Assembly (NCBI GenBank): GCA_000934665.2
Contig: JYFJ02002754.1
Location: 1-51,554, forward strand
DNA: 51,554 bases
Direction: 5' to 3'
Source of the DNA: Catajapyx aquilonaris
Lineage: Eukaryota
The first letter of the stretch is position 1. Every line of letters starts with the position of its first letter. Made by a program: the position numbers and the translations under genes. Of the stretch, positions 1 to 51,554 are shown piece by piece. Below the pieces are notes generated by a model, which was not told where the DNA came from, did no database searches, and worked only from the letters and a program-made list of their open reading frames with translations.

Positions 1-131
1 GCCCGCCGTTTTCAAATATATCAATTTCAAAAGTGAAGATTCAAAGCAATATTTATTAAAAAATAAGTCTCAGTCTTTTTTGATCAGCCCTCGTATATTT
101 GTATGCAAGGGCGCTTTTACATCAAAATAAT

Positions 132-418
132 AATAATATAATAATTCATACCCCGTTATCAGCCATCGGCTCTTTAGGGGGGAAGTTTGTTTTGCCTGGA
201 ACTCTTTGCTTCTCATTTTACTGTGCACTTTGGGATAGGATAGGGACGGAATGAAGCGGCTGTGGCCTATTAATTACGGAAGCAACTCCGGAATTTCCCT
301 GGAAGGACCGTGGGAAACCACAGAAAACCACGGTCAGAGTTGCCGGCCCCGGGATTCGAACCCAGGACCTCCCGATTAGCAGTCGGACGCCTTATCCACT
401 ATGCCAACCTGCTTCGGT
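132..418 (-). mobile_element. tRNA-derived SINE (family A)
   Basis: The minus-strand head has an A box (TGGCATAGTGG) and a B box (GGTTCGAATCC), and the element ends in an AT-rich tail. It is flanked by a 19-bp target-site duplication GCTTTTACATCAAAATAAT (113-131 and 419-437). Confidence 0.9.
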
Positions 419-1838
419 GCTTTTACATCAAAATAATGCTCGTTGCCTAAGTAGGCCATGAAATAAAAAGTGGGTCTTTCCGTGAGAAGTACGGGATTGG
501 CGCATCATGATATGTTACGAAAAAGTCGCGTTTACATCAGGCGTAGCATTACACGGATGACGTGAGATGCCCACCGGCTAGCTGGATGAAGCAGACGATA
601 TTCAGCTGTGGAAGAGGACACTTGGCGTAAGTATTAATTTGTAGGCGACTGATATGGCCATGGGTTAAACCTGTTTACTGACACTAGAAACGCACGTGTT
701 CGCCGAATATAGTAGGTCTACGTCAATTTTAAACGATATCTGGGATACCACCAGTTAATCTTGGTGCGAAATTAACTGGAATGACTATAGTTTTTAAAAG
801 TACCGGTACTGTCTGCAGTATGAAAAATTATGCACAAACGTTCAGGATTACTGAACATGGGACAGCATATTCTGCAGCATGGTAATTTTTAGTCACGTAG
901 GGAGCAATGTTATTAATCAAGTGTTTTCCACTTTTCCTACATGACGTGCTGTATCTAATTGAGTGCAATAATTGAGATTAGCATCAGTAGACTAATATAT
1001 TATAAGGGCCCATTCATTATTGCTTGCCCTTGTCTTACGGACAGGCCATTTCACACATCAACACAATCATGCTCTTTGGTGTAATCAAACTTACATAAGA
1101 AGCCGCAGGCATGGCATACGTGTTGATTTCACGTGTGCACATTACGTAGCATAATATTATTAGTTGCCACTCAGAGAGTTACTATTTTTACGTTTTTTAA
1201 TGCCGGTACTGTATGTACTAACAATAAAAATATAGGACAAGTACCAGCTAATACCTTTAAACAACACATATTTTGGGAAATATTTTTCTGGCAGGATTCC
1301 AACAAAACCAGTTGAATGTGCTGCTGGCATTGATAAGTTACTGATTATCTGTAGTGTATATATTTGGTCAAGGCTACTTGCCGTATACGCAGTCGCTACA
1401 GCTAGGAAATAGAAGCCTCTGCCTGCATTTATTATTTAGTGCAGTTATCCTGAAGAAAATGATCCCGCGCTAGTTAAAATTAGTTAACAGTTGGGTTTCA
1501 GTGATCAGTCTTATATGACAGTGTTGGTGACAGTGGTCAAGCAGTTCACTAAGGTGAGTGACGTCATTTACATTGAGAATATACTGTATAGCAGTGAATG
1601 GATCCATACACATAGCACACACCAGTTAGTCATTTATCATTCTGATATCCAGCTTCGAATGTTCTGGTGGTATATACACCATAATTATGTGAAAGAAGCA
1701 GAAAGGTATCCTCTCTAGTCTCTGCCACTTCTAATGATAAGGTTTTGCCCAGCTTTCTTGTGATTGTGGTAATGTTACATATGTCCTGTTATTGCAGTAA
1801 GCCTGCTGCAAAAGGTGCACAACTAAGTCAACGTTACA

Positions 1839-3322
1839 ATGCAGACTAATGAAGCTTACCCTGTAGAAATAGAGATTCCTGTACCTTGGGGCCACGTTTC
1901 AGGTAAGTTTTAGCATTTCTCATTACATTATACTCGTACATTACTGTACCAGGCAGAAAAAAAAAAGTGTTCCAAGCATTGGAGCCTTTTTAGTTATCGC
2001 AAGTTTTGCCCGCAAAGGTAGATTCTCATGCGAAGACCAAATTGCTAAAATGTTTCTAATTATTAGAAGGAACATAAAATGAAGCCGAGAAGGGAGGCGC
2101 ATCCTTTTACCACCCTGTAGAGCTTATCTTTTTAAAACACACTTTAATACTTTGTCAATTTGGGGAGGTAGGCAAGGATTGGGGACCTCCAACTGGAAAG
2201 CCTCTTCTGGGCCTGCATGGCTGGCAGGACAACTCTGGCACTCTTGACCTTCTAGCACCACACGTTCCTGGTGAATGGCGACTAATCGCCATTGACTTCC
2301 CTGGGCATGGACATTCCTCCCACCTACCCTCAGGTATGCCCTACGAGCATCTGGGGGACGTGGCCACAGTTCGAAGAGTGGTGAAGCATTTTGGATGGTC
2401 GTCGTTTAGCGTGCGTATATGATTGTGTATCTGATGAAGCATTACGAAACATCCTTCGTCTGTATTCACGGTCCACATTATGATTGTACAACATTCTCTT
2501 GATGTAGATAATGGGACACAGCATGGGAGCAGGGATAGGGCTTCTGTATGCCAGTTTATTTCCAGAAGAAATAGAGAAACTGGTCCTTTTGGATGCCGTC
2601 AGAATAACAACTGGAGAGTCTCGCAAGGGACGGAATATGCCAATGAGCACCGGCGATCGCATTGATGCACAGATAGAAACTGAGGTCAGATAATGTCCGG
2701 ACTGTATAGCCTATACGCTCTTTTCTTAACAACTCTGTGCAACAATCATGTCATGCAGGCTAAAATGAATATGAACGGAGCGCCCATATACACTCACGAA
2801 GAGGCGTTTGATCGACTGCTGAAGGCCAATGAAGGTGAACTAATTCCACGTTCAGTCGAGATACTTTTGAAGAGAGGATCCAAACCAGCAGATGATGACC
2901 CTTCTAAAGTGGTATTTACGCGTGACCCTCGCGTTCGAATACCAACCCTGCATCGGATGTCTCATGACCAAATGTTGCAATATGGAACCCGCATGAGGTG
3001 CGTACTACCTACTTGATATCCCTGTGGTTTAGCCTACTTGTACTTATTGTTGTGTTGGTTCAGGTGTGAACTGTTGGTTATAAGAGCGATTCAGCCTCGG
3101 CCGAAAGGAAAAATGTCCAAAGGAGATGAGGACATAGAAGCATACCTGAAACAGAGGGAGAAGAAGGAGAAAGAAATGGTTCAGATGTTTGTGGAAGGTT
3201 GCAGAGGATTTCATTACGTGTTGGTTCCTGGCACTCATTTTGTGCACCTCAATCAACCCGAGGTCGTCTGTCATTACGTTGCATCTTTCCTCAATGAATA
3301 TCACCCAAAAAATAGGCTCTAA
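1839..3322 (+). CDS. Serine hydrolase-like alpha/beta hydrolase (SERHL/kraken family), catalytically intact, ~325 aa
   Basis: Exons 1839-1902, 2172-2410, 2508-2684, 2759-2997 and 3064-3322 join in frame via GT-AG. Motifs: IPVPWGHV, LHGWQDN, IDFPGHGHSS, nucleophile GHSMG, C-terminal GTHFVHL. An in-frame stop at 1824 supports ATG 1839. Confidence 0.9.
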
Positions 3323-6300
3323 ATACAGTAAATACTTCCTGGTGAACCTTGTCTTGCAGTAAAATAAAATGAGGGAAATTCAAGTTGTAAAATCTTAGCT
3401 AAATAATGTTTACTTGAAAGCAATCTTTCCCTTACTGTACATTAGATTGTACCGTTATGCTAGTTCCTATTTATTATTGCCACACTGAGTATTTGTCATG
3501 AGTCTGTAGCATGTGCAGGCATGCTTGCCCGTCAGGTGTCTCATAAAATGACTTAATTGTTGTCTAGTTTCCTTCATCTCTTTTACGAGTGTGGAATGAA
3601 GTTACTGTTAGATGGATAATAAATCAAGTTGTCAAGATGCCGTTGATATTTTGCACTCTCACTTAAGCCACTGTAGGCTATATTCGGCCATAATAACACG
3701 CAATAATAATATTGAACGTGTGAGTGGAAAAAGGATTACATTCAAGTTTTCCTTTTTTATGTGTTTACAAACGAAAGAACCAGTTTTATTGAAAAGGTAT
3801 ATTAGACACTTATTATATAGGCTTCTTCAATTAGTCTTCAGTCCCAAAATAAAAAAGTGAAATGCTCATTAGTTCATGCCTGAATTAATTTCCCACATCT
3901 TCACTCACCCGTTCAAAAGTTAGTGCCATATTCTCATCTTTCCCTTAAGTGACCTCGACACTACATTATTGTATTTTTATATTATCTTCACACATTATGT
4001 TATTTTAAGAAAACCTGTTTAAAAAAAGTGGCCTATATTGTACCTCAACACCTCAACACAAAAAATGGGTTACAACGTAGAGTCAACAGGACATCCTCGA
4101 AGCGTGAGAGGAGCCTACCTATATTACAGCATGAAAGCATTTTTTGACTGTGAATGACCGTAACTGCAACGGGCAATGCGAAAAGAAATTGGGTTTCGGA
4201 TGAAAGGGGGGTAATGTCCCGTTGCCTAGACCCCAAGAACATTCGTTCACACTACAAGTTTGCGGTGGGTGACTTTTGAAAAAACCAAAGACGCGCGCAG
4301 ATTGAAGAAAAGGAATGCATGCATGGTCGACCACACATGTACGCAGGTAGGCCGGTCGGTCGGTCGGTCGGTCTTCTGTTTGCTTCCTCGTCTCTTTCAT
4401 TCGTAGTCTGAAAGTCTCGGAAGTCTCCTTGTAACCCACTTTTGCCCTTTTGTTACTCTCGGCAGTCTGCTGAATGAGGAAGACAGTTGTTCGTAACCCA
4501 TAGAGGAATACTAGTCGTACTTTTCAGTTGGGGGTAAGCTAGTCTTGGGCGTTTATTGAGGACGATGGAAGAAGTGGAGGACCTTGGTTACCTTGCCCGC
4601 TTTTTGTGACAACAGCTGCGATAACCGGTGAGGCAATTTGCTTTCGTTTAAGGCGTACGCAACTGCCTACGCTTTTGCTCTTAGATTATGAAAGGATAAC
4701 ATGGTTTCTTTGTATACTTTCCTATACTTTATTCTGCAAGGTCATACAGGCATGTGGTGGTAAAAACTTATTGTGATCTGTTGCTAAAATACGTACAGCA
4801 TAATATGAAGTAATGCAGTATTTACTAGTGTGTTATTTGCGACCTTGGTGAACGTGCAATTGGGGGAATATTGCAGCATAAATTACTTTCACGTAGCAGG
4901 TGCTTTTGTGGTCAAGTTTATTGGAATACGAAGCGTTATGAGTGTTTTCAGAATAAATCTAGCATTATTACGTTTGAGCATGTTGTCAATGCACCCTCGC
5001 GTAACACTCAGCGCCGTCACAGCTTTTTAAAAATAATTAAATAGCCAATATTAATCATTAAATGCGTGTCCCCTTGGACAATAACACTTTAGTGCTAATA
5101 AAACAGGCATATCACTTACTATCACCATGTTAGCAAGGAATGTTACAAAGCATAATTAATCGTGAATTATAGGAGCCAGAATGTTTGCACGCGAACGTCC
5201 ATAATAATTCATTTAACTGTAGATGGTCATGACTCATAATAATTATCACGTAATAAGTAGGTTATTGCATGATTCAAGATGACTTTTCCAAGGTCATGGT
5301 ATGTATGAGCAACATTTTCATTTGAAAATGCTGCATAACTTGAAATAATTGCACTGAAAGTCTCCGGCAATTCCTCAATATACACAACGCAGTCATCACA
5401 ACCATAAAAATGTTAAACCTGTTCAGACAGAATGTCCAGTAACCCTCCTCCCTAAAATAAGAACATCAACAAAAATCGTCGCTTGATTTTTAAATGCGAA
5501 ATACCGGAACTAACAAACTAACTGCTTTACCTTTAACTAATTCGACTACAAAGAGCTAAATGGCCCCCGCGATATACAGATATTATACGTAGTTATGAAA
5601 CTTTGAAAGTTACTTAATTTCTAATCCACTATGCCTCACATGCAAACACAAGGAAGTGTACAAATATATAAGTCTAATATCACAAGAAAATAATATAAGA
5701 AGTTATCTTCTTTGCGGCCAGAACAAGAGCAACTCATTGCTAGCAGGTCAGTATTTCAAGGCAAGCCTTTGTGAAGGATGATATTTTCACACATTCTAGC
5801 CTTCAAACTACTGCACAATACAAAAAAAGTTAATTTTAGGCAAATAAAACACAATGGGCTCATATCTTACAATCGCACATATGTGATGCGGTAATGAATT
5901 TTTCGAATTGAAGAGTAACAGGATTTGCATGTTGTGCAGCAGAAACATTTGGGCAATGGGCAGTGATTCTACCTAAGTGCAAATAGGTTTTCTGATCCCA
6001 ACATTGTTTTGGTTTATTTATTAACGTCCTCATTAATATCAGTGTAAAATTCAGCCCGTGGCACGTGCCGGTTGGCTTGTCGCTCACTTCCAGTAAAGGT
6101 AGGCTTCTAACTAAATAAGACGGTAACGAGCGATGATAAATTAGGAGTACTGTACCGTAGAGAGGTGGAGAAAAAACGTATAGGTGGAAAAGAAAGCTGG
6201 CAAGGAATTTGCTTATTCTTAAGAGGCGGTGGCGGAGGAGGAGTCGGTGGGGAAAGATGGGAATCTCGTCAGGTGAGTATAAGGTGAGTTTTTGTTGGCT

Positions 6301-6452
6301 TCGTAGGCTGTCCTTGGACACGGAGAAAGTCCTGAGCTCCCGTTCTGCATATATCACGCACACACATGCGCCTTCCATAGCATTGTCTCTGCACCTGTCC
6401 CTCAGCACGTCTTCCTCATCACGACGCAGCATCCCTCAGATCCGCTGTAACA

Positions 6453-8095
6453 ATGGACGGGGACGCCGGCATGGCGAGCAAAGGCAGGAAAAAGCCTGAA
6501 GAAGAAGATGTCGGCCTCGTTCCGTCCACCCTGGGGCTTGGGGTAGGTGTTGGAGTTGGGCTTGGCCTCGGGGCGGTTGACAGCGCTCTCACAACGCTGG
6601 ACCCAACCTTGCTGCTGCCCAGGAGAAGAGCAGCGAAAGACATCCGAGTACCATTACCATGGGGACACATGGCAGGTAAACGAATACCATTACAATATTC
6701 AAACTCACAGTGCGAGTTTCTACACATTAGAGTTTATATTATTTTTATAAATATGGAAATTTCAATTATTGGTTCCAGGAGGCTCGTTACTATCATAATT
6801 ACCTTGAAACACGCCATGAGCCTTTGAATGTAAAATGAAATTGTTACACAATGCAGGTTTAATTTGCGTCTGATATCATTCGATATAACAAGTAGTTGTT
6901 GAGACAGTAAAAGTGTCACAGGGCGTTTTAGTACAAAAGGACTCCGTATTTTCCCTTTTCATTTAAAACTAATTGTCTCAGTAATATTCTGAGACAAATG
7001 ACACGTCGATATAAATGGCCCCTAGATGTATGAGGTATGACTTACTCGTTAGTCATTACGAAACACTGTATTCCCCAGAACTTGGTCAGTATACACCACC
7101 TTGTACTACTACTGTAGATGGTAAAATGACCGTTGCCCCAATTTCAGGGAAAGACTGGGGCGGTGCAAGCAGCAGCGAGGGTTCCCGAAGGCTCCTGGCG
7201 TTGCATGGCTGGCAAGACAATGCAGGTGTCTTCGATCTGATTGTCCCACACCTGCCGGCCAGGTGGAGGCTCGTGGTCCTGGACCTCCCCGGACATGGCT
7301 TTTCCTCGCCCTTTCCCAGAGGAAACCTTCACAATCACCTCGATTTTCTAGCTGCGGTCAAGAGAGCTGTCACTCATCTGGGATGGAGCACTTGCACGGT
7401 ACGCATGTGAGACACCATGAACGTCGAAGAAGTATGTAACTATAGATAATTTCAGATGATGGGCCATGGACTAGGGGCAGAACTGGCTGTCCTCTATGCC
7501 GATCTCTTCCCGAGCGAGGTGCAACAGCTCATCCTTTTGGAGATGGAGTCGTCCACTGAAGCTATGGACCAAGCACAGAGGCTGCTTCATTTCCTATGCT
7601 TGGAGGTGAGCATCCTCGTCACCAATCTTGTTCCACACTGTTCCCATCTGATTCGTGATCCTCTTGTAGAAAGAATGCGCCAGAAGAAGGAACCACCATT
7701 CGCAGCAGGAACCTGTATTCAAATCCTACACCGAGGCTGTGGACCACCTGGTGGAACACAGGGCTGGCCAGCTCAGCCCCTGGGCGGCCCAAGTGCTGCT
7801 CAAGAGAGGTGTGAGGCTGTCCACTTCAGGGCAGGGATATGTGGATTCTCGCCCAGAGTTGCTCCGGAGCTTGCCCTCACCCACATTGCCAGCACAAGAG
7901 CGTAGTTGGCTTCTTCGGAAGATCAAGTGCAGAGCTCTCTTGGTTCAGTCTGGACGAGGGGCCGACTCAGGGGCCGACTTGCCCTCAGTCAGCCGCCTGC
8001 GAGTGAAGGGCACGCCCTTCGCGTTGCTCAACGACCCGGCTCAAATCGGAGCGGCCGTCGCCAGCTTCCTCGACAGACATGGTTGTCGTCTTTGA
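6453..8095 (+). CDS. Serine hydrolase-like paralog, predicted catalytically inactive, ~349 aa
   Basis: Exons 6453-6675, 7148-7398, 7456-7605 and 7670-8095 join in frame. Motifs VPLPWGHM, LHGWQDN and LDLPGHGFSS are kept. The nucleophile elbow reads GHGLG and the His region reads GTPFALL. The start could instead be ATG 6471. Confidence 0.85.
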
Positions 8096-9174
8096 TTGTC
8101 ATTATTGTCATTCGTATTGTACTGCATCAACTTGATATCAGTAATAATAGCTTCTTTACATAGACTATCCCCCTCTTGAACTGGGTACATTAGTATATCA
8201 CATTATTTTGAACTGTTCATTTCACGAACATGTACCGTACCGTATAAAAACACAGAGCCGAAAATACGGCTAAGAAGTGAGTGACTCATTACTCATATTG
8301 CCTTCCGCATTTACATTTTCTGAATGCACTTTTTGTCCCACTTTACTTACCCACAGAGGCGTACAAAAAGTGGCGGTTTGCTTTTTTTTGCTGCTGTTGT
8401 TCCGCCCACCGTCCCCACCTCCTGCTCCTCCTGCCGAAAAGAAAACTTTCTCAACTTCTGCATATTTCCACATTTTTTTCACGGAAAGGTTCCCCGGACA
8501 TCCCCTGTCTTATCGCACACGCTTTGTTTTGAAAAAAGTTAGTGTAGTTTTGCTGTTTTTTTTCCGGAGAGGCGTGGTTGGGGTCCATAATTATCAACCC
8601 GACTCCTCCCATCCCACCTTCTTGATATTGACCAATATGCAGAGAAAAACCACGCAATAATCATAACCACTTCATCTCTGAATAGACATAACAGTGCTCG
8701 ACAGCATGTTGATTGCAGAGGAAATATTGTTTTCACCTTGGGCGAATACTGCTCTTGATAAAAGTTGCAGCCGGTTGCAGCAAGGGCGAACCAACCTTCG
8801 GTTTGGTTTTGTTTAATATTATGACGAAGCCAAAGCAACTATGGCTATCTGGCTGAAGATGCAAAGGTAGTGGGTCAGGTGGAGACAGAAACGAAGCGGA
8901 AAAAAGAAGAGAGGAAAGACGAGTCTCCTACCTCAAAAACCTGTCCGACTTGGGTGGCCCTGCCAGTAAACGAAGCTACCGCCGGCATGTCTCTTCTGGG
9001 TCACGGGAGAAAACCTTCGCATTGAAACATTTTTCCTAGTACAGTATGGCAATGTATAACAGCATGGACACATGCAAATCAGCAAGATTGGCACTTGAAC
9101 CATGTGTTTCATTTCAATAAGTGAACCGTCCGTCATTTCTCATCATTTGAAATCTCCGCGCGCAATCTTGGCCC

Positions 9175-9185
9175 CAAAATGGCGT
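9175..9185 (+). promoter_or_regulatory. YY1/Pho-type motif in the CpG-rich AF10 5' region
   Basis: CAAAATGGCG at the start of a CpG/GC-rich zone (~9150-10010). A second copy lies on the minus strand (GCGCCATGTT) near 9332. Confidence 0.5.
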
Positions 9186-9902
9186 CCATTGCACCTGGCA
9201 CCACTGTTAATCTTCCTTTTTTTTATATCCCTCTTCTTTTTTTTTTGTCTATTTTTTTCCATCTTCCCGCGTTGTGCACCTGGCACCCCCTCCAGTCCCG
9301 CCGCGTGCAGTTGCCAGACGCAGGGGAGTTTGCGCCATGTTTACTATTGTTTGTTGGGTCGTCCCGCTCGTTCCGTGCTAAGGGGTGGGTGGTGCCCCCG
9401 GTTGGAGCTCAAGGGCCGCCCTCGGCTGGAGGAGGATAAGGCGAGAGCGGGCTGGCTGGCTGGCTGCCCCCGGGGCAGGGGGCGGATGGAGGAGTGAGCA
9501 TGGTGGGGCGGGTAGGGCCACCACCGTCGCCGTCGGGATGGCGGCCGCTGCGGTAGGGACGCGGCGGGACAGCAGCACCGCGCCTCCTGGGCTGGTAGCC
9601 ACCACCGTCTCACTGTGGACACCACCGGGCTGGGTCAGTCAGCGTCGCTGGCGTCGGTCCAGCATTCGCCGTCGGGGGGGGAAGGAGGAGGAGGAGGAGG
9701 TGGGGTCGGAGAGGGGGCAGGGGAGAGCGCCAGCGGTGGGGGGGGTCCGGCGCCGGGGCCCTCAGGTCTGGCCCCTGGGCGGCCCAGGGTCTGGAGGAAG
9801 GGCAGCGGGAGCGGGAGGAAGAGGAGGGGGAGCGGACGTGGAGGTGGAGGTGCTTGGGGCAGGAAGTGGGGCGGAAGGTCAGAGGGCGGAGGCCCTGGGA
9901 AA

Positions 9903-12900
9903 ATGAAGGAGATGGTCGGAGGATGCTGTGTTTGCTCGGATGACCGGGGTTGGGCGGAGAACCCACTCGTCTACTGCGATGGACAAGGGTGCAATGTTGC
10001 TGTGCACCAAGGTGGGTGCCAGGGAGACAGGTCATATAATAAAGACACTTGTCGTCATGCTCTTACCATGCGCTTAATGCCAAAGGCTTCTAGGCTGTCG
10101 TTTAGTGCAGGCTGCGCAATTAGTGACAGCTGCGTAAAATACCTTTTTCGAGATGATTATGAAGGTGTATTCCCGAGCTTGAGAGACTTGGTTGTAGCCT
10201 GAGCGATAAGGCAATTATCGAACCATATTCATCTGCAGTATTGGCATATTATTTAGACCGAAAAGTCACAAATTTGTCCAAAACTTTGTTCTCTAAGCTT
10301 GGGTGACACCTTCATGTATCAATGTTGCAGTAAACGAGCCACATAAAGTGTATTTAGTTCATTGGATGGAATACTGAGCTTACATTCTGAAAGAGTCAAT
10401 ATAGAGAAGTGTTCCATGAGCTATTTTGATTGTGGCCCACTTTTCAGGGAGCCAAAAATCAGGTGGCCCACTTTGGCTATGTATTCATAAGCAAATTGTC
10501 ATCACATCGAAAGTTAAGTAATATTAATTGGAATAATTTAATAAATAAGATTTGTTGCCCATTAGTGGATCACATACACAGAACTGCTGATGTAGTGGAT
10601 AAAATGCAGCAAAATCTTTCTGTATGGAACTGTTTAAATTACCAGGATATAATTATATTCAGTCTTCATACTATCAGGATAGTGTGGTGCTTGTGGCTGC
10701 CTTTGTGTATGGAGGACCTAGAGATCAACTGTAACATGGGAAACAATTTACAAGCAATAGAATACCACTAAATATTAAGTTCACTGCAACTGCAGAGGCA
10801 GAGACTTAACAAGCATGATGGTTTTAATTTTTGTGTTCATTCTCTCAACATTTTCCTCGGAAAAGGGTCATCCTATGTGATGAAGCAGGTGATGCAAGTA
10901 AATTAACAATGGAACCCTAATGGCACATTGTATTAGCTATCACCAGATGTGCTTATTCACTATGGAGACACATAATCATGAGCTTTGTAATTGCAATCTC
11001 CTCGGCCTAAGAGTGAAAACACAAATTATTTGAGCTAGGCTTGCCTGAAATCAAGATTATATCAGTTATTTTAGGTACCCATTGTAATGAAAATTAAAAG
11101 TAACAGGTGAGAACTGTCTTAGAAATTTCTCCACCCAATCAGCAAAAACTGAAGGTGCGAATCTAAACTTTTGGCAAAAGATGCAACAACATGACGGCAT
11201 CATGATATGTAACGGATCAACTTGCAATAAAGCTTGCATTGTGAAGCAGAGGCTACCTGCAAGGTGGACAAGTGCAGCTGGTGTACTGGGTGTTTAGCTA
11301 GTGCAGATATGCCAAACCTGTCTGCCACACTGTATCCACGGACTAGAGCAGCAGTCATGAACTGAAGATTTTTTTTCCCCTGGCAGAGACTGGGCAGAGC
11401 GAGTACATGATATGCACATTTGCAATCCAGCAGAATAAATCTGCGAAAACATACATAGCTTGCTAGGTAGCCTGTGGATAGTAAACAAGGGCTCTGTTGT
11501 GGCCAGGTTATTGCGAATTGCGCCGTTGTTTACTATCTGCAGACCACCTAGCAACTAGCGCCTCCTGCCTGACGCGTCTGAGCGCACCTGTTCCGCGTCT
11601 ATTGACTCCCTCTGGAGTCTAGATGGCGTTTCCGGACACTGGTTCCTATGTGAAAAATAATTGTCTTGGTCCCCTGCATTACCCCTAAAAGTGTGTCCCA
11701 AATTACAGGGAACACCCTGTACATGGTCACATTTTTACCTTGAATTGTGCTGAAGAATTAACTTGTGCATTTTTGAAACAGTGAGTGTAACAAGGGAAAT
11801 ATTACTGGATCATGAAGGGTTGTATACAGTTCATTCTTAAAGATAGGTCCTGTGACAGTCTCCTACAATGTGATGAACCTTGTTACACTGTATGCTGTCA
11901 CTTAAAGGCGGCTTTTCTTGAGTTGACTGACTTGTGCCTTTTGCTGCATCACTGATGACCTCTAGAGTGAGATAATGTGTGATATTTTATTAAGCTGTAA
12001 GCATTACACTAGGTCAGTTATCTTTCTCTAGTCGTCTAGTGTATAAGCTATGTACACCGACTAGTGCATCTACGTGAAGGTGGCGATGGGTTCAGAATGA
12101 GGTCACAAGAGGTGGTGTATGGCCTGCCTCACTAGATGCACACATTCACCACATTCTGAATATCTTTCCTCCAGTCACAGTGTAAGATGGAAGCTTAATT
12201 GGGGATAATAAGGTAATAGGCACAGTATATTAATACCATCTTTTTGATGGCACTTTGTCAAAAATGAAGGGACTTCCCTATTTTGTCAGTGGAAAATGTG
12301 ATCATCTTAAAAGGTTTTGTGCTGTAATAATAATTAGTAGTTATGTGCCGGTTGGCATTTTTTGCCTGAACATTAGATCAAATAAGATCCAAAGCACTGT
12401 TTGTGGAGGAAATATGAGTAGCATTGTTAGGAACCCCAGTTGTAATGGCTTCAAATGACATCAGTAATGTAAATATTTTTGTTTTGACAGCGTGTTATGG
12501 GATAGTGACTGTTCCAACTGGGCCATGGTTTTGCCGAAAATGCGAGTCGCAAGAGAGAGCAGCCAGGGTTGTAAGTATCACTTCCTTTCTTTGTGGTGCA
12601 AAGTTATGTATTATTTTTATCTGGTGAAGTGGGACTAGATTACATGGCAAGTAGGTAGCCCATTGTGTTACGAGAGAATAGTGTAATGCTGGCAATGCTT
12701 CAGTAATGGCATAAATGAATATTTTAGGCTGTCAGATAACAGCCACCAAAGCACAGTGTCAATAAGTACTTCTGCCATTTTAGAAGGTTTGTTGAATGCA
12801 TTATTGGTGGAACCAGCTCTTATAGGGCTTTACTATTCATGTCGACAATTATAATTGTGCAGCTTTTCACATAATGAGGCATTTGTAATGAAATAATGCA

Positions 12901-12919
12901 ATGCTGTCCTTACATTTTT

Positions 12920-12993
<74 letters not shown>

Positions 12994-15900
12994 CCGTGCT
13001 CGAGCCATTCGGCTCGTTTTGGGGGGAGGGGAAGGTTCCCAAGGGGGGGCATCCTCGGGTTTATAGTCACTCACGACTCTCTCAGATACACCAGACGTTT
13101 TCTCTGGCCCCGGGCAGCTAAGGGAGTGCAATGCTGCCCCAGCGTGTCGGGTGAAAAGCGGAAAAAGACCCGGCCAAGGAGAGATGACGGGGGCGGGATT
13201 TGAACCCCGGCCTCCCGTGTGGCTAGCCAGTGGCGTAACCACTAGACTACCACGCCTCCCTGCTGTCCTTACATTACTGGGTGTTTCTTTTCAAATCAGC
13301 CATAGTTTTATAATAACTTCTGGCCAGTATATCTCCTCCATCAGTCGAAAAGAAGCTCGCCGAGATGTGAAGTTGTCATAACTATGTCACGCATTTGACA
13401 CAGCATACCTCAGAAATTATCATTCTCAAAGCATGACAATGCAATTCTGAGCAACTGAACCATCTTCATTTCTCACCATGGGTGATTGGGAATACCGTGG
13501 CATTCAGATAAGGCAGTGGGTGGGAGCTGCCTTGTAACATAATATCTGGTGAATAATACCTGCAGTAGTGCAAAGAGACTCCAATATTGATTCGCTCACA
13601 AAATTAGTTTATTACACAGGCAAGGATTATAATTATACTTCTTTTTTTTTACTAAACTAGGTGAAAGATCAAGATTCCTTTTCTTTCAGAAAATACTTGG
13701 TTGTGCCGTTACATTGAATCAGCATTCCTTAATTTGTCTTTTCGGAATTTATATGAATTTTCTTTAAAACGAAAATCACCTGAAAAGCTTTGACCATCAG
13801 CATGATGGGGATAAAGTTGTTTTATGTTGATGTTATTTATAGAAGCATGTAAATGAAGAGACCCATAAATCATGGAATGATGAAGAGACCTCAGACTGTA
13901 ATACCCTTTTCATCATCCATAGGGCCGTAAGTCTGGTGTGTTTGTTGATTGCACTTTTTCTGCCAAGCGGTGTGAGTTGTGTCCGAGCAAGGATGGCGCC
14001 CTGAAGTGCACAGACAACGGTGGGTGGGCACATGTGGTGTGTGCCCTGTACATCCCTGAGGTGTGCTTTGGTAACGTGACCTCAATGGAACCCATCATCT
14101 TGGCACTGGTGCCTAAGGACAGATTCACCAAAGCATGCTATATATGTGAGGAGCAGGAGAAGGAGAGCAGGGCAACAGTGGGTGCCTGTATGCAGTGCAA
14201 CAAGTCAGGGTGCAAACAGCATTTCCATGTCACCTGTGCGCAGGCTCTTGGCTTGCTTTGTGAGGAGGCTGGAAACTATCTGGACAACGTAAAGTACTGT
14301 GGGTACTGCCAGTACCACTACTCAAAGCTGGTGAGCTTGTCTCCCTGATCATTTCTATTCGCAAGTGTTAGTGGTAGAAAAAGGCATGAAAGTTCTCTCT
14401 TGTTTAGCAGTCTTCCATTTCTATGTCTATTATTGCAAGAAGGGAAGAGCATTATTTAGCTGTTTGAACTAAATGCTGACTCTTTCAATCTTCTGCTTAT
14501 GATACCACTCACTTGTCAGTGGTGGATGGTAGCAAAAATTAAAACTTAACCAGGTGTGTTAGGGACGAGTTTTAGAGCAGGGACCCCATTTTAAATATTG
14601 GGTCTGCCAAAAAGATATGGCTGCTAATTGCTGCCTTACAGAAGAAGACCGGCAACGTCAAGATAATCCCTGCCTACAAGCCAATCCGTGCCAATGATGT
14701 CTCTGAGGATGAAGAGGAGGAGGAAGAGGAAGTCACAGGCAGGGCTGGGCCAGGAGTAGGAGCTGAAAAGGATATTTCACCTCCAGTGGCCAGTGCTCCT
14801 GGGACATCTGCTATTGGTGCAGTTGGCACCACTCCACCTTCTGCTGATCCAGGATTGCCTGGTGCCAGTGTGATACCTAAGGCTGAGCCAGGAGTGGTCC
14901 CAAGGACCAATTCCGGTGTCGGACCAAAGAGGAAGGGCAGCAAAGGAGGAGCTACGTCTGCCAAAAGTGTTAGTGTGGACTTGCAGGCACCAGTTCTGAT
15001 AGCTGAAAGCAGTGGAGGTGGCCAAGGCCCTGGTGGAGGTGGCTCAACTCCAACTGGATCCAGCAAATTCACGACAGCCAACTTCACAGAGACCTCTGTG
15101 ACCCCAGGAGAGAGTGTATTTGGAAGCAGCAGCAGCAATAGCAGTAACAGCAATAGCAGCTCAAGTAGTGTTGCCAGCAGTGTGCTTCCTGTTACTGTCA
15201 CTGCCATTGGAGTGACACTGCCGAAAAAGGGAGGACCACCTAAGAAATCAGTGCCAGTTGTCGCCACCACACCTGAGGAGCCTGTTGCTTTGGCACCATT
15301 GCCAACTCAAGACATACCCCCTCGTTTGGACTTGGCCACCTTGCCTGATATGACTCCATCAACACCATCTATGACACCATCTGTGGTGGTCACGCCATTG
15401 CCACCTCAGCCAGAACCAGCTTCTGATTTCAGACCTGGTGCCTTCTCATCCATTGCGATGGAGACGGAAGTGGTAGTCAAGTCCGAGTTGATGAATCCAG
15501 GAGTAGCTGCTGCAATTAAGCGTCCAAGATCACAGAGCAATGAGAAGATTGTGAGGGCGAGGAAGCAAAAGAGGGCCACAGTTTCAAGGCGAGGTGGGAG
15601 AGGTGGTGGTGCAGGGGCAAGAGCTGCTGCAGCACAAGCTGTGGCTGCAGCGGGGGCCACCATTTTGGGACCAGCAGCAAATCTGGGACCCACTACACCT
15701 ACTCCATCTGTAACCCCAACCCCAGTGATGACCTTAGTAAGGGAGTCGCCCCCGAGCAGCCCTGGATCAGAAGCAGCGTCAGTGGTGTCCTCAACAAAAA
15801 GGATGAGGCGAAAGAAGGATGAGAAGGATCCAAAATCTGGTAGCATGTAAGCTCACTTTTATATCATTTGCAGTGCCAAGCTGTTGACCTACAATTACTA

Positions 15901-17950
15901 CATCCATCAGTTCCCATTTACATGACAATGTTCCAAGCAAGCTAATAATATCCTGCCAATGATCATGAGATTGCTGTTATGATGTTATGGCGCTGTATTT
16001 TTGCAATGGTATTAAGTGATTTTTTGCACATGTGCTAGACAATCCGATAAGATTTTTAAAATGGCAGTCACCGTTTGAGGTCTTCTACAATGCACACTGA
16101 GTAATTATCAAGCTGTTACAGAACTGTTATGGACTAATAACTGATGATTTAGATAAAATATGAGAGGAAATACACTCCATAACGTATCTGCCTGCATACT
16201 CATTAATCTGGAATATTACTCACATAATTTATCACATGTCTGGTGTACACCTAGGAGTTGTTACCCCTTCTGTGAAATGTACCATCTTGCTATTTTACCT
16301 GGAGCATTTCCATTTGATTCAGTTTTTGTCTAATAGCAATTCCCTGCTCAGAGCATGCGTGACATACGTTCCATTGCATTTAACTCCCCATTACAGGTTC
16401 CCTAATGGATTGAATCCACCACATATGCTTGGAAATGCCCTGAATCCTTCCTCAACAATGGCGCAGAAGATGTCAGATACCCTCTCAGCCGAGATGGAAG
16501 CACACGGAATGTTCACCACAGAAGGGCCTACTGTGGCTGCCTCTCCACTGATTGGGCCCCCCTTCCCTGGAAAGCATCACCCTGTGAGTGTCACACCATT
16601 GTGTCGTAGCATGTAACAGCAGTACTGAAGCATAAATTTCCTTTTTTTCAGCCAAGAATGAATACCGGTGGAAGTGGGATGAGTGGCGGTGGTGGTGGAC
16701 AAGGAGATGGTGGAGCAGGGGGCGGTGGGAGTAACTCAGGTGGCGGAGGCCCTGGCAGTGGAGGAGGGGGAGGGGGTGGAGGAGCAGGGGGAGGTGGAAG
16801 TGGGGGAGGTGGTGGTGGAGGAGGAAGCGGGGGAGGGGGAGGAGGAGGAGGAGGCAGTGGCAGCGGAGGTGGCACCACCCCACCCTCATTTCCGCAGAGT
16901 TTGGAGCAGCTACTGGAGCGGCAATGGGAGCAAGGGAGCCAGTTCCTCATGGAGCAGGCACAACACTTTGACAGTAAGTCTGATGTCAAGGAGGAACATG
17001 TTACTTGATGGTTCAGTTAACTGAACCTTCCTCAGCTCGCTCAGATTATGGAAAAACGGCACTGCCTGGAAAATGCAAAAGCTCCTCTGTTCTCAGTTGG
17101 AACATGAGTGGGTTTCAACCCGAAATATCAAGTGAAGGAACTTACTTCATTTCTGAGTGCTAAGAACACAAGTTATTCTTGTCTTTACTGCAGTCTTATG
17201 GCTGAACTTGCAACAGAAGCAGCATTGCTTTTGTGGATAAGAATTTTTGTCATGCTTCAGATGCTGGATTGGGCTGATGATCTATTAAGTGCTGATCGGT
17301 ATAGCCCTCAGTGGTTTAAAACTGACCCACACCAAGCCTATCTAAGCCATTCAAGTGAGCAAAAAATAATACATATCCCCACCACACACTCGGAACTAAT
17401 CTGGGTATGCATAGATGTGGCAGGATGAGCAATTCAGTAGCACAACAGTATTTTCAGGTTTTATTTTTCTCCTTCCAACTCCTGATTTTTTTAGGTACCA
17501 CACTTTCTTGCTTGTGTTAGTGCCCTTTCACTTAAGTTAGTGTGTGTTGAAGGTAATTTAAACTAATTTCTTTTCAGTTGCTTCCCTGCTGTCATGCCTT
17601 CACCAGCTAAGGCAGGAGAATCAGCGGCTGGAGGATCATGTCACTGCCCTCACTCAGAGGAGAGACCATCTGCTGGCTGTTAATGCCCGGTTAGCAATAC
17701 CACTCAATCAGCATACCAATTCGTCAAGTGGTGGGGTTGGGGCTGGACCAGGGACCAGTCCTTCCAACTCCAGTGGTGGTGGACCAGGGGCCAACACACC
17801 CAACCCTCCAGCCAGCAATACGCCACGTGAGTTTGTTACGTGGAGTTGGAAAAATCTATGCAGTGAGATAGATCTAGAGGACATTTTTTGACCTTACGCT
17901 TTCATGTCACATGTGTGATGAAAGAAGTTGTCACTTTCCAAGTGCATGGA

Positions 17951-17992
<42 letters not shown>

Positions 17993-20900
17993 TAACTCTT
18001 ACATAGAACATTTGAAGAAACATTAATAACCTGGAACGGAGATGTCAGGTCTTGCCTTATGATGAAACTTCTCTCATAAGTCAATTATGAAGTAAATTAT
18101 TCCTGACATATGTTTACACTGCAGGGCCTAATTCAACGTCATCATCATCAGGGGGCGGTGGAGGCTTGTCCCAGGGCCCACCTCTGGAGTCACGGAGTCC
18201 ACGACTGAACAGTTACGTTCCCCTGGAGAATGGCGTCCCTGAACACTCCTACCCACCGCCGCCTCCTCCTCAGCAGCAGGGAGGCTACCACCCACACCAG
18301 CATCCTCATTCGATGCATTTGCACCGACGTAGTCCTGCCCTCCAGCATCCAGACCGTGGGCCTGTTCCAAGTCCTCAGAGCAGTGCCTCAGCTACCTCTC
18401 CAGCAGTACGGTACCCATTGTCATCATCAAGTGCAGTTCCTGTCGTACACCCCCACCTGCAGCATCCCCATGCACATATGAGTGGTGTATCGTCTGCTGC
18501 AGCCACCATGTCATCTGCAATGGCTGCAGCTGTGTCAACCATAACCTCAGCTGGATCTTCAGGGGCCATTGTGCAGCATCGGTCAGTCATGTCAAATGCT
18601 GATGCAATTCGCAGTGTGTCTAATCCACAGTATGTATTGACATTTTAATCATCATTGTGCCATACAATTTGTAAGGTTAGATACGAGGTAGGTGCTAAAA
18701 GTTTCTGACCTCACTATGTTCCAGGGGTGATGGAAATAAAACATGATAGTGTCAAGTAGTGCCATTCATGAGTGGACGAATGTACAAGTTTCTGCTCACA
18801 GATTGCGTCACACATTTCAATAAACTTAAATTTAGTCAGGCTAGTTGCCATTTCAGATCATGTTGAAAATCAAGTACAGAGAGTAAAGCCTTACTCCCAG
18901 TCCTATTAAACAGAGACTGTGGCATCGAGGAGCATGACCAACCATCCTACATCCCAGACCTGGCCACCAGTGGCTTTTACTTGGTTTGAACTCAAAAAAG
19001 ACCTTCCAGGTAGATTTTTTTTTTTTTGAAATGACGAGTTGCAGACAAAACTTTGGACAATTTTTCCAAAGGCATTGTGTGCTAATTTCGAGATGTAAGG
19101 AGTGTGTCTAGTACAAGAAGGCTATTGAAAAATGGCAGTCATTTTATATCAAACACCTGGAACATAACGTCGCTGTGTTAGTCAAAACCGCGTAACTCGA
19201 ATAATACTAATTTTTCAGAAGAGCAAAAAAACTGAATAAGAAAATTACAAACTTGCATTGAGATTTAATATTTTAACCTGGCCATATCTTCGCTCCGATT
19301 AGTCAAAAAATTCCCCGATTTTCAGCATCAAAACCCGAAATCGGCCGAAAAGCGAGTTACGCGGTTTTGACTCCACAGCGACGATAAGTCAGCCCAGTAA
19401 CTTGCCTACCTTGTATGTATTACTTCCCGTTTCAATATTTATGGGACCATTTTGGAAGGGTTTCATATGGACAGATTAATAACTAGCTTCTGTATGAAAC
19501 AGGTGACAGAATAAGTACTCTTGTTGAATAAGCAAAGAACATGCCCAGTTCTTTAAATTATAATTTGAGTTTGCTTCATATAGTAGCGTTCTGATGAAGC
19601 CTACAACACTTAAATCCCAAGGCTCACCCAAATCCATTCATTAGATGCACTTGTTGGGACACGCCACCCTCCTCCTCCTCCCTCTTACATATTAGCTAAT
19701 TGCAGGAACAATGGTCCTGACAACCAATCTAATAGAGGAAATCCTCTCTATATCGGAATCTGGATTCAGCAGGAACTTGCCCATGCAGAATTTGTATTTA
19801 GTCCCTGTGGAGGATTTTTTTCATAAATTTTGCCATTCTGTGTCATGCATAACAGAAGCCCATTCAGTACAGCTATTTCCTCGGACTGGAGCAACTCCGC
19901 TGTAGACAGGTTTCTCTGCATGCTATTCAGTGGCATACATGATATTTTTACTGCAGGAATCATGTACTGCTAACAACTGTGTACCTGTAAAGAATTTTGA
20001 TACCATGTCTTCCCATTCACTTCAGAGGTTTAAATAATGAATTTCTAGTGTCTGGAATGCCATTCATTTGATTAGTGCATTTTCACTGTGTTACACATCT
20101 TAGGGCCGGTGGCACCGGTCGCGGTATATGGGAAGGTATATGGAAAAACCCTGCACCGCGGGTACACGGTATATACCATGAAAAACCGCGGGTTTATTCC
20201 ATAGCGTTTCACCGGTCCAGATAAACGCAGGGTTATCGGTAGTACACTGGCCCATGAGAGACGTAAGCGGGCAAAAATTTTGGAGAGAGCTGATTGGATC
20301 GCAGCACCCGTGACGTCATGGAAGTATGGCTAGTCGTCTTGTATCTATGGCAACCATGTGGCAGGGTTGCCACCTGGTGTCACACAGTGCACGAAATCCC
20401 TAGCACCAGTCCGCAACCTTGACAACACCCATAAACCCGCGGTATAAGCAACTTGCGCTGCCGGATCGGTGGGTAGATGGATCCGGCGGTAAATGGGAGG
20501 GAGAACGGGTCGTTTTAGAAAAACCGTAGGTGGCGCAACACTTCTCGCTTTATATCGGAGTGAAAACCCGCCGTTTTCCATATACCGCGACCGGTGCAAC
20601 CGGCCCTTAATGTATCATAGTAGATTTGCCTAGAGATATATGCCATTTCTTTTCACGCTTCTGTTATTCCCATTTGCTTTCAGCTAGGCACCCTCCCTCC
20701 TCATCCCCCCCAATAAAATCAGTGGGTGGGATTGGGACCCAAACGGTAATCTGACTGTCTGGAAGTGTGTATATTCATTGATTTGACCACACTGGACAGG
20801 ACTGTTCTAATTGTCTGATGCCTGTGTTTTCAGGAGTGGGAGCCAGGGTTCCTCCGGTGCATTTATGTACCCTATGGTGAGCATCGGCATGGCCCTGCCC

Positions 20901-21149
20901 CCGTCCTCACATGGTCCACCCCATTCCTCTTCGCACGCATCTTTCCATCCTTCCTCTGCCCATCCCCCATCCCACTCTTCATCTCATTCCTCTCACCCTT
21001 CATCCCATTCCTCATCTCACCCATCATCCCACTCGCAGCAGCCAGGGCCATCGACAGGCCAGCCGCAGAATGCAAGTTTTGGGCTGGGATCGGTGAAAAA
21101 GGAGAATGGTGGCCGGTTCAACATTTGCTCCGAGGACAAGAACTATTGA
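9903..21149 (+). CDS. MLLT10: AF10/MLLT10 (Alhambra) ortholog: PZP (PHD-Zn knuckle-PHD) domain plus octapeptide/leucine zipper, ~1111 aa
   Basis: Exons 9903-10011, 12491-12570, 13968-14330, 14642-15846, 16397-16583, 16652-16973, 17578-17826, 18125-18629 and 20834-21149 are phase-consistent. Diagnostic segments: MKEMVGGCCVCSDDRGWAENPLVYCDG, WAHVVCALYIPEV, and EQLLERQWEQGSQFL followed by LHQLRQENQRLEDHVTALTQRRDHL. The join to the last exon is least certain. Confidence 0.93.
12917..13260 (-). mobile_element. tRNA-derived SINE (family B) in an AF10 intron
   Basis: Minus-strand head with A box TAGTCTAGTGG and B box GGTTCAAATCC, and a long (AAT)n tail (12922-12990). Flanked by a 15-bp TSD TGCTGTCCTTACATT (12902-12916 and 13261-13275). 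Confidence 0.9.
16670..16873 (+). repeat. GGN-rich coding repeat (poly-Gly/Ser tract of AF10)
   Basis: Long run of GGN codons immediately before the octapeptide motif. Confidence 0.85.
17951..17993. repeat. (ATT)n microsatellite
   Basis: Near-pure trinucleotide tract in an AF10 intron. Confidence 0.9.
18684..19413 (+). mobile_element. Degenerate, internally deleted mariner transposon
   Basis: TA-flanked ends CGAGGTAGG and CCTACCTTG. 18939-18983 translates as QPSYIPDLATSGFYL, a decayed HPPYSPDLAPSDF mariner motif, followed by frameshifted C-terminal-like remnants (LKKDLPGR...KGI...CV). Confidence 0.75.
19168..19383. mobile_element. MITE nested in the mariner relic
   Basis: ~31-bp TIRs CGTCGCTGTG(TT/G)AGTCAAAACCGCGTAACTCG, with ATAA on both flanks (19164-19167 and 19384-19387). 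Confidence 0.85.
20103..20606. mobile_element. PIF/Harbinger-type (Tourist-like) MITE
   Basis: ~28-bp TIRs GGGCCGGT(G/T)GCACCGGTCGCGGTATATGG, a TTA target-site duplication (20100-20102 and 20607-20609), and a CpG-rich non-coding interior. Confidence 0.88.
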
Positions 21150-23797
21150 CGTCCTCCTTTTGTCAACCCAAGTGAATATAAGTCCAAGGCAGTCCATTCT
21201 TTAGGTCTGATCTCTACCTCATCAACTTTTTTGGATACAGACTCAAAAAGCACTTGACATATAGGGAACTGAAATAGTGGCAATAAACCTCAAGCGTAGT
21301 TCATAGTACCACTGACAAAAATGCTGCCTTGGACCGCATGGAGCGGAACTCTTCGCCGGAAGTTGCTCAAAATCCTTCCAGTAGCAAACACAACCAGTGA
21401 TTCAGAGAGTTTTTGCTCAGGGATTTTTCAAAAAGGAGAAAACAAATTGGCTCCCCTCCACCCTCCAAAACCAATTCCAACAGTCGGTGTCGAGTTCAAC
21501 TCTGTGTGAACGCATTTTGGTGAACAACCTGTAGTGCATCCAGGAGTACCCACTGTTCCCAGAATCAATCAATAATTACCAATTGGCTAACAGTTCGGAT
21601 CATTAGCCACTTGACGCGAGGCTTTGAGACATTCAAAAAATTGTATAGGAGTTTTTTGAGCCTCTTAAGCGCCAAATGTGTACAAACTAAGTACAATTCT
21701 CCCTATTATTCTTATATAAGATAATCGTTATCTAGATTAATATCATTACTTTCATGATTGTTTATTTTTTTTGTTTGGAAGGGGCAAAAAGAGGATCTTT
21801 TTAAACCATGTGGTTAAATGTGACATTTGTTGTGGAGGCAAATTATTCATTTTAGCACTCCTTTTGTTTTCAAAATGGTGGCTATTGAAATTTCTCGCTC
21901 ACAATGTGCTTGTATTTATGTACCACCCTCTCCTTCCATTTTTGTTCATAGTCTGTACAGCTACACATTTTTTGCCAATGCCTAGATGCCAAATTTTGGA
22001 TTGTGTGAGTTTTTTTCACTCTGGAAATAATTGTTGCATGAAATTTTTTCTGTTGATTGGTACTTGAAGGCTTGCGCTTGCAGTTGAAAGTAAATTTTAA
22101 CATTCCATACTTTCATCAGAGCATGATATCATTAGTGGAGGTGAAGCATTCATAAAAAATGGTTTAATTATCGTGAAGGTGTGAATCTGAATCTTGTTGT
22201 TCGTGGCTAGAGTTTGCCTTGAGCAATGCAATTTACACTTTTTAAAACGTGGTTCTGTTATTCAGTAACACTCTTGCTTGGCATGTTCTGATTTTGTGAG
22301 GAACTGGGGATTAGTACTTTTTATGTAACCTACATGACTACCCACATCGAAAATGGACGCAGCGTTTGGACTAGTTTTGAGCATATTTTTTTTCCACAGA
22401 AGTCACAGTACAGTAATGCGTTTGGAAACAGGAATGATGGGAAGAAAAAAGACCTCCATGTGTTCATAATTTTGTACAAACTTTTTTTTGTGTACATAAC
22501 TAAGCAAGTGGATTTTTCAAGAAGACTTCTGGTTTCTATTGAACTTTTTTACCGTGTGTGTGTGTGATGTGTGTTCCAGTGGTTGCAACTGTGTAATTTC
22601 GTATTTTGTAGAAACCATTAAAATGCATATTAACTGCCATGTGTGTGAGTTTCATTTCCTAGTGTTTTTCTTGTAATATGAACAGAGTCAAATTGGCCTA
22701 CTTGTGCTGAGAATTCTCTCTGAGCACTGAACAAGAAGAGAAGTGCGTGTTGAACATGGATTTGGGGACTGCATATGCATACGAATAAGATGATCTTGAT
22801 GAGATTATTCCACCCCCAAAAATCCAAGGAAAGGCATGCAGAATATATTTCGGTGTTCAAGGCCTATCATGATATGAACCAACTTCCTCCAATCTGCTCT
22901 TTCTCCTGCACGTGTCCAGTATAAAGTGCTGGAATTTCATATACTGTCTGGGAACATGCAGGAACTATCCCACTTTGATGAATGTAATTTATTCACATTG
23001 CAAACCTTTGTGCATAGTTATTACCAGATTTTTGCCTGTAAAATCATGTTTCCACTGTGGGCATAACTTTCCAGAACCTTTTTCTAACTGATCGTGATCA
23101 TTGTGCAGTGCACATACCAATTTAAAAATGGCTCTCAAGTGTTGTGGAAAAATTTGTGTAAATTTTCATCATGAAATATGTAGGCACCCTACTGTACAGA
23201 ACATTATTGATGGGTATAATTAAGCGGCATAGGTTAATATTCAGATTCATACTTCATAGCAAAAAAAAAAGGGGGGGGGGGGGNGGGGGGAAGAAGTAAA
23301 ATTGCGTAACTGTAATCGATACAGAAATTCAGGATAAATTAATTGGCGTTTGGCAGTTCGTTTCAAAAATCTGAAATTAATGTAAGTTTTTTTTCTTCAT
23401 AATATTTATTAATAATATGGCGCAAGAAGGTATGTTTTCTTTGGCGGGGCACCGGGCACTGAAGGATTCTTGACAACGTGCGAGGCTTTCTCAGTTTTGG
23501 ACTTTCCGGGCATTTTCTGCCAAAACGATACGACCGACTGTTACAGCTACTGCTACTGCATACGGAGTATATTCCAAGATGGCGCTTATTCTGACACCTT
23601 TTTGTTTACAGTTCTCTTGCGGCTGAGATGGGTTTGACCAGGGGTTTTTAGTCGCTTGGGAATAGTTTCCTGAGACCTGTAGGAGTCCACTTTTTAACCC
23701 CGCTTCAAACGACTCGAAAACATAAACAGCGCTGGTTCTGCCGCGAATTCATTCCCCTGCACAGTTGTAGAAGTCGGCTTCCAGCAGTATATACGAC

Positions 23798-26398
23798 ATG
23801 ACGACCTACAAGGAAGTGGTGGATCGGCTGATTGAGGTCATCAAGGAGTTTCCGCAGATTTACGATCCAAGACATCCAGCTCATAGGGACGCAGCGTATG
23901 TGGAAAAGTCATGGAAGAGTGTGGCCGCTGCTCTTGGAATGTCAGGTTATAGCGGTTGCAATCAGTCCATGGTTTTGCAGTTCAGAGACAGGGACTGAAA
24001 TTAAGTTTGTTCGATTTTAATTCATACTTTAACACACACAGTGGCAGAGGCCAAGAGGACCTGGCAGAGCTTGCGAGATGGTTTCACGAGGTACAGGAGA
24101 AGAAGATATGAAGTTTCCAGGATGAGTGGTACAAACGTCAAAATGCCGAAGGCACCAGTCTATGCTGAAGCCATGGAGTACTTTTCCAAGTACATGGGAG
24201 TACGAAGAAGGTGACGCTGAGACCCCCACGCTTTAAACAAATTACCAGGAAATTATATTGAGAACTGCGACATTATTATGTCGATCACAGCTTGGGAATA
24301 CGAATACAAATGCATGCTATTAATGGTACTCATGTAACTTCTACTCAAAAATTTTACTACACTATGACATGGTCGCAAAACTAGTTAACGTGAGACATTC
24401 AGTTGCTGGACATTTTGTTTCCTATGATCCATGCCGTTGTGTTTTATACTGTTTGCTCATTTGGCTTTCTCTTTTATTCCATTTCTAAAATTATGCCCTT
24501 CATATTCAGGGCGGGATCAAACCTGTATGACAAGCAGCCACCAGACTATCCTGTCTCTGAGGGACACAGCCAACATATTCTCATTGTATCGTCAGAGAAT
24601 CCAGAAACCATACATGGGGATCATTCGCTCTCTGCATCATCTACGTCATCTGCTACCATGGCACATGAGATGTCAGACAAGTCCAACACTGAACAGCAGG
24701 AGATGGAAGTGATGACCATTCCGCAAGTATGTGAATTCAGAAACCCCTTGTACAAATGCAACTTGGCCTTTAGGCTAATAATGAAAAAGGCTGTGTCCGT
24801 TGTGTTAGTGTCATCTGTATGGCTTTGGGGTGACCGCACCAATACTGTCTGTCTTCTGGCCCTGCGAGCCAGGCACGGTACGTCACCCGTGCGTGATAAT
24901 TTTAGTTAATGCGGCGCGATGGCGGAGCTAGGCGCTTATTGTGAGTTTTGAATCCTCAACATTTACCGTCCGTCTTGTGTCCCCGCAGCCCAACGGACAT
25001 TATTGCGGCTTTGCCAACCTTCAACCTGATGCTGATATAAGTCCTTGTGCCCTCCTGTTCAATAAATTTTTCATTACGAACAATTTGATGCACACCAACC
25101 AATCCCGTTTGGCAACATTGTCGGTGTTCCAAGCAACCTGCAGCCAGTTGACCCGCAGCCAAATGGCACAGCAGCCAATTGCCCTGGGGCCAGTTGCCAG
25201 GCAGCCAGTTGACACGACAGCCAGTTGACCTACAGTCAGTTCTCAGTTGTCCGACAGCCAGTTGACCTGCAGTCAGTTGTCGTAGATTCTAATTACATAT
25301 TTTTACAGGATTTTGGGAATTGTACAGGAAATTAGTTGTGTAAATTTTTGGTAACTAGAGTAGGCTCTCTAAGTCAGAATTCACCTCATTGACTCTCTCT
25401 AGTCTAGTATGTGCAGGGTATCCAATAATTATTTTCAGCTTGCATGGTTATGAAGATTCTTTGGTTAAGTCACATTTACGCCAGCATGTGGTTGAAACGT
25501 TTGATGTTCATCAGGATGGATTCGTGTGATTCCATAGTGTCAATAGGTGAGCCACCACGTAATTTGTGAATTGCTACCACTCACAAGGTGCGTTATAAGT
25601 GTTTCCCATTTCCCATTCCACTCACTTGCTGCCAAATTTGTGAAACAGCATTAACACTCTCCTGTCTCTCCTAAGAGTAATAACATTAATTTTTGCAGAA
25701 TCTCACTCATGATAATGGAGAGCTACTAGAAAACAATGGTAATGGAGGAGTCAGCAGTAGTAGTGGGTTGCCTCTCTGGTTAGGAGAGATGCCACCCCTC
25801 ATGCAAAAAAACGTAAGAAAGACCTAAATATGGTTCTATTTTGGGGCCTTCACAAATTCAAAATGCACCAACAATTTTGGGCTCCCTAAGTCCCACACTT
25901 ATTCATATTCAAGGATAATATTGTCACATCAATGGTCATATTCAAAATTTAAATGAGTTGCAGCATGTGATAGATGAACACACTACACATATCCATGGAA
26001 AGTGTTATTGCTTCTGCTGTTAATATTGCCAGATAACCTTCTATATAATTAACTACTGAATTTTTTGCCAATTCAATCCACACTCCTTACACAAATCAGT
26101 GATTTTGCCATTAAATTGTGAGTAAATGTTTAAGAGAACCCGCCATATTGTACTTGTCCTCAAAAATTCATTTACTGATATGTTTCAGAAGAAGGTCAAG
26201 AAGAAGCCAGCCCACCATGGAATGAAAAAGGCAATTCTAGATCACCTGCTGGAGGGAGGTGCATGTGACATGCAGGAATCATTCGGCCTCTACGTTGCTT
26301 CAGCATTGCGCAGCCTATCTTTACAACTGGAAATAGAGGCCCGCACGAAAATTAACATCATTCTTCAGGAACTGCAAGCCAAGGCTCTCAGTGGGTGA
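23798..26398 (+). CDS. MADF-BESS family DNA-binding protein, ~285 aa
   Basis: Exons 23798-23945, 24042-24210, 24510-24726, 25699-25812 and 26189-26398 join in frame. MADF: LIEVIKEFPQIYD...W..VA...AKRTWQSLRDGF. BESS-like end: SFGLYVASALRSL...EARTKINIILQE. AATAAA at ~26413. Confidence 0.85.
25141..25280. repeat. Short degenerate repeat array (CAGCCAGTTGAC-like units)
   Basis: Six or more imperfect copies of CAG(C/T)CAGTTG in a MADF-gene intron, probably a transposon subterminal remnant. Confidence 0.6.
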
Positions 26399-26633
26399 CG
26401 ACGTGGACAGAAAATAAACAGCAGACAATCATTATTTGCTGCCTTATTTTCATTCCCCACAAGTGTACCGCCTTTTTTCATGTGTGTTTCAGTTGCATTT
26501 TTTAGTCATCTCCGACATTGCAATTATCATATTATCGAAGTTTGAATTTATGCAGGTATCGTACATATGAGATCTGTAGACCATAGCCGGAATATATTTG
26601 AAATTATTTTCATGAGACTTTGCAACAAACTCA

Positions 26634-26634
<1 letters not shown>

Positions 26635-26704
<70 letters not shown>
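26635..26704. repeat. (ATT)n microsatellite
   Basis: Pure trinucleotide tract directly upstream of the BARD1-like promoter. Confidence 0.95.
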
Positions 26705-26707
<3 letters not shown>

Positions 26708-26814
26708 TTTGGCGCCATTTTCCGCCTCTCCAAGCGCCCCAAGCGGAATGGAAGAGAAATGCGTGACTCTTTAACAAGCCAATAGAGGCAGCACTGGCAG
26801 TGTGACAGAGAGAA

Positions 26815-29174
26815 ATGGCGGCAACCCGGGAAGAAGTGTCAATGACGATCGGCAACGACGAAGGACAAAGGCCGCTGCTCCCTGCCCGTCACAGTCTGAC
26901 CAAGAGGACCAGGAGGGTTGGTCGGCCTCTCTTGACAGGTGGATCCAGCATCACGGCGTCCAGGGCCAGCAGAAGGAGGACGAACGACGCAATGAGACGA
27001 AACGATGGCTCGTCGCCGGTGATGAGCAGCCTGGGAAGAACGAGTTATGACCACAGCAGCGCTGATTCTGCTGCGACCCAGCCCACCGACATGACCCGGA
27101 AGAATCACGGCGGTTGTGCAGCCAACATTCAAGACATGCCTGCCTGCTGTAACCTATGGTAATAAACTAATAATAATTTAGTGGTGGCCTTTCTTCTAAA
27201 AGGTTTACTGGATTGTGGTCTCATGTCTAACTGAGAATTCTCCAAACAGTTTATCTGTTTAGGTACCCATGCTAGTGCTGCATTGATGCTTAACATTATC
27301 AAGATTGCCAAAATAATTCTTATTTCATCGGTCCCTTTTCTTTCAGTGAGGTGGGACCTAGCTTGTATCAACTGAGCAACTGTCGGCACACACTCTGCCA
27401 GTACTGTCTGCCTCATGCTGACAGAATAATAGGAATGCATCATGAATGTCCTGTATGCTCCAAATGGGATGATTCAGGCATTGTTCATGATGATTCCACT
27501 TCCAACAATTTGGAGGAGTTAGATCAAGTTACTGGTGTACGCCAGGGAGAAGATAAGTTCACTTTAATGAGCAGTAGTTCCATCAGGCAGCAGTACTCCA
27601 GGATTCGCAGGATTTTGCAAAGTTCAACCGTATATTATACTGCAGACTTAGTCCAGTGTACACTGCAGTGTGGAGCTGATCCAGATGTCACTGATGCAGA
27701 TGGTATGACATTTCTGCATTTGGCAGCATCATATGGGGACATTACTTTAGTCCAGCTTCTGTTACGGAATGGTGCTAATCCTGAGATCATGAACAAGTTT
27801 GGATCACTCCCAGAAGATTTAACAAGTGACATTCAAATTAAAGACATCCTAATACGATCAAAGTTCACCAATAGTCAGAGGGGAATCATCTCCACAGCAA
27901 CGCCAAAAGAAAAAGGAAATGAAGATATTCAGAAAGTAATTTGGTATCCACATCCAGCCTTGAAAGGAACTGAGACTGCAAAAAAAATGTCAGAAATCTG
28001 CAATGATGTCAAATTTGTGAATAAATTCACGTAAGTAAATGGCACATCAAATTTGTGGCTGTGCTCTATAGTCTATACTATCACGATGCTATTGCTTTGT
28101 AGAAAAGATGTGAATGTTGTGGTGGTCCAGACTGATGACGACCTACTCTGTGACCTCTCAGATGCATTTCTGACAGCGATGCTGTCTAAAAAGTTGCTAG
28201 TTTCGTCGTCATGTAAGTTGTCATATACTTACTTTGCATAAGTTGGTTTTTTTCTGAAGGTAGGGTAAAAACTGTGGGCTGTACTCCCCTGAAAATAGTG
28301 CCATAATGGTAAAAGTGGGGATGACCATATTTTAGAAAATTCATTGTAGGGCAGAATTTTGTGTACATTTTATTCTGTGAAAAATATGTCAATTGAAAAC
28401 TAATTAGCAGAAGAACAATGGAGACAGAGAGCCCTGCATCCATTCCCCATTGGTCAGCAGCCACTCCTTCATGCTCTTGCAAATGACTTCATTAATTTTG
28501 CAATAAACAGCCACCTTTCTTGCCCAAATCTCCCTACTCTCAGGGCAACATTTATTAAACTATTAATAAATAGGAGTTCACATTAATTTTATGATTCACT
28601 TTTCACGTGCAATTATTACGTAAAGGGAAGGGAATACTCCCGATTGTTTCTATGTGTACCCCATTTTTGTTAAATTCTCTCTCTACCTTCAGGGTTGGAT
28701 ATGTGCATTGAAGCAGAGACCAGAATTGGCGAGGAGCAATTTGAAGTGAGAGGAATCAAGGGTACCTCATCCTGCACAGCCCAGCAGTTTACACTACTTA
28801 GCAGGCGCCAAAAGCCGCCATTATTGTTTGGATATAGCATTTACTTCCAGACCAGATGCAGGCATCCTGCTATGACTATTTCCCACCTAGTGACAATGGC
28901 AAAGGCCTCAGAGGCACGAGTGATGAGTGAGGCACCCGGTTATTCCTTTGTTCCTCCGGCTTTTCCCCCTTTGTATGATCCTCATCGTCTTGATCCTCAT
29001 AAGCCATATCATGCACCAGCTGAGGGAGTGATGGCTGAATGCACCCATCTGGTGTTGTATGATCATGAAGAATTGCGGGAGAGTCTTGTGGAGTATGAAT
29101 CACCTGTAGTGAAACGCCTACCTTTCACTTGGCTGTGTGAATGTGTAGCTCACCTCAGCATAAGGAACCCATGA
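26815..29174 (+). CDS. BARD1: BARD1-like protein (C3HC4 RING, ankyrin, tandem BRCT), ~539 aa
   Basis: Exons 26815-27158, 27347-28030, 28103-28212 and 28693-29174. Splicing completes the RING CNLC...CRHTLCQYC...CPVC. Ankyrin GMTFLHLAASYGDITLVQLLLRNGA. BRCT signatures LVSSSWLDMC and FTWLCECV. The start codon is uncertain. Confidence 0.75.
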
Positions 29175-29213
29175 AAGGTATGTAAAGAATTTATTTGAAC
29201 ACCATGATCATGA

Positions 29214-32050
29214 CTAGATATTCGCATTTGTCAGTGAGGATTTTGTGTCAAGAAGGAGGGATCCTTTTGGAGGTTCAAGTACGCTGCCTTCGTCAAACAC
29301 TAGCTGACCTCTGACATAAGTTTGATGAACTTTCCCATAAAACTGCATTCCAAGATAGGGAGTCAGCTTGTTCTTGTGCAGGATCATACTTTCTTCCACC
29401 TGTAATATTGAAACAGTTCTTTAGTTATGAGTCAGGTCTGTTCTTGAGTGTATTTGAGAAACCATACACTAAGCTTTGTTTGTTCACAGTTGTTGCATAC
29501 AGTAAATTTGATTCGTCTGTTGATTTGTATGTTGAGCAGTGAATAGTTACTCATACTTGTAATGAATGGTAATTTTTCATAGTAATTTTACTATGTAACT
29601 GGATTAAATGTGTTATAGAATATAGTGCATGTGAATGTTTGAAGAAAATTTTAACCTCCACAACCTTTCTGCAAGTAACTCACCACAAAAGTCTCATCTG
29701 GGTCCCAAATCACAAGGTCAGCATCTTTTCCTATTTCAATGGTCCCCTTCCGGTGGTCTAATCTTGTTAGTTTGGCAGGCTGGGCAGAGAGCAAGTGGCT
29801 TACTTTTGGTATAGACATGCCCCTAGCTCTAGCTCCGCTCCACAGTAGCGAAAGGTCAAATTGCACAGAAGCTATTCCACCCCAAGCCTTGAGGAAGTTT
29901 CCTCCAGCCTTGAGATCTGGAGTGCATGGAGAGTGATCTGATACCACTTGGTCCAGCAGTCCCTCTTCTAATGCTGCCCAGAGATTCTCCTGGTTGACCT
30001 TCTCACGTATGGGTGGGGCACACTTGTATTGGGTGGCACCTTTTGGAACACTCTCTGCATCCAATGTTAGATAGTGATGACACGTCTCTGCAGTCAGGTT
30101 GGCTCCTTTGCTTTTGGCTTTTCGGACAATTGGGAGAGCCTCATCTGAGCTTAGATGGACTATGTGGCAATGTGTTCTGTGAGAGGCAGTTGGAAAAATT
30201 GATAAATACAATAGTATTATAGGCTTTGTTATGTGGACAGAATATGATACATTTACACATATGCAGGATTTGATTTCTGTCCTTATGTTATTAGGAGACA
30301 GTTACCTTTTAGCATTGCATTTTAAATGCAACAGTTATCACATGTTATGAACAAAAAGATACACTACTTTAAAGTTAGTTGGCATTGCAATATACAGTTG
30401 ACTCCTGATATAACAGCCTCGGCTATAACAGATTCTCGATTAGAGCAGACTGGAAAGGGCGAAAGGCTAGTCCCACCACACTTCCATGTATGGCCTATGT
30501 ATATGGCTATAACAGACCTCGGTTATAGCAGACGGATGAAGTCTGTCATAACTGGAATCTACTGTACATTGCTGTCAGAGAATATAATACATGCACAAAA
30601 CATAAGCTTTAATTAGTATGTATTCATATTTTTTGGGGCTTCTTGACTTATTAGTTACATAGCAGTACAGTAACCATAATTTATTTTTTTCAGACTGCAT
30701 TGTTGCTATTTGCTCTGATATCCTAGTACCATTAAGAGCTCTTGGTATCAACGGTTCAAAAAGAATTGTCCCTCGCGTCGAGCAGGCAGCCACGCGTCAG
30801 GATGAAAGCAACCAGTTAACTGGTTCCTTTCATCCTGACGCGTGGCTGCCCGCTCGATTCTTTTTGGACTGATGATACCATGCACTTTTACATTTAGTGT
30901 GAACAGTATTATCATAATATACCATCATAATATGAACAAAATGAGGCATGATCTGTGGGCGAATTCAATAATATAATTATGTAGTTGTTGCATTATGGAT
31001 ACTTACTTATGCTTCATGCATATATCTGCAACCATTTGAATGGCTTCATTTTCCATTTGCTTTGGGCGGGACATAAGGTATGTGTTGTACAAAGTTGGAT
31101 CTGCAGTGAAACAAGAAGGTTAGTGTAAGTGTGTCAAAAGGTGATTAACATACTCACCAAGATGATCCAGTGGAGGTATTGCAACAGATACTTCTGCATG
31201 GAACTGTGTAAAAGGAGCGATTTAGCATTGTCATAAATGAGCAGAGTAATAAAAGCTCAGGTGGAAACTTACAGCCATTAAGCTTCCAGTTCCATCAAGT
31301 TGAGAAAGATGTGATCCAACTTCACTTGGTTTAAGGGCAGGGAACTCAGGGACTCCTGAATCACTCAGAAATCCCTTAAATCCAACCACACCTCTATCAA
31401 CAAGTGGTCTCAGATCAGCCTGCAAAGATAATATGTGTTTTGGCACAGAACAATAACAGCAGATCTAGGACGGTAAAAAGTGTGTATCTGTTACCATTCA
31501 ATTGTGTTAGTATTTTCTGCCTGTATTTCACTACTTGCCCTTCCTGATGCAGCATGATCAACTTACTTCATTTCCTGGAATGGCACCTCCCCAGAATGCC
31601 ATATCCACATGACACTTTCCCTCAGCAGCAGCAAGCTTGGTCTCAAGATTGGCCACTGTTGTGGTTGGAGGGATGGAATTCCTGTGCAATTAGATGTCAC
31701 CTTTAGCAAAACCAGCAATTTGGCAACCAGTTTCAAATTACATACAGAGGCATATCCACGATGGTAGTGATCCCTCCAGCTGCCGCAGCCTTGGTGGCTG
31801 TGTCATATCCCTCCCAATCTGTCCGTCCGGGTTCATTGATGTGTACGTGGCTGTCCACCACTCCTGGCATGATTACTAGGGACCCACATTGGACCAGGCG
31901 AACTCCCTGCTTGTCCAACGTTGTCTGGTCAGGAGGAGGGGTTGTGAATATTTGTGTGAAGCGACCTCCTTCCACCATCACACATGCTCCTATCAAGGCG
32001 CCATCCACCAGTACACGATCCCCACAGAATAATGTGGGAGGTGCAGTCAT
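29214..32050 (-). CDS. Allantoinase (amidohydrolase superfamily), ~461 aa
   Basis: Exons 32050-31746, 31681-31567, 31419-31273, 31203-31158, 31100-31007, 30176-29684 and 29399-29214 are phase-consistent. Motifs: [67 protein letters not shown]. Confidence 0.95.
30395..30564. mobile_element. Tc1/mariner (pogo-like) MITE in an allantoinase intron
   Basis: TA on both flanks, imperfect ~22-bp TIRs CAGTTGACTCCTGATATAACAG / CAGTAGATTCCAGTTATGACAG, and internal TATAACAG repeats. Confidence 0.75.
30743..30880. repeat. Foldback palindrome (possible hairpin MITE)
   Basis: 80-bp core palindrome 30778-30857 with 2 mismatched pairs, centred on AACCAGTTAACTGGTT. Outer imperfect arms TGGTATCA...AAAAAGAAT and ATTCTTTTT...TGATACCA. 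Confidence 0.85.
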
Positions 32051-35000
32051 CGTTGAATTGCTGTAATAATGTCACGCTTAGAACATTATTACCAATTATT
32101 ATGGGTAGGAAATATTGGAAAATATTGGAAAATATGGATTATGTTTGATTTCATAATTAAGAGGAGCGCCGTTTGAGCAGCAACATCATATTCGTAAAAT
32201 TGCTATGTTTATAAAATTTTTGAACAAATTGAATCATGTACTACTATTGCAATAAATTTGTGACAAGGTATTGAATGCCTTGGCACAATTCTAAAGCTAT
32301 TTTAGCAATCGTAATAATATAGTACTATCAGCTATTAATAGTAGCTAAGTCCCACAATGCCACAATGAATACACCTAGTAGTTGAGTCTTGAATGGAGTG
32401 TTTTAAACAGAGAAATACTCACTGGTTCCCAGACATGACAGGTTGAGTTCATCCTTGCACTCATAATTTGGGTAATCGCGAACCATGTGGCGATAATATT
32501 GGTCATAAACCCCTACAGTATTTGGAAACCAGTGCATCTCCCGATATCAAAGGTTGAATTTTATCGACAAATTTTTTTCTGCATCTAACCCCATCCTAAT
32601 CACATTGCCCCTAATTTCGTTGCCATGGATTTTAAATTACGTAATCTTGGTCACATTATTCCTTTGCATTATTCAATCCGCTTTTAACTGACACTTGCCG
32701 AACTGTATTGACATGCGAAGCTTTGCCAATCCAAATCAATGGCTACTTTTTATTGAATTGATATTTTTAGCCACAAAATACGTCATTCTGTTATTATTAG
32801 GTTTTTATCGTGTGACACAGTGTATGCAGTAAGCCTATATTTATATGAATGTAACTTATCCATGTTCTTGTGCTGTTCTGCTGCAGTGGGGCGCAATCAG
32901 TGTTCATGTAATGCATAATGGGAGTCTCCGTAATAAGCGTATAGTATCAAATATCTTGTCGAAATCGTGTACACTTCAAAGAGTCAGAACCTGTGGCCCA
33001 AACGAGCATTGCATTGTGTGGGAACATTAAATCTGGAATAATTTTTAATGATATTCTCGCAAGTCTGACTTTACTTCGGCGCGGCGCCATATAGACACTC
33101 CAAAGAAACCGGTCCCGACACCTACTCCTCGATTGCCAGGAAAATCTAGACAGTGTTTGGCACGCAGACAGGGACGAAATTAAAACTCTCAATCTAGCGA
33201 ATCATGTCAGAATTTTAAACCTGCTCAATAATGGAACAATTTTGCCTAACCGCAATGCAGGCCAATAAGCGCTTTAATATTATTTCGATAAGTGCCGCGG
33301 AACAGAGGCTGATAAAAGCGGAAGAGCTGGACTGATATACATGACAGATGATATGTAATTTAGGTCTTACCGTGCACAACTGCTACACAGCTTGAGATTC
33401 GATAATTTCAAGCGATAGTTTCCAGCACGATAGAATTTGGCCACTGACCTCTCTCCTGCAGGTAGTCTTCAGTGAGCCTGCGCGCGACCTACTTACATAC
33501 ACTCTCCTATATACCCATCCCTGTGCTATTTACAGACTTGTCTGCGATTCCGATGTACGTAACGCTCGTGGCATCGCAACATGCCGTGCAGATGACTAGT
33601 TGCGTGGAATAATCTGTTTGGCAAACACCTTGTTGCTGCTACCGAAACAAGTGTCATCACAGATCGGATCAATGCAATGTAACCTACTTCATGACGTGAA
33701 GTATTGATATTCACGTGCGTATTGTATGTTATGAAAACCTTGGGCCATACCTGTGTGGAAGTAGCAGGTTCAAAATTTTCACCGGCAAAATGGGTCTTTC
33801 GAGGGTCCTAAACACGGGTGTGGACAGTATACCGTACACGTATGCGCAAGAAGTGACGTTGCGCATGCTCTCTGGAAGATCCTCCTACGTAGTACGAAGT
33901 TTTTGCATTCCGATGTTGATATCCAGTATTGGCAATATCACGTTTCTTTATAGAGCCGGCTTTTGTACTGACATCCGGCTTGAAATATCGGTGTACTTGG
34001 CGAGAATGTGCGTGTAAAACGCTGTGTAAAATGTGATTATGAATTGAATGGTGCATGAAAGCTGAAATAAACTTGTGGTCATTCAGGCATTGTGTTCTGA
34101 TCGCTTCATCGAGTGTAAGTCTGGGCGAAAATGTGTGCATAATTTGTCTTTAGCAGGAAGAAAGGTTACACATGCGATTGCATAAAAAGCAGGCAAATAT
34201 TTTTGTGCAATCAGCTCCCAAAGTTTATTATGGCAAGAGAGCACTTTTCGTGCCTTTACATATGCTTAGATGACTTCGTGTTTCTAATTCGTCCACGACC
34301 TAGAACAAGGTACTGCTCATTAAACTCGGCGGCATTCTGGTCATGCTGGCGGGGGCACAGTGATGTCCCGAACTAGCCCCCAAATGTGACTTTGCACCGG
34401 TGCGAAATGTGGCAGCATAATCACTTGAACAAAGCACCTTTCAAAGTCAGTTCAGCTGACTTGCGAAATGAATTCGGACTAAGGAGGCGTCAGCTAAAGC
34501 GCAGCGATTCTGACTTGAATATACTGGTTGTATCATGATCACATCCTTGGGTCAGTCCGGATTGTGATGAATGATGATACACACACCATGAAAGCGGGAA
34601 TCACATCCCGTTATTTGCATATCATCCCGCTTCGGTTGCCGGTGTAACCGGATTTGCCTGGTCACAGCCAAGTCGAATCGGCCTATGCCAGTTTAAACCT
34701 GGAATTACTTGCACGGTAATGCCCAGCGTTTACATTTTGAATAACTTAGCGTCAATGCAAAGTGAATGTTTCAAGTGAGTCTTAGAGATTCTGTGCTTGC
34801 CAGGACGGAGTACAGTACTTGATACACTAGTTGTAAAAGTCAGAATTTTGTACAGTGTCTAATCGACAATTATTATTTACCAAGGACTGAGTGGTACCCG
34901 CTCCACTTTTAAATGGGGATAACTGCTATAACTGGGAGCCACGTGAGCTTATTAAGGCCTGTTGTGATTAAAGGATCAGTCGACACCTGATTAATAAATT

Positions 35001-35868
35001 ATGGGGGTGATTAGCCCTTGGGCAATGACAGTGCTCATTTCCATAATTTATTTAGTAATTAATTTTGAAAGCGAATGCTTTAACCATTGATACACATTGC
35101 AATAGCTTGGGTATTCCATGTGAGTCATTTACTGTATAAGTCGACTAGGGTTGGGAAATGACTGGACACCACCTTACTTGTCTTCTAGCAAAACGCCCAT
35201 GTTATGATGTGGCCTGAACCATAATTATTTTCATGCCCTACTTGTGAATTGTTCGCACGTGACATTTTACCTATCTGCGAAGCTTGTTATAAGAACAGCG
35301 CAAAGTTACAGCGTTGAATTCTACGAAGATATGAATACATCACGTCGCTCTGAGCTGTTTAGCGCCCGTTCAGGGTCGGGCTTCACGCTTGCGCTTGAAG
35401 GGTTGCTTACTCTTCAGGATGAGCGAGTTCATCCCGTATACTCGCCCTCTGCTTATCCACTTGATTGCACAGCAAACAGATAAATGTTATAGCGAGTGTA
35501 GTGGGCATGACTGACAGTTGCACTGTTTGTTTTCGACTTATAGTAGCACATAATTAGCCTTAGACAAATAATTGCGAGTTAATAAGTCTTTTGAAAAAGA
35601 AAGTACCTCTATTATCATGTCTTTAATGGCCTACAATTACTCCTACTGCATAGTAGTAAAATATTTTTGGTTCAGCCTCCATCGCAACACCATTTAAAGC
35701 CAGCATAAGGTGAATGGACTGCCTCTAAAATACTTATCTCGTGTGACCTTCTGGACGATCGCGAAGCAAAAGGATTACAGCTTGTTATATAATTGAACGT
35801 TTGGTATGATAAGCTGCTTCTTACCACTAGGGAAAAATGTGCAGAAAGGATTTGCTGGCATGTGATTC

Positions 35869-36165
35869 ATTTCCTCATGTCCTATAGGACATGAGGAAAT
35901 CATCCTAGATATGCTGCATGGGAGAGCCGGTTAGAGAGAATGAGAAAACATCTCTCTAACCAGCTCTCTCATGCCTATATATACCTATATAATACCAACA
36001 ACAGTTGTTGGTATTATATAGGTATATAGGCATGGGAGAACTGGTTATAGAGAGAATGAGAAAACACAATACCAACAACTGTCATGCCCTACATGACAGT
36101 TGTTGGTATTGTGTTTTCTCATTCTCTCTAACCGGCTCTCCCATGCAGCCTATCTGGGATGATTT
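35869..36165. repeat. Nested multi-palindrome cluster
   Basis: Perfect 32-bp palindrome 35869-35900. Outer 54-bp inverted repeat 35897-35950 / 36112-36165 (2 mismatches). Inner hairpins 35951-36055 and 36048-36130, the latter a perfect 39-bp stem. Confidence 0.92.
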
Positions 36166-39141
36166 TGCGCTTATCTATAACTTACAGTATAACAGTCGGT
36201 ACGTACGACCTTTACTAAGATAAATATTCCGCCTTAAACTGGTAGATTGACGTCTGATCGAATAAATGTATATGGGAGATTTCCTTATACACAATATTGT
36301 TTATTTAGGTAATGTGCATCCTATGAATACGGGATTGTTCATAATTAACAGCTGCAGTTTTCATGTACAGGGGGATTCGCTGCCTAAATCCGCAGTCCAA
36401 GAAAGGCATGGAGAAGTTATGCATTGGGGACCCCTACTTCTCAGGATTTTTGCTTCTATGTAACGATTGCTAGAGAGAACAAGCTGAACTTCTCCTATCC
36501 CATTCATGAACTGCAGAATATGACATACAGGCCTGTAGCACCACCATGTAAGCCGAGTACATTAGGTATTACTGATTGAATTCGGACGATGTGATGACAA
36601 GGATACGTCTGCACATCACCTTACCGCTCTTTCTTGCCCGACATGAATGGTAATGTAACAAGAATAATCCCGGTAAAGAGAACAATGGTCCATACCCATT
36701 CGGCAGAGGAGGCAGCACTGCGATCTTGACTGAAGAGATGAAGGTGAGGGCCACCAGGGACAAGAGCCACTGAAGCATGGTTCCTTCCAATAGTCGACTC
36801 CCCGATACCTGCAAGAAGTTGTCGGTTCTGTAGACCGGAGACGAATGGCAGTCCTCAAGCTGTACTACTGCCACTTATCCTGCTCTTCTTTTGCCCCTAC
36901 CCTCTGCCACCCTGTCAGCCCCACCCTCCCCTATACATGTTACAAGTACCTGCCTCCCATCCTCCACCCTCCTCCACCACCACCACCAACGCCCAAGTAC
37001 AGTGCAATATCACCACCCCCACCTTCAGTCTATACTGTACCTGTCGGTACTTGGCACAATTCACCTATGTACACCTGACGTGGCTAGATCAGGACAGGGA
37101 TCAACCTTGCAGAGTTGCAACCACTCTTCCAGACGATAATTTTGCTGGCCTTCGCCATATTCAAATCGAGTTACACCTTAAATATGAGCTCTTGATACGA
37201 ACATTAGGATCGTGTATATAGCTTCCGGGTCTTGGCACTGGAGGAAAGTTGTAATTTTATTTTTGGGTATAGAATGAGGAATTTTGTGAGTTCCAACTCG
37301 TATGACGACGTAACATTCTGAATACTGACGCTGCACTGGCAAAGTCCCCAATTAAAAAAGGGGTTGAATAGTTTACCCCAGCAACCAGATGAAAGATAGG
37401 CAACAACCGTGAAAATTGAAAGCAGCACTGATTGTTCTGTCCGACCGATTTTTTCTTCTTCTAATGTATAAAACTGGGGTATGAAATCTATAACATGCCG
37501 TTCTATACTCCCTCATGAGCAGGAGACTTGGGCGGTACAGTACACCACCCAGTGTAATGTATGGGTTCAGTTGTTTATTGTGTATTGGTGACAGACAGGT
37601 ATTGTGTCTGATTGGCTATTTTAAGGGATGTGATAGGAGCTTGCTGTGGTATAGGATCAATCTGATGGCCCAATCTGCGTAACGCATTATCATGTATAGT
37701 AGTGGAAGCATCATAAATGCGATGATTGTTCCTGCACTATTTAGCTCCCCAGATCCGATATAATGTATGATTTTTCTCCCCAGTCATTATGCAGGCAAGC
37801 GACTTTACCTGCGTTTGTTTCACTCTTGATGATATCGTGATCGTGACAGATTGAACCGAGCGCTTGTTCTTTCGAGATATAAAACCGGCTTGATGCGCCT
37901 ACAGAAACAGAAAACGACGGTGTATTTGAGTCCTATTGTCGTACTCGTGAGAACTTCACATTTCAGCGTGCATGTTCAACATAGGCAAAGCTGCTGCCAG
38001 TCCAGGGCCACAATATATGGTAATAACCTCGGTAATAGCATCTGTTTATATGACAGTATTCCAGAAGGAGGACAGGTAAATGCGGCTAGATTCCACTTTT
38101 TCTGTCATACTGCGTGTGTATCCTGTATTGTTCCTTGTATATGCACATGTGTCCTCTATTTCGGTGCATATAGATGCAACTCTCTCACATTATTTTCTAC
38201 ATCCTTTACTCGGACAATCTTGTGCCTATACACCGTGGATAATCTGTCACGTTTATTAAAAGCCACACTCCCGTCAGTCACGGACGAGTGAACTTTGCGG
38301 CATTTCAGGGGGAAAAAGCGTAGAACAGTAGTCCAGACTCCCATTGTGCTGTCACGTCACCTTAACCACAGCCGAGGGCGAATTCTGCGACGTTAAGACA
38401 CTCTAAAAATGATTTCATAAAACTTCGTCCAAAGACGTAAGTATGGTCCAATGAAACTACACCCAAAGACATCTAGTGTCCGACGGAATTCTCGTCCAAT
38501 ATACCATTTTCGTCCAAAACTTTTTAACCAATGGCCTTCTTTATTGCTTATTGGTGAAAACAATAGGAAAGATAACTCTCCCATCAATGCTTCTTTGCCC
38601 TTTGGGATGAAAGGAAGATTGGACGAGAATTTCGTCGAAGGAAATGTGTTTCATCGGCCGAAAATGGTTTGGTCGAAATGTGGTGTGACCAGCATCCTAT
38701 ACGTCTGCTCTTTTTTGCGCCGGCAAAATTGCAATCCTCGCACGAACACAGTGTGTCATGCCTCATGCGTACCTATATCTTCACTTTTCCGTCATTTATT
38801 TCTCCTTATCCCAAGGCCTCTCTCTGAGCTGATCAGTTAAAGTCACGTATGTAATGGTCCGCCGTGTGCATAATCTAATCGGTCTCGACCGATATCGAAA
38901 GGCGCACCTAATAGTCCTGGGCGGGGTTCCCTGGTTTCCCCCAACACAAGATGATCATTCATATTCATTGCCCATGCGACGATGCAGTCTTGCGCTGAAT
39001 GACGGTGACGTCACTGTTCCACTGCGGATCAATATGGCGGCAGCGACGTCACCACTACAGGGGTGTCATCGTCTGAATTGACTGCGGCACTGTTGAAGAA
39101 GGTCCTTCTTGCGGAGAAGGGTCTCCGGATGTGACGTCGGG

Positions 39142-42100
39142 ATGGTACGGCCGTTTCTTCCGCGGTATGGCTCGGGGTACTCCCGGCTGCTGCCTCGGCT
39201 GGAGCGGCTGCAGCAGGATCTTACCAGGACCAACCGCAGGGCGGCTGAAGAGGAGGAGGACGAGGACGAGGAAGGGTTGCAGAGCAATGGGTACCACCGT
39301 CGAGGAGGAGGAGGAGGAGGATGGTCCTCGTGGGGAGAGGCGGTCGGACGGGGGCTGGGCGGCCCATGGGCGCTGGCCACCCTGCTGGCAGCCACCTCTC
39401 TGTCCACAGCCCCTTCGCACGCCCTACCATCGGCCCTGCTGGCCTTCCTGTCCAGCCTGGTGTCCGGGCTGTGCTTCCTGGAGATGGAGACTGTCTGGAG
39501 GAAGGGCAGGCCGGCGCCCAACCTGTACCGGGCAGTCTTCGGCACCCTGGGGGAGTTCCCGGCCTTCGTGGTCGGATGGGCTTGGGTCTGCTGCATGGCC
39601 TGTTCCCAGGCAGGGGCGGCCAGGGCTGTCACGGCCCTGGTCGACTCGGCCTGCGGAGGACACCTCAGGCAGCTGGGGGTCTCGCTCTTCGGACCCGAGT
39701 CGCCACTAGGGTTCTTCTTGGACTTTCCAGCCTTTGCTGTTGCCGCCCTTCCATCCATTCTATGCGCCTGTGGACTTGAGGTATTCCATGGAGAGGTCAA
39801 AGACTCATATGGTAGTACTAGCTGCACTATCAGTTAGGATGGTCCTGTGAGGGTTTGATACAAATGAACACAAATTGGAAAAATTCTTCGATTGTGTACA
39901 TGTATTTACCGTAGGCCACACATAATCGTGTTTTTTTTTTTAAATAAATGCATTGATACGAGCATTTGACCTTCGTTGAGGCACAGATGGAAGTAGGATG
40001 CCAACCAATATTGTTTGCAACAATACACCTATCAATTAATAACGAGGATAGATCTGCAAGTCCAATCTCCCTTCAATTGTGCAATCAGGGCAGTGGGTGA
40101 TTTTTTATATATACCTCTGTAATCTTTCCATAGTACAGTACCTACCCTATATTATATAAGTAGCCCTGAACTGATGAGCATGATAATGCGTGATTCATGG
40201 TACGTAGTACCAAACTTTGGCCTACATTTCATCAAAACATATCACCTGCTACTGGCTGTATACAACCATCAATGATAATATTGCTATTGGGCCATGTTTC
40301 TTTAGCAGTGTTATCAGGTGTTATCTAATCGGGAAATTTTTCTAATAAATAAAAGATAAAGTACGGTGGCGGTATTTCCACCTTCACCTGCTTGTGCCAG
40401 ATGTCCATTTATCCTGGAACACTGCAACACTCAAGGCATGACACTTTTCCTTAACTGACAAGGTTATTAGTATAACTATCTTGAAACTTGGCAGGGAGGA
40501 AACTTTCGCAAGTTTGTCCTGCTCTTGGAAAGCCTTACTGATGCTCTCCAGTCATGATCATCATGTGGTACATTAGGCAATGCTGCTCAAGAATAATGTG
40601 TCTATCTATGCACAGACAATAATAATTAAGTATTACTTTTAGTGCTATTCACTGTGTCATACTTGATGTTGCAAGTAGTCACATCAACAAAATACTGTAT
40701 CCTTTTCTTGAGTGTTTGGTAATTATTTTGCAACACCAAAATGCTTTGAAATATATAGTAATATCATGTATCTTTGGCACAGGACTCACCATTGCTTCGT
40801 CTAGGCCTCAACACAGGAGTTGCATTAGCAACAGTTACCATAACTCTAACTGGACTTACAGCCCCTGAGCCCACTTCCCTTCCTCCAGTACAGGACACAA
40901 GCCTGGCATACTCTGTAAGTATATGCACATTAGCCTACATGAATGTGCCGGTTCAAATGTCCAAGCAGAGTATGTATCCGACTAACAAGAACTTTACCAT
41001 TTTCAGCTTCTGCATGGAGCTGGTGTACTAAGCTTGGGATGCATTGGAGTTTGGGGTGTTGGAGGACAAGCAAGAAGGTTTCATCGCCCACGAGCTGTCC
41101 TGTCCACATCTGTGGCCTTGGGGTTGTCAGCTTCACTGCTCTCAACAATGGCTATTGCTTCTGTGCTGCCCCTTTGGGCCACCTCTGCCCCACTGGCAGC
41201 ATCAGAGCAATCACTTGGTGTCGGAGCAGCCTCTGAATGTCCCCTTGCTGCCCTTTTGGCCCCTAGAGAAGGACCAGGGGCCAAGCATGGGGTGTGGTGG
41301 TGGTTGAGATTGGCTTCTGTGTGTCTGAGCATCTGGAGTGTTGGTTTGGCACTGGTAGAGGCAAGTCTCGGGGTGAAGGCTGGGGTGGTGAGGATGGCCA
41401 GGGATGGACTGCTGCATAGGAAGTTGGCAGACATCAGCCAGTCTACAGGAGCACCCATTAGGGCCGTGTTGGCCTTTGGTGGAGCCTCAGCATCCCTTGC
41501 TCTGCTGCTTGACCTACCCACATTGATTGGTATGGCAGCCTCTGCAGCACTTGTCACTCAGGTAGCCTACAAGTTGTTTTCCAAACATAAGGATTTTGGG
41601 AATCTGTGAAAAAATTTGATTTTGAAGTGGAAACATGCACAGGATATTAATTTGTTGCCCTTACATGATAATTTTAAAGCTATGACTATGACTAATCAAT
41701 CTTGTAAGGGAAGGCTTCCTAAGGGTGCGAGCCCATGGAATAAACAAATAATAATAATAATATGACTAATCAAAAATGTGTTTTGCAGATACTACTTTGC
41801 ACTGTGGCACTGCAGCTGAGATACCAGACGGATGTTGTGACACCTCCATCGCCAGTATTGCCGGACCCTGAAACTGTACGAGAAAGTCGCAACCAGGCTG
41901 TGGTCTGTTTTTTAAAGGATGGGTTTCAGGACTTGCCTACAACTATTGTCGATGAGGAAGATTATGCTGGTGGTGCCTGTAGTGTTGCTAACAGTGCAGG
42001 TGAATCCAGCAGCAGTGGCCATCGCAAAGCATCAACATCATCGTGGTCATCTTCAGGAGCATCGACAGCATCAACCCTGCCATGCACTGCCTTGTTGGGC

Positions 42101-43761
42101 ACCACTGAAGAAGGGCCACCATTAAAGAGATCAGAGGTTGCATTAAGCCGACTCCCACTACTTGATGAATCACCATCTAGCGGACTGGACACAGACTCCT
42201 CCGAGTCAGATGATTCAGATGAGACTGACATTGATGCTGTTGTGGCTGAATATGTTGAGCGGGTTGGAGTTGCAACCCTGACTGGGCTTGGCTCAGGTGC
42301 AACAGCGACACCAGCCACAGCCAGACGTGTGTCCCTTGCACTTGTGGCTCTGTTGGCCTGTGCAGCTGCCCAAGCACTAGCACTAGCCCCTGGGCCTGCC
42401 CCAGGACAGCAGAGATCTTCTTCCCCTCCCTCTGCCCTCGCCCTGCAATTGGCAACTGCTCTGGTTGCATTCCTGCTTCTGGCACTCATCCTAAGGCAGC
42501 CGCAGAGGAGGCCACCCACCCGGGTTCAGCCTGGGGGAGGGCCTTGGGTCTGGGTGCCCCTCTGCCCCTGGTCACATGCAGCTGCTCTCTTCCTCAATGC
42601 AGTGTTGCTGCTTTGTGGGCTGAGAGATTCCGCCCTCTTCTCTGCAGCGTGGTGGGGCATAGGTCAGTGCAGACATGTCATGGTACAAAAAAATAGCCTC
42701 CTAATATCTGGAAATCAGAGGATTGCTTGCTTTGTCTGGTGTTTTTTGATGAGGCAGGGAGGTTGTAACTAGTTGATGCAATGCAAATGTGATATAACAG
42801 AATGGTGCAATTGGATATTCACTTACCTGGCACATCCTTGCTACATTTTCAATAAGGGGCAATCTCATGATCCCCAGATCATAGATGCGCACACACCTCT
42901 GCATTTTTTGTCTCTCACAGATACATGTTTGACCTCAAGCCATTGTTGCTATGTCATCAGCTTGATGTTCATGGAATTGTTAATAATGGTTTTCATATTT
43001 TAAATGGTTACCTGATTTAGGTATCGTACTTTCAAAGTGATATGTTGAGATTTAGAGAAATATTTTTGTTACATGTAGTTTTATTTTTCATTCTGGTTTT
43101 AAATATAATTTGCTTTTACTAGTGCAATTTAGCACCGCTTTTGGTATTTAATTTCCACCTCACTCTGCAACAGGCTTAGTTATATTATTGTAGAGATTAC
43201 TAGTATGAAGAGCTCTTGCTAGTATACTGTGTTGGTTTTTAAAATGGATTGTCAATGAAACAGTTAATGACATGAAATTCAGAACATTCAGAGTCACATA
43301 TTGGTCAAAATAATATTGGTAAAATGTCGTAAAGTGTGGCTCTAATATTGTTCTGTATTTCAGGTCTTCAATAATTATTATTACCTGTCATTATCCCAAG
43401 ATTTATGTTCCTGAAAAATATAACTTGCTTCGTATCTTCACACGGGATAATAGCATATATTACATGGCGTCAATGTGTGGGACACACTTTATTCAATCTC
43501 GTTACTGATTACATTTCAGGCCTAATAGTGTACTTCAGTTATGGGATCCACCACAGTGTGGCTGCTACATCCTCACTGTTGCTGTCTTCTCCCGATGGCT
43601 CGTTGCAAGAGCGATGCAGTAGCAGGCGCAGAAGACCTTACCTCCATGTCAAAAAACCCTCCTGTCTGATCTCACAAGCCATTGCCAGGAGAGAAGCAGA
43701 TGGAGAGGACAGTGACTACCAGCACCTGACTCGTGTTGACACAATCCTAATTGCCAGGTGA
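39142..43761 (+). CDS. Divergent SLC7 cationic amino-acid transporter-like membrane protein (SLC7A14-like architecture), ~813 aa
   Basis: Exons 39142-39780, 40783-40914, 41007-41561, 41789-42662 and 43520-43761 join in frame. CAT-family segments: LSGLC-like LVSGLCFLE, GEFPAFVVGW, MARDGLLHRKLA...TGAP, ALQLRYQ, WVPLCPW, GLIVYFSYGIHHS. A long acidic Ser-rich insertion is present. Confidence 0.8.
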
Positions 43762-45768
43762 CACTCCTCCTTCCAGCCATCATCATCCCCCATCTTTTCT
43801 CTCTCTCAATTAATGCAATAACATAGCTTCACAATGTACTCACCGTTGTTGAATCTCTGCTGCAGTGTAAGGGCCTTGGTAGGTGAACTCGAGCCGAACG
43901 AACAAACCAGTCCCAAATAAATAAGGATTTGTCCATTTGGCTCAAGTCAGCTACTGCGGGCATGTTTTTTGCTGGTATCCAACATAAAGTCTGCTGGCCG
44001 AATGGATCAGACGTGCTGACACTACACCTTTTGCTCTTTCCCCTACATACGTATATTTTCCTTGCACCTGGACACGTGTGCACTATTCATCACCTCATAT
44101 CCATTACAGCCCTCACCCCCACCCCACTCGACTTCAACATATGCAGCTCTCTGTGTTGTTTTCTCTTCACATGTAAATGGATTTTAAAAAGCAATATTAA
44201 ATCCACCATATACACGACGACATTGTGGTTTTCATAATTAACTTTTAGGTAGTTTTAATTGTGCGGGAAACGGTTTGATGTGTATCATTTTGTCTGCAGA
44301 GGTAAGAAAGCTGGTTAAAATGCACATCTGGCAGTACAAAAAAGATGAGATGCAAGTGTTCGGTTGATTGATGGCAGGTTCTTTCCACACCAGCACCTGT
44401 CCATTGCAGGGAGAATGTAGGGCAAAAAAGGGGAGGAAAAAAAAAAAAAGAAGGAAAGGCGAAACTAGGTAGGATGGCACAGTCAAGCAGGTAGCTGAAT
44501 AAAGAGGAAGCAGCTATGCATAAATTACCAATAAAATTTATTCAGCATTAATTAGTATATCTGTCACTTTATTCCCTTCAAGGTACCAATTCCTAGAAAT
44601 TCGATGTCAGTGCCATTTTATGAACTGTAATTATCGGTAATTATAGATGCAATGGTATCATCGGAAATGTTAAATAGGTTTTATCCCTCGGTACGTATGA
44701 GCGTGTATGAGCCAATAAAATGCTGCATTTGTTTTTTTTTGATTATCCAGTAACCCACCCTAAAATAATTGCACTATGACGTAACCATGGACGTAACCGT
44801 CTTGCGCAATTTGAGCATTAGCGCGTCATGGTTGCCAGGCGAATTGACCGCAACGGTGCCACGTTTTTAATTACAAACGTTTTATCGAGAAAATGGGCAT
44901 AATTAATTCTTCTTGCTAAAAATAGCAATTGAGACTATTACAATCGGATTAATTTCACGTTCTATTTGTTCGATTGCACAGGAGGAATCGGATGTTGCAC
45001 CACTGCAAGCCACGTTGCCAAACTTCCCACTGGACTGTTTTTTTCCAAGTCCGTTTCTATTTTCTCTTTTTCTCGAGCGTCACCGTCCACTGAATTCTAT
45101 TCGTCACTGTTCAGATTACGTCCATTTTACGTGGCATCGTCCGACAATTACAGTGCCTGGCGCCTTGTGGTGCACTCCAAAGAGTGGGTGGGAAGCAGGG
45201 CACAGTGGCAACCCCGCCTGCCTGACTCGGTTCCTTCCTTCTTTTTGTGGTCCCCTGTGTGTCGGGTGAGTTTTCCTCGGGCTCTTGCGGGACTTTATTT
45301 TTTTACGTAATTACTTAGCCACATACTGAGCCAGGTCCACACAAAAATCCAGACGTAAAGTTACAACAATCGCGTTGGGAAAAAAATATATAATTGTAAT
45401 GGGCAATATTGGTGATGTGGTCATAATTCGCAGAAATAATTATTTAAAAAAAAAATCGCAGTGATCAGTCACGTCAGAGGTAGGCTGCCTGCATTTTAGT
45501 GGGAGTGCAGTTTTTTGTATTTTTAGAAAGTGTCCTTTTTGATGCAGTGACGCCCAGGTTGAGATATCGATTTTTTTTAAAGTTGTGGGCTCAATTTTAG
45601 CATAGAATTAGTCATGAGATTTCATTTAATGTGCTTTTTCTTTGTGCAGTGTGGGGATCCGACGTTTTAAGAAAACATTTTAGTTGCCACTCCAGTGGAA
45701 GCTCAACCGATAGCCTGAGAGCCTTTGAGTGAAGCAGCAAAACTCGAGGAGTTTTTAAACACTGCAAG

Positions 45769-48727
45769 ATGCCGTCTGACGCAAAGAAGAAGCGGGCGGA
45801 GAAGAAGCGGGAAGCCGCCAAGGCGAGGAATGCACCCAAGAAGCAGCAGCCCAAGGCGGAGAGCAATGGGATCAGCAATGGGGATAAAGAGGAGGCTGTT
45901 AGCCAGGAAGGTGAGCTCATACTATGTTCACATACTCAGTTGGCATTGTACGGGAGTGAACTAATGAAGGTTCGAAGCATCAGGAGTTGGCAGTACTTAC
46001 AATCTATATGTTTTCCAGAACTTCTGTGCCGCAAGCTTGAGGAGGATGCCTGTTTAAACTCCAAAGCTCGGAGCTGTACTGGGGTCCTGGCCGTGCACCC
46101 TCGCAGCCGTGATGTTAAGATTGGGACCCTTTCTCTGACTTTCCATGGATGCGAGTTGTTGCAAGACACCACATTGGAGTTGAACTGTGGGCGGCGGTAC
46201 GGCTTGGTAGGCTTGAACGGGTCTGGAAAGTCCAGCCTGTTAGCTGCCCTTGGGAATCGAGAGCTCCCTATTCAAGATCATGTGGACATATACCACCTCA
46301 CTAGGGAGATCCCTGCTTCAGACAAGAGTGCACTGCAGGTTGTGGTCGAGGTCGATGAGGAGAGGACTCGACTTGAGAAGTTGGCGGAGGAATTGGCACA
46401 TCAAGACGACGAAGGTTGGTTCATTCTCATGGTCCATTGGCACTAAAGCATCAATTATTTTGAGTTTGCTGGCAATGTAAAATTAAGGTTGCGGAAGATT
46501 CAGAGTGTCATTTTATTTTTAAATGTTGCAGAGTCGCAAGAGCAATTGCTAGATGTCTATGAGCGAATGGAAGAGATCAACGCAGACTGTGCTGAAGCAA
46601 AAGCAGCCTACATCTTGAATGGGCTGGGGTTCAGCAGGGAAATGCAGCTGAAGCCATGCAAGGACTTCAGCGGAGGATGGAGAATGCGCATTGCCTTGGC
46701 ACGAGCCTTGTATGTGCGCCCCCATCTTCTCCTGCTCGACGAACCCACCAACCATCTCGATTTAGATGCATGCGTGTGGCTGGAGGAAGAGCTCAAGACG
46801 TACAAGCGAATTCTGGTCGTGATCTCTCACTCGCAGGATTTCCTCAACGGTGTGTGTACCAACATCATCCACCTCAACAAGTGCAGGCTCAAGTATTACG
46901 GGGTGAGTTTTGTTCAAGCTTTGCAGAATATACATTCAGAATAATCAGTGAACTAATGTACAATTGCTTTTACAGGGGAATTACGATGCATTTGTGCAAA
47001 CTAATATAGAGCTGCTGGAGAACCAGATGAAGCAGTACAAGTGGGAACAGGATCAGATTGCGCACATGAAGGTGAATCTTGTGACGTTTGAATGCATTCT
47101 AATGATTATTATTACCAGTGCTAAAACATTAGCTGGATTCAGCTGGCGTGCTATAACATCCACATTCAGGAACATGTACATCACATGTTCCTGAATGAGG
47201 ATGTTACAGCACACGAGCTCAGATGAGATGTAAAGTAAATTTTTGCCTTTTTGTACTTGTGGACATGAGACATGAGCATGGAGGAGTGATGACATTGAAG
47301 GCCGAGGAATTGAGCTTCTCTGATGGTTCTGGTTGGCCCCAAAATAATGATTTGGATGGCCCCGGACTCCCAGAGTACTCAATGATCACACAGGAAGCGA
47401 TACCAATTTGTTACCTGACCTCCATGCTCTTTCCAGACACAGCAAAGACATTTATAAACAACCTGATCCTCCATTAATCCTTGCCACACTCGTCATTCGT
47501 ATCCCTTGATTTGTTTAAATGCAGCTTTTTGCAATGATATTTAAAATTTTAGAGATGCCTACCTTGCACGAGCCAAGAGTAGGAGTATTTAAGCCTATTA
47601 CGCACGTGTTTCTGAATTAGACTTTGATCTGCCTAATCTAGTTGGATGAAAAGTGAGACCCTGCTAGTCCATGTTTCTGAATATGATCTTTGGAATATTG
47701 GTGCTAGTTGTGTTTCTAGCCTGTGAATTAATACAGAGGTATTGAAAGTGTAATATTATTGTACACTTCACAATTGTCATTTTAAATTTCTTTCACCAGA
47801 ACTACATTGCCCGATTTGGTCATGGCAGTGCAAAGCTCGCTCGCCAGGCCCAGAGCAAGGAGAAAACTCTAGCCAAGATGGTGAACAAGGGCCTGACGGA
47901 CAAGGTGGTGTCAGATCGCATTGTTCACTTCTACTTCCCATCCTGTGGGAGTATACCCCCACCTGTCATCATGGTCCAGAATGTCAGCTTTCGCTACACT
48001 GGGAGTGGTCCATGGATCTACCGAGGCCTGGAGTTTGGAATCGATCTGGACACGCGCTTGGCCCTAGTGGGCCCAAATGGTGCAGGAAAGTCCACGCTCC
48101 TGAAACTGCTGTATGGGGAGCTGGTTCCAACAGAGGGCATGATCCGCAAGAACTCACATCTGCGCATTGCTCGCTACCATCAGCACCTGCACGAGCTGCT
48201 GGATCTGGACCTGTCTCCCCTGGAGTACATGATGAAGAGCTTTCCAGAGGTGAAGGAAAAGGAGGATATGCGCAAGATCATTGGAAGGTATGGGTTGACT
48301 GGCCGTCAGCAGATCTGCCCTATCCGACAACTGAGCGATGGGCAAAGGTGCAGGGTGGTGTTTGCATATTTGGCCTGGCAGGCACCGCACCTCTTGCTGC
48401 TGGACGAGCCTACCAACCATCTCGACATGGAGACCATAGATTCTCTGGCCGAGGCCATTGCAGACTTCGAGGGAGGAATGGTGTTGGTATCTCACGACTT
48501 CAGGCTCATCAGTCAGGTGGGTAGTCAGAGGTTTGCATTGGAAGGTTGGATTGTTTGGCTTTATTGGTACAAATGTTCAATTGTTTCAGGTGGCAGAGGA
48601 GATCTGGGTGTGCGAGAAGGAGATGGTGACCAAGTGGCAAGGGGACATTGTCAGTTACAAAGATCACCTGAGGCAGAAGGTGATGAACGAGAGTGCGAGA
48701 GTGCAACGGCTTTACAAGAAAGACTAG
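45769..48727 (+). CDS. ABCF2: ATP-binding cassette sub-family F member 2, ~619 aa
   Basis: Exons 45769-45910, 46019-46414, 46532-46902, 46976-47071, 47800-48516 and 48590-48727. MPSDAKKK N-terminus and two nucleotide-binding domains ([52 protein letters not shown]). No transmembrane domain. Confidence 0.96.
47141..47219. repeat. 37-bp near-perfect hairpin in an ABCF2 intron
   Basis: Arms 47141-47177 and 47183-47219, with 4 mismatches and a 5-nt loop. Confidence 0.85.
47274..47429 (+). ncRNA. Intronic box C/D snoRNA/scaRNA candidate
   Basis: Perfect 11-bp terminal stem GAGCATGGAGG (47274-84) / CCTCCATGCTC (47419-29). It brackets box C GTGATGA (47286-92) and box D CTGA (47415-18) in canonical geometry. 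There is a long internal hairpin and a C'-like ATGATCA (47382-88). It lies on the sense strand of an intron of a translation-related host gene. Confidence 0.82.
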
Positions 48728-49555
48728 TGTCCACTGGATCTAATGACCCTGCAGCTGCTCTCAGTGAATCATTGTTGACGACACTTTGGAAGCAAGAACA
48801 CCTTGTACCCCAAGAGGGGCGAGGCGCCAGGGGGCTACATATAAATAAATTATTAGGAATTGTGGCAACACATAATGGTTTTATTCACTCCCAAATGATG
48901 TGATTGTTACATGAAAGTGCTCGTAATTCAAGCAAACATTCAGGTAAGCTTGGTTGAGTAGTATTAAAGCTCATTTTCCTGTAAGTATACTATTTTATAC
49001 CCCAGCATTTACGGAATTTGTAACGAATTTCAAAGCAAGATTCAAATTAATACGTTGCAGATAACCTCGATTAGTGGAATGAAAACTTTTTTTTGAAATG
49101 CCAGTTTACCCCAGTTAGGCTACGTTACAGAAATGTTGCATATCATTTCTAAGTACATAAAAAATGTAAGTACCTCTTGATTGGTATTGGGCTTCATCAG
49201 GAATCATCATCTATTTGCCTAGCTTTATTTGTATCAATGCAGAGATGTGGAGAAAGCCCATATAAATTCTTCCCACATAAAATCCACGCCGACCCTTGGT
49301 GAACCTCAAGAGGTGGTATTGTTGCTTAAATAACTATGATGCCACACCACCGACAATGCTCTTTCTCAATGAGCATTTATTGCAATACATTTGGTCCAAA
49401 AATCTCCGAAAATCATAATTCTGCAGTCACAAATAAAAACAGACAATATCCCTGTTACGCTGCATGGGAAGTTAGCTCGTTGTTTGTGACCATTGAAACA
49501 AATACCATAGGGACGGAGTAACAATACGTAATGTGCATAGTGATTCTTCTACCAC

Positions 49556-50245
49556 TTAGATCAGGTCAGGTGCAGGCACCTCAGGGGTCTGACCTTGGTT
49601 TGCCCTCATCCCTGCCTCCTGTGCCAGTGCTGCCTCCCGCAACACCAGTAAGTGTCTGTCTACATCTGCCAGTGTGTCCTCAACCCAGCAGCACATGATA
49701 GCCCCTGGACCTCTAGGTCCTGCTGTCAGACTGCGGGTCAGCAGGGCCAGATGCGACACACTCAACACCAGGGCTGCAGAACGTGCCTCCAACAAACGGG
49801 CGTCCAGAGGAGGATACAAGGCCCTCACCACGTCATCGACACGAGGCGAAATGCGTCGAGCAGCACGACCCATCTCTTGGAGGCGTGATGGTGGCAAAGG
49901 TCCCATAGCACTGGCGATGAGTCTCTCTGTCAGCTGATGACATGTTTTGAGCACAGCTAGGCAGTGAGGGACAAGTCCAGATGCATCCCCAACCCAACGC
50001 TGGTCACGCAGTATTTCCTCCAAAGCCAGCGGAAGCCCCAGGTCAACCTGCTCCAACTCGAGGGGATCTTTTGGAGCTTCCTCAGTGTCCAAGTCTGGGG
50101 AAATCAGTCTTGTGGCACCAGTGGAGAAGATGCGGTGCTGGCAGTACTTGTGGCGACAGACGAAGAGGAGCGCCAGAAGAGATCCCAGAAAGACAGCAGC
50201 AAGGATGCCAATGGCCACTGCCACCACCGTCTCCATACCGGCCAT
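49556..50245 (-). CDS. TMEM98: Transmembrane protein 98, single coding exon
   Basis: METVVAVAIGILAAVFLGSLLALLFVCRHKYC N-terminal TM segment, plus WVGDASGLVPHCLAVLKTCHQLTERL and RISPRVDDVVRALYPPLDARLLEARSAAL. In-frame ATGs at 50332, 50245 and 50236; 50236 matches the vertebrate start. Confidence 0.92.
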   Translation of the reverse strand: MAGMETVVAVAIGILAAVFLGSLLALLFVCRHKYCQHRIFSTGATRLISPDLDTEEAPKDPLELEQVDLGLPLALEEILRDQRWVGDASGLVPHCLAVLKTCHQLTERLIASAMGPLPPSRLQEMGRAARRISPRVDDVVRALYPPLDARLLEARSAALVLSVSHLALLTRSLTAGPRGPGAIMCCWVEDTLADVDRHLLVLREAALAQEAGMRANQGQTPEVPAPDLI

Positions 50246-51554
50246 GGGATTGGCAGTCAGGGTCAGAGTGGCCGGTGGAGGGGAGGTCAGCGGAAGGCTG
50301 GGGGTCGGCGACACTGGAAGCTGCTTGTACATCTAGGGGCACATCACACGAGTCCGCCGCACTTCTGACTTCTCTTCTGTTTGATACAAGATTGCGTTAT
50401 TAGCCAGGAATAGTCACGTGAAGAAAAAGCCATAGGAAGTTCAGTATGTGAGAAAGTTGACATTGTGCCACAGCAATTTGTACAACAGTAGCTCGTTGTG
50501 TGTTTGTCTTTTACAATGAGTGAAGCAGTGGTGAGTGGTGACAGAGCATGAAGGTCAGAAAGAAGTGTATGTGAAATGAACATGATGAGACCTTTCTAGT
50601 GTACAACTCCTCTCTGCTGGCCAGTGCTGAGTAAGTCAAACCCAGCCCTCAAATCCAGCTGATACGAATGGTACCAATGTGGTAGGAATCCGCCATCATC
50701 TTTCCTTCCTCCAAGTATTACCACCAACAACAACCTGTGCCTAATCCCACCCCCTACCTACGTACCCCTAACCCCTCCATCCATCCATCCTGCCTCCCTC
50801 CCACATTCCTTTGTATGGAGGAGGGAGGCTGAGGAGGATGATGATGCAGCATGAGCGAGGGAGGCCTTGGGGCGATGGGGGTACTTGCTTGCGTGCGTGT
50901 TGGGTAATTGGGGCCTGGGGAGATCCTCTCATGTGTAGCAAACCTGTTGCCATGGCGGATCACATTACAAATATGCGGGCATCATGCCTGTAGAATGATG
51001 AGCACTGTAGCAGTGTAGGACACCTGAGCTGGTATGTCCTGGCGCCAATTTGTTCACATTTCAGTAGACATTGATTACCAGCAGCCGGGACATATTCCGC
51101 GACAAAATCAGTCGTAAAAGACCAAGACGTTAATGGGAATGAAGGAATTTCTTCAGTTGCAGGAGAAGTCATAGCTTGTAGCATCAGAAGTAACGAAAAT
51201 GAGCAGCATGTTTGTTCCTTCGTCCTGTTGCCTATAATAAATTGCCAATATCAAGACATAGGCATATTGAAAATTTAAATTCGGTATGCTAATGCATATA
51301 CGTGGCTGAATAATATAAACTGAAATTGCCCTAAGGCGTGTCATTGATGCTCCCGGGTAGGTCAACTCCTTGGTACAGTACCGTGCATAATAGCATATAA
51401 CAAGTGTAAACAACGGCTTTGGCGTTACCTGGCAACTGGGCGTGTTCGGAAATCGCCATGTGGAGAGTGCTTAGCGTTCTTTCTATTGATGCCACGTTGA
51501 TGCTGGGCAACCTAGCGACGGGTGTGCATGCTTACCAATCAGGCGCGGATCCAG

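Follow-up and report, generated by a model that had tools for sequence, protein, structure and literature searches.

The closest described system to the RNA reported here is vertebrate SNORD89, also named HBII-289 (RF00578), an intronic box C/D RNA whose guide after box C is directed to the 5' region of U2. According to the sections of two papers on which we draw, vertebrate splicing needs U2 Gm11 and Gm12, for which a guide was assigned only recently (PMC6984369, PMC11863803). The same sections report that SNORD89 guides U2-Gm12 in a yeast assay (PMC6984369), that Gm11 falls by 72% and Gm12 by 37% when it is knocked down, and that it uses the D' guide with a degenerate D' box of sequence UUGC (PMC11863803).

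A feature of guide RNAs that is relevant here is extra base-pairing. In the section of van Nues et al. (2011, PMC3116282) used here, it is described as pairing of 4–11 bp that is located in the second guide region, away from a D box, sometimes with an overlap of 1–2 nt with the guide, and the examples are yeast snR75, snR13 and snR87 and human U16. For Drosophila, the section of PMC3884663 used here describes mgU2-25, -28, -41 and -48 as the only U2 guides, none of them for the 5' part of U2, and counts at least seven snRNA modifications without guides. Drosophila C/D scaRNAs have the CAB consensus cgaGUUAnUg, and the Cajal-body signal of vertebrate intronic C/D scaRNAs is a G·U/U·G wobble stem. 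Two antisense arms are also known from SNORD13, snR4 and snR45, bipartite box C/D RNAs that guide rRNA acetylation and whose arms keep the target cytidine free of pairing for the acetyltransferase.

A box C/D RNA in an ABCF2 intron

The window, i.e. the whole stretch of DNA analysed here, is 51,554 nt long. On its forward strand, positions 47274–47429 contain a 156-nt box C/D RNA, and no second copy of it is found within the window. Box C (GUGAUGA, 47286–47292) and box D (CUGA, 47415–47418) are read directly from the sequence and are joined by a terminal stem, in which the 5' strand GAGCAUGGAGG (47274–47284, 11 nt) is 100% complementary to the 3' strand (47419–47429) and forms a perfect 11-bp inverted repeat with it. 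The whole RNA folds with −63 kcal/mol (z −5.4), a stability reached by none of 200 shuffles. The apical hairpin at 47309–47383, folded alone, has −28.3 kcal/mol (z −3.6; again 0/200 shuffles equally stable) and consists of the helices AUUGAG/CUCAAU, CUCUG/CAGAG, GGCC/GGCC and CCAAA/UUUGG. An earlier examination without database searches, referred to here as the sequence-only reading, had proposed these boxes, the 11-bp stem and the hairpin helices, and direct reading, the inverted repeat and the fold confirm each of them in its place.

The hairpin lies between a candidate D' box UUGA (47310–47313) and a candidate C' box AUGAUCA (47382–47388), which agrees with RUGAUGA in 6/7 positions. Formation of a C'/D' kink-turn is doubtful, because both motifs are degenerate and UUGA is base-paired within the predicted hairpin. 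In the predicted fold, two segments termed arm 1 and arm 2 converge on a single junction by way of this hairpin.

The RNA is located in sense orientation in a GT..AG intron of 728 nt (47070–47797, forward strand), with distances of 204 nt to the 5' splice site and 368 nt to the 3' splice site. The flanking exons translate to a pancrustacean ABCF2, and a spliced RNA-derived contig of run X5, which also contains spliced ABCF2 mRNA, joins 47069 to 47798 and proves the intron. A separate 228-nt contig of the same run covers 47235–47462 at a depth of 2.3. The remainder of the intron has no cover in run X5, which we do not count as evidence. Our literature search returned no relevant report of a snoRNA in an ABCF2 intron, nor for CG9281.

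Complementarity to the 5' end of U2

Two targets had been suggested from the letters of the RNA, the 5' end of U2 and a stretch of 28S rRNA. Compared with two published sequences that stand in for the host species' own U2, a forward primer for Drosophila U2 and a U2 substrate from vertebrates, the complementarity proposed for U2 is exact. The segment AAGGCCGAG (47298–47306) is the Watson–Crick complement of U2 nt 8–16, with G11 and G12 included, and GAAGCGAT (47394–47401) is that of U2 nt 1–8. Arm 1, the putative D'-linked guide (47298–47308), extends this pairing to 11 bp and to U2 nt 6–16 by the wobble pair G47307·U7 and the pair A47308–U6. Arm 2 (GAAGCGAU, 47394–47401), a candidate accessory antisense element, is separated from box D by a spacer of 13 nt (ACCAAUUUGUUAC, 47402–47414).

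Taken together, 9 + 8 Watson–Crick pairs span U2 nt 1–16 without a gap. When the 122-nt interior of the RNA is shuffled 20,000 times with its dinucleotides preserved, a two-arm Watson–Crick cover of 16 never occurs and the maximum is 15. Cofolding of the interior with a U2 20-mer predicts a three-way junction (gain −20.1 kcal/mol), and the apical hairpin is retained in the predicted target complexes. When the whole RNA is cofolded with the target without constraints, either intermolecular pairs are absent or the terminal stem is lost; since the concatenated representation cannot combine terminal stem and target pairing, we do not use this calculation as evidence. In the minimum-energy fold of the naked whole RNA, arm 1 is sequestered. 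In the literature search, nothing relevant linked AAGGCCGAG to a snoRNA, and the U2 16-mer in RNA letters gave no match.

Relationship to SNORD89

At gathering thresholds, Rfam reports only mir-375 and a tRNA in the whole window. In a permissive scan of 4227 families, SNORD89 is the only snoRNA model that aligns end to end with the RNA (model positions 1–114), with 15.4 bits at an E-value of 1.3 to 2.8; against a gathering threshold of 41 bits, this falls short of Rfam membership. With a score so far under the threshold, homology to SNORD89 rests on short shared elements. The Rfam match is independent of the antisense argument. Further permissive matches to archaeal sR2, sR28 and sR44, to PVT1_7 and to CLRN1-AS1 were judged to be noise.

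The elements of human and mouse SNORD89 were read from the primers and antisense oligos printed in PMC11863803, together with the Rfam consensus. Human SNORD89 carries AAAAGGCCGA, complementary to U2 nt 9–18, followed by AUUGCAG, and human and mouse SNORD89 both carry GAAGCGA (U2 nt 2–8) with ACCA...CUGACC after it. These elements recur in the window RNA, and their order is the same. After box C, which aligns to its counterpart in the SNORD89 model, a guide complementary to U2 around G11/G12 is found at 47298–47306, with the GGCCGA core in common. It is followed by a degenerate candidate D' box beginning with UUG, at the place of the vertebrate UUGC, where the human and mouse primers GAATTGCAG align to GAATTG-AG of the window. 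Upstream of box D, GAAGCGA is present at 47394–47400, extended by U47401, and is succeeded by ACCA..., box D and the CCUC stem. The segment CUGACCUC at box D aligns to the SNORD89 consensus, which also shows ..AGCG..CUGACC and shares the inner stem GAGG/CCUC with the window RNA.

The two RNAs differ in several respects. The window RNA is 156 nt long, compared to 114 model positions, because of its much longer apical hairpin. Its guide has three more nucleotides before D' than the human guide (G, G, A), which also pair with U2 C8, U7 and U6. UUGA is thereby moved 3 nt further off, so that the partner of U9 is the fifth nucleotide upstream of this motif, A47305, and that of G12 is the eighth instead of the fifth. 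Arm 2 reaches U2 A1 and comprises 8 nt rather than 7, and the spacer to box D, although it begins with ACCA like the human one, has 13 nt instead of 9. The host gene is ABCF2, while for human SNORD89 we take it to be RNF149.

We regard the window RNA as a real intronic guide RNA and, most probably, as the arthropod counterpart of vertebrate SNORD89. Of the two suggested targets, the U2 5' end is the one that the analysis supports. The RNA belongs to a known kind of RNA and is not a new class. The sequence-only reading had held that the RNA could not be assigned to a known family and that a match to a characterised family would remove its novelty. The first statement does not hold, as SNORD89/HBII-289 fits, and by the second most of the novelty is gone, with the reservation that the Rfam alignment is full-length at 15.4 instead of 41 bits.

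Low read support at a depth of 2.3 would be compatible with a chance hairpin or a decayed snoRNA copy without function. Such an origin would have to account for perfect boxes with an 11-bp stem, for 16 contiguous positions complementary to an invariant snRNA end and for a layout that matches a characterised vertebrate guide, and of all explanations it is the one to which we give the least credence. As for relatives elsewhere, a metagenome scan for the boxes and the core common to the U2 and 28S readings (at least 50 loci) gave 50 matches listed, none of which resembles the RNA. Among the 119 matches listed in scans of viral sequences (5 loci) and genome contigs (at least 112 loci) for box C, arm 1 and arm 2, none has a D box together with a stem of at least 5 bp.

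Pairing with 28S rRNA and other targets

The second suggested target would make the RNA a bipartite guide or chaperone for the peptidyl-transferase region of 28S rRNA, with arms on 4443–4451 and 4430–4440 (human numbering) and with CCGA as the D' box that points to C4447. As sequence, this proposal is correct: the stretch exists and has the same letters in human (4430–4451) and Drosophila 28S, the arms form 9 bp with one G–U pair and 11 bp with three, and the cofold gain for the 22-mer, −20.3 kcal/mol, is as large as the one for U2. The fit nevertheless requires four G–U pairs in total, and for this single 22-mer it is reached by 48 of 20,000 shuffles, so that roughly 7 kb of rRNA would be expected to contain about one match of this kind. 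Over a whole rRNA the pairing does not exceed chance. Neither human or mouse SNORD89 nor the Rfam consensus contains the extensions CAUUG and CAG that produce the fit, and the CAU of CAUUG can instead pair with nt 17–19 of a Drosophila-type U2. In addition, CCGA sits within the U2 guide, only 9 nt from box C. We therefore consider a 28S guide or chaperone very unlikely, and a dual U2 and 28S target is without support.

The RNA could also be a canonical guide for another target, with the U2 match being secondary, if it used CUGA at 47320–47323 as D' box or, alternatively, the 13 nt that precede box D. This CUGA is a perfect D-box motif, and two archaeal sRNA models align weakly to 47282–47325, though with E-values of 0.67 to 4. 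It is located inside the CUCUG/CAGAG helix, and vertebrate SNORD89 does not retain it at the corresponding place. Neither guide has an 8–9-mer complement in the human/Drosophila rRNA alignment, in which spaces or line ends could hide one; for the 13 nt before box D, this agrees with the earlier remark that they match no recognised target. A guide of this type appears extremely unlikely to us. Two short matches inspected by eye only, a SNORD13-like target at the 3' end of 18S and pairing of 7 bp between the D-box spacer and the 3' region of U2, were dropped.

Proposed mode of action

We consider it likely that the RNA is an intron-encoded box C/D guide of the SNORD89 type that is two-armed on U2 nt 1–16, and it is probably a Cajal-body RNA (scaRNA). 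It would be freed from the ABCF2 pre-mRNA and would then assemble with the box C/D proteins. The two arms would meet at the base of the apical hairpin on the first 16 nt of U2 and form a three-way junction. Arm 1, directly 5' of the candidate D' box, is the putative catalytic guide that would place fibrillarin on the U2 5' region. Arm 2 would occupy the otherwise unused second guide region; at 13 nt from box D it would be incapable of directing methylation and would act by extra base-pairing, stabilising the complex and keeping U2 nt 1–8 open. The strict +5 rule, counted from UUGA, predicts 2'-O-methylation of U9. No report of U9 methylation was found in the parts of the U2-modification literature that were covered.

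A clear Cajal-body localisation signal does not emerge. The best CAB-like matches to the Drosophila consensus are 7/9 at 47303–47312 and 6/9 at 47340–47349 in the apical loop. UGAG occurs once, at 47311, and the GU-rich strand 47324–47336 is paired with C-rich sequence and not in wobble pairs.

The degenerate D' and C' boxes, with UUGA paired in the hairpin, allow for a different function, in which the RNA binds U2 nt 1–16 without methylating it and serves during snRNP maturation as a chaperone or clamp, either keeping stem I of U2 open or blocking the U2 5' end. The 3-nt shift that places +5 at the junction nucleotide U9 is consistent with this, as are the many snoRNA–target contacts with low methylation scores reported by Song et al. 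in the section of PMC11863803 used here. Against it, vertebrate SNORD89 still directs methylation with a poorer D' box (UUGC), according to the same section, and the pairing of arm 1 from position 2 to 12 upstream of UUGA resembles that of active guides. We regard a clamp that does not methylate as unlikely.

For the preferred reading, a methylation guide with an accessory arm, arm 2 has the properties described for extra base-pairing: it is distant from box D, its pairing with U2 nt 1–8 abuts or overlaps the arm 1 duplex, and it is conserved from the window RNA to SNORD89 of human and mouse. Both arms of the non-canonical two-armed guide that had been suggested before do exist and recur in these vertebrate RNAs, but known extra base-pairing explains them better than a new class does. 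Similar to the guides in the section of PMC3116282 used here, the window RNA has a conserved second antisense element in an unused guide region that pairs beside the putative methylation target. Those guides, in contrast, act on rRNA, and HBII-289 is absent from the human examples in that section; the target here is a capped snRNA 5' end, on which two duplexes cover nt 1–16. The Drosophila scaRNAs (mgU2-25, -28, -41 and -48; scaRNA:MeU2-C28) are likewise arthropod intronic box C/D U2 guides with an internal stem, and none among them targets U2 nt 1–16. With SNORD13, snR4 and snR45 the RNA shares two antisense arms that pair on either side of a target point. In the window RNA, however, the arms abut or overlap, and one of them would be a normal D'-linked methylation guide.

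Implications

As a tentative proposal, which we see as possible rather than probable, SNORD89-type RNAs could represent an ancient, bilaterian-wide two-armed clamp that engages the entire capped 5' end of U2 (nt 1–16/18) within a three-way junction. Arm 2 would then be an unrecognised conserved functional element, and the 3-nt extension of the arthropod guide would shift the register from G12 to U9, giving either a lineage-specific Um9 or a methylation-independent chaperone. The U2 5' sequences later form stem I and U2/U6 helix II, at positions known from the established U2 structure; if the proposal is true, the chaperone would control access to them.

The window RNA opens no new RNA class. 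An arthropod counterpart of SNORD89 would nonetheless provide annotators with a seed for insects and crustaceans, where the Rfam model fails, and it could fill a gap, as the Drosophila literature, in the parts covered, describes no guide for the 5' part of U2. It would also point to a conserved arm 2 on U2 nt 1–8 and to a shifted methylation register, both of which are testable, and it would place the origin of this guide earlier than the divergence of arthropods and vertebrates.

Box C/D anatomy and the ABCF2 intron

The candidate RNA at 47274-47429 (+) is built, in order, from an 11-nt stem strand, a single A, box C (GUGAUGA, 47286-92, +), a 122-nt interior, box D (CUGA, 47415-18, +) and a second 11-nt stem strand. 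Both boxes can be read directly from the sequence, and the two stem strands form an inverted repeat that is 100% complementary over 11 nt. The whole RNA folds at -63 kcal/mol (z -5.4) with no equally stable shuffle among 200, and the hairpin 47309-47383 folded alone (z -3.6) shows the pairings listed in the sequence-only reading. The boxes, the 11-bp terminal stem and the internal hairpin proposed there are borne out by sequence, inverted repeat and folding. We consider it very probable that this is a genuine box C/D RNA.

The reading frames on either side code for ABCF2; the exon 3' of the RNA reaches up to 91% identity with its insect counterparts, drawn from many orders, and 88% with a cladoceran one, which places the source among the pancrustaceans. 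One contig of sequencing run X5, the kind of which is not on record, splices 47069 to 47798 across a 728-nt GT..AG gap, which proves the intron and the presence of RNA-derived sequence in this run. A second, separate X5 contig (47235-47462, 228 nt, depth 2.3) comprises the RNA with flanks of 39 and 33 nt and hints weakly at a stable RNA. Our literature search found no relevant report linking ABCF2 or CG9281 to a snoRNA.

The same intron contains an inverted repeat at 47141-47219 (37 nt, 89% complementary, 5-nt loop), 55 nt 5' of the box C/D RNA and ending just before the start of the covering X5 contig at 47235. It may represent the terminal repeat of a transposon or else a hairpin RNA; several miRNA hairpin models match it sub-threshold, the best with 35.8 bits vs thresholds of 57-100. 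Two intron stretches, 47082-47115 and 47649-47683, also find matches, with 3-4 differences per ~34 nt, among other contigs from X1, a DNA run, and are probably dispersed repeats. Long open frames flanking ABCF2 at 49556-50332 (-, 258 aa) and 41744-42772 (+, 342 aa) are probably exons of neighbouring genes. Rfam places a mir-375 precursor at 43882-43950 (-; 49.1 bits vs a gathering score of 46.7, E 1.1e-08), on the strand opposite to ABCF2 and ~1.8 kb before its first coding exon, and a tRNA match at 341-412 (-; 39.7 bits) with the aligned anticodon loop CUGCUAA and without a long variable arm.

Similarity to SNORD89

The sequence-only reading could assign no family. This holds at Rfam gathering thresholds, where none matched, but in a permissive scan the vertebrate SNORD89 (HBII-289, RF00578) was the only snoRNA model aligned end to end (model positions 1-114, 15.4 bits, E 1.3 to 2.8), well below its threshold of 41 bits. 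RNA and model have in common 5' GAGGA-UGAUGACA and 3' CUGACCUC, and the Rfam consensus also contains ..AGCG.. shortly 5' of box D.

SNORD89 is a former orphan that positions U2 Gm12, as confirmed by a yeast assay whose substrate was the first 24 nt of U2 (PMC6984369, where re-annotation as a scaRNA is advocated). A review table assigns Gm12 to SNORD89 and Gm11 to scaRNA2 (PMC7960923). According to the text of PMC11863803, chimeras of SNORD89 with U2 map to the 5' end of the latter, Gm11 falls by 72% and Gm12 by 37% on SNORD89 knockdown, and contact is made through the D' guide, whose D' motif (UUGC) is divergent.

Two antisense arms and their probable target

As the first hypothesis of the sequence-only reading had it, a script confirmed full Watson-Crick pairing of AAGGCCGAG (47298-306), in arm 1, with U2 nt 8-16 and of GAAGCGAT (47394-401), arm 2, with nt 1-8. 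Both pairings are exact against the Drosophila (forward primer, PMC13228274) and vertebrate (substrate, PMC6984369) U2 sequences, and one G.U and one A-U pair lengthen the arm 1 duplex to U2 nt 6. For human and mouse, pieces of SNORD89 can be read from the primers and antisense oligos given in PMC11863803. In the 5' piece, available for human, 10 nt complementary to U2 nt 9-18 precede AUUGCAG; GAAGCGA, complementary to nt 2-8, occurs in the 3' pieces of both species and in human is followed by ACCACUAGU-CUGACC. At the matching places our RNA reads GGCCGA-GGA-AUUG-AG and GAAGCGAU-ACCA...CUGACC. Because matching elements occupy matching places, the split antisense guide is common to this RNA and vertebrate SNORD89, and in human the two U2 duplexes abut exactly at C8|U9. 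The passages searched in PMC11863803 make no mention of a second arm. When the 122-nt interior was dinucleotide-shuffled 20,000 times, the cover of the U2 20-mer by two Watson-Crick arms never came to 16 (maximum 15), giving p below about 5e-5 for one chosen target. The match remains unlikely by chance over a few hundred non-overlapping rRNA/snRNA windows.

The second hypothesis takes the peptidyl-transferase region of 28S as target. Here the C preceding GAUG, counted along the alignment row, is C4447, which we take to be the NOP2 m5C site. The stretch is real, human 28S 4430-4451 being identical to the Drosophila sequence in the supplement alignment, and the cofold gain of the interior (-20.3 kcal/mol with the 28S 22-mer vs -20.1 kcal/mol with the U2 20-mer) is equal, so energy fails to separate the two readings. 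The shuffles count against 28S: with G-U allowed, its observed cover of 20 is reached by 48 of 20,000 (p 0.0024 for one chosen target), vs none for the Watson-Crick cover on U2, and such a match is expected by chance about once over a few hundred rRNA/snRNA windows. Its specific extensions CAUUG and CAG are absent from the human and mouse pieces and the Rfam consensus, and since CAU pairs with nt 17-19 in the Drosophila-type U2 cofold, even CAUUG has a U2 explanation. The known function of the related SNORD89 also lies in U2. A dual target, U2 and 28S, is conceivable.

Arm 2 fits what van Nues et al. call 'extra base-pairing'. As described in PMC3116282, such elements are conserved and often lie in an unused second guide region, not beside the D box; they measure 4-11 bp, in some cases with a 1-2 nt overlap with the guide, and can raise methylation as much as five-fold. 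The list in its section 8 does not name HBII-289. Unusual C'/D' motifs with extra pairing can yield methylation of two neighbouring nucleotides, as stated in the abstract of PMC5389607, which agrees with the Gm11/Gm12 result reported for SNORD89.

Register and relatives

Alignment to the vertebrate UUGC places the candidate D' at UUGA (47310-13, +); the candidate C' is AUGAUCA (47382-88, +). As both are degenerate and UUGA is base-paired within the predicted hairpin, D' and the methylated base are putative assignments. Relative to vertebrate SNORD89, three extra bases (GGA or GAG) stand between GGCCGA and AUUG, all able to pair with U2 (C8, U7 by wobble, U6). With guide bases numbered upstream from UUGA, base 5 is A47305 and pairs with U9, so the strict rule would predict Um9; base 7 pairs with G11 and base 8 with G12. 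With score below threshold and register off G12, we do not place the RNA in RF00578. A study of Drosophila S2 cells found no U2 methylations other than Um48, Cm41 and Cm28 and is silent on nt 1-16 (PMC13228274).

The text of PMC3884663 gives mgU2-25, -28, -41 and -48 as known Drosophila C/D guides for U2 and counts at least seven snRNA modifications without guides. The text of PMC4041459 gives cgaGUUAnUg as the Drosophila C/D CAB consensus and a G.U/U.G wobble stem as the vertebrate signal; our RNA matches the former at best in 7/9 positions (47303-12), and in 6/9 in the apical loop. A metagenome scan returned at least 50 loci, chance matches, with none of the 50 listed resembling the RNA, and among the listed matches of viral and prokaryote-genome scans (at least 119 in all) none had a D box with stem.

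We conclude that the RNA most likely works like SNORD89 and that the two probably share an ancestor. There is a good likelihood that it serves in Catajapyx aquilonaris as a methylation guide for the U2 5' end with an accessory second arm.
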